From: an uncultured Verrucomicrobiae bacterium
GTDB lineage: Bacteria > Verrucomicrobiota > Verrucomicrobiia > Limisphaerales > Palsa-1400
Direction: 5' to 3'
Length of the DNA stretch: 64,000 nucleotides
Assembly: GCA_963825315.1 (NCBI GenBank)
Contig: CAWGST010000001.1
Coordinates: 1,877,460-1,941,459 of the forward strand
In this document: in pieces, positions 1 to 64,000 of the stretch
How positions within the stretch are numbered: position 1 is the stretch's first letter
Layout of the letters: the number at the start of each line of letters is the position of its first letter
Notes under the pieces: model-generated
Told to the model about the DNA's origin: nothing
The model's input: only the letters and a program-made list of their open reading frames with translations
The model's database searches: none
Program-made: the position numbers and the translations under genes

Positions 1-55
1 AATATCCAGGAATTTTCCCAGCAACCACAGCCCGGGAAGCACTCATAAAATACAC

Positions 56-922
56 ATGCCCTTTCCAAACCTGACCATTATCGGCGAATCGATAAACGAT
101 TCGGTTCCTTCCACCCACAAATTTTTCGAGGCTAATGACATCGCCGGGCTGAAAAACCTGGCCGTGTCCCAAGACGTCGGCGGCGCAGGCTACATCGATG
201 TTAATGTTGGCCGGCGTTCCGGCGAGTTCCTGGCAGAGATGGTGCGGCACATCCAGAGCGTCACAGCCAAACCGCTTTCCATTGACACGCCCGATCCCAA
301 AATGAGCGAAGCCGGTCTCAAGGCTTACGACCCCGCGCGCGCCGATGGCCAGATTCCGATTCTGAATTCCATTACCCTCTTGCGAATGGAGATGTTCAAA
401 CTGACCCGGATCAAGCCCTTCAAGCCGATCCTTCTGGCCTCCGAACGCATGGAAAACGGCGTGGGCCAGGCCAACCGCACCGCCGAGGCAGTGCATCAGA
501 CAGCCCGCCAGCTTGTGCAGGAAGCAACCCATTACGGCATCCCGGTTGAGCATTGCATCATTGATCCTGCCATCTCGCCCATCGGCGCGGATTCCGAGGG
601 CAATTTCCGATGCCTCATGGGCGCCATTCGCCTGATCCATGCCGATCCTTCCCTCAAAGGAGTCCATATGTCGGTGGGCTTGAGCAATTTCACCGTCATG
701 CTGCCACCCAAACGCTCCGACGGTTCGCCCACAAAAGGACCTCTGGAGAGCGCTTTCCTGACCCTGGCCGGACCGCTGGGCATGGACCACGTCATCGGTT
801 CTGTCAAACGCAAATATGAGTTGCTTCCGCCTCATCATCCGGCCCTGCTTTGCCTCAACGACTGCCTGAAACTGGAAGGCTTCGACGTCATCATGCGCGT
901 TCAGGAATTTTATCGGGGCTGA
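56..922 (+). CDS. Pterin-binding domain protein, methyltetrahydrofolate:corrinoid methyltransferase (MeTr/AcsE)-like
   Basis: 288-aa ORF. The blocks [36 protein letters not shown] and VGLSNF match the pterin-binding TIM barrel (PF00809) of MeTr/MetH-type enzymes. Confidence 0.65.
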
Positions 923-924
923 TC

Positions 925-1271
925 GGCCTGAACAACCATCTTCACCACGGCAACGGCCTGGGCCTTCATCCGGCGCGCCTGGTCTGGAAGCGGGTCATGG
1001 ACATGAACGACCGCGCCCTGCGCCAGATCGTCGTCGGTCTGGGCGGCCCGGCCAGCGGGGTCTGCCACGAGAGCGGCTTCCACATTACGGCCGCCTCCGA
1101 AGTCATGGCTGTTTTCTGCCTGTCCCAATCCGCGACGTCAATGTTTCCGCCGGGGCCGGCTTCGTGGTGGTCCTGACGGGCGACATTATGACGATGCCCG
1201 GCCTGCCCAAAGTCCCGTCGGCCGAACTCATTGACATCAACGCAGAAGGCCAGGTCGCCGGCTTGTTCTGA
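925..1271 (+). pseudogene. fhs: Formate--tetrahydrofolate ligase remnant (5' truncated, ~260-codon internal deletion, frame change near 1120)
   Basis: Frame 1 reads [55 protein letters not shown]. Frame 3 reads [48 protein letters not shown], the extreme FTHFS C-terminus. The P-loop N-terminus and the central part are absent. Confidence 0.7.
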
Positions 1272-1374
1272 TTGACAGTCCACTGTGCTCCCTACCGGGA
1301 TCAGCCGGGCGCATGATGTTGGCGCCGATAACGTCTTTATTGGACCTTCTGCGGAACGAAATCAGGCCAGTGCC

Positions 1375-1405
1375 AAAAAAACGAGGCTGGTGTTGGCCAG
1401 CCTCG
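1375..1405 (-). terminator. Rho-independent terminator downstream of groEL
   Basis: CGAGGCTGG-N6-CCAGCCTCG forms a 9-bp stem. On the minus strand it is followed by a T7 run and lies ~34 nt after the groEL stop. Confidence 0.6.
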
Positions 1406-1438
1406 CTCGTGTTCCCCCGTTGTTCCCCCTCGTTAATT

Positions 1439-3423
<1,985 letters not shown>

Positions 3424-3470
3424 AACTGGTGTTTCTCTTTTGTTTGTTCTGTTTTTATTCTGTTCGAATC

Positions 3471-3497
3471 AAAATCCCGCCGCACCCGCGACCGGGA
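3471..3497 (-). terminator. Terminator-like hairpin after the AbiEii-like gene
   Basis: On the minus strand TCCCGG..CGGGA is followed by TTTTGAT. It shares the CGGGATTTTGAT motif with the element at 4452-4485. Confidence 0.35.
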
Positions 3498-3502
3498 AAA
3501 GT

Positions 3503-4174
3503 CTATTTTAAATTTTTCGGCGGCGTCAACCCGCCGGCCAACCTTGCAAAACTTGGAATTTCTTTCACGGCCACCGTTGCCTCGCGAAGTGTTCTTTTCA
3601 CTTCTTCCGGCAAAGTTGCCAAATTTCCATCTTCAAAATAACTCAGTGCTTTCAAAGTAATCATCGCATTAAACTGTTCGCCGTAAACCGCCTGCGCCGC
3701 GCCGAGCATTTCCGGAAGCGTAACCCCGTTTCTCAAGATCGCATGGACATCCAAATAATCTTTTGCTTCCGGGCGCTCCTGCACGACGGCCATTTTACAA
3801 GCGGCCACATCAAGCAGGGATGCGATTTGCATCACGCCATCCTCGCTCCACTCCGGGTCGCTGACGCGGCCCAAACTCAATCCGCCGAAAAAAGAAATTT
3901 TCACCGGCTCCGGACAGGGCACTGACACAGTCAACGTGTTCGGCGCGATTTGCAGCGCTTCAGCATTCGCTAAAAAAATTAACGCGCCCCGCAACTGAAC
4001 TGGCGCAATCGGTTCGCTCGAAAACAAATCAAAATCGACCAACGTGCGATGGCCCAATCTCAAGGCCAGCGCCGTTCCGCCATAAAGCACGAAATGGCGC
4101 GGCACTTCTTTGAGCTTTGGCCAGAGCGCCCGTTGTGCCGCGGGCAGCATATTTAATCGAGGCGCAAAGCTCAT
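3503..4174 (-). CDS. Nucleotidyltransferase AbiEii/AbiGii toxin-family protein
   Basis: 223-aa ORF. FVLYGGTALALRLGHRTLVDFDLFS matches the AbiEii (DUF1814) NTase core. Its start overlaps the stop of the upstream gene by 4 nt (ATGA). Confidence 0.7.
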   Translation of the reverse strand: MSFAPRLNMLPAAQRALWPKLKEVPRHFVLYGGTALALRLGHRTLVDFDLFSSEPIAPVQLRGALIFLANAEALQIAPNTLTVSVPCPEPVKISFFGGLSLGRVSDPEWSEDGVMQIASLLDVAACKMAVVQERPEAKDYLDVHAILRNGVTLPEMLGAAQAVYGEQFNAMITLKALSYFEDGNLATLPEEVKRTLREATVAVKEIPSFARLAGGLTPPKNLK

Positions 4175-4449
4175 TTCAAAGAACGACGCGGCAACTCTCC
4201 CTCCGGCAGACCGAATACAGCGTGCCAGTAAACCCAGGACCGCTTATCAAAAACTCCCGGCTCGGCCTTCAATAAAGCCTCGCGAAAAGCTTCCCATCCG
4301 AACGCCTCGCGAACTGTCTGCACATCGCGCCAGGTTCCCAGCGTCATCACCTGCATGAGGAACCGCGCTGGCTGCGACAGCGCAACTGACGGCTCTTCCC
4401 ACCACATCAACTTTTTGGCGATGGGGACGAGTTGATCGTTCGAATTCAC
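4171..4449 (-). CDS. Small partner protein of AbiEii-type NTase (putative antitoxin, DUF6922-like)
   Basis: 92-aa ORF, translationally coupled to the NTase gene. The pattern LMWWEEP..FLMQVMTLGTWRDVQTVREAFGWEAFREAL..FDKRSWVYW recalls short proteins found next to AbiEii genes. Confidence 0.45.
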   Translation of the reverse strand: MNSNDQLVPIAKKLMWWEEPSVALSQPARFLMQVMTLGTWRDVQTVREAFGWEAFREALLKAEPGVFDKRSWVYWHAVFGLPEGELPRRSLK

Positions 4450-4451
4450 TT

Positions 4452-4485
4452 AAAAATCAAAATCCCGCTGCCCTCGCCACCGGGA
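4452..4485 (-). terminator. Terminator-like hairpin after dnaK
   Basis: On the minus strand TCCCGGTGGCGAGGGCAGCGGGA is followed by TTTTGATTTTT, 12 nt after the dnaK stop. Confidence 0.4.
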
Positions 4486-4496
4486 AGAATGAAAAC

Positions 4497-6440
4497 TTAT
4501 TTCTTCTCATCGACCACTTCCGCGTCGATGATGGGGCCTTCTTCCTTGGCGCCAGTGCCGGCGCCTTCCTGGGCTTCGCCAGATTTGGGACGCGCGCCGC
4601 CGCCGCCGGCTTTGGCCTTGGCTGATTCAGAGGCCGCGCGATACATTTCCGCCGAGGCCGCCTGCCAGGCTTCGTTCAATTTTTCCGTAGCCGAACGAAT
4701 GGCGGAAATGTCCTTGTCCTTCAATGCTTCGCCCAGCCCCTTGGCCGCGCTCTCGATTTTTTCCTTGTCCGCCGCCGAAATCTTGTCGCCGTTGTCTTTC
4801 AGCATTTTTTCGCTGCGATAGAGGGCGTTGTCGCCTTCGTTGCGCGCTTCGACTTCCTCCCGCTGCTGCTTGTCTTCCTCAGCGTGCGCTTCCGCGTCTT
4901 TGCGCATCTTTTCGATCTCGCTCTTGGAAAGGCCGCTGCTGGCCGTGATGGTGATCTTTTGCTCCTTGCCCGTGCCCAAGTCCTTGGCGCTGACGTGCAA
5001 AATGCCGTTGGCGTCGATGTCGAAGGTCACTTCAATTTGCGGGACGCCGCGCGGGGCGGGCGGAATGTCCGAGAGATTGAACTTGCCGATGGTCTTGTTG
5101 TCGCGCGAAAACTGGCGCTCGCCCTGCAAGACATGAATTTCCACCCCGGGCTGGTTGTCCGATGCTGTCGAGAAGATTTCTGACTTGCGCGTCGGGATGG
5201 TGGTGTTGCGCTCGATCAAGCGCGTGAACACCCCGCCCAGGGTCTCGATGCCCAGGGACAACGGCGTCACGTCCAGCAGGAGCACGTCCTTGACTTCGCC
5301 TTTGAGAACGCCCGCTTGAATGGCGGCGCCCACGGCCACCACCTCGTCGGGATTGACTCCCTGATGCGGCGGTTTGCTGACCAGGGTCTCGGCGGTTTCG
5401 ACGACCCGCGGCATGCGCGTCATGCCGCCGACCAGGACCAGTTCGTCCATCTTGTCGCCGGTCACGCCCGCGTCCTTCAAACAACTCTTGACCGGGCCGA
5501 TGGTGCGCTCGAACAGATCGTCGCAAAGCTGCTCCATTTTGGCCCGCGTTAATTTGGCGCTGACGTGTTTGGGGCCGCTGGCGTCGGCCGTGATGAACGG
5601 CAAATTGATGTCATAAGTCTGGGCGCTGGAGAGGGCAATCTTGGCCTTTTCCGACTCTTCCTTGATGCGTTGCAAGGCGTCGGGCTGCTTGCGCAGGTCC
5701 ATGCCGTGCTCGCGTTTGAATTCGTCCAGAATCCAATCCATGATGCGATTGTCCCAGTCGTCGCCGCCCAAATGGGTGTCGCCGTTGGTGGCTTTGACCT
5801 CGAAAACGCCATCGCCGATTTCCAGCACGGAAATGTCAAATGTGCCGCCGCCCAGGTCATAGACGGCGATCTCCTCGTTCTTCTTCTTGTCGAGACCGTA
5901 GGCCAGCGAGGCGGCCGTCGGCTCGTTGATGATGCGCAGCACTTCCAGGCCGGCAATGCGCCCGGCGTCTTTGGTGGCCTGGCGTTGCGAGTCGTTAAAG
6001 TAAGCCGGCACGGTAATGACCGCCTGGGTGATTTTCTCGCCCAACCGCATTTCCGCGTCCGTTTTCAGTTTGCCCAGGATCATGGCCGAAATTTCAGGCG
6101 GGCTGAATTGTTTTGGCTTGCCGTCCACCTCGACTTCGACAACGGCATCGCCATTCGAGGCGGCAACGACCTTGTAGGGGACCCGTTTGATCTCTTCGTT
6201 GACCTCGTTGAATTTGCGGCCCATGAAACGCTTGATGGAATAGACGGTGTTCCGCGAGTTGGTGACAGCCTGGCGCTTGGCGGCATCGCCCACCAACCGT
6301 TCGCCGGTTTTAGTGAAGGCCACAATGGAAGGCGTAGTGCGTTTTCCTTCAGAGTTTTCCAATACCACCGGCTCGCCGCCCTCCATGACAGCCATACAAG
6401 AGTTGGTGGTGCCTAGATCGATTCCAATAACTTTAGCCAT
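4497..6440 (-). CDS. dnaK: Molecular chaperone DnaK (Hsp70)
   Basis: 647-aa ORF with the Hsp70 signatures [23 protein letters not shown] and [10 protein letters not shown]. No grpE or dnaJ is adjacent. Confidence 0.98.
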
Positions 6441-6458
6441 AAAAATTCACCATCAATA

Positions 6459-6474
6459 AGCAATGGCAATGCCA
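6459..6474 (-). promoter_or_regulatory. Sigma-54-like -24/-12 element upstream of dnaK (tentative)
   Basis: The minus strand reads TGGCAT-TGCCA-TTGCT, against consensus TGGCAC-N5-TTGCW, ending 18 nt before the dnaK ATG. Confidence 0.2.
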
Positions 6475-6657
6475 CATTTTGCCGTAAAGTTGTAAATACC
6501 ATACATGTAGTGGTTTACAGTGTTTGTAACGATGTTTGAGAGATGGTTTAAAGTGCCACATTGGCGCTAAATGATGCCCGCTAGTGACAATGTGGCGCAG
6601 ATAGGTCAATGGATAATGGACAATGATTAATGTCAGGTTTGCCGAGAAGAATGGCAA

Positions 6658-6775
6658 GAAAGGCAAGATTGATAGATAGGTCCAAAAAACCCGTAACACC
6701 GTAACAAGTGTTGATAATCAATGACTTAGCCCGTAACATTTGCCGTTACAAACCCGTAACAAGCCCGTTACATTA
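6658..6775. repeat. Iteron-like module, copy A (six CCGTAACA motifs around a TTGATAATCAA near-palindrome)
   Basis: About 90% identical over ~80 bp to 39437-39506 plus 40507-40520. The motif occurs in both orientations. Confidence 0.6.
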
Positions 6776-6854
6776 ACGATAAAGTCGGCTTGGACTTGTT
6801 GGACGGTTTAATGACCCTCGGTGTTTTAAGAATTTGACCACGGATTCCGAAGTG

Positions 6855-6950
6855 AATTAAGAAGTAAGAAGTAAGAATTAAGAAATCTGAAAAACAGCCA
6901 AAAGTCGAACCGGATTCCTCTTTTGACATCTTCCTTCTGCCTTTTTCATG
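6855..6950. repeat. REP-like module (GAATTAAGAAGTAAGAA.. / ..TTCCTTCTGCC)
   Basis: Related sequence recurs at 25369-25448 and 26822-26888. Confidence 0.45.
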
Positions 6951-6969
6951 GGTGCCCGTGAAAGATTAT

Positions 6970-7063
6970 GGAGAACCGGGTCAACCGCGAAATCATTTTG
7001 CCATAAGGAGCACAAAGCGCACAAAAACTGACGGATCATGGAAAACTGGGTGAACCGCGAAAT
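6970..7063. repeat. Direct repeat pair GGARAACYGGGTSAACCGCGAAAT (two copies, 70 bp apart)
   Basis: Copies at 6970-6993 and 7040-7063, read directly from the sequence. Confidence 0.5.
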
Positions 7064-7408
7064 GCGCAGACCACGCGAACTCCGGAAATTCTGAAACGCA
7101 AGATGAATAGCCACAGAACCTCACAGATAAACACAGACCCGCCGTCGCTGAAGCTATGGCGGCCAAGTTGGCAAAAAGACCCTCTGCTTGATTTGTGCTC
7201 ATCTGTGTCAATCTGTGGCCCAAGATCCCGCGAGAGACGCAAGATGCTATCGGTCTGGAAAATCGGCAACACGGCAATGGGCCGCCTTGCCGGGTCGGAA
7301 AGAAGACGGCTAAACGCGCCTGAAGTTGGACCCGTGATTCGAACCTGCTCGTGGCCAAACAAAGAAAGGAGCAGGAGTTTAAATAATGAGAACTGACACG
7401 AATGGCAG

Positions 7409-7759
7409 TTAGTTAAGGCCCAACGTCTTGTTACTGAGCTTCTTGCGACGGGTCGTTCCGGGCAAGGTTTGCCACATGTGCTGGAGCGCATAGCGGTGCA
7501 TTTGTTCGAGGATGTTCCAGGCTTTGCGCTGGTTAGCAATGGCGGATTTGAGCCAGGCAAATTGTTCGGCGCTCAGGGCCACGGTGATCGTTTTCCCTTC
7601 CACTCGGCGGGACCACTGGTAGCGCGGGCCGCCCTGGCCGGGGCGGTTGCGTTCCAATACCGTGCCCAAGGCCACCCATCCAATACGGGCCAACTGGCCT
7701 TGCCACCGCCGGTAGGCGGCGGGCAGCGGCTCCAGGGCGGGATCTGATTTCTTTTTCAT
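7409..7759 (-). CDS. Small IS-associated protein (DUF6788-like)
   Basis: This is the last 116 aa of ORF 7409-8413, starting at MKKKSD. It contains the GQGGPRYQWSRRVEGKTITVALSAEQFAWLKSAIANQRKAW pattern, is divergent from the transposase, and its stop codon lies inside the left IR. Confidence 0.5.
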   Translation of the reverse strand: MKKKSDPALEPLPAAYRRWQGQLARIGWVALGTVLERNRPGQGGPRYQWSRRVEGKTITVALSAEQFAWLKSAIANQRKAWNILEQMHRYALQHMWQTLPGTTRRKKLSNKTLGLN

Positions 7760-7774
7760 GCCAAAAAGTCTAGC

Positions 7775-9247
7775 ATGGCCGTCAATAGGACAGTATATAT
7801 GCTGTCTTATATGAACACGCCTGACTTTACCCCTTGGGCCGGCCTCTTCGCCGCCCAACTCCAACGCTTGCGCACCACCCTGGGCCCTTCGATCCACCAA
7901 CTCGAACGGCTCTTCACCGACTGGATTCCCCACTGGCGCCTGGCCCAGCAGGAGGAGGGCGCTCATTCGCGCAACCGTTGCTGGAACCTGCGCTTGGTCT
8001 TCTGGACTTTTCTCTGGCAAATCTCCCAGGCGGGGGCCTCCTGCCGCGAGGCCATCCGCCAAGCCCAGGCCCTTTGTCTGGCCGGCGGCACCCGTCCCCC
8101 GCCCGACACCACCAGCCCTTATTGCCAGGCGCGGGCGGGTGTGCCGCTGGAACGGTTGCAGGACATGCATGCTGGCTTGGTGCAAGAGGCCCGCGCCGCC
8201 ACCGCCGCGGGGGACCTCTGGCTGGGCCGGGAAGTTTTGGTGGTGGACGGCTCTTGTGTCACCGCCCCAGACACGGCGGAAAACCAGCAAGCCTTTCCCC
8301 AGCAATCGGCGCAGAAGCCCGGCTGTGGTTTCCCCATTATCCGCCTGGTTGGCTTGCTCAGCCTGGCCACCGGCCTGCTGGTCGCCTGGGCCACCGGTCA
8401 ATGGCAGCAACACGAACTGACACTCTTACAAACGTTGTGGGATCACTTGTCTCCGGGCAGCATCCTGTTGGGTGACCGGGGATTTTGCTCTTGGGGCCTT
8501 TTGGCCCAGTGCCTGCGGCGCAACGTCGATGCGGTCTTTCGCGTCAAAGGCTCCGTTCGCCGTGACTTCCGCCGCGGTCGGCGCCTGAGCCGACACGAAC
8601 GGCTGGTGCAATGGCGCAAGCCGGCCCAGCGTCCCCGCACTGTCAGTGCAAAAGAATGGAACGCCCTGCCCGAAATCCTGACCTTGCGCCTGGTGCGGTG
8701 CCGCCTGGGCCTGCCCGGCTTCCGCTCCACCCAAGTTATCCTCGTGACCACTTTGCTGGACTCGACGCAATATCCGCCCGCCGCCCTGGGGCAGCTCTAC
8801 TACCGCCGCTGGGCCATGGAACTGACCCTGCGCAACCTCAAAACCACCTTGCAGATGGACATGATGAGTTGCAAAAGTCCCGCCATGCTGGAGCGGGAAC
8901 TGCGCTTGCATATCCTGGTGCATAACCTGGTCCGCCGCCTCATGCTCGAAGCGGCCCGGCGTCACCGGGTTGCTCTGGAACGAATCAGTTTTGCCGGTGC
9001 CTTGGCGGCGGCCCGCCACTACAGCCAAGCCTTGGCTCAGGCCCGCTCTGAGCGCCGCCGCCGACAGTTGCTGGAGGATCTCTTCCGCGTCTTGGCCGCC
9101 GATTTGCTGCCCGATCGTCCGGGCCGTCGCGAACCGCGCGCCGTCAAGCGGCGGCCCAAGCCCTACCCGCGCCTAATGAACCATCGCCACAAGTTTTTGG
9201 AGATTCCCCACCAAAACCGCTATCGTCTTGACACCACCGCCAAATGA
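7775..9247 (+). CDS. IS4-family DDE transposase
   Basis: 490-aa ORF with LLGDRGFCSW and YYRRWAMELTLRNLKTTLQMD..ERELRLHILVHNLVR (the YREK-type C-terminal block of IS4 transposases). Confidence 0.85.
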   Translation: MAVNRTVYMLSYMNTPDFTPWAGLFAAQLQRLRTTLGPSIHQLERLFTDWIPHWRLAQQEEGAHSRNRCWNLRLVFWTFLWQISQAGASCREAIRQAQALCLAGGTRPPPDTTSPYCQARAGVPLERLQDMHAGLVQEARAATAAGDLWLGREVLVVDGSCVTAPDTAENQQAFPQQSAQKPGCGFPIIRLVGLLSLATGLLVAWATGQWQQHELTLLQTLWDHLSPGSILLGDRGFCSWGLLAQCLRRNVDAVFRVKGSVRRDFRRGRRLSRHERLVQWRKPAQRPRTVSAKEWNALPEILTLRLVRCRLGLPGFRSTQVILVTTLLDSTQYPPAALGQLYYRRWAMELTLRNLKTTLQMDMMSCKSPAMLERELRLHILVHNLVRRLMLEAARRHRVALERISFAGALAAARHYSQALAQARSERRRRQLLEDLFRVLAADLLPDRPGRREPRAVKRRPKPYPRLMNHRHKFLEIPHQNRYRLDTTAK

Positions 9248-9293
9248 AAACACCCCGCATTCTCGATGCCTTAACTAACTGCCATTCAGAACT

Positions 9294-9340
9294 GACACTT
9301 GTATTGACACTTGTATTGTATTGTACACTTGTATGTACAC
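9294..9340. repeat. Degenerate 12-bp tandem (GACACTTGTATT x2, then decayed copies)
   Basis: Seen directly in the sequence. The first unit overlaps the right TSD of the IS4 element. Confidence 0.5.
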
Positions 9341-9640
9341 GGGACCCTTTCTCAACCGGAGCTCACCATGACTCCAAATCATCAAAATGTTGACATGCTC
9401 GTATTACTCTGTTAAGTTGCGCAAACTGCGAGTGAAGAATGAAATGTGTTGAAAGAGCAAAATCCGGTCGCCCAATCGCGGTTTTCGTCAATGTTTATGG
9501 GCATTTCATGCTTTTTTTCCGATCTTATACTTAACAAAGTAATACTCGGAACTGACCCGTTCATGGCTGCCCAATACGCAATGCGTCCCTCAAAGTGGCC
9601 GGTTTTCACTGCCCGCTGACACCAAAACCATTCCGGATTC

Positions 9641-10405
9641 TTATTGCGCCATGTTTAAATCAGTTCTGTGTTTTGCAAAATCACAAGGCTTTTTAAACTC
9701 CGCCTCTACAGCCAAATGGCCGTTCCGAGGGTTCCAAATGAAGTATTTGCCGAAAACTAATCCATTTGTGTATTGTGTGAACTGCGAAAGCGTGCCACGG
9801 GTGAAATCAGCGCGTTTGTAATCCCACGTTGAGCCTTGTGGCTTGAGGTCATCGAATGCTGCGAGGAAGCCATTGGCCAAGCCGTGTTTCACCTGCGTAA
9901 ACTGCAACAGCGAGCCGCCGCCCGTCGGGTTGATCGATACATCGTATCCGTCGTTGCCATTGGTGCGAAAACTGGCGAATAGCCACACACTAATTGTCAC
10001 CTCCTCCACGGCTTCTGAATTGGTATATTGGAATCGCGAGACGGTTTTCTCAAAACTGAACAGTTTGCCTCGGGCCTTAACGGTATCGTTTGTCGTATAA
10101 GACCGAACAAGAACCGTGCCAGTCGGACCGACGCTAGCCGTCACATTTGTATATTTTACAAGAACCTCACTAATCAGTTTTTGTTCATCTTCGGTGAAAA
10201 AGTTCCTGTTTGAAAGCGCATTAGAGTATTGAGGCGGACAGGCTACCCCATCACCAAAAAAGTCCGAACCAGTCACTACCACATTACTCTGGCTTTCCAT
10301 GTCCAAGAAAGGAAAGTATTCTCTTTCCGCATGACAGTTCTGGCCGATGAGATTATTGCTCAAGAGGAGCAGACATAACCCAACCTTCACATTTCGCTGT
10401 TTCAT
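9641..10405 (-). CDS. Exported 254-aa protein with MORN/YwqK-like repeats (candidate immunity protein)
   Basis: Has a signal peptide (MKQRNVKVGLCLLLLSNNLIGQ) and the units VKHGLANGFLAAF and YTNGLVFGKYFIW. The gene is AT-rich and starts 11 nt downstream of the large secreted-protein gene. Confidence 0.55.
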   Translation of the reverse strand: MKQRNVKVGLCLLLLSNNLIGQNCHAEREYFPFLDMESQSNVVVTGSDFFGDGVACPPQYSNALSNRNFFTEDEQKLISEVLVKYTNVTASVGPTGTVLVRSYTTNDTVKARGKLFSFEKTVSRFQYTNSEAVEEVTISVWLFASFRTNGNDGYDVSINPTGGGSLLQFTQVKHGLANGFLAAFDDLKPQGSTWDYKRADFTRGTLSQFTQYTNGLVFGKYFIWNPRNGHLAVEAEFKKPCDFAKHRTDLNMAQ

Positions 10406-10416
10406 ATATTTTGAGG

Positions 10417-13400
10417 CTATGGATCACTAGGAGGCAGTTGCAAACCGAAAAATTCTGGTGTGTAGCCGCCCGTAGGGAGCGAAACGCCCGCAGAATTACC
10501 GGCTTTAACAGCTTCATGGATACAATTATGCGTGGAAGAATTCCAAATTCCGGGATTGTTATAAAGATTCTCTGTGTCGTTCAAACCACCGAGCAATCCC
10601 TGAAATCCAATGGCATATACCCTTTGATTATTCGCATCCCCATTATTAGTATCCAGGTACCCAGGCCCCTGTTTTATTGGTGGAATTAGGGAAATGAAGA
10701 CTGCATTACTCGGCGAGTAGCCAACTTGTTGGTTTAACCATTGAGAACAATTTGTCGATGTAAACTGGTTGATCGCCGCAGAGGGAGCGGAATTAAGCAA
10801 CTCCCACCAAGCGTGGCCGCGCCAACCCCGTTTCCATAAACAGGATAACCGGCCGGGGGCCCATAAGGACCGAAATAATAATACGGGTATAATGGCCACG
10901 GCTCGCGCACAAAAACTTCAAAGCATGACTTGTATTTGGTTGCGCCGACCAAATAGGAGTAACGTTGCGGCGGAGCTTGCGGCGTAATATCCATCGTTGT
11001 GTTGTCTGGCAACACGGTAAAAATCTGGCCATTGGCATTTGCTGTTTTGCCATTAACAGTGATTTCATTGCCTGGAACCACTTGAGTGGTCCAGTCTTGG
11101 TTGAACGTGTCGGGTAAGGGTACGGGGAAGGATAAATAAGCCGTCGCTCCGACGTCAATTTCGACCAGATTCTGACGCCCGGCTACTCCCTTGCCACCGG
11201 TCTGAAGTCTCACGGTTGTGGCGGTGTGCAGGTTGTAATCAGTCTCCCCCGATTCCGAACACTGATCCGAGTTGATGTTCCACTCAAAGTGATCGGTTTC
11301 CGACCACTCCTCAGTCCCTAACAGCGGAGGGCCAACGGAGTTTGTTTCATCGTCACCAAAGGAGTCAGTATATACGCATACACCGGGAGCTGTTGGGGAA
11401 TAGGTGTAAACGTACTTATACCAACAGATAGGATAGTCACTACAAGGGCTGGCAAGGTCTGCTGTATAGTATTCTGTTGCCGTCCCGCCAGCCATGACAT
11501 CCCAACAGGTTTGCGACTCAAAACTATCCGTTAGCGTACCTGGGCAGTTCGGGTCACAATTATTGCAATCGGTGGTTGAGCTATTTTCTTGAGAATCGCA
11601 ACTCTGCAAATAAACCATGGTTGGCTGGTCGGTTTGCACCTGGGCGGCAATGCTGTCGCCTGCTGTCGGATTGCCCGGCGTGCCGTCCGATGGCGGTGTC
11701 GTTCCGGTTCCGTTGCCGTTATTATCGGAGTTGGGAATAGCGCGCGCTTCGACCACGGCGGTTCCTCCAGGCCCGAGCGGCACCGAATCGGCTTCCCAGT
11801 TTCCCTGGCCGTCTTGGGTGGCTTGAACTCCGTTCACCCATAACGTGTAATTCGTCAGCGCGATTGTTCCGGTCACAACGGAAATAATGTCGCGCCGGCT
11901 TCCTCCAAGCGCGCTGGAAAAATCGTCAATCGTCAATCCCGCACTGACGGAGTTGATCGTCAGGTTGGTGGTGGAGATGTTGCCGACGGCGTCCATTGCT
12001 GTAAGCGTAACATAATTCGTCCCCGCCAGCAATGGCGCGTTTTCCACCCAGAACAATCCATTGCGCTCGACCAAACCTTGGACGGTGTTGGTGTTGCCGC
12101 TGGAATCCACGATTTGGGCCGTGAGGCTCGCCGTGAAATCATCCAGCGCACCGCGCAGCGTAAACGCGGCGCCGCTGACTTGATCGCCATTCTGCGGCCA
12201 ATAGACCTGAATGGCCGGCGGATTGGTTTTGCCGGAGTAATCCAAAGTATAGGTGAAATTGGTGGTGGTGACGTTGCCTGCCATATCGGTGGCGTGGAAG
12301 GTGACAACATTGTCCCCGTTCGTCAGCGGAACATCGAAAGCTTGGAACGTGTTGGTCGCAATGCTCCAGGTGTTGGTGTCGCAGTACTGACTGAGCACGA
12401 AGGCTGGCTGGTTGCTGAAGAAGCCCGCCGCGTTGTTGAGGTCGAAGGTGAGACTGGCCAGAGGATCGGTGCAAAAGCCCTGTAGTTCGATCATCGGCTG
12501 AATGATGATGCCGGCGGCTGGATTGGTGATGATCAGGACGGGAGGGGTAAGAATGAGCTTGAGCTGAATTTGTTCCCACGTCTGTTGCGCATTCGGCGGC
12601 AAGCCTCTCAGCCCCAGCCAAACCGAATGCCAGCCTTCCACGCTGCCCAAGTTAATGGCGGGATTCGAATTGTAAGGCGTCCAAGTGGCGTCGGAGAAGT
12701 TCGTGCTGTCCACCAGCACAGCATCGTACGAGGGCCAGCCGGCAGAAACGGCAACCTGGACTGCCGCGCTGCTGGTGTTGAAGTATCGGTTCGTCGCGCT
12801 GAGCGAAAAACTGATGATGTTGGGGTCCCAGTTATTTAGATAATCGGTCACAAGCTGCACGCCGCTCGCGTCCAAATTCGTATCCGACAAATCCAGCGAC
12901 CCAAAGAACCACCAGAACCACCACAGCGGGGTTGTATTTCCATTGGCAGTCACGCCTGTCCAATCCTCTGCCTCCATGAACAGATTCTGCCGGTCCAACG
13001 CCTGCACCGTGAAGGGCATCACTCCTGCATTCGTCGGCCACACTTCCGTTTCCACGTTCCACTCCGTCAGCAGATCAGTACCTGCTCCAAATGGCATAAA
13101 CCTGATTGGTGGGATTATTCAAATTCAATGAGACTATGCCGTTGGTGATGCCGGTAATCTGCATCCACAGCCCGTTCGTCGAAAAGAACGCGCCAGAGGA
13201 GGAAACACCCCCACCGGATGAATTCGTGCCGTCGCCGCCACCGCCGGGCGGCGAAGGCGCGACGCTGTCATCCATGGGCCGCATCCCTTCATCACTGCCT
13301 CGTCGCCAGGCCCCTTCCCGTGCTGAATAATCAACCGAACTGTCATCGATCAAGAAGTTGCCTTGGCCGAGTGAATAAACCGGCAAATCCGGAGACCAGT

Positions 13401-13689
13401 CAAAAGGGGTCGGCGGAAAATTCTGAGTGGAATAAAATATGCCGCTTTGCGGTACCGCATCGGGCGGGACTGGCGATACTGAACCCGCGCCCACGAGCAG
13501 CGCGGCAATGGTTTGTGACATCACATCGGGCGGAACAGGCGATGGCGTTCCTGTCTGAGCATGTGAGGAGAAGCTGATTCCAAGAAAAATCGCCAGCACT
13601 ATGGCTTGCCATGCCACCATATTCGTGACGTGAACACCGAACCAGCCCAGGAATTTTCGTTTGAGCGTCTTACTATCAGCAGAGTTCAT
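10417..13689 (-). CDS. Large secreted multidomain protein (~1090 aa if frame breaks at ~13081 and ~10817 are repaired) with LRAT/NlpC-P60-like C-terminal tip
   Basis: ORFs 13075-13689, 10734-13097 and 10417-10899 are contiguous in sense. The product has a signal peptide, a PxP/Gly linker, Thr/Asn-rich beta-sandwich repeats, a Cys-rich module, and a tip reading GHAWWEL..(97 aa)..THNCIHEA. Confidence 0.6.
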
Positions 13690-13846
13690 CAGATTTTACC
13701 TTTGTAAATTGTTCAGTGCAAATTCCGAGAAACGCCCTGTTATGGTGTTGATTACGGGAAGATGCAACCCCTTTTTTGTCTTTTGCGTCTCTTTTTTTGC
13801 CGTTCTCTTCAGTCAAACACAAAAAATATGTGACGCAAAGCCGACA

Positions 13847-14113
13847 TTAGGCTTTTCCAAGAAGCGTTTCCCAAGAGGAGCGTAATGCCCGTTGAATGCG
13901 AATGAACGTCGTGTACAGGATGTCCACACGGCCTGCCTCGATCTTTTGAATCGTCCGTGGATGGAGGCTCGCCATTTCTCCCAACCGTTCCTGGGTAATC
14001 CCTTGAAGCACCCGCTCCCGTCGGATATTGGCTCCTAACGCTTTCAGTTGTGTTGCCCGAATACGATCCAATGGCATCGCAACATTGAGGACATTCCGGC
14101 ACCAAATTGACAC
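13847..14113 (-). CDS. XRE-family helix-turn-helix transcriptional regulator
   Basis: LKALGANIRRERVLQGITQERLGEMASLHPRTIQKIEAGR is a classic Cro/C1 HTH. The likely start is 14077 (MPLDRI). It is co-directional with, and upstream of, the large secreted-protein gene. Confidence 0.75.
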   Translation of the reverse strand: MSIWCRNVLNVAMPLDRIRATQLKALGANIRRERVLQGITQERLGEMASLHPRTIQKIEAGRVDILYTTFIRIQRALRSSWETLLGKA

Positions 14114-14208
14114 GGCACAACAGGGCGTGAATTAGCGAACATTCGATTGCCATATTATTTGGCTTGAGTGAGGGAGCTCCCGTCTCCCGTTCCTTCCGCT
14201 CGCAGGCG

Positions 14209-16119
14209 TTATTGGGAGTTCGTCATTGGCACCGGGTCAACGCCTTGCTTCATCCAGATCATAAGGATTCCTATGTCCGATGGGGAAACACCGGAAATGC
14301 GCGCGGCCTGGCCCAGGGTGGCCGGTTGTATTTTGGCCAGCTTTTGACGGGCTTCGGTTCGCAGGCTCGGAACTTTGCCATAGTCCATCCAGGATGGGAT
14401 CATCTTGTCTTCAAGCGTTTTCATTTTGGCCACTTCAATTTCCTGGCGGGCAATGTATCCCTCATATTTCAAGGCAATTTCGACTTGTTGAATCACTTCG
14501 GCGGACACGTTGTCGTTTTGCTTGGGGAGATCGGAATGGGTGATTTCCGGGCGGCGCAGGAGTTGGGCGAGAGTGTTGCTTCCTTCGCGGGTTTTTTCCA
14601 ATCTTTCCAGCTCATTCTCTATCGCTGCTTTCTTGGCTTCGAATTCTCGGTAATTGCGCTCGGGCAGCAAACCGATTTCATGGCCCGCCCCGCTCAAGCG
14701 CAGATCGGCGTTGTCCTGGCGGAGCAGCAAACGATACTCGGCGCGGGAGGTGAACATCCGGTACGGTTCAATGGTGCCTTTGGTGACCAAATCATCAATG
14801 AGCACACCGATATAAGCCTCGTTCCGGCGAAGGATGACTGGAGCGCGATTCTGGACCCGGCGGACGGCGTTGATCCCGGCCATGAGACCTTGAGCGCCAG
14901 CTTCTTCGTAACCGGAGGTGCCATTGATTTGTCCCGCCAGAAAAAGATTGCGGCAGACCTTCGTCTCCAATGAGGGATGGAGCTGGGTCGGGAGAGCGAA
15001 GTCGTACTCGACAGCGTAGGCGGGGCGCATAATGTCCGCCTTTTCGCAGCCAATAATGGTTCGAACCAATGCGACCTGGACCTCGAAAGGCAGGCAGGTC
15101 GAGAAACCGTTCACATAGATTTCGTCGGTTGCAATTCCCTCCGGCTCGAGAAAAATCTGCTGCCGTTCCTTTTCCGGGAATTTGACGATTTTATCTTCAA
15201 TTGATGGACAGTACCTCGGCCCGACTCCTTCAATGACCCCCGAATACATCGGGGATTTGTGCAGGTTGGCGCGGATGATTTGGGCTGTGGCATCCGTGGT
15301 ATAAGTGACGTAACAAGGCAACTGGCCATTAATCTGGGCGAGGATGGAACCCGGGGGGTATTTGCCAACCGGCGTCCCGCCGGTTGATTCAGACCCGGAA
15401 TGTTCCACGTGGAACAAATCGTCTTTCCAGTAGGTGAAATACGGCGGCGGCTCGTCGCCGGGTTGGATTTGGGTCTTTGAAAAATCAATGCTTCGCCGCA
15501 GAAGCCGGGGAGGGGTTCCGGTCTTGAGCCGGCCCAATTCAATTCCAATCTCTTTCAGGGAACCGGACAGTCCCATCGCGGCGGCTTCCCCTGCCCGCCC
15601 GCCGGCTTGCTGGTTGGTTCCAATGTGCATCAGACCCCGTAAGAATGTTCCGGTGGTCACGACAATTGTGGCGCCGAGGTACTGGACCTCCAAGGTCGTT
15701 TCCACTCCATAGGCTGTGCCGTCCTTGTATAGCAGTTTGAAAACCTGTCCCTGCTTGACATCCAATTGCGGCTCTCGTTCGCAAATCCATTTCAAGCGAA
15801 ATTGATACGCCTTCTTGTCGCACTGGGCGCGAGGCGCCCAAACGGATGGACCTTTCTTGGTGTTGAGCATCCGAAATTGCAGCCCGGTCATGTCGGTCGT
15901 CTTGCCCATCTCCCCGCCCAGCGCGTCGATCTCGCGGGCGAGATGGCCTTTGGCTAATCCGCCGATGGCAGGATTGCACGACATCTGGCCAATCGTGTCG
16001 GCATTGATGGTCAGCAGGAGGGTTTCGCATCCCATCCTGGCCGCCGCCAAAGCAGCCTCGACCCCGGCGTGTCCCGCGCCGATGACGATGACATCATATT
16101 GTTTTGGATAGACGAACAT
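14209..16119 (-). CDS. mnmG: tRNA uridine 5-carboxymethylaminomethyl modification enzyme MnmG (GidA)
   Basis: 636-aa ORF with the FAD fold YDVIVIGAGHAGVEAALAAARMG, GQMSCNPAIGG, and the GidA C-terminal domain. Confidence 0.97.
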   Translation of the reverse strand: MFVYPKQYDVIVIGAGHAGVEAALAAARMGCETLLLTINADTIGQMSCNPAIGGLAKGHLAREIDALGGEMGKTTDMTGLQFRMLNTKKGPSVWAPRAQCDKKAYQFRLKWICEREPQLDVKQGQVFKLLYKDGTAYGVETTLEVQYLGATIVVTTGTFLRGLMHIGTNQQAGGRAGEAAAMGLSGSLKEIGIELGRLKTGTPPRLLRRSIDFSKTQIQPGDEPPPYFTYWKDDLFHVEHSGSESTGGTPVGKYPPGSILAQINGQLPCYVTYTTDATAQIIRANLHKSPMYSGVIEGVGPRYCPSIEDKIVKFPEKERQQIFLEPEGIATDEIYVNGFSTCLPFEVQVALVRTIIGCEKADIMRPAYAVEYDFALPTQLHPSLETKVCRNLFLAGQINGTSGYEEAGAQGLMAGINAVRRVQNRAPVILRRNEAYIGVLIDDLVTKGTIEPYRMFTSRAEYRLLLRQDNADLRLSGAGHEIGLLPERNYREFEAKKAAIENELERLEKTREGSNTLAQLLRRPEITHSDLPKQNDNVSAEVIQQVEIALKYEGYIARQEIEVAKMKTLEDKMIPSWMDYGKVPSLRTEARQKLAKIQPATLGQAARISGVSPSDIGILMIWMKQGVDPVPMTNSQ

Positions 16120-16139
16120 GCTTGGATTTCATTCAACTA

Positions 16140-16263
16140 GAGCATTTTAAATAAAGACATAGCCGTAGAATGTCTCGTCGGCGAGACGCCGACGAGTGCG
16201 ACCGAGACGGTCGCGCTCCCCGAAACCGAACAGCATACGGCTACATTCAAATTTAAAATGCTC
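16140..16263. mobile_element. MITE (124 bp) derived from or mobilisable by the IS630-family element
   Basis: Flanked by TA on both sides. The ends GAGCATTTTAAATAAAGACATAGCC and GGCTACATTCAAATTTAAAATGCTC closely match the IS630 IRs at 39507 and 51620. There is no ORF, and the interior holds two AGA-loop hairpins. Confidence 0.75.
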
Positions 16264-16475
16264 TAATTGCATACCTATCTTAAATGCGGTTTCAATTTCC
16301 GCAACATAAAACCGACGAAGCACTCAAAAAACAAGTCAAAAATCAAGTTTTACTCGAAATTAGATACGTTAACGTTATCGTAACAGATTTGTGACATATT
16401 CTCGTGTAAATCATGCCATTTCATGGCCAAAAAGGCTGTTTTTTAAGTGGCCCGCCCAATGGTCACAGCCGATTG

Positions 16476-17055
16476 TCAGCCGTGGATTCCCGCGCAGCGC
16501 AGAGTGACGTGGACGATTTCCGCCGGCGCGTTGATCCGGATCGGAAACCAGTTGCCAATTCCATTGGACACGATCATTTGACCGCGTCCCCGCGTGTAAA
16601 GCCCCGACCAGTAACGAAAGAAAGCGGGACCGGCGCCGTGTTGACTGTCAAACATCAATTGCCCGCCGTGCGTGTGGCCGGACAGCGTCAACGGCAGGTC
16701 CGCCTCAACGGCCGCGTCGAAGGCGTGCGGATGATGCGCCAGCAAAATGGGGAAGGCATCCGGCTGGCGTTGCTTCATGAGTTCGCGCAGCCAGCCGGCG
16801 GTCACCAACTCGCATTGCCGGGGGGCGAAGCCGCTCACCCAGCGCAATCCGAACAATTGAACCGGATGGCCGCGGACATTGGCCACGGCCGACTCATTCA
16901 ACAGAAAGGGCACGCCCGCGGCTTTGACGCGCCGCTCGAATTCCGCGCCATTCTCCAGCAAATCATGGTTGCCTTCGATCATCCACAGGCCGTAACGCCC
17001 CTCCATCGCTTTAACCAGGGCAATTCCCTCGGAGAGGTCGGCCAGTTCGTAGTTA
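16476..17055 (-). pseudogene. Membrane-anchored metallophosphoesterase, C-terminal part (gene split by IS)
   Basis: YELADLSEGIALVKAMEGRYGLWMIEGNHD..LAHHPH..LSGHTHGGQ are calcineurin-like phosphoesterase motifs. The fragment joins in frame to 18876-19579 once the IS and one TSD copy are removed. Confidence 0.85.
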
Positions 17056-18875
17056 GTGTCTGAGAGAAAACTGTTCGCGCGAGCGTGGCGCAAGGCGTTT
17101 CTCGCGCCGGCTCGATTCGAATCTTTGGCGGTATTGGGATGCCGTTTGGAAAAAACCCAAGGAATCGTGGTCTGAGCCTCAAAAGATTCGCTGGTCAAAG
17201 TAGGCAGCGGGAACTATCCTGCGGTTCATGCGCAAGCGATTCGAGGTTCAATTGGCTTTGGGTAAAACACCGATCGAAAGAGTCGTGCTGCCGTCGCGGA
17301 GCCGCGACGAACTGCCCCCGGTTCTGGCGGGTCTGCAATGGATTTTCCAGACCCCTGAGATCAACGGCCAAGTGTTTGACCTGTTGGAAAAGAAGGTCGT
17401 GGCGGGCAGGAAGGCCACCGGGCGGCCGGGTTTGGACCTGTGGCACATTTTGGTTTTGGGTGTGGTGCGCCTGGCGCTGGACTGTGATTACGACCGGCTG
17501 GAATATCTGGCCAATTACGATGGTTTGTTGCGGCAGATCCTGGGCCTCCACCCCATGCTTTCAGAGCAGGAGAGGCCTTTTCACTACAAGACGCTTTCGG
17601 AAAACGTTTGTCAGGTGGATGAGGAGTTGCTGCGCCAGATCAACGTCCTGGTGGTTCAGGCCGGGCGGATCGCTTTCAAAAAAAAAGAAAACGGTCCCGC
17701 TGAACCGATCCGGGCCAAGGCCGACAGCTATGTGCTGGAGACCAACGTGCATTTTCCGACCGACCTGAACCTGTTGTGGGACGCCCAGCGCAAGTGTGCG
17801 GACCTGCTGCTGCCGCTGGTCGTGGCGGCCCGGCTGGGGGGCTGGCGCAAGTGTCAGGAATGGCGGCGCAAACTCAAAGGTCAGATGATTGCCTTGACGC
17901 GGCTGGCCAGTGGCGGCGGCCCCAAGAAGGAGCAGCGCCAGCAGGCGGCTGCTGCGGCCTATGTGCGGGACAGTTACCGTTTCGAGGAAAAAGTGTTCAC
18001 GACGATCCAGGCCTTGCCGGTGCCGCAGGACGTGGTGGAGTGGGCGCGGCGCGAGCAATTGGACTATTTCCACACCATGATGATCAAGCAACTGGACCTG
18101 GTGGAACGCCGCTTGCTCCAGGGCCAAACGATTCCCCATGAGGAGAAGATTTTCTCATTGTTCGAGCCGCACACCGAGTGGATCAACAAGGGCAAGCTCT
18201 TTCCGTCGGTGGAACTGGGGCATAAAGTATTATTGACAACAGATCAGCACGAATTGATTCTGGACTACAAAGTCATGGAGCAGTTGAACGATGTCGACGA
18301 AGTTATTGCCCTGGCCGATCGATTGCTGGGCGGCTACGGTGCCGGGGCTGTGGCCAGCCTGAGTGTTGACAAGGGCTTTAGCCGGGCAGAAGACCGTCAA
18401 CTGCTGGAGCTCTACATTCCAGAAGTCATCATGCCCAAACGCGGCAAGCGCAACAGTCAAGAACAGGCGCGAGAGGGGCAGCGCCGTTTTGTGGCGCTAC
18501 GCCGCCAGCACAACGCCATTGAATCGGACATTAACGCGCTGGAACATCACGGTTTGAATTATTGTCCCGACAAAGGCTGGCACGGGTTCAAGCGCTACGT
18601 GGGCTTTGGCGTGCTGGCTTACAACCTGCACAAGATCGGTCGGCGCCTGCTGGAGCGCCTGCCGGAGGCCGAACCGCCGAGAGTATTGTGCGCCTAAAAA
18701 AGCGGGTTTCGTAACAAAAGCGTGATTAAACCAGGTGAAATGTCGCCGCAAACCGCCTCTGCAATGGCTGGCCGGGTCAACAGCAAAAAACCGGCCAGAA
18801 AAACACCCCGCAAAACCGAGAGTCCCGGCTTCAGAAGGGTGCCGATTTGAAAAACACGAGTTTTCTCCCAATCAC
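17056..18875 (+). mobile_element. ISNCY-like (IS4-superfamily) insertion sequence, 1820 bp
   Basis: Imperfect IRs GTGTCTGAGAGAAAACT and AGTTTTCTCCCAATCAC. A 6-bp TSD TAGTTA is present at 17050-17055 and 18876-18881. Confidence 0.85.
17228..18697 (+). CDS. ISNCY-family-like DDE transposase
   Basis: 489-aa ORF. It has an SRDELPPVLAGLQWIF N-terminus and the blocks ETNVHFPTD, SVDKGF and NAIESDINALEHHGL. Confidence 0.8.
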   Translation: MRKRFEVQLALGKTPIERVVLPSRSRDELPPVLAGLQWIFQTPEINGQVFDLLEKKVVAGRKATGRPGLDLWHILVLGVVRLALDCDYDRLEYLANYDGLLRQILGLHPMLSEQERPFHYKTLSENVCQVDEELLRQINVLVVQAGRIAFKKKENGPAEPIRAKADSYVLETNVHFPTDLNLLWDAQRKCADLLLPLVVAARLGGWRKCQEWRRKLKGQMIALTRLASGGGPKKEQRQQAAAAAYVRDSYRFEEKVFTTIQALPVPQDVVEWARREQLDYFHTMMIKQLDLVERRLLQGQTIPHEEKIFSLFEPHTEWINKGKLFPSVELGHKVLLTTDQHELILDYKVMEQLNDVDEVIALADRLLGGYGAGAVASLSVDKGFSRAEDRQLLELYIPEVIMPKRGKRNSQEQAREGQRRFVALRRQHNAIESDINALEHHGLNYCPDKGWHGFKRYVGFGVLAYNLHKIGRRLLERLPEAEPPRVLCA

Positions 18876-19579
18876 TAGTTAATCAAGTCGCCTGTCAATA
18901 GAACCAGATCGGCCCGGAGCGCGTTGGTCGTGTTGACCATATCCCGCAAGATCCGGCCGCACGTCATCCTGCCCACATGGATATCGCTCACGTGCGCGAT
19001 GGTGATTCCGTCCAGGGCCCGGGGCAGCGCCGGAATCGAAAGCGTAAAGCGCCGCACGCGGAAATGGTTGAGTTGCGCCAGGGCCGCGCCTGTCAAACCA
19101 ACGGTGAACAAGGGCGGCGCCAGCGCGGCGGCGGCGCCCATGAATTCCCGGCGCGTCAGCGAATGCCCGCTTGCGGGAGCGGCCACGGGACGATCGCGCC
19201 GAACTCCCGTCAATCGGGCCATGCCCCGAACCACCCACGCGCAACCACACACGATTCCGAGCGGCAAAAGAACGGCTATCCCGAAAAAGTGCCAAATAAT
19301 GACCGCAACGAGGACGGCCTTCGGGGCTTGGCCGAGCAAGTCAACATGCCGCCAAGTTCCGACAATGATCGAAAGAAGGGCAGCCGTCTGCCCCGCCATA
19401 AAGACGCTGACCAGGACCCGCCACAGCCTCCTTTTCGTCAGGCGCATGGCCGCCATCCACCAAACGGCATCCAACACAATCATCAGTGGGACGATCAACA
19501 CACTGAACCAGAACCAAAACATGGTTCCAGCATAATTCGGCGCTCCAGTGCCCGCAATGTGAATACTACCAGTTCTCAC
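18876..19579 (-). pseudogene. Membrane-anchored metallophosphoesterase, N-terminal part (gene split by IS)
   Basis: Contains several TM helices followed by ITIAHVSDIHVG..DLVLLTGDLIN. The frame stops in the TSD at 18875-18877. Confidence 0.85.
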
Positions 19580-19604
19580 AGATAACCGGTACTTTCGCCT
19601 CTCC

Positions 19605-19663
19605 GGTAGGGCTGCGCTGCCGCGCAGCCTCCAAGCCCGGCGGCGCAGCAGCGCCGCCCTACC
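19605..19663. repeat. REP-like long hairpin (GGTAGGGCTGCGCTGCCGCGC..GCGCAGCAGCGCCGCCCTACC)
   Basis: 21-nt arms with 2 mismatches and a 17-nt loop, read directly from the sequence. Confidence 0.6.
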
Positions 19664-19734
19664 ATTGCACCGATTGTCATTGAGAAATGGTATATGGCCC
19701 GGCGAATTGGAATGGACTCCAAAACACGCGGAGT

Positions 19735-19926
19735 TCAGCAGCTTGGGTTGTAAGAACCACCGTAGCCGGGTTTGTAGAGGCGGACGCCCAGGACGTCACG
19801 CATGGTTTCAAAATGCTGGTCCCTGGCATAGACGCGGCAGTCCCAGCGCAGGGAAAGGCTGCCGATGAGGATGTCGTTCCAGGGAATGGTTTGTTTTTCG
19901 TTGTAATCGCGCATCTGATGGGCCAT
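19735..19926 (-). pseudogene. PIN-domain (VapC-like) C-terminal remnant
   Basis: TIPWNDILIGSLSLRWDCRVYARDQHFETM fits the C-terminal half of a PIN fold (nD.lIaa.al..l.l.TrD..F). The N-terminal acidic motifs are absent. Confidence 0.3.
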
Positions 19927-19927
19927 C

Positions 19928-20806
19928 TTACGATTTATTCTTCTCCAATAGACGAATGCGCGAGTCTCTCCACTTTTCCGCCTCTTCGGCCGGGAGTTCA
20001 AGCCAGATGCATCGCTTGTTCTGAATCTGAGGATCCGGACTGGTGTCGATAATGACTTCCTGCCACACATCCACGCTTCTGCCAAATTGCGCCCGCCCCT
20101 CCTCATTGTATTCGAACATGCAAAAGGAATTCCACGGATCAACGAGTCCCAATTTATTGGCCTCATTCTCCCCGGCAATCGGCACTTTGTGAATTCGCTT
20201 TAGAATCGAGAGGGGAACCGTGCGCGCTGAGATTCTCTTCCACAATGCCTCAAATGAGATTTTGGCCTGGGAAAACCGATTCTCCAAATCTTCGCCTTTT
20301 CTTGGCGCCCGATAAACAAAATGAGCGTGCGTCTTTCCTTCGCGCAGGGACTCCAGCATGGTTTCCAACATCTTCGCATCATGCAAGACAACAAAGGGCC
20401 GTCCCGATCTCATTGTCCAGGTTCTATCGCAGTATCCTGCCCGTTCAAGCACTTCGTTGATGGTTCGGGCTTTTAATATAACGGCGGGCATTTTCGGCTC
20501 TGTTTCAATGGCCGCCAGGCCCGACTCAGGAGGTGCAACGCCCAGCGGGAGCACCCGGTATAACTTCATCAATTGCAGTTCCGGCGGCGGCGGTTGCAGT
20601 TCGTCCGCCCTGGCCGCATCCACCTGCCGCTCCCACCAATGAAGGGTGGGCACCGACACACCCAAAGCGACGGCCACTTTGGTCGGGGCGCCAAGGGCCT
20701 TGCGAACATCATGCAAGGCCTTGCGGTCGGCGTTGTTCCATTTTTCCCTGGTCCGGCATGATTTGACAACCCTGTCCAAGTCTTCCCGGATTTTCTCCGC
20801 GTTCAT
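19928..20806 (-). CDS. Hypothetical protein with N-terminal HTH (LGAPTKVAVALGVSVPTLHWWERQ)
   Basis: 292-aa ORF with no recognisable C-terminal family. It is divergent from the efflux operon. Confidence 0.5.
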   Translation of the reverse strand: MNAEKIREDLDRVVKSCRTREKWNNADRKALHDVRKALGAPTKVAVALGVSVPTLHWWERQVDAARADELQPPPPELQLMKLYRVLPLGVAPPESGLAAIETEPKMPAVILKARTINEVLERAGYCDRTWTMRSGRPFVVLHDAKMLETMLESLREGKTHAHFVYRAPRKGEDLENRFSQAKISFEALWKRISARTVPLSILKRIHKVPIAGENEANKLGLVDPWNSFCMFEYNEEGRAQFGRSVDVWQEVIIDTSPDPQIQNKRCIWLELPAEEAEKWRDSRIRLLEKNKS

Positions 20807-20823
20807 TTTCGTTTCAGATGATA

Positions 20824-20853
20824 TTGCGCTAAATTCACACTAAACAGTATAAT
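20824..20853 (+). promoter_or_regulatory. Sigma-70-like promoter candidate for the efflux operon
   Basis: TTGCGC-N18-TATAAT, about 195 nt upstream of the MFP start. Confidence 0.3.
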
Positions 20854-20963
20854 TTGTTCGAGCGATTGCAAGCCAAATCGAAGCGGCGGAACGCGCAACA
20901 AAAATCACGGCATTCATAAGATGTTGATACACAACATAATAGGACATAACAAATCTTCTTGCA

Positions 20964-20984
20964 TTTAGAGTAAATTACTCTAAA
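20964..20984. promoter_or_regulatory. Perfect 21-bp palindrome, likely operator upstream of the efflux operon
   Basis: TTTAGAGTAA-A-TTACTCTAAA, with a third half-site TTTAGAGTG at 20995-21003. It lies between the candidate promoter and the MFP start at 21048. Confidence 0.45.
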
Positions 20985-21047
20985 TTAGATGCAGTTTAGA
21001 GTGCGTGGTTCAAAAGCAACCCCGACAATCCAAAGCTGAAAGGCGTT

Positions 21048-22232
21048 ATGAATAAATGTGAAATCGCCGCCGGCGACAAAAGGCCGGCAACGCCTGTCGT
21101 ATTATTGGCGGCGGCGATGGGGTTGCTGTTTTCCGGTTGCAAAGAGAAGCCGCCGCCAAAGCCGCTTCTCCAGGTGCAGGTGGTGACCGTCACTCCGCGG
21201 GATGTGCCCATTTACCAGCAATGGATCGGCACGCTCGACGGCTATCCCAATGCGCAAATTCGGGCGCAAGTCAGCGGTTACCTGATCCGGCAGGATTACG
21301 CGGAGGGCGGCGCGGTGAAGAAAGGGGACCTGCTTTTTGAGATCGATCCCCGCCCGTTTCAAGCGGCGCTGGATCAGGCGCTGGGCAAACTGGCCCAGGA
21401 CGAGGCGCAGTGCGGCAGGACGCAGTTGGACGTCAAACGCTACACGCCGCTGGCCCGCGATCAGGCCATAAGCCAGGAAGAGTTGGACGACGCGGTCCAG
21501 GCCAACCTCGCGGCCAAGGCGGCCCTCCAGTCCGACAAGGCCGCCGTGGAAAGCGCCACGTTGAACCTCGAGTTCTGCAAAATCACCTCGCCCATTGACG
21601 GCATCGCCGGAACCGCCCAGGCGCAAATCGGAGACCTGGTCGGTCCGGGCAGCGCGGTGCTGACGACGGTGTCAACCATTGATCCAATGCGGGTTTATTT
21701 CAGCATCAGCGAGCAATCGTATCTGGCCTTCTGCCACCAATTCACCAATGCGGCGGAAAGGGCCGCGTATCGGGTGGAGATGGAATTGCAACTGATTCTT
21801 TCTGACGGTTCGACTTATCCTTTGCCGGGCAAATGGTTCTTCACCAGCCGGCAGGTTGATGTCAATACCGGCACGCTCCAGGTGGCGGGCCTGTTCCCGA
21901 ACCCCGATTACATCCTGCGCCCCGGCCAATACGCGCTGGTGCGGGCGAAGATCGAAACGCGCCACGGAGCAATACTTCTGCCGCAACGCGCGGTGATGGA
22001 ATTGCAGGGTTCCTACCAGGTGGCCACTGTTGACGCGCAGAACAAGGCCCATCTTAAATCGGTCCGGGTGGGGGAACAGATCGGCAATGATTGGCTGATC
22101 GAAAAAGGCCTTGAGCCGGATGAACGGGTCGTCGCCGAGGGCACGCAGAGGGTCAAGGAGGGAACAGAGGTGGATCCTGAGCCGTATCAAGCAGCAATGA
22201 CGAATGCCGCGGCGCGCATGACCAAGGAATGA
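21048..22232 (+). CDS. Efflux RND transporter periplasmic adaptor (MFP)
   Basis: 394-aa ORF with a lipoprotein signal (LLFSGC) and HlyD-type coiled-coil and barrel-sandwich blocks. It is the first gene of the MFP-RND-OMF operon. Confidence 0.9.
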   Translation: MNKCEIAAGDKRPATPVVLLAAAMGLLFSGCKEKPPPKPLLQVQVVTVTPRDVPIYQQWIGTLDGYPNAQIRAQVSGYLIRQDYAEGGAVKKGDLLFEIDPRPFQAALDQALGKLAQDEAQCGRTQLDVKRYTPLARDQAISQEELDDAVQANLAAKAALQSDKAAVESATLNLEFCKITSPIDGIAGTAQAQIGDLVGPGSAVLTTVSTIDPMRVYFSISEQSYLAFCHQFTNAAERAAYRVEMELQLILSDGSTYPLPGKWFFTSRQVDVNTGTLQVAGLFPNPDYILRPGQYALVRAKIETRHGAILLPQRAVMELQGSYQVATVDAQNKAHLKSVRVGEQIGNDWLIEKGLEPDERVVAEGTQRVKEGTEVDPEPYQAAMTNAAARMTKE

Positions 22233-22248
22233 CGCAGTCCCCATTGTA

Positions 22249-25200
22249 ATGTACCGCTTCTTCATCAACCGCCCCATCGTGGCCATGGTCATCGCCATTC
22301 TCATGGTTTTGGTCGGCCTGGTTTCGATGACGACCCTGCCCATCTCCCGGTTTCCCAGCGTCGTTCCGCCTGAAATCCGCATCCAAACCACCTTCGTCGG
22401 CGCGGACGCCGAAACCGTGCAGCAATCCGTCGCCACCCCCATCGAGGAGCAGATGAGCGGGGTGGATAATATGAACTACATGTGGTCGATCAACGCCAAC
22501 AACGGCGTGATGCGGATGGTGGTCAATTTCGATGTCAAGACCGACCCGAACGTTGACCAAATGCTGGCCCAGTTGCGCGAACAGCAGGCCTCGCCGCAAT
22601 TGCCCGCCCAGGTGCAGAATTACGGCGTCACCATCCTGAAGTCCCCGACGACGCCGATGCTGCTGGTGGCGCTCTATTCGCCGCAGCGGGACGTACGACG
22701 CGACGTTTCTGGCCAATTACGCCTACATAAATCTTGTTGACCAGATCACGCGGGTCAAGGGCATCTCCAACATCAACGTTTTCGGGGCGGGGCAGTATGC
22801 CATGCGCTTTTGGCTCAACCCGGATCAACTGGCCAAACTGAACATCACCGCCAGCGATGTGATCAACGCGGTCAACAGCCAGAACACGGTCAATCCCGCC
22901 GGACAAATTGGCGGGCCGCCCTCCTTGCCGCAGCAGGAATACACCTACACCGCCATCGTCCAGGGCCGGCTGATCACGGAGAAGCAATTTGGGGAAATCG
23001 TCGTGCGCGAGAACGCGGATGGCTCGGTGGTGCGGCTCAAGGACGTGGCGCGCATCGAACTGGGCGCCCAGCTTTACAGCCTGGCCGGCCGCCTCAACGG
23101 CGAACCCTCCGCCGTGATGGCGATTTATCAACTGCCCGGCTCCAATGCCCTCGACGCCGCCAGGGATGTCAAGGCGCTGATGAAAGAACTGAAGAACAGG
23201 TTTCCGCAGGACCTGGACTACGCGGTTTCGCTGGACACCACGCTGGCAGTGAGCCGGGGGCTGGAGGAAACTCTGACGACCCTGTGGGAAGCGCTCCTGC
23301 TGGTCACGCTCGTCGTATATATTTTTCTGCAAGGCTGGCGCGCCTCGCTTATTCCCCTGCTGGCCGTGCCGGTCTCGCTCATCGGAACTTTCATCCTCTT
23401 TCCGATGTTTGGTTTTTCGATCAACACCTTGTCCCTCTTCGGCCTGGTCCTGGCCATCGGGTTGGTGGTGGATGACGCCATCGTGGTGGTGGAAGCGGTC
23501 GAACGGCATATCGGGGAGGGAATGGCGCCCAAGGACGCCGCCCTGCAGGCCATGCAGGAGGTGTCCGGGCCGGTGGTGGCCATCGCTTTGATTCTGGCGG
23601 CGGTCTTCGTGCCGACGATTTTCATCGCCGGCATCACGGGGCGGCTTTACCAGCAATTCGCGCTGACCATTGCCATTTCGGTCATTTTTTCCGCGTTCAA
23701 CGCGCTCTCGCTCAGCCCGGCGCTGTCCGCGCTGCTTTTGAAACACAAGGCGCCGACGCATGGCCCGCTGTCCTGGTTTTTTGGCCGGTTCAATCGCGTG
23801 TTCGGCAAGGCAACCAACAAATACGTGCGTTGGAGCGAGGGGTTGATCCACAGGAGCGGGTTAAGCCTGGTGTTGCTGGCCGCCGTGGCGGCGCTGGCCT
23901 TGCTCATCGCGAGCAGACTGCCCTCGTCGTTTTTGCCGGAGGAAGACCAGGGATATGTCTATATCAACGTGCAACTGCCCAATGCCGCCTCGCTGCCGCG
24001 CACCTCTGATTATTGCAAGCGGGTGGAAAAAGTTCTGGCGAAGACGCCGGGTGTCAAGTATTATACGACCGTGCTGGGCTTCAGTTTGTTGAGCCAGGCG
24101 CAAACCACTTACAACGCCCTGTTTTTTGTCACCCTGCAACCGTGGAACGAGCGCCATAAAGCCTCCGAACAACTGGCCGCCATCCGGGCGCACATTAACA
24201 AGGAACTCGCAGCCATGCCGGAAGCCAATGCCTTTTCTTTTCCGCCCCCGTCCATTCCGGGCGTGGGCACGGCAGGCGGCTTTACCTTCATTCTGGAGGA
24301 CCGGGCGGGGCTGGACCCGTCGTTCCTGACGACCAACCTGGATGCCTATCATGGCCGCGGCCGCCAAACGGCCGGAGATTTCCGGGTTGAGCACCAGCTA
24401 CCTGCCCAACGCGCCGCAGGTTTTCGTCAATGTGGACCGCGACAAGGTGCTCAAGCAGGGATTGGACCTGGGCGAAGTTTATAAAACGCTGCAGACCTTC
24501 ATGGGCGGTTACTTTGTCAATTATTTTAATCGTTTTGGCCGGCAATGGCAGGTCTATGTGGAAGCGGACGACAAATATCGCGCGAGCCTGGACAACATCG
24601 GCTTGTTTTACGTGCGCAACCGCCTGGGCCAGAATGTCCCGCTCTCGGCGGTGACGAAGGTGGAACGCCGCACCGGGCCGGAATTCGTGATGCATTACAA
24701 CGAATACCGTTGCGCGCAAATCAACGGCAGCGCCGCCCCCGGCTACAGCTCAGACCAGGCGACCAAGGCGCTGGAGGAGGTGTTCGCCAAAACGATGCCG
24801 GCGGGCATGGGTTTCGATTATTTCGGCATGTCCTTCCAGGAACAGCAGGCGGCAAAAGGCGTGCCGCGCATCGCCATCTTCGGGCTGTCGCTGGTTTTTG
24901 TGTTTCTGATCCTGGCCGCGCTTTACGAAAGCTGGTCGCTGCCTTTCAGCGTTTTGATCAGCACGCCGGTGGCCGTGCTGGGCGCTTTTCTGGCCTTGTG
25001 GTCGCGCCATTTCGAGAACAATGTCTATGTGCAAATCGGACTCATCATGTTGATCGGGTTGTCCGCCAAAAACGCCATCCTCATTGTCGAATACGCCAAA
25101 ACCGAAGTCGAAAAAGGCAAGTCCCTGACCGAGGCCGCGCTGATCGGCGCGCGCATCCGGTTGCGTCCGATCTTGATGACGTCCTTTGCCTTCGTGTTCG

Positions 25201-25370
25201 GGTGTCTGCCGCTGTGGTTCGCCACCGGTTCGGGCGGGATGTCGCGCCAGACGCTGGGCACGGTGGTCATTGGCGGAATGCTTGGCTCGACCTTGCTGGG
25301 CATATTCATCATCCCGGTCAATTTCTACGTGGTGGAGAAACTGGGGATTCGATACAAGAAGAAAAGTTAG
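22249..25370 (+). CDS. RND (HAE1/AcrB-family) efflux permease, reading frame broken twice as sequenced
   Basis: ORFs 22249-22740, 22802-24484 and 24342-25370 are consecutive parts of one ~1040-aa permease. The frame changes at ~22686 (..LYSPQ / YDATFLANYAYINLVDQ..) and at ~24345-24352 (..TTNLDAY / MAAAAKRPEISGL..). Confidence 0.85.
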
Positions 25371-25448
25371 AATTAAGAAGTAAGAATCAAGAAACATGAA
25401 GAACAGCAGCCAGTCGAACCGAAATGCTTTTCTTAACTTCTTAATTCT
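25369..25448. repeat. REP-like long hairpin spanning the RND stop and the OMF start
   Basis: The arms AGAATTAAGAAGTAAGAA and TTCTTAACTTCTTAATTCT pair with one indel. The loop contains the OMF ATG at 25396. Confidence 0.55.
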
Positions 25449-26817
25449 TAATTCTTCCTTCTTCCTTCTCTTCGCCGGCTGCGCCGTCGGCCCGGAATAC
25501 AAACGTCCGGCGGTCAACGCGCCGCAAAGTTTCCGGGGCGACGCCACGGGCCTGACCAATTCCCTGGGCGACATGCCGTGGTGGGAACTGTTCCGGGACG
25601 AGGCATTGCAGGCGCTTGTTCGCAGCGCGCTGACCAATAACTACGATGTCCGAATCGCGGCGGCCCGGGTGGAACAGGCGCGCGCCATTCTGGCGGAGAA
25701 TCGCTCGGGGTATTATCCGCAGATCACCTACCAGGGGTCAGTTGGGGACGGCAGGAACGTTGTGGCGGGAATTCCCTACCGTGTCGGCGGGCCGGCTGGA
25801 AAGGGGTATGAAGCGACCGGGAATGTTTCGTGGGAAATTGACTTGTGGGGCCGGATCCGCCGGCTGAACGAATCGGCCCGCGCCCAATTTCTGGCCACGG
25901 CGGAAGCGCGCACCAATGTCATGCTCACATTGATTACAACCGTGGCGGCGGATTATTTTCAACTGCTGGCGCTCGATCAGGAGTTGCAAATTGCGCGGGA
26001 CACCACCAACTCATTCGGGCAGAGCTTGAAGCTCTTTTCCGAGCGGCTGCGCGGCGGCGTCTCCTCGAAACTGGAAACGGCGGCGGCCGAGGCGGCGCAG
26101 GCCTCCGCGGCGGCGAGTGTCCCTGAACTGGAGCGGCAAATTGCGGTGGAGGAAAACCAGATCAGGATATTGCTCGGGATGAATCCCGGCCCGATCATGC
26201 GCCGCAAGAAATTGCTCGAACAACTGCTGCCGCCGGATGTGCCGCCCGGATTGCCTTCCGCGCTGCTGGAAAGGCGCCCGGATATTCGGCAGGCGGAGCA
26301 ACTGGTCCGTTCCGCCAACGCGCAAATCGGCGTGGCCAGGGCCGATTTTTATCCGCGCTTCAGTCTGACGGCGTTGTTTGGGCAGACCAGTCCGGAACTG
26401 TCCACCTTCACCTCGGGCGCGGCCAACGCGTGGAGCGTGGCGGCGAATCTGGCCGGGCCGATTTTCCAAGGCGGTCTTTTGACGGGGCAATATCGCCAGG
26501 CCCGCGCGGCCTGGGAGGAAGCGGCGCTGCAATATCAATCCGTCATGCTCAACGCCCTCCAGGAAGTGAGCGATGCGCTGGCGGCGCGCGGGCAATTGGC
26601 GCGGGAACGCATCGAACAGGCGCGCGCCGTCACGGCCTACGAGGAAGCGGTGCAAGTGGCCAACGAGCGTTACGCCGCCGGGCACGCCAATTATTATGAA
26701 CTGCTGCAGGAGCAGCAATTGCTTTTCCCCGCCGAAAACGCGCTCACCCAAACGGAACTGAACCAACTGCTGGCTGTTGTGCAATTGTACCGCGCCCTGG
26801 GAGGAGGCTGGAGGTAA
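25396..26817 (+). CDS. Efflux outer-membrane factor lipoprotein (NodT family)
   Basis: 473-aa ORF with lipobox LLFAGC and two OEP repeats. It is the third gene of the efflux operon. Confidence 0.9.
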   Translation: MKNSSQSNRNAFLNFLILNSSFFLLFAGCAVGPEYKRPAVNAPQSFRGDATGLTNSLGDMPWWELFRDEALQALVRSALTNNYDVRIAAARVEQARAILAENRSGYYPQITYQGSVGDGRNVVAGIPYRVGGPAGKGYEATGNVSWEIDLWGRIRRLNESARAQFLATAEARTNVMLTLITTVAADYFQLLALDQELQIARDTTNSFGQSLKLFSERLRGGVSSKLETAAAEAAQASAAASVPELERQIAVEENQIRILLGMNPGPIMRRKKLLEQLLPPDVPPGLPSALLERRPDIRQAEQLVRSANAQIGVARADFYPRFSLTALFGQTSPELSTFTSGAANAWSVAANLAGPIFQGGLLTGQYRQARAAWEEAALQYQSVMLNALQEVSDALAARGQLARERIEQARAVTAYEEAVQVANERYAAGHANYYELLQEQQLLFPAENALTQTELNQLLAVVQLYRALGGGWR

Positions 26818-26873
26818 ATTATGAAGGATGAAGGAAGAAATCGGAAGAAGTCGGACTTCTTAATTCTTCCTTC

Positions 26874-27650
26874 TTACTTCTGCCTTTCTTCCAGCGTCAC
26901 CACGGGCCTCCGCAACAGTTGCCCTTGATACGTGTAGCCGGCGGCGAGGGTTTCGGCCACCAGGGCATTTTCCACGGGGGAAGTGTCTTCCGGCAGTTGA
27001 TGCAACGCGGGGTCGTAAGCTTCCCCCGCCTGGCCGGCTGTCTGCACCAGCCCAATCCGCCGGGTCGCTTCGCGGCAGGCATTTTGGAATTGGCTGATTT
27101 GTTCCACCAGGGCCGGCTGCCCGGAATGCCGGGCCGCCTGGAACAACGCAAAAACATGGTCCAAAACATGAATGATGATTTGCAGCCGCTCCCCTTCGGC
27201 CCGGCGCAACTTTTCCACTTCGACGCGCAAATGGGCTTTTTCCGTCTCGCCGGCTCTTTGCATGAATTCGGTGAAGGCCTTGGCCTCGGCCGCCATTCGT
27301 TCGGCGACTTGTTTGGCGCTTTCGGCGGCTTGGGCGGTGTGGCCTTGCAATTCCAGCCATTGATTGGTCGCGCCGCTGATCTGGCCGGCCAGTTGGTCCA
27401 ATTTTTGTATTTGACCGGTCGCTTCCGCCAGCAGTTTGGCCTGGGAGAGGGCCTGTTCATTGGCGTTGCGCCGCAGGAATGGAGTCACAAAACTCCACGA
27501 GCCCAACGCCCCGCAAAGGACCAACAAACCCGCCTCCTGCCACGAGAGCGGATGATGGCCGAATTTCAGCAGAAGGGCGGCCAGCCCCAGGAAAAGGGCA
27601 TCGACCACGACAAAGGGCCACAAGGGCAGGGGCGCTTTCGCATCGCTCAT
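26874..27650 (-). CDS. Membrane-anchored GrpE-fold protein (atypical nucleotide-exchange-factor paralogue)
   Basis: 258-aa ORF with two N-terminal TM helices and a coiled coil. IIHVLDHVFALFQ aligns with GrpE LLPVIDSLDRALE, EAYDPALHQLP with LDPNVHQAI, and AAGYTYQGQLLRRPVVTL with QKGYTLNGRTIRAAMVTV. Confidence 0.65.
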   Translation of the reverse strand: MSDAKAPLPLWPFVVVDALFLGLAALLLKFGHHPLSWQEAGLLVLCGALGSWSFVTPFLRRNANEQALSQAKLLAEATGQIQKLDQLAGQISGATNQWLELQGHTAQAAESAKQVAERMAAEAKAFTEFMQRAGETEKAHLRVEVEKLRRAEGERLQIIIHVLDHVFALFQAARHSGQPALVEQISQFQNACREATRRIGLVQTAGQAGEAYDPALHQLPEDTSPVENALVAETLAAGYTYQGQLLRRPVVTLEERQK

Positions 27651-27763
27651 CTTCCCGCCAGGGTAGTTTCAAAATGGATTCTGCAAAGCGCAAATTCAAA
27701 AAAAACTTCATCGCTGGCTTGCAAAAACCCGGAATTAGCCCAACATCACCCACCAATATTGCT

Positions 27764-29725
27764 ATGAACCCGTTATTTTCAATGCTGCCTGTCTTTCTGG
27801 CTCTCTCTGTCGCTTCCGCCGTTGCGGAAGACACCGCCCTTGTTGTGGACGTTGACCAACCCATCGGCAAGGTCAGCCCGCTTCACTACGGGTTGATGAC
27901 CGAGGAAATCAATCATTCCTACGATGGCGGCCTTTACGCCGAACTGGTCCAGAACCGCGCCTTCCTGGACAACGCCGAAACGCCTGTCCATTGGTCAGTG
28001 GTGCAGGGACCGGGCGCGGCGGCAACCATCGCTCTCGATCGCGCCGCGCCGCTCAATGACATCCTCACCAACAGCTTGCGCCTCGACGCGTCCGCCGCTT
28101 CGGAGTCGGCTCGGGCCGGCATTGCCAACGACGGCTATTGGGGCATCCCGGTCAAGCCGCATACGAAATATCGCGCCTCTTTTTACGCGCGCGCTGCCGC
28201 GGATTTCAAAGGCCCAATCAGGGTTGCCATCGAAAGCGACGATGGCGCGACCACGTTCGCCGAAGCCAAAGTTTCGGGCCTCGGCCCCGGGTGGCAGTTG
28301 CACACCGTCACATTGAAAACGGGCGGCGTCACGCCCACCGCCAAAGCCAGGCTCGTCCTTTCCATCAACCAGCCCGGCACGGTGTGGTTCAATTTGGTCT
28401 CCCTCTTCCCGCCGACCTTTCACAACCGGCCCAACGGCAATCGTATTGACATCATGCAAATACTGGCCGGCATGGAGCCATCCTTCCTCCGTTTTCCCGG
28501 CGGCAATTACGTCGAGGGCAACACCCTCGAATCCCGCTTTGATTGGAAGAAGACCATCGGCCCGCTCACCCGGCGTCCCGGCCACGCCTGTTGCTGGGGC
28601 TACCGCTCCAGCGATGGCCTCGGCCTGCTCGAATTCCTCGACTGGTGCGAAGACCTCAAGATGGAGCCGGTCCTCGCCGTCTATGCCGGTTACAACCTGA
28701 ACCACACCCACATCAACCCCGGCCCCGCTCTCCAACCTTACGTGCAGGATGCGCTCGACGAAATCGAATACGTCACCGGCGACACCTCGACCAAGTGGGG
28801 CGCTGAGCGCGCCAAAGACGGCCATCCCGCCCCGTTCAAACTCACCCATGTCGAGATTGGCAACGAAGATTGGTTTGACAGTTCGGGAAGCTACGACGCC
28901 CGCTTCGCCCAGTTTTACGACGCCATCAAAGCGAAATACCCGAACCTCAAATGCATCTCCACCGTCGGCACCGAGCACCCGGCCAGCCAAATGGTCCACA
29001 GCCGCAAGCCGGACGTCATCGACGAACATTACTATTCCGCCGCCGCGAACTTCGACCAGGATTCCCCGACGCATTGGGACAAATACGACCGCACCGGCCC
29101 TGAAATCTTCGTTGGAGAATGGGCCGCCTACGAAGACACCAAGCCATGGCAACCGCCTTCGCGCAAATTGCCGCCCACGCCAAGCCTGAAAGCCGCCCTC
29201 GCCGACGCCGCCTGGATGGCCGCCATGGAACGCCATTCCGATCTCATCGTCATGCAGTGTTACGCCCCCCTTCTCGTCAACGTCAACCCCGGCGCGCGCC
29301 AATGGCGTCCGGACCTGATCGGCTACGACGCCCTCAGCGTCTTCGGCTCGCCCAGCTACTATGCCATCCGCATGTTCAGCCGGAATCACGGCGACTCCAT
29401 TCTCAAGACCTCCCTCGCCAACCCTCCCCTCCACTACAGCGCCACTAAAGACACCAAAACCGGCGACATCTGCCTGAAAATCGTCAACACCCAATCCACG
29501 CCAAAACCCGTCCGCATCACGCTGCGCGGCGTCGCCTCCCTCGCGTCCGACGCCACCGCCATCACCCTCTCCGCGCCCGGCCCCGGCGACTCCAATTCAA
29601 TTGACAACCCCGTCCGCGTCGTTCCCGTCACCACGACCGTGCCGGACATCAAGCCCGCATTCACCTGCACGTTTGCCCCATATTCCATCACCGTTTTGCG
29701 GCTGAAAGGTGATTCTTCCCCTTGA
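27764..29725 (+). CDS. Alpha-L-arabinofuranosidase, GH51, secreted
   Basis: Lies within ORF 27479-29725. The ATG at 27764 gives a signal peptide MNPLFSMLPVFLALSVASAVA. GH51 blocks present: YGLMTEEINHSYDGGLYAELVQNRAF, FPGGNYVEG and VEIGNEDW. Confidence 0.9.
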   Translation: MNPLFSMLPVFLALSVASAVAEDTALVVDVDQPIGKVSPLHYGLMTEEINHSYDGGLYAELVQNRAFLDNAETPVHWSVVQGPGAAATIALDRAAPLNDILTNSLRLDASAASESARAGIANDGYWGIPVKPHTKYRASFYARAAADFKGPIRVAIESDDGATTFAEAKVSGLGPGWQLHTVTLKTGGVTPTAKARLVLSINQPGTVWFNLVSLFPPTFHNRPNGNRIDIMQILAGMEPSFLRFPGGNYVEGNTLESRFDWKKTIGPLTRRPGHACCWGYRSSDGLGLLEFLDWCEDLKMEPVLAVYAGYNLNHTHINPGPALQPYVQDALDEIEYVTGDTSTKWGAERAKDGHPAPFKLTHVEIGNEDWFDSSGSYDARFAQFYDAIKAKYPNLKCISTVGTEHPASQMVHSRKPDVIDEHYYSAAANFDQDSPTHWDKYDRTGPEIFVGEWAAYEDTKPWQPPSRKLPPTPSLKAALADAAWMAAMERHSDLIVMQCYAPLLVNVNPGARQWRPDLIGYDALSVFGSPSYYAIRMFSRNHGDSILKTSLANPPLHYSATKDTKTGDICLKIVNTQSTPKPVRITLRGVASLASDATAITLSAPGPGDSNSIDNPVRVVPVTTTVPDIKPAFTCTFAPYSITVLRLKGDSSP

Positions 29726-29859
29726 TGTGCATTCTTAATCCTGATCTTAATCTTAATCCTAATCCGCGTTCGGTATTCGTGCGGGCAGCGCCGCGTCTTT
29801 GACGAGTCATTTTTTAAAATTGGTGTGCGAGTCAAAACAGGGCTAAAATGCTGCTGTAG

Positions 29860-32411
29860 ATGACCGGCAGCGCAACAATCGAACCAGGAGAGAAAGCCGC
29901 GGACGAACTTCGCGCCCCGCTGCCGCTCCCTGAATTGCTGGCCCCGGCGGGCGATTGGGAGTGCGCCAAAGCGGCGGTCGAAAACGGCGCCGATGCCATC
30001 TACTTCGGCCTGGAGCGTTTCAACGCCCGCATGCGGGCCAATAATTTTACCGAAGGGGAGTTGCCAAAATTGATGGATTTTCTCCATCGGCGCGGCGTCA
30101 AGGGTTATATCACCTTCAATACGCTGGTTTTCGCCGACGAGATGCCCGCGGCGGAGGTGTGGTTGCGGACGCTGATTGCCGCGGGCGCAGACGCCGCCAT
30201 TGTTCAGGACGTCGGCGTTTGCCGGCTGATTCGAAGGCTTTCGCCGGATTTCCCGATACACGCTTCGACGCAAATGACCATCACGAGCGCGGCCGGGATG
30301 GCCTTTGCCAGAGAGCTGGGCTGCAACCTGGTGGTGCTGGCGCGCGAATGTTCGCTCAAGGAAATCGCCAAAATCACCGCGGCGGCTTCAACCCGCCGGC
30401 CCCGCCGCCCTGCCCGTGGAAGTTTTTGTGCATGGGGCCTTGTGCGTGGCCTATTCGGGCCAATGCTTGACAAGCGAGGCGCTGGGCGGCCGCTCGGCCA
30501 ACCGCGGCGAGTGCGCCCAGGCCTGCCGCATGCCCTACGATTTGATTTGCGACGGCCGGCAGATTGCGCTGGGCGACCGCCGCTATCTTCTAAGCCCGCG
30601 CGATTTGGCCGGTTTGGAAGTTTTGCCGGAATTGATTCGCGCCGGCGTTGCTTCCTTGAAAATTGAAGGGCGGCTCAAATCGCCCGAATACGTGGCCAAC
30701 ATCACGCAGGTCTATCGGCGCGCCCTGGACAAGCTCATGGCCGCACCCAACGCGCCGTCGGGCGCGGACGGCGACACTCGTTACAACCTGGAAATGGCCT
30801 TTTCCCGGGGGCTGCACACCGGATGGTTCGGCGGCACGAACAATCAGGCCCTGGTCCACGCCCGCTTCGGCAAAAAACGCGGCGTCTATCTGGGCGCGGT
30901 GCAGCGCGTCGAAGCCCGGCGCGTTCGTCTGCGCCTGGAAGCGCCCTTGAAGCCGGGCGATGGAATTGTATTTGACTCCGGCCATCCCGACGAGGAAGAA
31001 CAGGGCGGACGGGTCTATGAGGTGGAACACACCGCCACGCCCGACGCCACCGCCATCTCCTTCGGGCGCGGCGACGTGGATTTGAACCGCGTTCATCCGG
31101 GCGACAGGGTTTGGAAAACGAGCGACCCGGAGTTGGACCGCAGGCTGCGCCAGAGTTTCGCGGGCGCGACGCCGCATTTTCGGCGGCGGCTGGATGTGGA
31201 GGCGCATGGCGCGGCCGGGCAGGCGCTGACTTTGATCGGGCGCGACGAATTCGGGCATGTCGTGCAACTGGATTCGGCCATGCCGCTGGCCCCGGCGCAA
31301 AAGCAACCGCTGACCACGGAACGGTTGCGCGGGCAATTGGGCCGGCTGGGCGGAACTCCCTTTGCCTTGGGCAGCCTGAAAAACGCCCTGCAAGGCGAAC
31401 TCATCCTGCCCATGAGCGAGTTGAACCGCTTGCGGCGTCAATTGGCCGTCGGGATGGAGCGTCTGCGCGCGCAGCCGAAACAATGGATTTTGAACCAGAC
31501 CGGGCCGGAAGCGCCGGCCGCGAAACTGGCCGCGCCGCCGCGCCGCGCCGCGACGGAAGCGCATCTGATCGTACTGGTGCGGGACATGGCCCAGCTCGAG
31601 GCGGCCATGGCCGCGGATCACCCGCCATTTACTGCGAATTCGAGGACCCAAAAAATATCGCGAGGCCGTGGCCTCTTTTCGCGCGCGCCAATCAGCGGGG
31701 GGGCCGAAGTCCGAAATTTTTGTCGCGCCCCCGCGCATTTTCAAAGCGGGCGAGGAGTGGATTCTCAAACAAGTGCGTTCTTGCGAAGCGGACGGTTATC
31801 TGCTGCGCAATTATGATCATCTGCAATTCTTCGCCGACAGCCGGCGGGTGGGGGATTTCTCCTTCAATGTCGCCAACGGGTTGTCCGCCGAATACTTCAA
31901 GAATCATTTTGGCCTGGAACGCTTGACCGCCTCCTATGATTTAAACATTACCCAGCTTGAGGCGCTGCTGCTCTCCGCCCCGCCGGAATGGTTTGAGATC
32001 ACCCTGCACCAGCATATGCCCATGTTTCACATGGAGCACTGCGTCTTCTGCGCTTTCTTGACCAACGGAACGGATTACACCAATTGCGGCCGCCCTTGTG
32101 ACAAGCATAAAGTCGAAATGCGCGACCGCGTCGGGCTGGCCCATCCGCTCAAGGCGGACGCCGGCTGCCGCAACACCTTGTTCAACGGCCGGGCGCAGAC
32201 CGGCGCGGAATACGCCGGGCGCTTGCTGGATTTGGGCGCGCGCCATTTTCGCATCGAGTTTGTCAACGAGACCGCGGACGAGGTGGCGGCAACGATCGGG
32301 AAATACCGGGCCTTGCTCGATGGCAAGCTGGGCGGGGCGGAATTGTGGCGGGAATTGAAACTGCACAATCAACTCGGTGTCACGCGCGGACCGATGTCTT
32401 CCGGCTCCTAA
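29860..32411 (+). CDS. Long-form U32-family peptidase (with DUF3656-type C-terminal extension), frame broken three times as sequenced
   Basis: ORFs 29860-30666, 30305-31816 and 31668-32411 carry consecutive U32 blocks (ELLAPAGD..GADAIYFG; VEVFVHGALCVAYSGQCL..RSANRGECAQACRMPY; IFVAPPRIFKAGEE..). Frame breaks occur at ~30385-30410, 31615-31616 and 31650-31655. Confidence 0.8.
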
Positions 32412-32437
32412 TCCTAATCTTAATCCTAAGATTAGGA
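32412..32437 (+). terminator. Hairpin immediately after the U32 gene stop
   Basis: TCCTAATCTTA-ATCC-TAAGATTAGGA forms an 11-bp perfect stem with a 4-nt loop. An A/T-rich tract follows ~15 nt later. Confidence 0.4.
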
Positions 32438-32472
32438 GTGGACGCCGCAAAAAATCTTTTTTAAGAAATCTC

Positions 32473-32501
32473 TTGCGTGCTCCGCGCCCCGGCCCTATAT
32501 T
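32473..32501 (+). promoter_or_regulatory. Sigma-70-like promoter candidate for rpmI-rplT-pheS
   Basis: TTGCGT-N17-TATATT, 29 nt upstream of the rpmI ATG. Confidence 0.35.
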
Positions 32502-32529
32502 GGCCCTCCTTAAAAAAGGAAACGCGCGT

Positions 32530-32739
32530 ATGCGACGGCCCAAAGGCATTAAAACAAAAAAATCAGTGGCGAAGCGGTTCAAGATAACCGCCCGGGGAAA
32601 AGTCATGCGCATGCGCGCGGGCAAACGCCATTTGCTCCAAACCAAAAGTCCCAAACGCCGGCGCAACTTGGGCACGTCCAAACAGGTCGATGCAACGGAC
32701 GCCTATCGTATTTTGCAGAATTTACCCTTCAGCCACTAA
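32530..32739 (+). CDS. rpmI: 50S ribosomal protein L35
   Basis: MRRPKGIKTKKSVAKRFKITARGKVMRMRAGKRHLL; 69 aa from the ATG at 32530, inside ORF 32377-32739. Confidence 0.9.
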   Translation: MRRPKGIKTKKSVAKRFKITARGKVMRMRAGKRHLLQTKSPKRRRNLGTSKQVDATDAYRILQNLPFSH

Positions 32740-32775
32740 CCAACCCGCTATTCCGACTAACCAGCCCGCTATTTT

Positions 32776-33147
32776 ATGCGTGTCACCAACTCACCCGCCT
32801 CGCGCAAGCGCCGCATGCGCACGATCAAAGCCGCCAAAGGCTTTCGCTTAAAGCGGTCCAAACTCTATCGCTATGCCTCCGATGCGCTCGATCACGGCAT
32901 GCAATACGCCTATCGCGATCGCAAAACCAAAAAGCGAAACTTCCGCGGCCTCTGGCAGGTGCGCATCAATGCCGCCGCCCGCGCCGCCGGCACCACTTAC
33001 AGCCGGTTCATGGAGGGCCTCAAGGCCGCCCAATGTCCCCTCAACCGCAAAATGCTGGCCGACCTCGCCGCGCAGGACGCCGCCGCCTTTGCCGAATTGG
33101 TCCAGACGGCCAAAAATGCGTTGCAGGCCAAAGCTTCCAAAGCGTAA
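32776..33147 (+). CDS. rplT: 50S ribosomal protein L20
   Basis: 123-aa ORF reading MRVTNSPASRKRRMRTIKAAKGFRLKRSKLYR..NRKMLADLA. Confidence 0.95.
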   Translation: MRVTNSPASRKRRMRTIKAAKGFRLKRSKLYRYASDALDHGMQYAYRDRKTKKRNFRGLWQVRINAAARAAGTTYSRFMEGLKAAQCPLNRKMLADLAAQDAAAFAELVQTAKNALQAKASKA

Positions 33148-33153
33148 GTTTGC

Positions 33154-34176
33154 TTGCGCAAACTTATGGACATTGAACCGCTCAAACAGGCGGCCCTGGC
33201 TGATTTGAAGGGCGCGGCCGATTTGGCGGCGCTCGAACAGGCCAAGGGAACATGGCTCGGCCCGCAGGGAAAATTCACCGCCGCGATGAAGCAGCTCGGC
33301 GCTTTGCCCAGGGAAGAGCGCCCCGCCGCCGGCAAACAGATCAACCAAGCCAAGGCCGAATTGGAAGCCGCCCTCTCCGAACGCCGCGGCCAACTGGAAC
33401 TCAAATCCGCCATGCCCAAGGAGGCCGCCGATTTCACCCTGCCCGGACGGCGTCGTTCGCTGGGGAAATTGCATCCCCTGACGCAGGTGACGGAGGACAT
33501 CGTGCGGAGTTTTCGCAAGCTCGGTTTCGCCGTGGCCGACGGGCCGGAGGTCGAGGATGAATACCACTGCTTCGACGCCCTGAACACCCCCGCCGATCAC
33601 CCCGCGCGCGACACGCAGGACACGTTTTATCTGAACCTGGCTGGCGCGGATGAGGCGGATGAAAAAATGCTGCTGCGCACCCACACCTCCTCCGTGCAAA
33701 TCCGGGTCATGGAAAAACAGCGTCCGCCCGTGCGCATCATCGTGCCGGGCCGGGTTTATCGGCGGGACAATCCCGATGCGACGCACAATCCCACCTTCCA
33801 CCAGATCGAGGGCCTTTACGTGGACCGCGGAGTGACGGTGGGAGACTTGAAAGGGACGGTTGAATTTGTCTTCAAGGAACTGCTCGGCGAAGAAATCAGA
33901 ATCCGATTCCGGCCGCACTATTTTTCCTACACCGAGCCGAGTTTTGAGATTGATTTCTCCAGCGCGCTGACCCGGAAGATGGGCAAGGAATGGCTTGAGA
34001 TAGCGGGCTGCGGCATGGTGCATCCGGTGGTTTTTGAAAAAGTCGGATACGATCCCGAAATCTGGAGCGGCTGGGCCTTTGGTTTCGGCATCGAGCGCAT
34101 CGCCATGATTCGGTACAACATAAACGACATCCGTCTTTTCTACGAAAACGACGTGCGTTTCCTGAGGCAGTTTTAG
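33154..34176 (+). CDS. pheS: Phenylalanine--tRNA ligase alpha subunit
   Basis: 340-aa ORF with class II aaRS motifs (HPLTQV, FRPHYFSYTEPSFEID, GCGMVHP, AFGFGIERIAM). No pheT follows. Confidence 0.95.
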   Translation: MRKLMDIEPLKQAALADLKGAADLAALEQAKGTWLGPQGKFTAAMKQLGALPREERPAAGKQINQAKAELEAALSERRGQLELKSAMPKEAADFTLPGRRRSLGKLHPLTQVTEDIVRSFRKLGFAVADGPEVEDEYHCFDALNTPADHPARDTQDTFYLNLAGADEADEKMLLRTHTSSVQIRVMEKQRPPVRIIVPGRVYRRDNPDATHNPTFHQIEGLYVDRGVTVGDLKGTVEFVFKELLGEEIRIRFRPHYFSYTEPSFEIDFSSALTRKMGKEWLEIAGCGMVHPVVFEKVGYDPEIWSGWAFGFGIERIAMIRYNINDIRLFYENDVRFLRQF

Positions 34177-34182
34177 AATTCG

Positions 34183-34400
34183 GGGTGGAACCGGCGTCCC
34201 GCCGGTCGGTTTTGGCGTCCCGCCAAAACCCCCTCTGTACGATCCGTCCGATCCGTCACTTCTGCCTTTTGCCAGTCGCGCCATAGCCGCTTCGGCGACG
34301 GCGGAAGCCTTCAGCCTTTAGCCTTTAGCCTTTAGCCTTTTCCTCTGCGCTCCTCTTCACTTCTGCATTCTTCCTTCATAATTCTGCCTTTTCCCCCGCC
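34183..34400. repeat. REP-like repeat cluster 1 (twin GGA-loop hairpins, GCCATAGCCGCTTCGGCGACGGCGG module, TAGCCTTTA tandem)
   Basis: The same modules recur at 35330-35640 and 36500-36725, and in part at 7141-7170 and 44318-44345. Confidence 0.7.
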
Positions 34401-35180
34401 TTACCGATGCCCGCCCCCGTGCCCGCCGCCAAAACCGCCATGGAAGCCTCCACCGCCATGGAATCCGCCAAAGCCTCCGCCACCCCGGAAGCCGCCAAAG
34501 CCCCCGCGGTATCCGCCAAAGCCTCCCCGAAACCCACCTTGACCCCAGCCATGGCCCCATCCCCATCCCCATCCACCCCAGCCCCAGCCTCCGCCGACCA
34601 CCAGCGGCCAGCCATAATAAGGCCCTCCAGAGTAGTAGTAGGGATACCCGTAGTCATAAACCGGATAATCGGAACCGATCACCGTCACGGCAGGCGCTGG
34701 CGTTGTGGGCATCACAACCTGCGCAGGCGGTTGGGTCGCCATAGCTCCATAGCCATAGGGAGCCGGCATGGCCCCCGGCATGGGCTGCTGCTGATAATTG
34801 GGAGCCGGCATGGGCTGCTGCTGCTGGTAATACTGCTGATTGGCCTGTTGCTGCTGCAACTGGCCGTCGCGCAGAATCATGGCTTTGGTAATCTCCTGCG
34901 GCATTCCCAAACTCTTTAGATAGACGATTCCATCCGCGCCAAGGTGATACGGCAGGGCGGTGCTGTTGATGTAACTGACGATCACATCCTTATTGATGCC
35001 CCCCTGATACAACTTCACCACCTCGCCCGCGCCATAAGGCAACGCCGGGGCCTGGGCGGCGACGGCAGTGGTCGCGGAAGTGTTTTGAGCGGTGGCGACG
35101 CTCCAGGGAGCGCCGAGGCAAACCGCTGTGGTCATCATGGCGGCAAGCGCCATCCGAAATACTGACGGACAATTTTTCAT
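34401..35180 (-). CDS. Secreted protein with Gln/Pro-rich linker and extreme Gly-Trp / RGG-FGG low-complexity C-terminal tail
   Basis: 259 aa from the ATG at 35180 (MKNCPSVFRMALAAMMTTAVCLGAPWSVATAQ signal peptide). The tail reads GGGWGWGGWGWGWGHGWGQGGFRGGFGGYRGGFGGFRGGGGFGGFHGGGGFHGGFGGGHGGGHR. Confidence 0.6.
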   Translation of the reverse strand: MKNCPSVFRMALAAMMTTAVCLGAPWSVATAQNTSATTAVAAQAPALPYGAGEVVKLYQGGINKDVIVSYINSTALPYHLGADGIVYLKSLGMPQEITKAMILRDGQLQQQQANQQYYQQQQPMPAPNYQQQPMPGAMPAPYGYGAMATQPPAQVVMPTTPAPAVTVIGSDYPVYDYGYPYYYSGGPYYGWPLVVGGGWGWGGWGWGWGHGWGQGGFRGGFGGYRGGFGGFRGGGGFGGFHGGGGFHGGFGGGHGGGHR

Positions 35181-35329
35181 AACTCCTTCCATCTGGCGGG
35201 TTGCAAACAACGTACGCCCCAAAGCGCCTTTGGCAACCCCGGTTCCTGCGATTTCCTGAGCCTCATCATCATTAAACTCCAGACACCAATACGGTGCCGG
35301 CGAGCGAATCTTGCAGCCTCTTTTCAGGG

Positions 35330-35640
35330 AGACCGCAAGAGACAGGGTGGCACCGGCGTCCCGCCGGTCAGTTTTGGCGTCCCGCCAAAACCCCCTTTCG
35401 TCCGATCTGTCCCATCCGTCCCAAGATTTGAAAACAGCGCCATAGGCGCGGCATCGTTGTAAAACCCCATTTTTTGTGATTTTTGCGCCTCTTCGCGGCA
35501 ATAGTTCCCGAGCAGCCTTCAGCCTTTCCCCATCCGCCCCTTTTGTCTTTGGATGGCCGCAAAAGCGCGCAAAAGATCGCAAGAGACAGGGTGGCACCGG
35601 CGTCCCGCCAAAATCCCCTTCGCGCCCTTCGCGCGCCTCG
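35330..35640. repeat. REP-like repeat cluster 2
   Basis: Contains CAAGAGACAGGGTGGCACCGGCGTCCCGCC.. twice, together with the CCTTCAGCCTTTCCCCATCCG.. module. Confidence 0.7.
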
Positions 35641-35757
35641 TGGTAATGAGGTCGGATGAGATATTCAACGGCAAGGATGCGATGGCTTTGGCGAAAATCC
35701 ACCCGGAGATTTTGATCTTGTGAGAAAACTGATTTAGTATAAGATAGTGATGGCAGT

Positions 35758-35994
35758 ATGAACGTGGAAATACCTGAGCCGATTGCGCAACTCCTGCCGC
35801 GCGACCCGGAGAGCCGGGCTCGCAGTGTTTTGGAGGGCCTGGTCATTGGCGCATGCACGGCGGGAATAATTTCTCGCGGCAGGGCGTTTGAATTGCTGGG
35901 ACTCAATCACTGGACGGGTGAGGCCTTCTTTCGGCAGCGCGGCGTGTTTCTGAATTACGACGCTGCTGAATTCAGGCAGGACATCGGGGCGTAA
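35758..35994 (+). CDS. UPF0175-family putative antitoxin
   Basis: 78-aa ORF. LEGLVIGACTAGIISRGRAFELLGLNHWTGEAFFRQRGV is the typical UPF0175 pattern. The stop lies 3 nt before the DUF3368 gene. Confidence 0.7.
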   Translation: MNVEIPEPIAQLLPRDPESRARSVLEGLVIGACTAGIISRGRAFELLGLNHWTGEAFFRQRGVFLNYDAAEFRQDIGA

Positions 35995-35997
35995 CTT

Positions 35998-36486
35998 ATG
36001 GCTGTTGTTGTCTCGGACACGACGCCCCTTCATTACCTCATTCTGGTGGGGCGGGAAACCATCCTGGAAAAACTTTATGGGCAAGTGTTCATACCGCCAG
36101 CCGTTTTAATGGAATTAAGCCACGCCTCCGCTCCCGTCCAAATCTCGAATTGGGCGACAAACCCGCCGATGTGGGTAACCGTGGCGACGCCAGCGTTGAT
36201 ACCCGGCCGATTCGATGGATTGGATTTGGGGGAGCGTCAGGCGTTGGCTCTCGCCACGGAAATACACGCGGATTTGGTTTTGCTGGATGACAAAGTCGCG
36301 CGGCGTGTTGCGCGGCGGGAACTGATGAACGTCAAGGGCACGCTTGGAATTGTGGCGGACGCAGCCAAAGCGAATCTTTTGGATTTCGTTGAAACAGTCA
36401 AGCAGTTGCAGCGCACAAGCATGCACCTTGATCAGGATGTGGTTGACGAGGTCATACGCGAGTATAGGCGCTCGGAGAACAAATAG
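35998..36486 (+). CDS. DUF3368 PIN-like putative toxin
   Basis: 162-aa ORF reading VVSDTTPLHYLILVGRETILEKLYGQVFIPPAVLMEL..LGERQALALA..LVLLDDKVARRVA..VKGTLGIV. Confidence 0.7.
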   Translation: MAVVVSDTTPLHYLILVGRETILEKLYGQVFIPPAVLMELSHASAPVQISNWATNPPMWVTVATPALIPGRFDGLDLGERQALALATEIHADLVLLDDKVARRVARRELMNVKGTLGIVADAAKANLLDFVETVKQLQRTSMHLDQDVVDEVIREYRRSENK

Positions 36487-36499
36487 AACAAACTCCTCC

Positions 36500-36725
36500 T
36501 GACTTTTCCATCACTTTCGCCAGTCCGCCACAGCCGCTTCGGCGACGGCGGAGGCCTTTAGCCTTTAGCATTCAGCCTTTCCCCATCCGTCCCTTTTGTC
36601 CTTGGATGGCCGCCAAAACGCGCAAAAGATCGCAAGAGACAGGGTGGCACCGGCGTCCCGCCGGTCAGTTTTGGCGTCCCGCCAAAACCCCCTTTCGTCC
36701 GATCTGTCCCATCCGTCCCAAACGA
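36500..36725. repeat. REP-like repeat cluster 3
   Basis: Near-identical to parts of clusters 1 and 2; for example, 36640-36720 matches 35341-35420. Confidence 0.7.
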
Positions 36726-36764
36726 CGCGGCAAAGCGGAAGTGGTCACAAATTGTGACCGCCTC

Positions 36765-36833
36765 ATGTCGGACGGCATTCTTCTGAAACCCGTCACCGCC
36801 GTGACCATCCGTCAATTGCGCGGCATCCTGAAA
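36765..36833 (+). pseudogene. AbrB/SpoVT-type antitoxin C-terminal remnant, interrupted by IS21 (continues at 39368)
   Basis: With IS21 removed it reads MSDGILLKPVTAVTIRQLRGILK|RKPGEKPIAEEMAEHKREEKELEKGKIDR. This is the ..ILLKPVT..LRGILK.. tail typical of AbrB-fold antitoxins. The N-terminal DNA-binding half is replaced by REP sequence. Confidence 0.3.
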
Positions 36834-36893
36834 TGTCGAACGACAATTAAAAATCACCACTGACGACAATTAAAATTCACCAGTGAGCCGGTA

Positions 36894-38432
36894 ATGATCA
36901 GGCGGCGGTTGGGATGGCCGGAGGCCATCCCCAAACCGCCGCAAATGATCACAAACAAACAATACCGGAAGCTCATGAGTGAATATCAGAAAGCAGCGAA
37001 CATTGTCGTCAGCGCGATGAAAGCGGATGTGCATCCGCAGACCGCGCGAAAATACATCCAGGCGGCCCAACCGCCGGAGCAACTGCAACAGAAGCATGGC
37101 TGGCGCACGCGGCCCGATCCGCTGGCGGCCATTTGGGAACCCGCCCGGCAAATGCTCTTCCAAGCGCCCGAACTGGAAGCCAAAGAGTTGTTCGATTATC
37201 TGCGGGGCATCCATCCCGACCAGGCCGCTGGCTCGGCGTTGCGCTCGTTTCAACGGCGGGTGCTGCAATGGCGTTTGCAGCATGGCCGGGACAAGGAGGT
37301 GTTCTTCGAGCAGGAGCATCTTCCAGGCAGGGTGATGCAGGTGGATTGGACCGACGCCAGCGAGTTGGCGGTGACGGTGCGGGGAGCGCCGCTGGAGCAT
37401 TTGTTGTGTCATGCGGTCTTGCCCTATTCCAATTGGTCGTGGGCCACGCGCTGTCAATCCGAGTCGCTGTTGAGTCTGCGCCACGGTTTGCAGGAGGCAT
37501 TGCATCAATTGGGCCGGGTGCCGGAACGGCTGCAAATCGACAACAGCAGCGCCGCCACCCATCGCGTCGGCAGCGGCGGGCGGGAGTTCAACCGTGATTT
37601 TCTGGCGCTGGCGGAGCACTACGGGCTGAAGCCCCAAACCATCGGCATTCGCAAGCCGCACGAAAACGGCGATGTGGAATCGCGCAACGGCCATCTGAAA
37701 CGGCGGCTCAAGCAACATCTGCTCTTGCGCGGCTATCGGGACTTTGAAGCGGCCGAAGCGTATGACCGGTTTCTGTGGACGGCGTTGCGCAAGGGCAATC
37801 AGAACTGCTCGGTCAAACTCAAGGAGGAGTGGGAGGCGCTGCGTCCGCTGCCTCCGACCCGCTTGAGCGAGTATGACGAACTGCGCTGTCCGGTCAGCCT
37901 CCACAGCACGATTCGGGTCAAGAAGGTGACCTATTCGGTGCCGGCGCGCTGGATCGGCCAGGAGGTTAAAGTGGAAGTTTACGAAGGGCATTTGAAAATC
38001 TTTCACGGGCGGGAACTGCTGCTGGAGTTGGCGCGAGCCACCGGGGATCGCGGCGCGGTGATCGACTACCGGCACTTGATCGAGCCTCTGCTGCGCAAGC
38101 CCGGCGCGTTCACCCATTACGTGCATCGCGAGGAGTTTTTCCCCGATGGGTCGTTCCGTTTGGCCTATGACCGTCTGGTCAACGATCATGGTTTGCGGGC
38201 CGGTCAAATCGAATATCTGCACCTGCTCAAACTGGCGTCTGAACTGGGCGAGTCGGCCCTGAGCGCCCTGGTCGGCGAATGGGCCGGCCCCAATCGGACA
38301 GGCCGGTGGCGCGCGGCGGATTTGCGGCGTTACCTGAACTTGGACGCCGGCGCCCGCTGGCCGGAGATGACGCTGGAGCCGGAACTGAGCGGCTACGACG
38401 CGTTGCTGGAAAGGCCGGTGTCCCATGAATAA
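36894..38432 (+). CDS. istA: IS21-family transposase IstA
   Basis: 512-aa ORF with the DDE region MQVDWTDAS..LPYSNWSWA..LQIDNSSAAT..HENGDVESRNGHLK. Confidence 0.9.
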   Translation: MIRRRLGWPEAIPKPPQMITNKQYRKLMSEYQKAANIVVSAMKADVHPQTARKYIQAAQPPEQLQQKHGWRTRPDPLAAIWEPARQMLFQAPELEAKELFDYLRGIHPDQAAGSALRSFQRRVLQWRLQHGRDKEVFFEQEHLPGRVMQVDWTDASELAVTVRGAPLEHLLCHAVLPYSNWSWATRCQSESLLSLRHGLQEALHQLGRVPERLQIDNSSAATHRVGSGGREFNRDFLALAEHYGLKPQTIGIRKPHENGDVESRNGHLKRRLKQHLLLRGYRDFEAAEAYDRFLWTALRKGNQNCSVKLKEEWEALRPLPPTRLSEYDELRCPVSLHSTIRVKKVTYSVPARWIGQEVKVEVYEGHLKIFHGRELLLELARATGDRGAVIDYRHLIEPLLRKPGAFTHYVHREEFFPDGSFRLAYDRLVNDHGLRAGQIEYLHLLKLASELGESALSALVGEWAGPNRTGRWRAADLRRYLNLDAGARWPEMTLEPELSGYDALLERPVSHE

Positions 38433-39180
38433 CGACCCGCTGGCCTTGCTCTTAAAATCCTTTCGCTTGGGCACGATGGCGGCGATCTATGAAGGCACCT
38501 TGCAACAAGCCGAGCAACAAAACTGGGGCTATCGAAAGTTCCTGCTGCACCTGTGCGAGAGCGAAGCGCAGGACCGACGGCAACGCAAACTGGAGCGGTT
38601 GCTCAAGCAATCGGGCCTGCCGCAAGGCAAAGACCTGGGCAGCTTGGAGGAAACCAAACTGCCCGCCAAAGTGCGCCGGATGCTGCCCAGCTTGCTGGAC
38701 GGCGGCTTTGTCCAGCGAGCCGAGAACGTCATCGCCATTGGCTTGCCCGGCCGGGGCAAAAGCCATTTTTTGGCCGCCTTGGGACGGGAGTTGATCCTGC
38801 GCCATCGCTACGCCGTGCTCTTTGTGCCGACCTTCAAGCTGGTGCAACAATTATTGACCGCCAAGCGAGATCTGCGTCTGGAAGAGCGCTTGCGCGAACT
38901 GGATCAGTTTGACGCGGTCATTCTGGACGACGTTGGCTACGTCAAGCAGGAGCGGGACGAAATGGAAGTGCTGTTCACGTTCCTGGCGGAACGCTACGAA
39001 CGGCGCAGTGTGATGATCAGCAGCAATCTGGTCTTCTCCAAGTGGGACCAGATTTTCAAAGACCCGATGACGACGATGGCCGCCATTGACCGGCTGGTGC
39101 ATCACGCCATCCTGTTGGAGTTCCAGGGGGAGAGTTTGCGAGTGCCCAAAGAAAAAGAACAAAACAGGGGCGGCGGGTAA
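38425..39180 (+). CDS. istB: IS21-family helper ATPase IstB
   Basis: 251-aa ORF with Walker A GLPGRGKSH and Walker B VILDDVGY. It overlaps the end of istA by 8 nt. Confidence 0.9.
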   Translation: MNNDPLALLLKSFRLGTMAAIYEGTLQQAEQQNWGYRKFLLHLCESEAQDRRQRKLERLLKQSGLPQGKDLGSLEETKLPAKVRRMLPSLLDGGFVQRAENVIAIGLPGRGKSHFLAALGRELILRHRYAVLFVPTFKLVQQLLTAKRDLRLEERLRELDQFDAVILDDVGYVKQERDEMEVLFTFLAERYERRSVMISSNLVFSKWDQIFKDPMTTMAAIDRLVHHAILLEFQGESLRVPKEKEQNRGGG

Positions 39181-39436
39181 CGCCGAGGCCCCCCAGCCCC
39201 TTCGGTTCCACTGCGTCCTTGTCGCTACGCTCCAAAGACTCCGTTCCACCGAAGGGGCTGGACAAACGTTACAGAACAGTGAAACGATGAACCTTAACAA
39301 CCGGCCTCAGTGGTGATTTTTAATTGTCGCTGATGGTGAAGAATAGTTGTCGTTGAAGATCCTGAAACGCAAGCCGGGCGAAAAGCCGATTGCCGAAGAA
39401 ATGGCGGAGCACAAACGCGAGGAAAAGGAACTGGAG

Positions 39437-39506
39437 AAAGGCAAGATTGATAGACAGCTCTGGAAAACCCGCAACACCGCAACAAGTGTTGATAATCAAC
39501 GACTTA
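39437..39506. repeat. Iteron-like module, copy B, left part (CCGCAACA variant), split by IS630
   Basis: AAAGGCAAGATTGATAGACAGCTCTGGAAAACCCGCAACACCGCAACAAGTGTTGATAATCAACGACTTA aligns with 6658-6727. Confidence 0.6.
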
Positions 39507-39513
39507 GAGCGTT

Positions 39514-40038
39514 TTAAATAAAACTGTAGCCACAAGAGGCAAACCAGTTCATGGCATCCCGGGGCGTGATACTCTGCAAAGCTGAAGCAATCGCCTGGAG
39601 CAGAGCGGGCTGCGTGCGGGCCTCGGCTGTACGCAGGTGGGATTTGACTTTGCTCCACATTTGCTCGATGGGATTGAGGTCTGGGGAATAGGCTGGAAGG
39701 AAGAGGATTTGGGCTCCAGCCTGCGCGATCAGCGAAAGGGTCGGCTCACTTTTATGCGGGGAGAGGTTATCCATGATGACCACATCTCCGGCGCGCAGCG
39801 TCGGGCACAAGACATGGCCGACATAGACCCGGAAAACCTCCGTATCGGTGGCCCCCTCGATGGTCATGCAGGCGGTGGCACCGTCCAGGCGGATGGCGCC
39901 GATCATGGTCGTGGTTTGCCAATGGCCCTGCGGACATTGGGCGTGGACACGCTGACCCCGCAGGGCGCGCCCGCGCAGGCGGGTCAGATTGGTTTTGGCA
40001 CCCGATTCGTCCAGGAAAATCAGTTTGGCCGGGTCCAA
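39514..40038 (-). CDS. IS630 transposase, DDE catalytic part (orfB)
   Basis: Contains LIFLDESGAKTN, VVIMDNLSPHKS and FLPAYSPDLNPIEQMWSKVK, the DD(34)E region of IS630/Tc1-type transposases. Confidence 0.85.
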   Translation of the reverse strand: MDPAKLIFLDESGAKTNLTRLRGRALRGQRVHAQCPQGHWQTTTMIGAIRLDGATACMTIEGATDTEVFRVYVGHVLCPTLRAGDVVIMDNLSPHKSEPTLSLIAQAGAQILFLPAYSPDLNPIEQMWSKVKSHLRTAEARTQPALLQAIASALQSITPRDAMNWFASCGYSFI

Positions 40039-40451
40039 ACCGCCTTGCCGACGCCGCCAGGCGCGGCGCGCCCGCGCAATGTCCGGACGGTCTTGCTCGC
40101 TGGCATGGAGTGTCTTTTTTTATATGTCAGCCCCATCTTCGCCAGAACGTAGTGGATGGCGGGCAGAGAACAGTCCAGTTCCAAGCCGGCGCGCAGCTCT
40201 TTCAAGGTCAGGTCGGGCTTCTGATTCAATAGAGTCCGCATCTGGCGCTGATGGGCCGCCAGGATCATCGGCTTGCGCCCGGAGAAACGGTGGCGCGGAC
40301 CGATCTCCCCGGTCCGTCGGCGTTGTTGCAAGAGCTTCTTGACCATGCCCAGCGAAACCCGGTAACGATCGCCGACCTCCACGCGAGTCCCCTCTTCAAG
40401 GTCATAGGAAGCCAAAATCCGTTCGCGCAGGTCCAACGATAAAGTTCGCAT
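40020..40451 (-). CDS. IS630 transposase, N-terminal HTH part (orfA)
   Basis: MRTLSLDLRERILASYDLEEGTRVEVGDRYRVSLGMVKKLL.. Joins orfB via a -1 shift at the A7 run (40115-40121), giving ..LTYKKKTLHASEQDRPDIARARRAWRRRQGGLDPAKLIFLDESG. Confidence 0.8.
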   Translation of the reverse strand: MRTLSLDLRERILASYDLEEGTRVEVGDRYRVSLGMVKKLLQQRRRTGEIGPRHRFSGRKPMILAAHQRQMRTLLNQKPDLTLKELRAGLELDCSLPAIHYVLAKMGLTYKKRHSMPASKTVRTLRGRAAPGGVGKAVWTRPN

Positions 40452-40506
40452 GAACTGCCTATACCACAGGCCCAACGGAATGGCTACAGTTTTATTTAAA
40501 ACGCTC

Positions 40507-40566
40507 TAGCCCGCAACACGACCCGCAACAGACCTGCAACAGACCTGCAACAGACCTGCAACATGT
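40507..40566. repeat. Iteron-like module, copy B, right part, including CCTGCAACAGA x3 tandem
   Basis: The sequence reads GCCCGCAACACGACCCGCAACAGACCTGCAACAGACCTGCAACAGACCTGCAACATG. Confidence 0.6.
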
Positions 40567-40594
40567 AGCGGCTTTCTGTTGCCTCAGCGAGAAA

Positions 40595-42082
40595 ATGGCT
40601 AAATTTAGCCAGTAGTGTTCGGCAAGGTGAATGCTTTGGCCCGGAGGCGTCAGTTTATGGAAGGTTTTTCTGTCCTGAGAAGCTTGTCGTCCAATTGTAA
40701 CCTGATTGTCACCTAATTGTAACTTGTACTTTTTTAGCCATTCTGGTCTGATGGGCGCATGGCCAGGAAACGCCAGCCGATTCGAGAAGACCAGTTGCAC
40801 CACTGGAATCTGTTGGAGCAATTCCGCCGACGGGTCTTGCCGCTGCTGAAGGCCAAAGCCACCCTCCCCACCGAGGAGGATGTGCGGCGCACTCTTTTCG
40901 CCGAGGACTATTTTTGCAGCTACCTTTTTGCCATGCTCAATCCGGTCATCACCAGCATGCGGTCTCTCTGCCACGTCAGCCATTGCCGGAAAATGCGCCG
41001 GGTCAGTGCGGCCCCGATTTCCCCGGCGGCCTTTTCGGAGGGGCAGCATGTGTTTGACCCGGAGATTTTGGAAAAGGTGGTGCGACAGTTGGCCCAAGAA
41101 AACCAAGGCCGGGGCCACGGCGGGGACGCACGGGTGCGCCAGGCGCTGCGTGCGCTGACGGCGGTGGATGGCACGGTGTTGCGGGCGGTGCCGCGCATGG
41201 CTTGGGCCCCGGCGGCTGGACCCGGTTCGGCCATCCGGTTGCATTTGCATTTTAATGTTTTCGATCAGATACCGGAAGCCTGGCCCATCACGGCGGGCAA
41301 CGTGTGTGAGCGCAAGGTTTTTGCCCAGACCGTGGCCCCCGGCAGCATGAACGTGGCCGACCGCCATTACAGCCACAACCACGCCTTGCTGGCCCAATGG
41401 CGCCAGCGCGGTATCGATTTTGTCCTGCGCCTCAACAACAATGTCATTCTGGAGCCGGTGGGGCCAGAGCGCCCCCTGACGGAAGAGGACCGGCAAGCGG
41501 GAGTGGTGTGGGATCGACAGGTCCGTTTGGGCGTCCACGGAGAAGGTCCGGTCATGCGGGTGGTGCGGGTGGAGGCCAACGGGGATATCTTTCATCTGGT
41601 CACGACGCGGGAGGATTTGTCCGCCGCGTTGATCGGCCTCATTTACCGGCAGCGCTGGCAGATTGAACTGTTTTTCAAGTGGATCAAAACCATCCTCAAC
41701 TGCCGGCACTGGCTGGCCGAATCGCCGGCGGGGGTGCAGATGCAGATTTACTGCGTGCTCATCGCTGCGTTGCTGCTGATGTTGTGGACAGGCCAGCGCC
41801 CTAACAAGCGCATGGTCGAATCGCTGCAATGGTACTGGATGGGCTTGGCCAACGAGGAAGACCTGGTGACGCTGTTGGAGCGCGCTGGCTGTTCGAAAAA
41901 ATCCTGAGTCTGTGGGCGGGGGCTTTTTAATCCGAAGTCTCTCTGGGCGAAGCTTTGCCCTGATTCGGCCCCATTGACAAATCCTGATCATTTTCCGGTC
42001 AATATCAGGTCCCTCACAGCCGCTTTGCGTTGAAAATTGGTCCAAGCACATACCCTGCCGATCACAACTGAAATTTAGCCAT
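40595..42082 (+). mobile_element. IS4-family insertion sequence (second type, ~1488 bp); TSD not resolved
   Basis: Imperfect IRs ATGGCTAAATTTAGCCAGTAGTGTTCGG and CCGATCACAACTGAAATTTAGCCAT. The flanks show no direct repeat, so an adjacent deletion is likely. Confidence 0.7.
40759..41907 (+). CDS. IS4-family DDE transposase
   Basis: 382-aa ORF with LTAVDGTVLR, MNVADRHYSH and YRQRWQIELFFKWIKTILNCRHW. Confidence 0.85.
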   Translation: MARKRQPIREDQLHHWNLLEQFRRRVLPLLKAKATLPTEEDVRRTLFAEDYFCSYLFAMLNPVITSMRSLCHVSHCRKMRRVSAAPISPAAFSEGQHVFDPEILEKVVRQLAQENQGRGHGGDARVRQALRALTAVDGTVLRAVPRMAWAPAAGPGSAIRLHLHFNVFDQIPEAWPITAGNVCERKVFAQTVAPGSMNVADRHYSHNHALLAQWRQRGIDFVLRLNNNVILEPVGPERPLTEEDRQAGVVWDRQVRLGVHGEGPVMRVVRVEANGDIFHLVTTREDLSAALIGLIYRQRWQIELFFKWIKTILNCRHWLAESPAGVQMQIYCVLIAALLLMLWTGQRPNKRMVESLQWYWMGLANEEDLVTLLERAGCSKKS

Positions 42083-42873
42083 CTATTCGGCGCATTCACG
42101 CGACGGAGTTGCCTTTGCATGAGGTTCTGGTCGCCTCAATCCCATGCACAAGCCACTCAACCCTTGGCCGGGCGAAAAAATCTCTGGCTGGAAAACCTGA
42201 AACCGGCGACACCGGCGACCTGTATCTGAGCGTCGCGGAAATAGTGGCGCATCATCTGCCATCGGCTTGTGTCTTTGAAAACGTGCCCGCATTCGCAAAC
42301 TCGCTTGCCTGTTTAAGCCTCGTGCATCATCTGCAACGCATCGGCTATTCAACTGCTGAAATCATGGTTGACCCATGGAACGAATGGAACGAGCCGCAGG
42401 ACCGAAAACGATGGATCATGGTTGCGACATTGAAGCCGGGCTTTCAAATACGCTCACCGCGAACCCCGTTTAAGGGAAGCATTGGCCAGTTTCTCGACGC
42501 CCCGGCAGACTCGGACCGGATTGAGGTCGAACGGATTGTCGGAAGCATTGAGGCGTTGCGCCGGCACAATAAGCGTCACGCGAAACTCGGACACGGATTC
42601 GGTTTTACGACGATCAACAACGAATCAAGAAAAGTGCCGACCATTGTTCGATCGTATCATAAAATCAACATCGGCCCATTTGTGGAAACCCCGTCGGGCC
42701 TGCGATTGCTGCACAAGGAAGAAGTTGAGCGGTTAATGGGCTGCAAGATTGATTGCGACCATTATGCCACCTCCATCGAGATTCTTGGGCAGGGCGTGCA
42801 GACCAGAGTTTTTCGGGAAATCCTTCGTCAACTGGCGGACTTTTTGAAATTGCAGATTCATCCAAGCTGGTGA
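42083..42873 (+). pseudogene. dcm: DNA (cytosine-5) methyltransferase, 5' truncated (motif I / AdoMet site missing)
   Basis: Retains motif IV IPCTSHS, motif VI FENV, motif VIII QDRKRWIMVA and the C-terminal LGQGVQ. The reading frame begins at the right end of the IS4-type element. Confidence 0.75.
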
Positions 42874-42886
42874 GGCTCCATAAAAC

Positions 42887-43100
42887 TTAACTGGCCAGAG
42901 ATAATCCGCAGCGGCAGAGGTAATCAGCAACGACATCGAACTCTTCAGGTTGTCGCGTTTCGTCCGCCGCATCTCCCGCAGGGATGTAGATAACCGTGCC
43001 GAAGCGGGCACGCGTAAGCAAAACTCGATATTTGTTCTGGATGAATTCTTGCTCAGTAGTGTCCGACTCTGGACGCCAGCACGGGCCTTTTTTCGACGCG
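42887..43100 (-). pseudogene. DUF2075 (defence-island ATPase/helicase-like) C-terminal remnant
   Basis: EQEFIQNKYRVLLTRARFGTVIYIPAGD..TRQPEEFD matches the conserved DUF2075 C-terminus. Everything upstream is replaced by the ISL3 remnant. Confidence 0.55.
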
Positions 43101-43113
43101 GGGCGCAGGCATC

Positions 43114-44136
43114 GTGGTTGCCAGCGTTGATCCGTCTGCGACAAAACTAAATCGCCACCCCAACAAACGCACGTCCAGTCGAGTTCAAGCCCTTGGCACT
43201 CGAATTGCCCCGGCCTACGTGAGCTACACCCACCGGATGAAAGCCTTCATTGAAGATCTCTACGGAGTGATGACCGTGAGCGATCTGGCGGCCATCACCG
43301 CGCTGGGCTGGGATACAGTCAAGAATATCGTCAAGGCCAAGCTGGAGCGCCGGGATGGGCATCCCCGGCTCAAGGGCCTGCGGTATTTGTCCATCGACGA
43401 GATTTACGTCGGGCGCTCCAGGAAATTCTACACGCTGGTCATCGACCTGGAGAGCGGTCGGATCGTCTGGGTAGCGCCGGGCAAGGGGGCCGACGCGCTG
43501 CGCAGGTTCTGGCGGGCCTTGCGCCTGAGCAAAGCCAGGATCAAGGGAGTGGCCATGGATATGAGCGCCGCCTACTGGGCGGCGGTGCTGGACCAGTTGC
43601 CCAATGCGGCCATCGTCTTTGACCGGTTCCACCTCACCAAGCTGATGAACGAGAAAATCGATGACCTGCGCCGGCAGATGGTCTCCGAAGCCAGCGGGCT
43701 GATGAAGAAAACGGTCAAGGGCTTGCGCTACTTGCTGTTGATGCGCCGCGAAAACGTGGACCAGGACAAGCTGCCCCGCCTGGACGAGGCGCTCAAACAC
43801 AACGAGCCTCTGCTGACCGCCTACCTGCTCAAAGAAGCCCTGATCCTGCTCTGGGAGCAATCTTCCTACGCGCGCATGAGGTCCTTTTTCCGGCAATGGT
43901 GCGATTGGGCCCTGGACTCGGGCATCCGGCAGATGATGCAAATGGCCAAGAGTCTTCTCCTTCATAGAAGCGGGATGCTTTCTTGGTGGAAACACCGGAT
44001 CAACAACGGCCGCATGGAGGGCATCAACAATAAGGTTAAAACACTCCTGCGCCAAACCTACGGTCTGCGCGACGAACGCTACTTCGTTCTTAGACTCTTC
44101 GGCCTTCATCATTCCAGACACGAACTTCTCGGATGA
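43114..44136 (+). pseudogene. ISL3-family transposase, N-terminally truncated or degenerate
   Basis: 340-aa ORF with LSIDEIYVGRSRKFYTLVIDLESGRIVWV, GVAMDMSAAYW, FDRFHLTKL and NNGRMEGINNKVKTL. The zinc-finger N-terminus is absent and the element ends are not identified. Confidence 0.7.
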
Positions 44137-44730
44137 ACCCAAGATTCTGGCTGACTTGGCCCATTGCGTCGCCAGGCTACCAGGTTCGCCGTTGGAAATG
44201 TTGTTCTAGTATGGAACAAAGTTTTCTTGCCGGAATCGAAGAATCGGGGCAGGAATGTGCGCCGAGCAAAAAACCGTGCCTGACGTTTTCTGCAAGCACA
44301 GCCAGAGTTTTGACCCGCCGTCGCTCAGAAGCTTCCGCCTTCGTTGAAACTACGGACAAGATGGCGGGCCGGGCATGATTCTCCATGGATCAAAATCCGC
44401 TCCCCATGTTCTCAGTTTTTTTTGCGCCTCTTGCGCTTTTTCGCGGCTGTGTCTTTGTATTCCATCCTGCGGCCCTCTCGATATATTCAAAGCACGAGAG
44501 AAAAAGCCTTTGCCCGCAGAACACGGGTATGTGGTTTGTCAAAGGGTAAATCTTTAAATTCTTCATTTTTGTTTTAAGCTGATCTTGCGGTTGGGAGGAT
44601 AGGGCTCTGCAGGAGTGCAACCTGAGCGCCCAATCGTCCGTGGATTGCGGATGCATCCGCTCCTGGCGCTCCCGTTCCGGGCGCGCCGGGAGTTTCCTGC
44701 GCAAGCCATGGTCCAAAGCGATAAACTCAC

Positions 44731-46002
44731 TCATTTTAAGCCGGTGGTTGTGGAGGCGGGCGTGAATCCTGGGCGCAAGAAACCGTCCTTGTCGCGGGTG
44801 TAAACCGTCTGGGCCAAGACATAGGTTCTCCCGTCCTTGAGCAAGCCATAGGTTTCTTCTCTGAAAACTTTTCGTGTTTTGCCCAGGGTTTTAAGCCCCC
44901 TGGCTCCGACGCTGGCCATGATTTTTCCCACCTTGAGGGCCAGGCGCTCGTCGATTTCTTCCAGGGGAGTCCAGCGGCCCATCATCAAATACCAAACGGC
45001 CACAGCCAGTTTGCGAGCCATGGCGCCGACGGTGAGGTTGATTGAGCTTTTGCGCCGCAGCAGCTTTTTACCCCATTGCGCCAGAGGATTTTTGGAACAA
45101 CGCAGGACGGCTTGGGCGGCCTCGACCAACAGGCTGCGCAAGTCTTTGCGGCCATGGCCGGCGATGCCGCCGCTCCATTGGCCTTCACCGCTGTCGTCAA
45201 AGGCGGGGTTCAGCCCGATATACTTGACGAGTTTCTTGGGGTGGGCAAAGCGGTGGATGTCGCCGATGAGAGCGCCGAGGGCAAAGGCCACCATTTCCCG
45301 GACGCCGCAGAGCCGCACAATGGACAATAGCTGCGGGTCGGAGAGGACTTCCTGGGCGATCAAACTGCGCCAATGGGACCGCTGTTCATCGGCATGGCGC
45401 AATTCCATGAGCATCCCCTCAATGACCTGCCATTGGCGGGGAGACCAGGGGTGGGTTTTGCGCAGCAGTTCTTCAGCCGCCTTGCCTTTGGCCAAAGGCG
45501 TGCCTTTTTGCAGGCGCACTCCGTTGTCGCTCAGATAAGAGAGGAGGCGGTTGCGCATTTGGGTGCTGCGCTTGACGGCCTTGCGGTGGGCATGGAACCA
45601 GTCGCGCCGTTCCTGGGTTTTGACGTCGGGCACCCAGACGGTCTTGGCCGTCCCGGCCAGATAAGCCTTGCCGATGCGCACAGCGCTGATCTTGTCATTA
45701 TTGGCGTGGGCTTCCTTGAGCTTGCCCATCTGGCAACTCTCCAGGACCAGGGCCTTTCGATCCAGCGCCGCCAAGGTGCGCACGACTTGGAAGCTGTTGC
45801 CAGAAGCTTCCAAGACAAAGAGGTCTTGGGCCGTGGTGTGCTTTTTGGCCCAACCGGCGAGTTGGGCCAATGGGACTTGGTTGAAAATCTTCTCCGTCAC
45901 GGCTGCGGCCGGGGTGGGGCCCTGGAGCAGCGCGGCGGTGAAGGTGTCCGGATGACAATCAAAGCCGATCACCCGTGGAAGGAAGTTTGCATTTTTGTCC
46001 AT
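44731..46002 (-). CDS. IS110-family (DEDD) transposase/recombinase
   Basis: 423 aa from the ATG at 46002. N-terminal blocks are VIGFDCHPDTF, VLEASGNS and NDKISAVRIGK. The Transposase_20 block reads LCGVREMVAFALGALIGDIHRFAHPKKLVKYIGLNP. Confidence 0.85.
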   Translation of the reverse strand: MDKNANFLPRVIGFDCHPDTFTAALLQGPTPAAAVTEKIFNQVPLAQLAGWAKKHTTAQDLFVLEASGNSFQVVRTLAALDRKALVLESCQMGKLKEAHANNDKISAVRIGKAYLAGTAKTVWVPDVKTQERRDWFHAHRKAVKRSTQMRNRLLSYLSDNGVRLQKGTPLAKGKAAEELLRKTHPWSPRQWQVIEGMLMELRHADEQRSHWRSLIAQEVLSDPQLLSIVRLCGVREMVAFALGALIGDIHRFAHPKKLVKYIGLNPAFDDSGEGQWSGGIAGHGRKDLRSLLVEAAQAVLRCSKNPLAQWGKKLLRRKSSINLTVGAMARKLAVAVWYLMMGRWTPLEEIDERLALKVGKIMASVGARGLKTLGKTRKVFREETYGLLKDGRTYVLAQTVYTRDKDGFLRPGFTPASTTTGLK

Positions 46003-46195
46003 TTTAGTTCTTTCTTTTAGTTGTGCAGGCGGACGGAAACGGGTCAGGCGATCACATGCACTCAGGTATGCGGGGCGGTCCCCATGTAGGTGCTTTTCGC
46101 CGGTGCTCATTCACAGAAGCGGAGATTGAACTCCAAGCGTATTCTCCGAGCATCTCCCGTAATCCACCTGCTGGTTAGCAATCCAACAGGTCCTT

Positions 46196-46206
<11 letters not shown>
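46003..46206 (-). ncRNA. Candidate IS110 bridge/seek RNA in the recombinase leader (boundaries uncertain)
   Basis: About 200 nt with no credible ORF upstream of the recombinase. 46029-46040 is perfectly complementary to 46207-46218. The family is known to encode a guide ncRNA in this position. Confidence 0.3.
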
Positions 46207-46669
<463 letters not shown>

Positions 46670-46724
46670 GCCTGTCCAACTCCGTTTTAATCCGTGTCTA
46701 TCCGGTTTTATCCGTGGTTCAACC

Positions 46725-47141
46725 GTGCCTGACGTTTTCTCCAAAGCCAAGCGGTCGGAGGTGATGGCCCGCATCCGCTCGCGCGGCAACAGGGACACCG
46801 AACTGGCCTTGATGCGGCTCTTTCGACGGCATGGCCTCTCCGGCTGGCGGCGGCATCAGCCCGTTTTTGGCCGGCCTGATTTTGTCTTCATAAAAGCCAG
46901 GGTGGCGGTGTTCGTGGATGGCTGTTTCTGGCATGGCTGCCCGAAACATTCCACTGTCCCGGCAACCAATCGCGCCTTCTGGAAACGCAAACTCACGGCC
47001 AACAAGCTCCGTGATCGCCTGGTCAACCAGACCTTGCGCCGGAAAGGTTGGCAGGTGGTGAGAATTTGGGAGCACGATTTGCGGAAGCCGGCCCCCTCCC
47101 TGCGGCGGATTCAAAAGGAAATGCTAAAGGCTGAATGCTAA
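46725..47141 (+). CDS. vsr: Very-short-patch repair endonuclease
   Basis: Contains RSEVMARIRSRGNRDTELALMRLFRRHGL..GRPDFVF..VAVFVDGCFWHGCP..TNRAFWKRKL..N..RD. A GTG start at 46725 is assumed. Confidence 0.85.
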   Translation: MPDVFSKAKRSEVMARIRSRGNRDTELALMRLFRRHGLSGWRRHQPVFGRPDFVFIKARVAVFVDGCFWHGCPKHSTVPATNRAFWKRKLTANKLRDRLVNQTLRRKGWQVVRIWEHDLRKPAPSLRRIQKEMLKAEC

Positions 47142-47389
47142 AGGCTAAAGTTCCCGTCTTTCCCAAGTGCCTTGCTGACAACATGTTATGATTATTCAAA
47201 ATGTCGAAACTTTCACGGTTTTTTCCGGGGCGGAGTTTCTTGAGAAATTTAAAACACCTGCCCCGAAAACTTTCGGGGTTGCAATTTGCAAGCTGTTAAA
47301 TGGTCATTCGTGCTTCGTCATTAGTCATTTTTTCTCCACGGTCATTCGTGCTTGGACATTGGCCATTCTTTCCCTATGATCTGATTCTC

Positions 47390-48334
47390 ATGCAACGCGA
47401 TACGATCACTGTTGAACGGTTTTATACCGGCGAAGCCCGGAGTCTCGAATTGAAATTGGTGGCCGGCGCCAGCGGCCTCAAGCGCATCATCCGCGAACCC
47501 ACGGTCAACCGGCCCGGCTTGGCCCTGGCCGGCTTCACCCGCTATTTTGCCAGCAAACGTTTGCAGGTCATTGGCAATGCCGAAACGTGGTTCTTGAAAA
47601 CGTTGTCCCCCGCCGAACGGGCCAAGCGTTATGCCAATTTGTTTTCCTTCAAAATCCCCGCCGTCGTTTTCTCGCGCGATATTCACCCGGACAAGGCCTT
47701 GCTGCGCGCCGCCGAATTGGCGCAGGTGCCCATTTTCGTCACCCCGATGATTACGATGAAGTTCATCAACCTGGCCACCCTGGCCCTGGAAATGTTGTTC
47801 GCCCCGCGCAGCAGCGAACTCGGCAGCATGGTCGATATTCTCGGCGTCGGCGTCATTATTCGCGGCGAGAGCGGCATCGGCAAAAGTGAAAGCGTCCTGG
47901 CCCTGATCGAACGCGGCTACAGTTTGGTTTCCGACGACATCACCCGCGTCACGCTGCTGGACGGGCGGGAAATCATCGGCACCAGCGCCGAGGTCACGCG
48001 CAATCACATGGAAGTGCGCGGCATTGGCATCATCAATGTCGCTTCCATGTTTGGGGTCCGGAGCATTCGCAGCCAGAAGGGGGTTGATTTGGTCATCACC
48101 TTGAAGGCCTGGGACGATGTGCCCGATGTGGAACGCATCGGCATGGAACAGGAATTTGTGAAAATCCTGGGCATCGAGGTCCCGCACATCACCATCCCCG
48201 TGCGGCCCGGACGCGATCTGGCCCGGTTGATCGAGGTGGCCGCTTTTCAAATCAAGTTGAAATCTTCCGGCCAGAACCCGGCCAAGGAATTGAACGACCG
48301 GCTGATCGCGCAAATGGCCGGCAACATTCAGTGA
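47390..48334 (+). CDS. hprK: HPr kinase/phosphorylase
   Basis: Has the P-loop GESGIGKSE and the signature MEVRGIGIINV. The ATG at 47390 lies within ORF 47300-48334. Confidence 0.9.
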   Translation: MQRDTITVERFYTGEARSLELKLVAGASGLKRIIREPTVNRPGLALAGFTRYFASKRLQVIGNAETWFLKTLSPAERAKRYANLFSFKIPAVVFSRDIHPDKALLRAAELAQVPIFVTPMITMKFINLATLALEMLFAPRSSELGSMVDILGVGVIIRGESGIGKSESVLALIERGYSLVSDDITRVTLLDGREIIGTSAEVTRNHMEVRGIGIINVASMFGVRSIRSQKGVDLVITLKAWDDVPDVERIGMEQEFVKILGIEVPHITIPVRPGRDLARLIEVAAFQIKLKSSGQNPAKELNDRLIAQMAGNIQ

Positions 48335-48415
48335 TAATTCATTGGAATAAGTGCCTGGCAAAGTCCAACATGACCGGCGATGAGTACGGCCAAGAAAACA
48401 GGCGGCAAGCACGCC

Positions 48416-48679
48416 ATGCGGCGCGAATTTGTTGTCATCAACAAGTTGGGCATCCATGCCCGCCCGGCCGCCATGTTTGTCAAAATCGCCAATCGCTTTG
48501 CCTGCACCATCCTGGTGGACAAGGACGGCGAAGTCGTCAACGGCAAAAGCATCATGGGCTTGATGATGCTGGCCGCCGGCCCCGGCAGCATCCTGGTGGT
48601 CAACTGCGAAGGGGACGATTGCCAGGAAGCGCTGGCCGAAATCGAGGCCCTCATCAAACGCAAATTCGACGAAGAATAG
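48416..48679 (+). CDS. ptsH: HPr-family phosphocarrier protein
   Basis: INKLGIHARPAA contains the His-15 region and VNGKSIMGLM the Ser-46 region. The product is 87 aa from the ATG at 48416. Confidence 0.85.
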   Translation: MRREFVVINKLGIHARPAAMFVKIANRFACTILVDKDGEVVNGKSIMGLMMLAAGPGSILVVNCEGDDCQEALAEIEALIKRKFDEE

Positions 48680-48688
48680 GTCCCGACT

Positions 48689-48973
48689 ATGGCTGGAGAT
48701 TTCGACGTTAAATATGTGGCGCACCTGGCGCGCATCGCCCTGACTCCCGACGAGCAGGAAAAATTTGGCGCCCAACTTTCCAACATCCTCGGCTACATCG
48801 AAAAGCTCAATCAACTCGATGTGAGCGGCATCGAACCGACCGCCCACGCCGTGCCCCTGGTCAACGTGTTTCGTGCCGATGAGGTTCGCCCTTCCCTGCC
48901 CAACGCGGAAGCACTGCGCAACGCTCCGGCCGGCGCCAACGGGCTTTTCATGGTCCCGAAGATCGTGGAGTGA
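48689..48973 (+). CDS. gatC: Asp/Glu-tRNA amidotransferase subunit C
   Basis: 94-aa ORF reading [42 protein letters not shown]. Confidence 0.9.
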
Positions 48974-50445
48974 CCCCCCGACCCATGTTGAACCAACTGA
49001 CCATTTCCCAATTGGCCGCCAAGCTGGCCCGCCGCGAGGTTTCCGCGCGCGAAGCGATGCAGGCCTGCCTGGATCAAATCCAAAAGGTCGAGGGCCGGAT
49101 TCATGCGTTCATCAGTTACGATGCCGCCGATGCCCTGGCCCAGGCCGGCACCGCCGATCAAGCCATCGCCCGCGGCGCAACGCAAAAACCGCTGCTGGGC
49201 GTGCCCATCGCCATCAAGGATGTGATTGCCGTGCGCGGCCAGCCGCTGAATTGCGGATCAAAAATCCTCGGCCGGTTCATTTCCCCGTACAACGCCACGG
49301 TGATTGATAAATTGCAGGAAGCGGGCGCGATTGTATTTGGACGCTTGAACATGGATGAGTTTGCCATGGGCAGTTCCACCGAAAATTCGGCCTTCGGCGT
49401 GACGCGCAATCCGTGGGACATCTCGCGCATTCCAGGCGGTTCCTCCGGCGGTTCGGCGGCGGCGGTGGCGGCGGATGAATGCATCGCCGCGCTTGGCTCC
49501 GATACCGGCGGCTCCATCCGCCAGCCCGCGGCATTGTGCGGCTGCGTGGGATTCAAACCCACCTATGGCCGCGTCTCCCGCTATGGCTTGGTGGCTTTTG
49601 CCTCCTCGCTCGATCAAATCGGCTCGTTTGCCAAAGACGTGCGCGACACCGCCATCGTCCTGGGCGCCATCAGCGGACAAGACCCGCGCGATTCCACCAG
49701 CGTGCCGCGGCCCGTGCCGGATTACGCCGCCGCGCTCGATGGCCGGATCAAGGGGCTGAAGCTCGGTCTGGCCCGGGAATACATGATCGGCGGATTGGAT
49801 GCGGAAGTGGGCGCGGCCGTACAGGCGGCTGTCAAACAATTTGAAAAACTCGGCGCGGAAATCGTGGAAATTTCACTGCCCCACACCGATTATGCCGTGG
49901 CCGCCTATTACATTGTGGCCACCGCCGAAGCCAGCGCCAACCTCGCCCGTTTCGATGGCATCCGTTACGGGCTGCGCGTGGACGGCGCCGATCCGATTGA
50001 TCTCTACTGCAAAACGCGCGGGGCCGGTTTCGGCGCCGAAGTCAAGCGCCGCATCATCCTGGGCGCTTACGTCCTCAGCAGCGGCTATTACGACGCCTAC
50101 TACCTGCGCGCCCAGAAAGTTCGCACGCTCATCCGGCAGGATTTCCTCAACGCCTTCGCCCAAGTGGATGCCGTGATCACTCCAACCAGCCCGACGCCGG
50201 CCTTTAAAATCGGCGAAAAAGCGGACGACCCGTTGCAGATGTATCTCTCGGACATTTTTACGATTTCCTGCAATCTGGCGGGGATTTGCGGCGTCAGCCT
50301 TCCCTGCGGTTTCACCCGGCAACCCAAACTGCCCATCGGCCTGCAATTGCTCGGCCAGCCGTTCGGCGAGGAGACTCTCTTGAAACTCGCCCATGCTTAT
50401 GAGCAGAGCACGCTTTGGCACAAGGAAAGGGCGGGCGGATTATGA
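48970..50445 (+). CDS. gatA: Asp/Glu-tRNA amidotransferase subunit A
   Basis: Has the amidase signature [13 protein letters not shown] and the block [13 protein letters not shown]. The start may be the ATG at 48985. Confidence 0.95.
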
Positions 50446-50813
50446 GCGAACCGCTGGCTCTCCTTTACTACTCAAACCTGATGCCGGGCGGCCAATTGGT
50501 CAACCGGCTGCAAGACCTGGGTTATCGCGTCCAGACGCTGGCGGACATGGCGGCCCTGGCTGAGACCTGTCAACGCGAAAAACCGCTGGTGGTCGTGGCC
50601 GAAATTTTGCCGGGCGGCCCCGCCTGCGCCTCCGTCGCCCAACTGAGGAAAGATCCCGCCACGCGGCATATTCCGGTGCTGGGCTGGTCGGCGGCGCAGG
50701 ACCCGGCGCAACAACTCCAGGCCAGGGAGGCCGGCATCTCGTTGCTGGCCGGCAACGCCTCCATTGCCGAACATTTGCCGCGATTGTTGGACCAGGTTTT
50801 GCAAGTGGAATAA
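50442..50813 (+). CDS. Receiver-like (pseudo-REC) domain protein
   Basis: 123 aa with a CheY-like beta-alpha pattern, but the acidic pocket is absent and the phospho-acceptor position reads VVVAEI (Glu rather than Asp). The start overlaps the gatA stop (ATGA). Confidence 0.45.
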
Positions 50814-50816
50814 GCC

Positions 50817-51620
50817 ATGACGAATCTTCCTGTCATCAAATTGGACCGCGGAATTCATGCGCTGCATCTCTTTTACCGCGTGGACCGGGAACGCTGGGCG
50901 CAGCCCGGGCAGTGCCTCTCCCGCCTGGAGATTCTCTGCGCCGCCAATGCCCAGCCGTCCCATCCCCGTTTGACCACCTACGCCACGATTGGCGGCAAGG
51001 CCGACATGGCCTTCTTCCTCCTCGCGGCTGAATTGGCCCAGCTTGGCCAGATGCACCGCGACTTGGAGGCCTGTTTTCCTCCCGGCGCGTTGCTCCGTGT
51101 CTTTTCCTACCTGAGCGTGACGGAGTTGAGCGAATACATGCCGACCGAGGAGGAAAATCGCCGGACGCTGATCGAACAGGAAAAGCTGGCCCCCGAGAGC
51201 GAAGTGTTCAACAAGCGCATGGGCGAGTTGCGGGAGCGGATGAAACAGTACGAGCATTACCGCCTTTACCCGGAGCTGCCCGATTGGGAAGTGATGGGTT
51301 TTTATCCTATGAGCAAGAGACGCGCCGCGGCGGACAACTGGTATGCGCTCGATTTTGCCACGCGCCGAAAATTAATGAGCGGCCACGCGCGGGTCGGCCG
51401 CAAATATGCCGGGCGCGTTTCGCAATTGATCACCGGTTCAACCGGGCTGGACGATTGGGAATGGGGCGTCACGCTCATGGCCCATCAACTCGATGCGCTC
51501 AAGGCAATCGTTTATGAAATGCGCTTCGACGAAGTCAGCGCGCGCTATGCGGACTTTGGCCCGTTCTTTGTCAACATGAGATTGCGCCCGCCGGAGTTGT
51601 GGGCGCACCTGCGCCTTTAG
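50817..51620 (+). CDS. Chlorite dismutase-family protein (HemQ/coproheme decarboxylase-like)
   Basis: 267-aa ORF reading HALHLFYRVDRERW.., YPMSKRR..NWY.L....R..LM..H...GR.Y.G.V.Q..TGS.GLDDWEWGVTL. The TAG stop is formed at the IS630 junction. Confidence 0.75.
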   Translation: MTNLPVIKLDRGIHALHLFYRVDRERWAQPGQCLSRLEILCAANAQPSHPRLTTYATIGGKADMAFFLLAAELAQLGQMHRDLEACFPPGALLRVFSYLSVTELSEYMPTEEENRRTLIEQEKLAPESEVFNKRMGELRERMKQYEHYRLYPELPDWEVMGFYPMSKRRAAADNWYALDFATRRKLMSGHARVGRKYAGRVSQLITGSTGLDDWEWGVTLMAHQLDALKAIVYEMRFDEVSARYADFGPFFVNMRLRPPELWAHLRL

Positions 51621-51626
51621 AGCGTT

Positions 51627-52151
51627 TTAAATAAAACTGTAGCCACAAGAGGCAAACCAGTTCATGGCATCCCGGGGCGTGATACTCTGCAAAGCTGAAG
51701 CAATCGCCTGGAGCAGAGCGGGCTGCGTGCGGGCCTCGGCTGTACGCAGGTGGGATTTGACTTTGCTCCACATTTGCTCGATGGGATTGAGGTCTGGGGA
51801 ATAGGCTGGAAGGAAGAGGATTTGGGCTCCAGCCTGCGCGATCAGCGAAAGGGTCGGCTCACTTTTATGCGGGGAGAGGTTATCCATGATGACCACATCT
51901 CCGGCGCGCAGCGTCGGGCACAAGACATGGCCGACATAGACCCGGAAAACCTCCGTATCGGTGGCCCCCTCGATGGTCATGCAGGCGGTGGCACCGTCCA
52001 GGCGGATGGCGCCGATCATGGTCGTGGTTTGCCAATGGCCCTGCGGACATTGGGCGTGGACACGCTGACCCCGCAGGGCGCGCCCGCGCAGGCGGGTCAG
52101 ATTGGTTTTGGCACCCGATTCGTCCAGGAAAATCAGTTTGGCCGGGTCCAA
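51627..52151 (-). CDS. IS630 transposase orfB (copy 2)
   Basis: Protein identical to that encoded at 39514-40038. Confidence 0.85.
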   Translation of the reverse strand: MDPAKLIFLDESGAKTNLTRLRGRALRGQRVHAQCPQGHWQTTTMIGAIRLDGATACMTIEGATDTEVFRVYVGHVLCPTLRAGDVVIMDNLSPHKSEPTLSLIAQAGAQILFLPAYSPDLNPIEQMWSKVKSHLRTAEARTQPALLQAIASALQSITPRDAMNWFASCGYSFI

Positions 52152-52564
52152 ACCGCCTTGCCGACGCCGCCAGGCGCGGCGCGCCCGCGCAATGTCCGGA
52201 CGGTCTTGCTCGCTGGCATGGAGTGTCTTTTTTTATATGTCAGCCCCATCTTCGCCAGAACGTAGTGGATGGCGGGCAGAGAACAGTCCAGTTCCAAGCC
52301 GGCGCGCAGCTCTTTCAAGGTCAGGTCGGGCTTCTGATTCAATAGAGTCCGCATCTGGCGCTGATGGGCCGCCAGGATCATCGGCTTGCGCCCGGAGAAA
52401 CGGTGGCGCGGACCGATCTCCCCGGTCCGTCGGCGTTGTTGCAAGAGCTTCTTGACCATGCCCAGCGAAACCCGGTAACGATCGCCGACCTCCACGCGAG
52501 TCCCCTCTTCAAGGTCATAGGAAGCCAAAATCCGTTCGCGCAGGTCCAACGATAAAGTTCGCAT
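52133..52564 (-). CDS. IS630 transposase orfA (copy 2)
   Basis: Protein identical to that encoded at 40020-40451. Confidence 0.8.
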   Translation of the reverse strand: MRTLSLDLRERILASYDLEEGTRVEVGDRYRVSLGMVKKLLQQRRRTGEIGPRHRFSGRKPMILAAHQRQMRTLLNQKPDLTLKELRAGLELDCSLPAIHYVLAKMGLTYKKRHSMPASKTVRTLRGRAAPGGVGKAVWTRPN

Positions 52565-52631
52565 GAACTGCCTATACCACAGGCCCAACGGAATGGCTAC
52601 AGTTTTATTTAAAACGCTCTAGCGGGCCGCG

Positions 52632-53579
52632 TCAGGATTTGATTTCCACGCTCTGGAACAGGCTCTCCAGGCTGTTGAGCGGCGCGTCTTTTTTGGGCGC
52701 GGGATCGAGAAGCTGACGCAGATAGACAATCGCGTCTGGAATGCCCCTGACGGAACGCGGCAGCGTTGCGCCGCAGGCGTTGGCGTGGCCGCCGCCCTGC
52801 AGTTTTTCGGCGATTTTCAAGGCTTCGCCGTTGCGGCTGCGCAAGCTCACCACCACGGTGTTGTTCGCCTTGCGAAAAAGGGTCAGGAGCACCGGGTAGG
52901 GCGTGGCCTGTTTTTCCAGCAGTTGGTGGACGATCAAATTATTGTTGCCCACCACGGTGTCCACGTAACCCACCGTCGGGCTGATGGCGGCCACGTTGGC
53001 CCTGCTCCACTCGTAACCCAGCGGATCTTCGACGCGCCGTTTCACGGCCATGACCTCCAGCAACGGATGGTCCAGCAACCGTTCCAGTTGGCCCTCGATC
53101 AGCGCATACAAATTCCAAAACCCATACGTCTTGACCAGGTTGGCGAAATCGTTGGCCAGCGCAAAATCAGGGTCATCCTCCAGAAACAAATCCGCCACGT
53201 TGTTCAAGTGGACCAGGCGATCCAATGGCGGCGAGCCAAGCCCGTGTTCCTGGCACAGTTCGTAGCAGAGCAATCCGGCGGATTTGGTGACATCATGAAT
53301 GAAATGCGCGTTCTTCGGCTGGACCTCGGTGGCATGATGATCAATCAGCAGCCAATCAGGCTTGTCCAGGCGCGGCTCGAAACTCAAATCGCAGACCCAG
53401 CCGGATTTTTCGCGCGGTTCCCGCATTTTCCAATTGTTGTAATGGTAGGATTCCAGGCGGATGTCCGCGTTGAAAATCTTCCGGGCCAGCCGCTGCAAAA
53501 GCAGCCCCGAGACGAAGCCGTCCAGGTCGCTTTCATGCGTCAAAATAACTTCCGGCCGGGGCAAAGTATCCATGCGCAT
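52632..53579 (-). CDS. DHH/DHHA1-family phosphoesterase (NrnA-like)
   Basis: 315-aa ORF with the motifs HESDLDG, LIDHH and GGGHANACG. Confidence 0.8.
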   Translation of the reverse strand: MRMDTLPRPEVILTHESDLDGFVSGLLLQRLARKIFNADIRLESYHYNNWKMREPREKSGWVCDLSFEPRLDKPDWLLIDHHATEVQPKNAHFIHDVTKSAGLLCYELCQEHGLGSPPLDRLVHLNNVADLFLEDDPDFALANDFANLVKTYGFWNLYALIEGQLERLLDHPLLEVMAVKRRVEDPLGYEWSRANVAAISPTVGYVDTVVGNNNLIVHQLLEKQATPYPVLLTLFRKANNTVVVSLRSRNGEALKIAEKLQGGGHANACGATLPRSVRGIPDAIVYLRQLLDPAPKKDAPLNSLESLFQSVEIKS

Positions 53580-53630
53580 AAACTATGATGTCGCAACGTG
53601 GCTGGCCAGAAGAAATCCACGGAATGTCGC

Positions 53631-53876
53631 TCATTTGTGTTCCGGCTCATCCATTGAGTCTTTCTTCAGCCACCATCGCCGCACCGCGACAAGACACCAG
53701 ATTGCCTCCACCACGCCGAAGGGCCACGCGCCTTGCAGAAACCCATAGACCGATCCCAACGCGCAGGCGCCAGCGAATCCCAAAACAAACCAGCGGCTGC
53801 GCTCCTCCAGCGCGTAGCACACCAGCATCGCCGTAACCGCAATCAGGCCAAACATCGTGAGCCGGTCCATATTCAC
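53631..53876 (-). CDS. Small three-TM membrane protein
   Basis: 81-aa hydrophobic ORF whose start overlaps the methyltransferase stop. It loosely resembles the CBU_0592-type small membrane protein family. Confidence 0.45.
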   Translation of the reverse strand: MNMDRLTMFGLIAVTAMLVCYALEERSRWFVLGFAGACALGSVYGFLQGAWPFGVVEAIWCLVAVRRWWLKKDSMDEPEHK

Positions 53877-55207
53877 TATGTTTTCTGAAAGAGCACGATG
53901 CGGTTGGTGTTGGTGCCTTTGTTGTTGTTAGCGACGCCCCAGCAATTGGCGGTCTTGGTGAATTTCTGGTCGTTGATGAGGATGAGCAGCGGCTTGAGGC
54001 CGGCGTCCAGGCCGCATGCCAGAACCGTCTCCTCCAGCTTGATTGTTCCCGCGCGGACTTCGCCGACTTCAAAGGCCACATGCCCGCCGGGCCGCAGCAC
54101 CCGCCGCAGTTCCCGGAATACGGCCGTCATTTCGGACTGCCATTCCGGCAGTTTTTTCGGGACGGTCAGGCGGACTGATTTTGGATCAATGCCCAGAAAC
54201 CAGCAGCGCAGCCAATTGTCGCCGGCGTAATCCACCACATCGAGGAACGGCGGCGAAGTCACCACCAGCGCGACCGAATCGGACGGAATTTGCGGGGTGG
54301 CCCGCGCGGCTTGATTTAACAGCAGCGCTTTTGCCGCCACGGCCCCCAATGCGCCGCGCATCGTCGCGTCGCAATCCCCCAGCAGGATGCGGCTCTTCTT
54401 CAAAATCAATTCCGGCACATGGCGGCGGGGGGGGGTTTGATGGCGGTCGGCATTGATCTTGCGCTGCGATTTGACTGAAACCGCCTGGTTCGGCGGCAGC
54501 GTATAGACGGAAAAAAATCCGGGGGAATGGCCGGTCAGCCGGTTCAGGGCCACGAGGCAAATCCATCGGTCAACCGCATCCTGCTTCCCGGCCAGCAGAT
54601 ATTTTTTCAGGGCGGCGATTTCCCGCAACGTTTCGGGATGATAAAAGACCAGCAACTCTTCCGGCAGCTCATCGTGATCGCGAAAATTAATTTCCGCCAG
54701 CCGCGCGCGGATTTCTTCAAGACCCGGCGGGCTGAACCGGGGGCCGAGCAAACGCAGGCTCAGTGGATTGACATCGCAACCGAAAGGAATCCGGCCCAAC
54801 AGGGCCGCTTCCAACGGCGTCGTGCCGCGACCCATGAACGGATCATAGACGACCTCGCCGGGCCGGGTCAGGCGCTCGATGAAAAATCGCGGCAATTGCG
54901 GCTTGAAGCAGGCGCGGTACGAAATCTCATGCAACCGGCTGGCTGCGCGCTGTTTGGAAGTCCAGAACTCATTGACGAACACTGGCACGTTCGCCGTCTT
55001 TCCATCCGCCAGCGCAATGCTCGTCGTCATCCGGATGGTGCTTTTGCCAAACTGATGAAACCCCGCCAATTCTTCCGGCAACGGGACAATCGTTGCCGGC
55101 CGGGTGGAGGGGCCCCGCCAATCGAGCGACAATTGCAAATTCTCAGCCAGCATCCTGCCTTCCATCTTCCCCTGCCTTCCCCTGCCCCGGCAAGCAAAAC
55201 AAGACAT
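53876..55207 (-). CDS. DNA methyltransferase, N4/N6 beta-class (PF01555-type), no cognate endonuclease seen
   Basis: The AdoMet motif VVYDPFMGRGTT precedes the catalytic motif VVTSPPF (permuted beta order). NEFWTSKQR..HEISYRACFKPQLPRFFI is the N-terminal block. Confidence 0.8.
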   Translation of the reverse strand: MSCFACRGRGRQGKMEGRMLAENLQLSLDWRGPSTRPATIVPLPEELAGFHQFGKSTIRMTTSIALADGKTANVPVFVNEFWTSKQRAASRLHEISYRACFKPQLPRFFIERLTRPGEVVYDPFMGRGTTPLEAALLGRIPFGCDVNPLSLRLLGPRFSPPGLEEIRARLAEINFRDHDELPEELLVFYHPETLREIAALKKYLLAGKQDAVDRWICLVALNRLTGHSPGFFSVYTLPPNQAVSVKSQRKINADRHQTPPRRHVPELILKKSRILLGDCDATMRGALGAVAAKALLLNQAARATPQIPSDSVALVVTSPPFLDVVDYAGDNWLRCWFLGIDPKSVRLTVPKKLPEWQSEMTAVFRELRRVLRPGGHVAFEVGEVRAGTIKLEETVLACGLDAGLKPLLILINDQKFTKTANCWGVANNNKGTNTNRIVLFQKT

Positions 55208-55292
55208 GGCCCGGAGGCTGGGTTGCGGTAATAGAGGGCGCTTGAGTTTTTTGGTTATTCTTCCTTGACAATATGGAGCTTCTTAATTTATA

Positions 55293-55327
55293 CAATGCCC
55301 GCATTGCGGCTTTCAATGCGGGCATTG
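55293..55327. repeat. Perfect 14-bp-arm hairpin in the MTase/gntR intergenic region
   Basis: CAATGCCCGCATTG-N7-CAATGCGGGCATTG, read directly from the sequence. Confidence 0.6.
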
Positions 55328-55468
55328 CATAAATCAAATTTTGATTGCAGCAAATAAATTCGTTCCTTTTTGGTTTTTGCGGCAGGCTTTGGATGCGTCT
55401 GCCCTGGCAGGCAAAAGTGGCTCCCCGATCTGAATCCCCAATGGCCAAAAAAAATTTGAAAAAATCCG

Positions 55469-55507
55469 TTGACAACTTCCGCCATCTGTCATACTGTCCT
55501 ATGACAG
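55469..55507 (+). promoter_or_regulatory. Promoter plus GntR-type operator of the gntR-ABC operon
   Basis: A TTGACA -35 box at 55469 is followed after 17 nt by TACTGT. The perfect inverted repeat CTGTCATA-N6-TATGACAG (55486-55507) overlaps the -10 box and the first ATG. Confidence 0.45.
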
Positions 55508-55914
55508 TTCAATTTTTTATGCTGTTTCGAATAGATTTTAAATCGGGCAAGGCGGTTTACCTGCAACTGGTCGATCAGATTCGTTATGCGGCGGCCTGCG
55601 GGGCGCTGCGCGCGGGGGAGGCGCTGCCTTCGATCCGGCCGCTGGCCGAGCAACTGCGTTTGAACCGCAATACCGTGGCCAAGGCTTACACCGAATTGGA
55701 AAGCCAGGGGGTGATCGAAACCATCGCGGGCAAAGGCTGCTTTTTGAAGGACAATCATTCGCCATTCACCAAACAGGCGCGGCACAAATTGCTGGTCGAA
55801 AAAATCGACGACGCCTGGGTGACGGCGCATCAGTTGCAGGTGGATGCGGACACTTTTCTCGAATTGGCGCGCGAGAGACTGGCGTTTTTCGAACGCGAAG
55901 CCGCCAGAGAATAG
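55501..55914 (+). CDS. GntR-family (YtrA-like, short effector domain) transcriptional regulator
   Basis: Has the winged HTH LPSIRPLAEQLRLNRNTVAKAYTELESQGVIETIAGKGCFL. The start is either 55501 or 55519. Confidence 0.85.
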   Translation: MTVQFFMLFRIDFKSGKAVYLQLVDQIRYAAACGALRAGEALPSIRPLAEQLRLNRNTVAKAYTELESQGVIETIAGKGCFLKDNHSPFTKQARHKLLVEKIDDAWVTAHQLQVDADTFLELARERLAFFEREAARE

Positions 55915-55940
55915 ACAGAAGCCAAAGGAGGACGATCATC

Positions 55941-56849
55941 ATGAATACCAGCCCGGCAGTCATCGAAGTCAAAAATCTTAAACGCCGCTTCGGCAAACTC
56001 GACGCGGTCAACGGACTCAGCCTGAACGTGCGGCCCGGCCGCTGTTTCGGCTTTTTCGGACGCAACGGCGCCGGGAAAACGACCACCATCAAATGTTTGC
56101 TCAATCTGCTGCGGCCCACTTCGGGCAGCGTCAGCGTGTTTGGCCTGGACCCGCGACGCGATGAAGTGGCCGTGAAATCGCGCCTCGCTTATGTGCCCGA
56201 TGTGGTGGCGTTTTATCCCTGGATGACCGTGCGCGAGACGCTTTATTACCTGGCCTCTTTCCGGCGGCATTGGAACCTGGAGGTAGAAGCCGACCTGCTC
56301 CGGCGTTTCCAGTTGGACCCGGCGCAGAAGACCAGCCATTTGTCCAAGGGCCAGAAAACACAACTGGCCTTGATCGGGGCGATTTGTCCCGAGCCGGAAC
56401 TGCTCCTGCTGGATGAGCCGACCTCCGGCCTGGACCCGATTGTCCGGCGCGAATTCATCGAAACGGTCATCGGCGCGTATCAATCCGGCGACCCGGAGCG
56501 CCGCACCGTTTTCGTTTCGACGCATCTGATCGCCGAGTTCGAGGGGTTGATTGACGAATTCACCATCATCGAGCAAGGCCGTGAACTGTTCTCAATGGAG
56601 GCGGACAGCGCGCGCGACCGGTTCCGAAAAATCCGGGCGCGATTTGCGGGGCCGCCGCCCGCCGTGAAATTGCCCGGGGCGCTGGGCGTGCGCCGGTCCG
56701 GCCGCGAACTGGAGTTGCTGGGCAACGGCAACTGCGAGCAGTTGATGGAAATTCTGCGCGCGCAGCATCCGGAGGAGCTCCATTGCGAATCGTTGTCGCT
56801 GGAGGAGATTTTTGTCGCGTCCAAAACTCTGATGGAGGCCGTGCCATGA
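55941..56849 (+). CDS. ABC transporter ATP-binding protein
   Basis: Walker A GRNGAGKTT, signature LSKGQK and Walker B LLLLDEPTSGLD. Confidence 0.9.
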   Translation: MNTSPAVIEVKNLKRRFGKLDAVNGLSLNVRPGRCFGFFGRNGAGKTTTIKCLLNLLRPTSGSVSVFGLDPRRDEVAVKSRLAYVPDVVAFYPWMTVRETLYYLASFRRHWNLEVEADLLRRFQLDPAQKTSHLSKGQKTQLALIGAICPEPELLLLDEPTSGLDPIVRREFIETVIGAYQSGDPERRTVFVSTHLIAEFEGLIDEFTIIEQGRELFSMEADSARDRFRKIRARFAGPPPAVKLPGALGVRRSGRELELLGNGNCEQLMEILRAQHPEELHCESLSLEEIFVASKTLMEAVP

Positions 56850-59259
56850 ACCCGCTCATCCGCAAGGAAACAAGACTGCTGCTGCCGGCCTGGATTGCGG
56901 CGTTGGTGGTGGCGGCCATGCCGGTTTGGTGGTGGCGGCATTCCGAGGGCGCGTTACTGGTCTTTTTTGGCGCGGTGATATTGGCCCTGGCCCTGTCGCC
57001 CTTTGGAGAGGAAATGAGCTGCGGCACGTTTGGCCTCCTGCTCGTCCAACCTGAAGAACGACAGCGTTTTTGGAGGATCAAGACCGGGCTTCTGGCCGTT
57101 GCGCTGGTCTCAGCGTGGACCTTGCTCGCTTTGTGTCTATGGAGTGCGCAGGTGTATGGCAACGATTTGGCCGAGCTGCTCAAGATGAGCGCGCTGATGA
57201 CGCTCCTGGCTTTTTCCGGAGGGCTGTGGAGCACTTTATTGTTGCGCGATATCCTGGCCTCTTTTTTTTGCGCTTGCCTTGTTCCAACAGTCATTTGCGC
57301 TGCGATACTCGCTACTGTGGGCCATTGGGTTGACCCCGAGAGCCACCGCTTCTCAACCATCCTTTACTGCGTGCTGGCAGCGTATGCGGCGGCGGCCTTT
57401 TTGTGGGCGCGACGGCTTTTTCTTGGCGCGCAGGAAGTGGCGTGGAGCGGCGGGCAAATTTCTTTGACGGCGGTGCGCGGAGTGTCATTGCGGTGGCTGG
57501 CCTTCGAATTTAAAGGCAGACAGAACCGGTGGACAGCCTTGGTAAAAAAGGAATTGCAACTGCAGGAAGCCACGATGGTTCTGATTCCGTTGCTGGCGTT
57601 ATTGTATTTGGCTGCTCTGGCCATATACTATTTTGCTCCAAAATGGCTTGGGAAAGAACTGAGTTTTGAAGCCGTCCCCAGCATTTGGCTGGCGACGGTG
57701 CCGTTGGTGATCGGATGCGTGGCGGTGGCGGAGGAGCGCCGCCTCAACACTTTGGAAGGACTTCTTTGCCTGCCGATCTGCAAGCGCAATCAATTTGCCG
57801 TGAAGCTTGCGGTCGCGATGGTTTTGGGAATCGTGTTGGGCGGAGTCATTCCCTGGGTTCTCTTGGACATGGGAGGCATGCGGGCCAATGATTTCGGTTT
57901 GCAAAAGGCCATGGAGGTCGCCGCGCTGATCACCGGAGTTGCGTTTTACGCCTCAACCATGAGCCGCGGCCTGTTGCAAGCCCTTTCCACAGCCTTGTGC
58001 ATCCCAGTGCTAATGGGGATGGCCGTCGCTCTTTATGTGAGAATCTACGATGCCGTCGGCTACGACAGGATGTGGCCGGTCACGACCCTCACCCTGGTCT
58101 GGCCGGCCCTGACCATCACCTTTGTCTGGCTGGCGTTCATGAATTACAAACAGTTGCAAATCGGCTGGCGGGTCTGGGTCGGAAATTTGACCCGGGCCGG
58201 CGCGGTTTGCGGTTGCGTGACGTTGGTGGCTATCGCGGTCTTCGACCGCCCCTGGGAATTGTTCCAATCCCTGGAGCCTCGCCATGGCCCGGCCCGAATC
58301 AGCGGCGCGGGACGAGCCAGTATGGGGAGTTCGGGGCATGGCCTGTACATCGTGCTGCCCGATGGCAGACTTTGGATTGGGAAAATGGATCGTTCAGCGA
58401 AAAGCACTTCCGGCGGGTTTGTCCGTGGCTCAAACTGGGTGGAAACGGCGGCGGGCTTCGAGAGCGCCGTTGCCATCCAATCAGATGGAACACTCTGGAG
58501 GATTCTCAACACCTCAGACATACGCCAAATCGGCTCTGACTCGGACTGGAAGAAGATCGCCGGAGGCATTAATTGGTTCCAGGCGCTCAAACAAGATGGG
58601 ACGCTCTGGATCGCCCCTTATGCTACTAATTTTATTGCCGCTCCTCTTCGTGTCGGAGCCGACTCCGATTGGGTGGATGTCTTTGCGCTGTTTGAACGAC
58701 GCACGATGTTCGTCAAGCGCGATGGGAGCAAATGGGGATGGAAACGTTATCCGATCGGCGCTCATGGACAAAGGTTCTTGAACGCTGGGCTTGAACGGGT
58801 TCGTTGGAACATGGAGGGAACTAATTGGGCGTTCATGGCTGGCGGTTGGGATTTAACCTTGGGCATTCGGTACCTGATGGCAGCCTGTGGGCCTCCGGCG
58901 ATCTTCCCCCCAAAATTTTTGGCGCAAAAGTCCGCCCACACCTGCCTCCGGAAGCCGTGCGTGTCGGAACCAAATCGGATTGGGTCGCGCTGAGCGGAGC
59001 CTGGAATGTCGTCGCGCTTGAGGCGGATGGCACGCTCTGGAGGATGGAATTTGGCCAAAGCAAGCGCCCAAGCAAATACGCCGACTGGCTGGCCGCAACG
59101 GAAGGTTACGGAGGCGCTTGGGCTTTGGCGAAGGATGGCACGCTCTCCTGCTGGAATGAATTTAACTGGCAGGCGTATTCGACGGGCTTGGGGAAAATTA
59201 TTCTTGGCCCCACCCGCCGGCCGGTCTTTTCGGTCAACATCCTGGAACAACAGAACTGA
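56846..59259 (+). CDS. Polytopic (~12-13 TM) ABC-2-like permease fused to a C-terminal seven-blade RCC1-like beta-propeller; one frame break at ~58869
   Basis: The start overlaps the ATPase stop (ATGA). Seven DG(T/S)LW blades are present (PDGRLWIG, SDGTLWRI, QDGTLWIA, RDGSKWGW, PDGSLWAS, ADGTLWRM, KDGTLSCW). ORFs 56783-58993 and 58825-59259 join if cggta is restored to cgggta. Confidence 0.7.
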
Positions 59260-59268
59260 CCCAGGCGC

Positions 59269-60071
59269 TCAGAGTTTTCCGAGCAGGGCCTTGAGCCGTT
59301 TCCACGCCTGGTCATGGGCCTTCTGGTTCGCCTCTGCCGCATCGGGTTGTTCGCCCGCGCGCATGAAACCGTGGCCGCGCCTGCGTACGTCACCGGTTTG
59401 TAATTCTTGCCCGCGGCCTTCATGAGCTTCTCCGTGGCCGGAATGGTGGCGCTGATGCGCGCGTCGTCGCCGCCGTAAAAGCCATGGACCGGACATTTGA
59501 TGTTCTGCATTTCTTTCCCGTCAGGAGGCGGCCCGTAAAAAACAAAAGCGGCTTTCAAGTCGGGCCGATTGCAGGCGAACCGAAAGGTTTGGCCGCCGCC
59601 CCAGCAGAAGCCCGCCACCGCCAGTTTGCCGTTGGCTGCCGGCAGCGCCTTGACGTAATCGGCCACGGCATTGAGGTCGGCCGTGATTTGGGCCGGGGGC
59701 AATTTGAAGATGGCGGCCCGAACATCATCCACGCTGGCAAAGTCGCTGCTGCCGCCGCCTTTGGGGCCGGCGACCGAGAGCAAGTCCGGCGCGATGGCGA
59801 TGTATCCCGCCGCGGCCACTTCATCGGCCGCGCTGCGCGCCCAATCGGTCAGGCCGAAAATCTCGTGGATGACGATGACCGCCGCGGCCGGATTTTTGAC
59901 TTCGGAATAGACGATGAAACAATGCACGGTGCGGGAGCCGTTCTTCACATCAACCCACTCGCCGTGGCGCGGGGATTTTTCCAGCCGGGCCTTGGCCCAA
60001 TCCTGGGCGGAAACGGACAGTCCGGCGCAGATAAAAGCTCCCACCAAAAAGAGTTTCGTTTTCATGGCCAC
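59269..60071 (-). CDS. Dienelactone hydrolase-family protein, secreted; one frame break at ~59375
   Basis: Contains VIVIHEIFGL and AVAGFCWGG. The C-terminus GHGFMRAGEQPDAAEANQKAHDQAWKRLKALLGKL lies in ORF 59269-59496. Restoring gcggccac to gcgggccac rejoins the frames. Confidence 0.8.
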
Positions 60072-60114
60072 AGGATTGCCGAAACCGGATCAAGGTCAAT
60101 CCTGAAAAAAAGGC

Positions 60115-60492
60115 TCAATAATTCAACCGGCGCAAAGCAGGCACGCGATCAAAGGCTTTGTCATTGCTGATGAGCGACTGATTGAAATAGCGCGCGAAGC
60201 CGGCAATCCATGTGTCATTTTCACCCAAACGTCCGCCGGCATCCATGAGTTCGCGGTCAACTTGGGCGGCGGCAAAGGCAATTTCCGGCTGCAAATTTAA
60301 AATCCGCCAGCGTAACAAAAAAACTCGCGCATGCCGCAAATCATCAAACCCCGCCGCAAATTCCCCGGCGGAAATCACGGTCGTGATCAACTGTTGCGCG
60401 CGATGAGCGTGAAGAAATTTTGAAGCCGCACCGGTTTTGTCCCCGCACTGTTCGTTGTGGAAGTCCACCAAAAACGTCGTGTCGGCGATCAT
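60115..60492 (-). CDS. vapC: PIN-domain toxin VapC
   Basis: 125 aa from MIADTTFLVDF, also containing ENDTWIAGFA and SNDKAF. The start overlaps the vapB stop (ATGA). Confidence 0.8.
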   Translation of the reverse strand: MIADTTFLVDFHNEQCGDKTGAASKFLHAHRAQQLITTVISAGEFAAGFDDLRHARVFLLRWRILNLQPEIAFAAAQVDRELMDAGGRLGENDTWIAGFARYFNQSLISNDKAFDRVPALRRLNY

Positions 60493-60731
60493 TTGGCAAT
60501 TCGGCGCGGGCGGTTTGAACGCCGGCCCCGGCCGGAACGGAGCAGGACGACGCGGCGCGGATTCATCGGCGGCAACTCCACGTTTTTGAAAGCCTCCAGC
60601 ATTTCGCCGGCGGTTGCGCAAGGCTGGGGGATGGTGCGCAGAATCACGTCGGAAAAGCTGTCGCCCGGTTCTTTGAGCTTGCGCAATCTCGCGTGCGCCT
60701 CGGTTGAAATTGTAATGGTTGTAAAAGGCAT
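60489..60731 (-). CDS. vapB: VapB-type antitoxin (PF02697-like)
   Basis: MPFTTITISTEAHARLRKLKEPGDSFSDVILRTI matches the tItIsdE.y.rLkklK..gESFSDvI pattern. Confidence 0.7.
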   Translation of the reverse strand: MPFTTITISTEAHARLRKLKEPGDSFSDVILRTIPQPCATAGEMLEAFKNVELPPMNPRRVVLLRSGRGRRSNRPRRIAK

Positions 60732-60828
60732 ACATGAGAATTGCATGAATCAAATCTGAATGCAAGCGCATTTTTTGAGCCACCCATGAAAACCATGAAG
60801 CCAAAGAAACCAATCAGTTCACTGATTC

Positions 60829-62406
60829 TCACACAGAACAAACAGCGTCACACCATTGCCTTACTTTCTGTTCGATCATGTCCCGCACTTCGCGTGTCTT
60901 GGCCAGCTTCTCTTCATCCGTGCCTTGAAATCTTGCAGGATCGGGAAAACTCCAGTGCAGGCGCGTCGTGACACCGGGAAAAATCGGGCAACGTTCCGCG
61001 CTCGCCTCGTCGCAAACGGTGATGACCCAGGCAAACGTTTTTCCCAATTTGACGAAATCTGAAACGGCTTTGGTTTGATTGCCGGAAATGTCAAGGCCGG
61101 CTTCCCGCATCACCGCGACGGCGATCGGGTTTAATTTTCCCGGCTCGAGTCCGGCGCTGTGCGCTTCGAATTCGTCTCCGCAAATCTGGTTCAAAAACGC
61201 CCCGGCCATCTGGCTGCGGGCGCTGTTGTGAATGCAAACGAACAGGACTTTCTTTTTCATCTGGTTGTTCCTCCTTTGAGTTTGGCGCGACAATGTTTCA
61301 TTGCCGTCATCTGCGGCGGCAAACCAATGCCGCGTCCGGTTGCAGGCGGCGCATACCGAAAGCATCACCGGCACTTCCACCAGCACGCCGACCACCGTGG
61401 CCAGCGCCGCGCCGGAACCCGGCCCAAACAACGTGATGGCCACGGCCACGGCCAGTTCAAAGAAGTTGCTCGCGCCGATCAGCGCGCCGGGCGCGGCCAC
61501 GTTGTGCGGCACGCGCAACCAGCGCATGAGCAGGTAGGCAAGCGTTGAATTGAAATAAACCTGGATGATGATGGGAACGGCCAGCAACAGCACGGCTAAC
61601 CAGCGCGTGGTCAGGTTCTCCGCTTGAAACGCGAAGATAAGCACCAGTGTCAACAGCAGCGCCGCGATGGTCACGGGATGAAACTTCGCCAGAAAGTTTT
61701 CCTCAAACCAGTCTTTGCCGCGCCAGTTCAGCAGTATGGTCCGCGTCAGCCAGCCCGCCGCCAGCGGTATGACGATGAACACCACCACCGACGTGATGAG
61801 GACTTTGGACGGCACAACCACCTTCGCCACGCCGCACAAAAACATGACGATGGGCGCGAAGGCGAACAGCATGATAAGGTCGTTGACCGCCACTTGCACG
61901 AGGGTGTAAACCGGGTCGCCGTCGGTGAGATACGACCACACAAACACCATTGCCGTGCAAGGCGCGGCGGCCAGAATGATGAGTCCGGCGGTGTAATTCT
62001 TCGCCGCCTCCGCATCAATCCAGTGCGCGAAGAGATGCTGCATGAACAGCCACGCCAGCAGCGCCATGCTGAAGGGCTTTACCAGCCAGTTGATGAACAG
62101 CGTCACCGCCAGTCCCTTGGGCCTTTTGGCGATGCCCCCAAGCGCGCTGAAATCCACCTTGAGCATCATCGGGTAAATCATCATCCAAATCAGCACGGCA
62201 ATCGGGACGTTGACCTGCGAACCCTGGCCAAATTCCAGTTTGCTCAACGACGCCGTGAGGCCGGGCGCGAGCCGGCCCAGCGCGACGCCGGCAACCATGC
62301 AAAGAAAAACCCAAAGCGTCAGGTAACGCTCGAAAACAGCAAGGTGCTTCGGCTCCGCTACTGGCGGCTCATTGTTATTTAAGGCACGGTTCACAATTTG
62401 CCGCAA
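60829..62406 (-). CDS. acr3: ACR3 arsenite efflux permease fused to LMW-PTP-type arsenate reductase ArsC
   Basis: 525-aa continuous ORF. The N-terminal part is an ACR3 permease ([20 protein letters not shown]..). The C-terminal 140 aa read [25 protein letters not shown], the ArsC/LMW-PTP CX5R loop. No stop codon separates the two parts. Confidence 0.85.
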
Positions 62407-63320
62407 TTGCCGCGCCGATCGCCAGCCAACTCGTTCACTCCGGCCGAATAGTCCACCGCCGACATCGGCTTGCGCGCCTGGACTTCCAGGCTGGTAAGGT
62501 AGTCGGACGGTTTGGCCGCCGGCGGCAGGTGTTCGACAATTCTCCGGTAAAGCGGATCTTCAAAACTCGTCATTGCCTCGACATAGCCGGGCTTGGATTT
62601 GAGAACGATGCCGGCCAATCCGGCTTCGCGGACCATGCGTTCGGTTTCCTCCACCAGCGCCGCCCCTGCCACACATCCGATGAGAGCCTCCACCATTTTC
62701 AACACTTCCGGCGGCAGCGGCTTGAGCAAAGCCATGTCTGACACCGCCACGCGACCGCCTGGTTTGAGCACGCGCGCGATTTCCCGCCACACTTGTGGCT
62801 TGTCGGGTGAAAGATTGATGACGCAGTTTGATATGATCGCATCCACGCTGCCGTCCGCAACGGGCAAGTGTTCGATTTCACCGAGCCGGAACTCGACGTT
62901 CCCCAAGCCGGTTTCTTTCAGGTAATGAGCGATGTTGCGACGGGCTTTGCCCAGCATCTCCGGCGTCATATCCACTCCGATGGCGCGCCCGCTTGCGCCC
63001 ACTTTGCGACCCGCGATGAAAACATCGAAGCCGCCGCCGCTGCCGAGGTCCAGCACCACTTCACCGGCCTTCAACGCCGCGAGCGCGGCGGGATTGCCGC
63101 AGGACAAACCCATGTTCGCTCCGTCAGGCAGGGCTTTGAGGTCTTCAACAGAATACCCAAGTTCGCCGGCCAGTTTGTCAGCGTCCAGCGGCGCGGAACC
63201 GCAGCAGGACACGCCGGATGTGCAACATCCGGCAGACGTCGTTTGCGCGATCTTCGTGTATCCTTCGCGCACCTTGTCGCGCACGGCATCGTTTCGTTCT
63301 TCAATAGGGGGCATGATCAT
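62391..63320 (-). CDS. arsM: Arsenite S-adenosylmethionine methyltransferase
   Basis: Has the Cys pairs [10 protein letters not shown] and LSCGNP and the SAM motif [11 protein letters not shown]. The ATG at 63320 overlaps the arsR stop (ATGA); the ORF extends to 63359. Confidence 0.85.
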
Positions 63321-63712
63321 AAACTCCTTCGGTGTTTGGGGGTCAACTGCCATCGGCATTGACGGCGGCAGATTTCCTGCGCATCCATTTTCAAGATCGC
63401 CTTGAGCCGTTTGGCGTCGGCCACCGCTTCGTCGGACTTTCCCAGCGACTTCTCAATCCAATCCAGCGCTTCACGAACCATGGCGGGCGCCGTTTCGTCC
63501 GGCAGACGGTAATAAACCCAACGCTCCTCCTTGCGTGAGGCTATCAATCCGCCTTGATGAAGGACGGAAAGGTGCTTGGACATGGTGGAGGGCGCCAGGC
63601 CGAACAATTCGGTGATTTGGCAAACGCACAGTTCACCCCGGCGCAAGGCCAGAAGAATCCGCACACGGCCCGGATCGGACAGCGCCCTGGTGATGGCCAT
63701 AAACCCGCGCAT
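63317..63712 (-). CDS. arsR: ArsR/SmtB-family metalloregulator
   Basis: Reads LSDPGRVRILLALRRGELCVCQITELFGLAPSTMSKHLSVLHQGGLI, with the CVC metalloid-binding motif. Confidence 0.85.
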   Translation of the reverse strand: MRGFMAITRALSDPGRVRILLALRRGELCVCQITELFGLAPSTMSKHLSVLHQGGLIASRKEERWVYYRLPDETAPAMVREALDWIEKSLGKSDEAVADAKRLKAILKMDAQEICRRQCRWQLTPKHRRSL

Positions 63713-63775
63713 ATTTACATTTCGCCACATAACGAAATGATTATCGCACACCGCCCCGGAGTGCGCAAGCGCCTT

Positions 63776-64000
63776 TTAAAGGATTTTCTCCAGCGTTTCC
63801 ACGACCGTTGTCACGCAACCTTTGCAGGTCTGGTTCTGGAGATCCTTTTCCTTGAAGTACCGCTGTCCGCTTGGCGTGTTCAGGTCGCAGCCCTTCAGCA
63901 ATGTGCGGCAGATGCATGTGCCGTGCTTTGATTCAAATTGCGACATGAGTTCCCGCACCTTCCGGTACGTTTCCTCTGTGGGCGTCCTGTCTTGCCCTTC
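63776..64000 (-). CDS. C_GCAxxG_C_C-family redox protein, partial (N-terminus beyond the window)
   Basis: The C-terminal part reads FESKHGTCICRTLLKGCDLNTPSGQRYFKEKDLQNQTCKGCVTTVVETLEKIL. The frame stays open to the window edge. Confidence 0.5.
   Translation of the reverse strand, partial: EGQDRTPTEETYRKVRELMSQFESKHGTCICRTLLKGCDLNTPSGQRYFKEKDLQNQTCKGCVTTVVETLEKIL

Follow-up and report, generated by a model that had tools for sequence, protein, structure and literature searches.

The window (the whole 64-kb stretch of DNA analyzed) from an uncultured Verrucomicrobium carried a minus-strand locus that probably represents a polymorphic toxin/immunity system, with the C-terminal tip of a 1090-aa protein as the putative toxin and a 254-aa protein encoded downstream as the putative immunity protein. 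A swappable tip and an exported partner in an AT-rich cassette had been proposed in an earlier note on this DNA, and this proposal was strongly supported by relatives, which harbored the same stalk and pre-tip domain together with other tips, other downstream genes, and orphan cassettes. The components of the locus and its surroundings were as follows (coordinates, strand, feature):

7400..9287, plus, IS4-type insertion sequence (DDE_Tnp_1, 5e-23)
9641..10405, minus, 254-aa exported beta-rich protein, putative cognate immunity protein (synteny, model)
10417..13689, minus, gene of 1090-aa polymorphic-toxin-like protein, predicted to be Sec-exported, present as three ORFs in the window (repaired ORF plus independent assemblies)
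10420..10931, minus, variable C-terminal tip, residues 920-1090, putative Cys-His hydrolase/acyltransferase toxin domain
10522..10524, minus, codon of invariant Cys1056 (HNC), 104/104 sequences, N-terminus of helix 160-170 in the tip model
10813..10815, minus, codon of invariant His959 (GHAWW), 104/104 sequences, start of a beta-strand in the model
10819..10820, minus, second apparent frameshift, one base missing from GCGCCGGCC (comparison of assemblies)
10932..11243, minus, conserved pre-tip domain (..LQTGGK..LPDN-DITP..Y..KY) common to all tip classes (alignment, tblastn)
11409..11600, minus, Cys-rich module, residues 697-760 (read from sequence)
11967..12542, minus, Ig-like/beta-sandwich stalk domains, Big_13 and Glucodextran_B-like (sub-threshold Pfam matches)
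13079..13083, minus, first apparent frameshift, one extra base, context GCAGGTACTGA (long-read assemblies disagree)
13555..13689, minus, signal peptide region, residues 1-45, hydrophobic core 24-45, ..SHA/Q (read from sequence)
13847..14113, minus, adjacent co-directional XRE-family HTH gene (Pfam HTH_3, 1.2e-9, 38.4 bits, cut-off 23)

Gene structure and reading frame

The sequence of the 1090-aa protein was divided in the window among the minus-strand ORFs 13075-13689 (204 aa), 10734-13097 (787 aa), and 10417-10899 (160 aa), and two further minus-strand ORFs were located at 9641-10405 (254 aa) and 13847-14113 (88 aa). The former three had been read as one gene, and this reading held: removal of one base near 13081 and addition of one base near 10817 gave a single 1090-aa ORF, which had all the motifs previously quoted and no further stop across its 1090 codons. 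The protein displayed the organization Sec signal peptide–Pro/Gly linker–Ig-like stalk–Cys-rich module–pre-tip–tip, with the following positions: signal peptide hydrophobic core MVAWQAIVLAIFLGISFSSHAQ at residues 24-45, Cys-rich module at residues 697-760, GHAWWEL at residue 958, and THNCIHEA at residue 1053. Full-length family members also began with Sec-type signal peptides, and the Big_13 and Glucodextran_B-like families exceeded Pfam cut-offs in full-length relatives. The pre-tip domain was about 100 aa in length and ended in KY, after which the tip of about 170 aa began.

Two frame breaks in the window could indicate a dead gene, namely a frameshifted toxin relic beside a retained orphan immunity gene, and the same could be said of two divergent and indel-ridden copies of the locus, L007 and L025, the former of which encoded Asp where the catalytic His was expected. 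This explanation was made improbable by the comparison of assemblies and by the repaired ORF: (i) the base missing near 10820 was present in six of the seven other, independent assemblies of the same locus (four of these six being short contigs, of which three were from Logan assemblies of sequencing runs and one was from NCBI), which had GGTTGGCGCCGGCCACG versus GGTTGGCG-CGGCCACG in the window, restoring GVGAGHAWWEL; an extra C was found at 10819..10820 in L022, L024, L026, and L027, and an extra base within the same few positions in L023, L028, and L029, with the product G-V-G-A-G-H-A-W-W; (ii) at 13083, compared across the long-read assemblies only (window, L022, L023, and L024), the assemblies conflicted, with AGCAGGTACTGA in the window and L023, AGCGGTACCTGA in L022, and AGC-GGTCCTGA in L024, where the frame read through; (iii) a 706-aa partial ORF on the NCBI contig was identical to the repaired protein; and (iv) the 1090 codons were otherwise open, as stated above. 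The repair anticipated at 10817 was thereby verified, and the frame breaks are no evidence of a dead gene; other assemblies restored the frame (six of seven at 10820 and one at 13083). Both apparent pseudogene frameshifts were probably long-read consensus errors, located at GTAC and GCCGGC sites. L007 and L025 were more distant from each other than either was from the window, which is the pattern expected for a noisy consensus over mixed alleles.

Cassette variation among related loci

At least four unrelated tip classes were found on the same stalk and pre-tip domain in related Verrucomicrobiota loci: 26 pre-tip domains were joined to four unrelated tip classes with sequences diverging right after KY, and in tblastn the homology to those L003 genes that bear a different tip stopped at 10932. 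The downstream ORFs grouped according to tip class or subclass, and their N-termini were hydrophobic in nearly all cases; one partner class was an RCC1 propeller. Orphan pre-tip/tip/partner cassettes, promoterless and devoid of signal peptides, were present downstream of the main gene in relatives; those in L003, L006, L010, and L015 shared 92-99.7% DNA identity with the pre-tip region of the main gene over 280-590 nt, and none was present within the 64-kb window. A fixed junction, a covarying downstream gene, and orphan cassettes, by which polymorphic toxins are recognized (sensu Zhang et al. 2012), were thus all found. Judged from these sequence relationships, the pre-tip domain is probably a recombination handle, and cassettes would be swapped by recombination at this domain. 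Neither the tip classes nor the partner proteins matched any toxin or immunity family known to Pfam or NCBIfam, and no described family was matched by the stalk, the pre-tip domain, any tip class, or any partner.

The gene of the 254-aa protein was separated from the tip gene by 11 nt, and 95 homologous clusters of this protein were identified. Where present, the family was always 3' of a GHAWW tip (directly so in L001-L009, L013, and L018), and nearly every related locus with a GHAWW-type tip had a gene of this family next, i.e., the 254-aa gene traveled with the GHAWW tip across related loci. The AlphaFold2 model of the 254-aa protein (pLDDT 90) contained an N-terminal signal helix and a run of long beta-hairpins. 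The assignment of this protein to MORN/YwqK-like repeats in the earlier note gained no statistical support: Pfam MORN/MORN_2 gave no match on the window protein, MORN_2 was matched in 2 of 61 members (E 0.037), and the best MORN structure in the Foldseek search of the model, junctophilin-2, was at rank 18 (E 0.38). Two family members carried the JGI label 'YwqK', and another feature of the family was the fusion of ankyrin repeats to one member.

The tip and its partner gene differed in base composition from their surroundings: GC content was 0.578 in the window, 0.551 in the gene body, 0.478 in the tip, and 0.471 in the 254-aa gene; GC3 fell from 0.649 in the gene body to 0.429 in the tip; and the tip plus partner gene belonged to the lowest 0.8% of equal-sized windows by GC. 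The dip was located at the tip boundary, and the suspected AT-rich islet was real; AT-rich cassettes were also present in L003, L008, and L009.

A degradative enzyme or adhesin that is secreted or anchored at the surface, serves in nutrient acquisition or attachment and not as an antibacterial weapon, and is accompanied by an exported partner, chaperone, or inhibitor encoded downstream, would also have a signal peptide and an Ig-like stalk, which are typical of verrucomicrobial exoenzymes and adhesins, and would agree with the lack of any known toxin, immunity, or delivery domain. Such a protein is nevertheless an unlikely explanation, because it hardly accounts for orphan pre-tip/tip/partner cassettes without signal peptides, for downstream genes that covary strictly with the tip class, or for cassettes of foreign base composition, which are three hallmarks of polymorphic toxins and not of metabolic enzymes. 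Surface-protein variation, in which silent cassettes with non-toxic tips recombine into an expression site and thereby alter an exposed tip (e.g., for evasion of phages or predators), would fit the homology handle common to silent cassettes and one expressed gene as well as the gene body being hypervariable among otherwise identical genomes, but it is very unlikely, leaving unexplained both the exported protein specific to each tip class and the His/Cys pair invariant in enzyme-like geometry across 220 clusters.

The tip as a candidate Cys-His enzyme

The tip domain, the putative toxin, was found in 220 protein clusters (50% identity) and was C-terminal in every case. The invariant residues were G, H, G, G, and C; His959 and Cys1056 were invariant in all of 104 diverse homologues and separated by exactly 97 residues, the spacing given in the earlier note. 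The AlphaFold2 tip model (pLDDT 92.3) displayed the element order beta(His)–beta-sheet–long helix–short strand–helix(Cys). No third catalytic residue was invariant among the tip homologues; the commonest candidate was D/E at tip position 71, which was Ser in the window protein.

The tip shared with LRAT/PLAAT and PPPDE (Peptidase_C97) enzymes a His box followed by an NC motif; its local motif IWNSSTHNCIHEA resembled YKLTSENCEHF of LRAT/PLAAT enzymes; and the order of secondary-structure elements in the tip model, when compared with the PLAAT topology, appeared to be the same. It differed from LRAT/PLAAT in large Pro-rich and hairpin insertions. The LRAT/NlpC-P60 membership previously proposed stayed unproven, as all searches were negative: (i) the lowest E in Foldseek searches of the tip model was 2.5 against PDB, where none of the 17 matches listed was an NlpC/P60 entry, and 0.78 against BFVD, with nothing significant in either; (ii) profile search of the tip against PDB sequences gave no match; (iii) hhalign of the tip against PLAAT3 and DESI2 gave probabilities of at most 1.6% (PLAAT3 1.6%); and (iv) Pfam, LRAT included, gave no match on the window tip. 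The recurring sub-threshold Pfam matches of tip members were to permuted papain-like families only: of 119 members, 6 matched Lnb_N (lowest E 0.002, reported solely after the E-value limit had been raised to 0.1-1) and 1 matched Peptidase_C97.

Tox-Act1/Imm-Act1, TseH, and Lnb/DUF4105 represent permuted NlpC/P60 lipid-targeting enzymes (PMC12994826, PMC11573676), with published His-to-Cys spacings of 99 in Lnb and 108 in TseH and Tox-Act1 (PMC11573676, PMC12994826). The tip resembled Tox-Act1/TseH/Lnb in that the conserved His preceded the conserved Cys by about 100 residues (97 versus 99 to 108), an arrangement characteristic of permuted NlpC/P60 enzymes, and in that the Cys was placed at a helix N-terminus (as modeled for the tip); the element order of the pLDDT-92 model likewise suited a permuted NlpC/P60 fold. 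Tox-Act1 and TseH are periplasm-acting toxins with envelope-located immunity, the same layout as proposed here, and Imm-Act1 is membrane-embedded; in L001, L010, and L012 the tip was likewise paired with a small multi-pass membrane protein. Three differences were observed: (i) neither sequence and profile searches nor Foldseek gave a significant match between the tip and Tox-Act1/TseH/Lnb; (ii) TseH and Tox-Act1 are T6SS effectors, whereas delivery here is probably not by T6SS; and (iii) the main putative immunity protein here was a soluble 254-aa beta-rich protein, in contrast to the membrane-embedded Imm-Act1. The lack of a significant structural neighbor counts against the proposed explanation, even though permuted NlpC/P60 structures have been solved, e.g., TseH (PDB 6v98; PMC11573676). 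We infer that the tip is a thiol hydrolase/acyltransferase of permuted papain-like type.

In the proposed mechanism, the toxin protein would reach the periplasm by Sec export, and Cys1056 at the helix N-terminus would be activated by His959 to attack an envelope substrate, most likely a membrane lipid or lipoprotein and less likely peptidoglycan; the periplasmic 254-aa protein would bind and block the tip, thus protecting the producer and its kin.

Delivery, known systems, and neighboring genes

The earlier statement that PAAR, Rhs, TPS, and LXG domains are missing was borne out by Pfam for the window protein. The window protein and six full-length relatives contained none of the trafficking modules TPS/T5SS, PAAR/VgrG/Rhs T6SS, LXG/WXG T7SS, and MafB-N; their only trafficking-type features were the Sec signal peptide and Ig-like domains, and no conserved transporter neighbor was found at related loci. 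The Ig-stalk proteins of the system were 1000-1900 aa in length and predicted to be Sec-exported.

Polymorphic toxins are known mainly in Proteobacteria, Firmicutes, and Bacteroidota and mainly with defined secretion machines; Sec-dependent ones are exemplified by Neisseria MafB/MafI. A signal-peptide-only 'T2SS' class of Sec-dependent polymorphic toxins has been described (Zhang et al. 2012, PMC3482391). The system here shared with Sec-dependent polymorphic toxins (i) a signal peptide as the sole trafficking signal, (ii) a conserved N-terminal part plus a variable C-terminal toxin with the immunity gene directly 3' (both putative here), and (iii) orphan toxin-tip/immunity cassettes with a homology handle, but it differed in its Ig-like and Cys-rich stalk, TGGK...KY pre-tip domain, tips, and partners, which matched no described family, in its partners being exported instead of cytoplasmic, and in its host phylum, Verrucomicrobiota. 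CdiA-CT/CdiI and Rhs-CT/RhsI also exchange tip plus immunity gene at a conserved junction (KY here) and also have arrays of displaced orphan cassettes. Their exchange junctions are VENN in CdiA and PxxxxDPxGL in Rhs. In contrast to CdiA/Rhs, the system here had no TPS domain, FHA repeat, CdiB partner, YD repeat, PAAR, or VgrG, and its stalk was composed of Ig-like sandwiches.

The locus might, as a tentative proposal, be the founding member of a system specific to Verrucomicrobiota, a 'toxin on an Ig-like stalk' with delivery independent of T5SS/T6SS/T7SS/Rhs, new folds/families of tip and exported immunity protein, and TGGK...KY as a new recombination/processing junction. With its swappable cassettes, orphan arrays, and foreign composition, the locus follows the evolutionary logic of polymorphic toxins in abundant uncultured soil and freshwater Verrucomicrobiota, but every module is without annotation. 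The system supplies four or more new candidate toxin domains, a matched exported putative inhibitor for each of them, and a defined junction for cassette exchange; among these domains, the conserved Cys-His tip may enlarge the group of lipid-targeting permuted papain-like enzymes.

The XRE regulator assigned to the cassette in the earlier note was confirmed as to its HTH_3 domain but not as to a conserved link with the toxin locus: the XRE gene was found by tblastn in L007 only and HTH_3 genes were located upstream in L024 and L025, all three being copies of this same locus, and the gene was absent beside relatives elsewhere. Both proposed neighbors were confirmed: mnmG by the GIDA domains in a 99.9%-identical copy, and the IS4-type element by its DDE transposase, perfect 20-nt inverted repeats, and 11-bp target duplication AGAACTGACAC at 7389-7399 and 9288-9298. 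The IS4-type element was located about 350 nt downstream of the putative immunity gene, bounding the islet and leaving the pair intact.

Gene structure and frame breaks

An ORF check of the window recovered the five minus-strand ORFs listed in the earlier note, and three-frame translation of 13689-10417 placed those of 204, 787, and 160 aa next to one another in different frames. Removal of 1 base near 13081 and addition of 1 near 10817 gave a single 1090-aa protein without internal stop and with every motif quoted in that note, which bore out its reading of the three ORFs as one protein after two 1-nt repairs. In the repaired protein, His959 (GHAWW) and Cys1056 (HNC) lay 97 residues apart, and the stalk displayed sub-threshold Ig-like Pfam matches (Big_13 and Glucodextran_B); the 254-aa gene (9641-10405, minus strand) started 11 nt past the main-gene stop.

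The window was part of a 3.04-Mb contig, and the exact 254-aa protein was also present on ten further contigs; eight of them were taken into the locus comparison. Over the locus, seven of the compared assemblies matched the window at 99.8-99.96% identity, and six of these seven contained one additional base near 10820 (GGTTGGCGCCGGCCACG versus GGTTGGCG-CGGCCACG in the window); among the six were three Logan assemblies from separate runs and a metagenome contig from NCBI. With the base restored, the sequence translated to G-V-G-A-G-H-A-W-W, and the NCBI contig carried a partial ORF of 706 aa that was identical to the repaired protein; thus the tip reconstruction proposed earlier at 10817 was correct at the protein level. 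The site near 13083 was covered by long-read assemblies and by no short contig; the long-read assemblies were mutually discordant there, and one of them (L024, another copy of the locus) read through, which argues that this break is probably an assembly error as well. The discordant long-read sites (13079-13083, 12385-12388, and 10819-10820) had GTAC or GCCGGC in all three cases, and these contexts suggest base-calling errors at methylated motifs as a source of false frameshifts.

Variable tips and partners among related loci

L003, a 254-kb Verrucomicrobiae MAG contig, harbored, in order, (i) a main gene that shared the N-terminal and stalk regions of the window protein but ended in another tip, with a gene for a 185-aa exported protein next to it, (ii) a signal-less 403-aa fragment (pre-tip domain plus GHAW...NC tip) and, behind it, a homologue of the 254-aa protein with 257 aa, and (iii) a third fragment with yet another tip and another exported protein. 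Three more related loci (L006, L010, and L015) displayed the same type of layout with further tip types. A conserved pre-tip domain of ~100 aa (..[LV]xTGGK..LPDN-D[IV]TP..Y..KY) preceded all tips, and similarity ended directly after KY; the homology of the window to the other-tip genes of L003 stopped at 10932, the KY codon boundary. The tails of 26 pre-tip domains (from the window plus 20 distinct loci) sorted into four classes unrelated to one another, with downstream ORFs that clustered by tip class or subclass, so relatives with a shared stalk, other tips, and other downstream genes existed as the earlier note had anticipated.

Tip types and the partners encoded downstream of them
GHAWW tips (the window's type): 254-aa family
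GHAFW tips: another protein, membrane-anchored and ~250 aa long
'CVGQ' tips: a family of 185-252 aa
'TLTSY' tips: an RCC1 beta-propeller (Pfam RCC1_2, 7e-32)

The proposed synteny of downstream gene and tip held for the pairing of GHAWW tips with the 254-aa family, except that a 118-aa multi-pass membrane protein replaced this family behind two GHAWW tips (L010 and L012); the same membrane protein was also found in L001, behind a 230-aa partner. Pfam and NCBIfam scans of the alternative tips and partners identified the RCC1 propeller only. The RCC1-repeat propeller partners carried signal peptides (L010, 1121-2164 and 3524-4582; L021) and recall the propeller enzyme inhibitor BLIP-II. The multi-pass membrane protein of ~120 aa (L001, 5081-5458; L010, 5653-6006; L012, 1013-1366; absent from the window) was conserved and occurred beside some GHAWW-type tips both in company of the 254-aa protein and without it; it may serve as a second immunity factor, one embedded in the membrane, and in this it recalls Imm-Act1 (PMC12994826).

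Within a locus, main-gene and orphan pre-tip domains shared 92-99.7% DNA identity over 280-590 nt. Tips and partners had a higher AT content than the gene body in the window, as the earlier note had read from the sequence, and likewise in L003, L008, and L009. In L006 (5777-8000), an orphan GHAWW tip was split by an ISL3 transposase insertion directly after AGHAWWRLSCG, and the rest of the tip lay together with the immunity gene past the ISL3 element.

Unrelated tips, covarying partners, and orphan cassettes are together the anatomy by which polymorphic toxin systems are defined (PMC3482391). Comparative genomics (junction, covariation, recombination substrates, and composition) decided for this reading, and the assignment of the locus, from sequence, as a polymorphic toxin/immunity locus made of undescribed modules is well supported. 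Its architecture, tip polymorphism, tip-partner covariation, conserved His and Cys, export signals on both proteins, and foreign cassette composition were all established. The central proposal of the earlier note, a swappable tip/immunity cassette, was right by the tip classes, covariation, orphan cassettes, and composition. Cassette exchange would proceed via recombination at the pre-tip domain, and the periplasmic 254-aa protein would inhibit the tip.

The tip domain and the 254-aa protein

A word-indexed search returned only two tip homologues, both of them open through the frame break and each with a 254-aa-gene homologue next downstream, and an exhaustive profile search gave a tip family of 220 clusters at 50% identity. 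In most full-length matches analysed, the tip domain was located at the C-terminus or a few residues short of it, and the tip-bearing proteins composed two size groups (900-1900 aa and 250-500 aa). G62, H63, G94, G114, and C160 (tip numbering) were invariant in 104/104 full-length tip domains, so the His/Cys pair was conserved in homologues as proposed; N159 was present in 73% of these domains, no third catalytic residue was invariant among the aligned tips, and the common D/E eight residues past His was Ser in the window protein. The AlphaFold2 model of the tip (67-sequence alignment; pLDDT 92.3, pTM 0.84) placed His at the start of a beta strand and Cys at a helix N-terminus, with the element order beta, beta(His), four strands, long helix, short strand, and helix(Cys), which is that of permuted papain-like enzymes, e.g., LRAT/PLAAT, YiiX, and PPPDE. 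The 97-residue His-Cys spacing was close to the published values for Lnb (His49/Cys148), TseH (His64/Cys172), and Tox-Act1 (His43/Cys151) (PMC11573676, PMC12994826).

The LRAT/NlpC fold claimed for the tip was left unconfirmed by the membership searches: (i) the tip of the window protein had no Pfam match, and NCBIfam gave nothing; (ii) Foldseek of the tip model found nothing significant in PDB (best E 2.5) or BFVD; (iii) phmmer and profile searches against PDB sequences were empty; (iv) hhalign of the tip profile gave probabilities of 1.6% for human PLAAT3 and 0.9% for DESI2; and (v) the 67-sequence tip profile, run as a word-indexed search, brought up 8 proteins only and no bridging family. 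The PLAAT3 alignment was attributed to chance, as it paired with the non-conserved Cys85 (TSTNCSQWLN). The sole positive membership signal is recurrent sub-threshold Pfam matching to permuted papain-like families, namely Lnb_N (formerly DUF4105) in 3/67 and 3/52 tip members (best E 0.002) and Peptidase_C97 in 1/52; a scan of ten divergent members, a set outside which the matching members fell, did not locate the Lnb_N-matching region. The tip is probably a Cys-His enzyme working like a permuted papain-like hydrolase/acyltransferase, and it was not filed as a member of that family because of the negative Foldseek, PDB profile, hhalign, and NCBIfam results and the lack of an invariant third catalytic residue. 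It would act as a putative thiol enzyme against an envelope substrate, with a lipid or lipoprotein favoured by analogy to Tox-Act1, TseH, and Lnb and by the membrane-protein partners at some loci.

The 254-aa family comprised 95 homologous clusters (200-280 aa), with Verrucomicrobiota hosts wherever the source gave the organism; two members had the JGI label YwqK, and one was fused to ankyrin repeats. The 254-aa protein of the window had no Pfam match. Its model (pLDDT 90) combined a signal helix at the N-terminus with a small alpha/beta part and some ten long strands in beta-hairpins. Foldseek of this model against PDB gave nothing significant, and the best hits, GH97 N-terminal domains (E 0.12), were set aside as generic beta-sheet similarity. 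The suggested MORN fold was likewise unconfirmed and is a weak lead, with the MORN protein junctophilin-2 at rank 18 (E 0.38) and MORN_2 matched by 2/61 family members (E 0.037).

Delivery, regulation, and neighboring elements

No trafficking domain (TPS, FHA, Rhs/YD, PAAR, LXG, or any other) was found in the window protein or in six full-length relatives, in agreement with the earlier observation of no known delivery marker. All full-length members started with a Sec signal peptide, their N-terminal modules were variable, and the loci examined shared no conserved transporter neighbour. The 88-aa ORF matched Pfam HTH_3 (1.2e-9) and was thus an XRE gene as proposed; it was found only at this locus, and the role assigned to it in the system was not confirmed. 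Searches of the window by tblastn with orphan, partner, and membrane proteins gave no orphan cassette or paralogue. Promoter and terminator predictions were no different from those in shuffled sequence. Between 5.5 and 17 kb, Rfam and tRNA scans were both empty, so the islet had no tRNA to mark it as an integration site.

An IS4-type insertion sequence (DDE_Tnp_1 transposase; perfect 20-nt inverted repeats at 7400-7419 and 9268-9287; 11-bp target duplication) had inserted into intergenic DNA some 350 nt past the end of the 254-aa gene, leaving the toxin/partner pair intact. A long antisense ORF over its transposase gene (7409-8413, minus strand) matched DUF6788 (1.2e-8) through its C-terminal ~55 aa only, so the element probably carries a small second gene. 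In L023, another copy of the locus (5858-10765, compared with 7400-9401 of the window), the same IS end joined a ribosomal-protein operon (L16, S3, L22, S19, L2...) rather than the dnaK side, which reflects either a rearrangement brought about by the IS or a chimeric assembly that joined different IS copies. Shortly past the immunity gene, a ~140-bp segment (9402-9541) was missing in four other copies (L007, L022, L023, and L024), with a 7-bp junction overlap; it may represent a short insertion or a duplication.

The toxin gene body (10500-13500) was hypervariable between genomes that were otherwise nearly identical. Within the gene, two other copies of the locus, L007 and L025, each shared about 95% identity with the window, against 92.6% between the two of them; third codon positions had an excess of substitutions (101/58/54), indels numbered in the dozens, and L007 had Asp at the catalytic His position; the flanks (mnmG and immunity gene) were about 99.9% identical across the window, L007, and L025. 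Mixed alleles, recombination, or a noisy consensus could account for this hypervariability; a diversity-generating retroelement was rejected, since the substitutions were third-codon-position enriched and not A-biased. About 5 kb from the islet, the window also contained a gene for an AbiEii-type nucleotidyltransferase toxin (3503-4174, minus strand; Pfam PF08843, 6.8e-14), a type of toxin belonging to type IV toxin-antitoxin and abortive infection systems.

Follow-up and report, generated by a model that had tools for sequence, protein, structure and literature searches.

An IS110-family element of a Verrucomicrobiae bacterium with a candidate bridge RNA encoded upstream of its recombinase gene

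The element, its ends and its recombinase

The window, a stretch of 64,000 nt from a contig of an uncultured Verrucomicrobiae bacterium, carries a complete IS110-family element at 44526–46276 on the minus strand. The element is 1,751 bp long when one copy of its CG core is included, and its LE is the high-coordinate end. It features a gene for a transposase/recombinase of 423 amino acids (44731–46002, minus strand, ATG at 46002 and stop at 44731), a leader of 274 nt in the LE upstream of this gene, and a non-coding region of 205 nt downstream of it. The flanks belong to a REP-like palindromic repeat, beside which lies a BrnT-like gene. Comparison of copies and relatives makes it very probable that the element is intact and was recently active, and that the LE encodes a bridge RNA of ~200 nt. 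The general idea of the sequence-only reading, an IS110-family element with a leader that encodes a bridge RNA or seekRNA, is supported by recombinase profiles, by the structure of the leader, and by covariation between guides and flanks.

Other copies had been proposed as the means of defining the ends and the core dinucleotide, and a DNA search of the organism's own genome (5.46 Mb, 6 contigs) provided both. Six further copies end at the same bases as the window copy, of which five are full-length (L002–L006, 98.6–99.6% identity to the window copy) and one (L007) is without the leader. The search also returned two LE fragments (L008 and L015) and many short matches to the sequences on either side of the element. 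Every copy begins with GGTATGTGG (44526) and finishes with ...CACATACCCTCG (46276), and the flanks diverge outside these positions. The empty sites L010–L014, L016 and L018 consist of the two flanks of the window copy joined with a 2-nt overlap; in L012 the overlap of the flank alignments is precisely the 2 bases CG (locus positions 1501–1502). Together, the copies and the empty sites fix the element, whose ends had been described as not delimited, at 44526–46276 with a CG at each junction. One core copy stands at the LE junction (46275–46276) and the second at the RE junction (44524–44525). Insertion is site-specific and lacks a conventional target duplication, with CG at both junctions and a single CG in the empty sites. 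Relatives have either CG or TG as their core. The element had also been described as having no inverted repeats, which proved incorrect: subterminal inverted repeats of 17 nt with 94% complementarity are located at 44525–44541 in the RE and 46257–46273 in the LE (pair I1 of the inverted-repeat search), and they are kept in relatives.

The recombinase matches PF02371 with an E value of 1.4e-15 and the NCBIfam model NF033542, 'IS110 family RNA-guided transposase', with 166 bits against a cut-off of 140, and its match to PF01548 (23.7 bits) is under the Pfam cut-off of 29. A profile of the recombinase family aligns both domains with the IS621 transposase (8wt6, E 4e-15), including the serine of the SG motif (GLNPAFDDSG versus GLTPRRYESG in IS621); the lone sequence matches IS621 weakly (E 0.003). 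The protein thus features the RuvC-like, DEDD-type N-terminal domain (PF01548) and the SG-serine C-terminal domain (PF02371) of the IS110 family in the wide sense. The start codon and the family assignment of the sequence-only reading stand. The full DEDD tetrad is absent from the alignment. D15, E65 and D103 are invariant, and the position of the fourth Asp is occupied by Ser106 (NNDKISA), where relatives at 30% identity read TDKIDA and IS621 reads KTDTVDA. Among 120 close homologues, at least 107 have serine at this position. The multiple near-identical copies of the element argue that the recombinase is active.

A protein search among 8,000 scored candidates found 2,807 homologues at E ≤ 1e-30. 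The closest annotated plasmid relatives are ~30% identical and are named just 'IS110 family transposase', which leaves the placement between the IS110 and IS1111 groups unsettled by them. In the genome search, a genome from within the genus carried four copies of a 75%-identical element, and a 60% relative came from the same order. Additionally, a scan of genome contigs gave 27 loci, mainly from Verrucomicrobiota assemblies, and a metagenome scan gave 80 further loci with 73–97% identity. This clade occurs mostly in assemblies labelled Verrucomicrobiota, with about 100 loci collected here and hundreds more that matched. The ends in each relative were placed via the conserved termini, and the two guide patches described below were then extracted. 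The leader alignment comprises 71 non-identical relatives with 73–97% amino-acid identity, plus some at 54–60%.

The leader and its 12-nt inverted repeat

The leader features a 12-nt inverted repeat between 46029–46040 (GCGGACGGAAAC) and 46207–46218 (GTTTCCGTCCGC), which had been noticed from the sequence alone and is real: the two segments are 100% complementary and 166 nt apart (pair I4 of the inverted-repeat search). A perfect 12-mer pair is expected by chance ~0.002 times in a leader of 274 nt (estimated as 274^2/2/4^12). Two readings of this pair had been offered. In the first, it is the closing stem of an RNA of ~190 nt that ends 27 nt before the ATG, and this is the reading borne out by the minimum-energy fold, RNAalifold, and compensatory changes. 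The minimum-energy fold of the 274-nt leader has a free energy of −102 kcal/mol (z = −3.67) and places the 12-mer pair within a long closing stem. The structured core, which is the candidate bridge RNA, extends over 46025–46223 on the minus strand and is bounded by the outer helix, with GCAG at the 5' end and CUGC at the 3' end. RNAalifold on the 71 leaders predicts the outer GCAG/CUGC helix together with the 12-mer region, a hairpin termed P2, and a pair of modules that each consist of a stem, an internal loop and a hairpin.

In the explicit leader structure, 96–97% of the cells of the 71-leader alignment are paired and 11 pairs have changed on both sides, values that were matched by 0 of 500 shuffles. 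Pairing falls to 36–46% when the 3' partner is slid by 1–3 columns. In the 12-bp helix, the 5' arm (46207–46218, minus strand) corresponds to alignment columns 48–59, which pair with columns 235–248 of the 3' arm (46029–46040). Compensatory changes are found at 6 of its 12 pairs, namely columns 48/248 (G-C 18, A-U 14), 49/247 (C-G 64, U-A 2, G-C 1), 52/244 (A-U 61, G-C 3), 55/240 (G-C 68, A-U 1), 56/239 (A-U 63, G-C 1) and 58/237 (A-U 56, G-U 11, G-C 1, U-G 1). At the inner end of the closing helix, the GGUCA/UGACC and CGGG/CCCG pairings score alike. The non-coding end therefore holds helices with covariation, as a bridge RNA or seekRNA does. A search of 43500–47500 against Rfam 15 with E values up to 10 returned no relevant family. 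In the proposed structure, the 12-mers make up one strand each of a long closing helix, with P2 and the two modules inside it.

The second reading, in which 46207–46218 is target DNA and 46029–46040 is a guide that pairs with the junction flank, accounts for the exact complementarity and agrees with a BrnT-like frame that is untraceable upstream of ~46330. However, the sequence is identical out to 46276 in every full copy and in both LE fragments (L008 and L015), whatever their flanks are, the segment is absent from the empty sites, and relatives in other genomes retain both arms with the compensatory changes described above. Both 12-mers lie inside the element, with 46207–46218 located 58 nt in, and this refutes the guide/flank duplex; next to nothing is left of its likelihood. 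A 10-nt likeness between GCGGACGGAAAC and the target variant L011 was judged to be due to chance and was dropped.

Target guides and the target repeat

The leader was searched for segments capable of pairing with target or donor DNA on either strand. The first module, the target-binding module (46104–46152, minus strand), consists of a UGCUC/GAGCA stem, an internal loop and an inner hairpin, GGAG-loop-CUCC, in which A-U pairs change to G-C in 3 sequences. The internal loop features one candidate guide on each side. The right target guide (RTG, 46137–46146, minus strand) is on the 5' side and pairs with the right flank (44515–44525) through 9 bp, of which 8 are Watson-Crick and 1 is G-U. The left target guide (LTG, 46112–46119, minus strand) is on the 3' side and pairs with the left flank (46275–46282) through 8 bp, 6 Watson-Crick and 2 G-U. 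Each candidate terminates exactly at the core. In the published bridge-RNA model both guides take in the core (PMC11208160).

The guide patches are among the most variable parts of the 71 leaders. The RTG is the most variable 8-column stretch, with 1.33 bits compared to a leader mean of 0.40, and the LTG patch is the fourth most variable, with 0.84 bits. The guide loops had been suggested as something to compare with the flanks of all copies, and in this comparison the two internal-loop patches track the flanks. The permutation set comprised 55 elements that had both flanks and differed in their guide pairs. The RTG scored 6.64 against its own core and right target and 4.33 ± 0.17 when flanks were shuffled, and the LTG scored 5.60 against its own left target and core and 4.71 ± 0.14 when shuffled; in both cases 0 of 10,000 shuffles reach the value for the own flank, p-values that overstate independence because the relatives share ancestry and similar TCYGYG-type targets. 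The covariation can be read directly in single elements, in which the reverse complement of the RTG and the right flank are GGTTCATCTA and CGTTCATCTG in L046, CGGCACAAA and CGGCACAAA in L082, and TGGTGACG and TGGTGACG in L048. The letters of the LTG at the core behave similarly. An LTG with CG at this position is accompanied by a CG left junction in 22 of 22 cases, and an LTG with UG by CG in 36 and TG in 30 (Fisher p = 2e-5), a pattern that fits U-G wobble pairing. The two loop segments thus pair with opposite target strands, overlap at the core, and covary with the target. Some copies fit their guides poorly, namely L044 at both flanks and L003 and L004 at the right flank. The guides of L003 and L004 are of the window type, and these two copies could represent partial-match insertions (compare bioRxiv 10.64898/2026.08.31.748434).

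The element interrupts one arm of its target, a REP-like palindromic repeat of ~110 nt. One half of the repeat is located at 46277–46344 and the other at 44488–44525, and uninterrupted copies are found at the empty sites (L010–L014, L016 and L018). The repeat features an inverted repeat, I2 (44510–44525 and 46325–46340), and three unoccupied sites in the organism's own genome match YCTGYGTRTTCTG. The targets share a TCYGYG periodicity and a GYGG motif. The first module would be the loop that binds the target, and the RTG and LTG would direct insertion at a CG or TG inside a REP-like repeat of TCYGYG units ~10 nt apart. The BrnT-like gene had been traced back to ~46200, close to the supposed junction. 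Its frame is open only from ~46330, and the open reading frame that starts at 46196 shares its frame with a downstream gene of 75 amino acids and not with BrnT. The BrnT-like gene is a 3' remnant that lies beside the REP-like repeat and does not adjoin the junction of the element.

A second variant of the element is present in the same genome. Compared with the window copy, L005 and L006 have 25 differences over 1,751 positions, 14 of which are located in the 274-nt leader, 3 in the 1,272-nt coding sequence, and 8 in the downstream non-coding region. Seven of the 14 leader differences fall in the two guide patches and 1 in the loop of the hairpin between them. These two copies are inserted in another repeat family, TGGTTCGCGG, versus TGTTCTGCGG for the window copy, and their guides, AGAACUACGC and UUUUAGUG, fit their own repeat, ATTTGG-CG-TGGTTCGCGG. 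The variant points to natural retargeting within one genome and is the strongest single argument, albeit an indirect one, that the loops determine the target.

The same observations bear on two other explanations of the leader. The ATG lies 27 nt beyond the end of the structure, which no terminator follows, so the leader is probably co-transcribed with the gene. This would suit a cis-acting 5'-UTR structure that controls the translation or stability of the recombinase mRNA, with target choice left to a protein that reads the REP-like repeat, whose shared periodicity and GYGG motif are features a protein could read. However, such a structure does not predict two patches that follow the left and right flank on opposite strands and converge on the core, nor would it lead one to expect a retargeted variant within one genome whose differences are mainly in its guide patches, and this explanation is considered improbable. 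The other explanation is that the guide RNA is encoded IS1111-style in the downstream non-coding region (44526–44730, minus strand) and that the upstream structure has another role. Long subterminal inverted repeats are an IS1111 trait, the downstream region is conserved in most relatives and is structured (fold z-score −3.1), and a cluster of differences between the two variants of the genome is located at positions 1595–1605 of the element. In contrast, the flank-tracking patches are upstream, and the downstream region is only ~60 nt long in close relatives that keep the leader and the guides (L033, L045 and others), which makes a downstream guide a still weaker prospect than the 5'-UTR structure. 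The hairpin loop at positions 1595–1605 was considered as a second guide and rejected; it is an apical loop and complements neither variant's target. The downstream region showed no patch that matches a flank.

Putative donor module, expression and relation to known systems

The upstream bridge RNA preferred here also features a second, donor-binding-like module (46047–46101, minus strand) that consists of GGCGA/UCGCC and GCAC/GUGC stems and a GGGG-ACCG-CCCC hairpin. Its columns 176/222 show A-U/C-G switching in 21–22 sequences. A segment resembling a left donor guide, CCGCAUACCUGAG (46061–46073, minus strand; positions 204–216 counted from 46276), has the same sense as the RE end CCACATACC followed by the core and AG. 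It can form a 13-nt pairing with the bottom strand of CCACATACC-CG-AG, which is the RE-core-LE junction of the circularised element. The second module and the ends of the element are both nearly invariant, so the donor assignment rests on a single 13-nt match. It is also ambiguous, since the ends are inverted repeats and CAUACC complements the top strand of the LE (GGTATG) as well. No right donor guide was found, and CCUACAU, on the 5' strand of the second module, and GCAUGUG gave no convincing donor pairing or covariation. Speculatively, one segment, CAUACC, could in principle read both ends.

By analogy with known systems, the RNA is presumably made and bound by the recombinase, and recombination would proceed via a circular RE-core-LE intermediate. 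The junction of this intermediate would read ...CACATACC-YG-AGGGTATG..., and the CAUACCUG(AG) of the second module, which matches the sequence from the RE end across the core into the LE, would hold the circularised donor junction. A promoter scan of the integrated copy found no sigma-70-like promoter. In the circle, TTGACA in the RE (44537–44542, within the downstream non-coding region) would be followed after 17 nt by TATGTG in the LE (46265–46270), which is a promoter-like spacing. The combination fails the −10 criteria of the promoter scan, and the −10 element is weak. Junction promoters are known in the IS110 family (PMC11187229), and one might form in the circle.

It is already known that transposition in this family is RNA-guided, and thousands of IS110 elements have been analysed in the same manner.

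The analysis locates the target guides of this element; the mechanism itself is known. The recombinase has 423 amino acids, compared to 326 in IS621, and features Ser in place of the fourth acidic residue of IS621. Additional differences from IS621 are a reversed guide order, with the RTG 5' of the LTG, an outer helix of 17–25 bp around both modules, a YG core in place of CT, and subterminal inverted repeats of 15–17 bp compared to 2–3 bp. Like IS621, the element has two modules of stem, internal loop and hairpin and inserts into REP-like repeats. As for the IS621 and IS110-group bridge RNA (PMC11208160, PMC11208158), the candidate RNA is encoded in the LE, upstream of the gene for a recombinase that combines a DEDD-type domain with a serine domain.

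With the IS110 group in the narrow sense the element shares upstream guides and a recombinase length within the 395–455 amino acids of IS110's own subgroup (PMC11187229). It departs from that group in its 17-nt inverted repeats, which are absent or 2–3 bp long in the group, and in a top-strand guide that is 5' of the bottom-strand guide. The IS1111 elements with seekRNAs (ISEc11, ISPa11 and ISKpn4; PMC11187229) have comparable subterminal inverted repeats, 7–17 bp in the group and 17 nt here. They likewise have the top-strand guide 5' of the bottom-strand guide, provided that both papers orient the target by tnp, and they have in common with this element the GL-P----SG motif and specific insertion into repeated palindromic sequences. 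In IS1111 elements, however, the guide RNA is normally encoded downstream of tnp and the transposase has 330–350 amino acids (PMC11187229), whereas here the RNA is upstream and the protein has 423. Siddiquee et al. described exceptions such as ISMtsp17, whose non-coding region is upstream, and ISHvo10 and ISAcp5, which have long ones on either side (PMC11187229), so the arrangement here is unusual, with precedent. Judged by these features, the architecture mixes IS110 and IS1111 traits. That the clade is a distinct subgroup of bridge recombinases between IS110 and IS1111, characterized by an LE bridge RNA, the IS1111 guide order, long inverted repeats, an enclosing helix, a DED-S site and a single donor guide, is a tentative proposal and rather doubtful at present.

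Bridge recombinases are programmable and insert DNA without double-strand breaks, which makes natural examples with well-defined limits useful. The one described here supplies exact ends, a core, a target repeat, a consensus RNA structure, and ~55 guide/target combinations, and it corrects the element boundaries for annotation. Its mixed IS110 and IS1111 traits, and a Ser in the fourth catalytic position, could shed light on the relationship between the two groups. A further likeness is found in ISPpu10 (bioRxiv 10.64898/2026.03.19.712850), an IS110-family element that likewise inserts into a single conserved intergenic palindromic repeat, of which many copies exist, and that reportedly requires a hairpin in the target DNA besides guide complementarity.

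Target motif and insertion point

The targets of the clade as a whole share a periodic motif, TCYGYG, which recurs every ~10 nt. The motif is seen in the flanks of ~75 related loci (L023-L139) and in those of the window copy (44500-44525 and 46277-46300), and in these flanks the IS110-family element is always inserted behind the second TCYGYG unit. The right flank features a conserved GYGG, which is located 6-9 nt in across the ~75 related loci. Immediately 5' of the right target guide (RTG) of the candidate bridge RNA is an invariant CUCG that could pair with the right-flank GYGG, although both are conserved, so that pairing is inseparable from conservation.

One empty copy of the REP-like palindromic repeat, L018 (G000:C1:1761132-1761237), reads ...gaacacgGGTATGgacgcag at the usual insertion point. 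The GGTATG found there is identical to the first six bases of the element at its RE (low-coordinate) end, and it could be an excision footprint or else a coincidence.

Atypical copies in the same genome

Two further full copies, L003 (G000:C1:799150-800915) and L004 (C6:126187-127955), carry window-type guides. Their core dinucleotide is CG at the left junction and TG at the right, and their right flanks match the RTG poorly. Both may be partial-match insertions in which the mismatch between donor and target core persists. A third copy, L007 (G000:C1:1115022-1116542), is without the entire leader and begins 18 nt before the ATG. L008 (G000:C1:2839624-2840089) is an orphan left end that includes the first ~130 nt of the transposase gene; it features the guides of the second variant (L005-type), yet it is located in a window-type repeat.

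Transposase active site and downstream non-coding region

In the alignment, the clade has Ser throughout where the DEDD tetrad has its fourth acidic residue. The site aligned to the end of the tetrad comprises codons 103-106 of the window transposase (45685-45696, minus strand), where the window protein reads NNDKISA; the counterpart in IS621 is KTDTVDA, and relatives at 30% identity have TDKIDA. Among 120 close homologues, no fewer than 107 have Ser at the fourth tetrad position. The elements of the Ser-bearing clade appear to have been recently active despite this residue.

The 205-nt downstream non-coding region (44526-44730) is conserved and structured (z -3.1). It includes a hairpin whose apical loop (element positions 1595-1605) differs between the two variants in the genome. 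In a sister subclade (L033, L045) this region is cut to ~60 nt.

Neighbouring genes

The element is flanked on one side by an ISL3-family transposase gene (43114-44136, plus strand; PF01610, PF13542) and on the other by a gene for a Vsr-like mismatch endonuclease (46605-47141, plus strand; PF03852). A BrnT-like toxin remnant (46330-46458, plus strand) retains ~42 C-terminal residues, and upstream its frame passes into the REP-like repeat. The BrnT-like frame is overlapped by a putatively antitoxin-like 75-aa ORF (46442-46669, plus strand), for which neither Pfam nor NCBIfam gave a hit at the cut-offs applied. The surroundings of the element are rich in insertion sequences.
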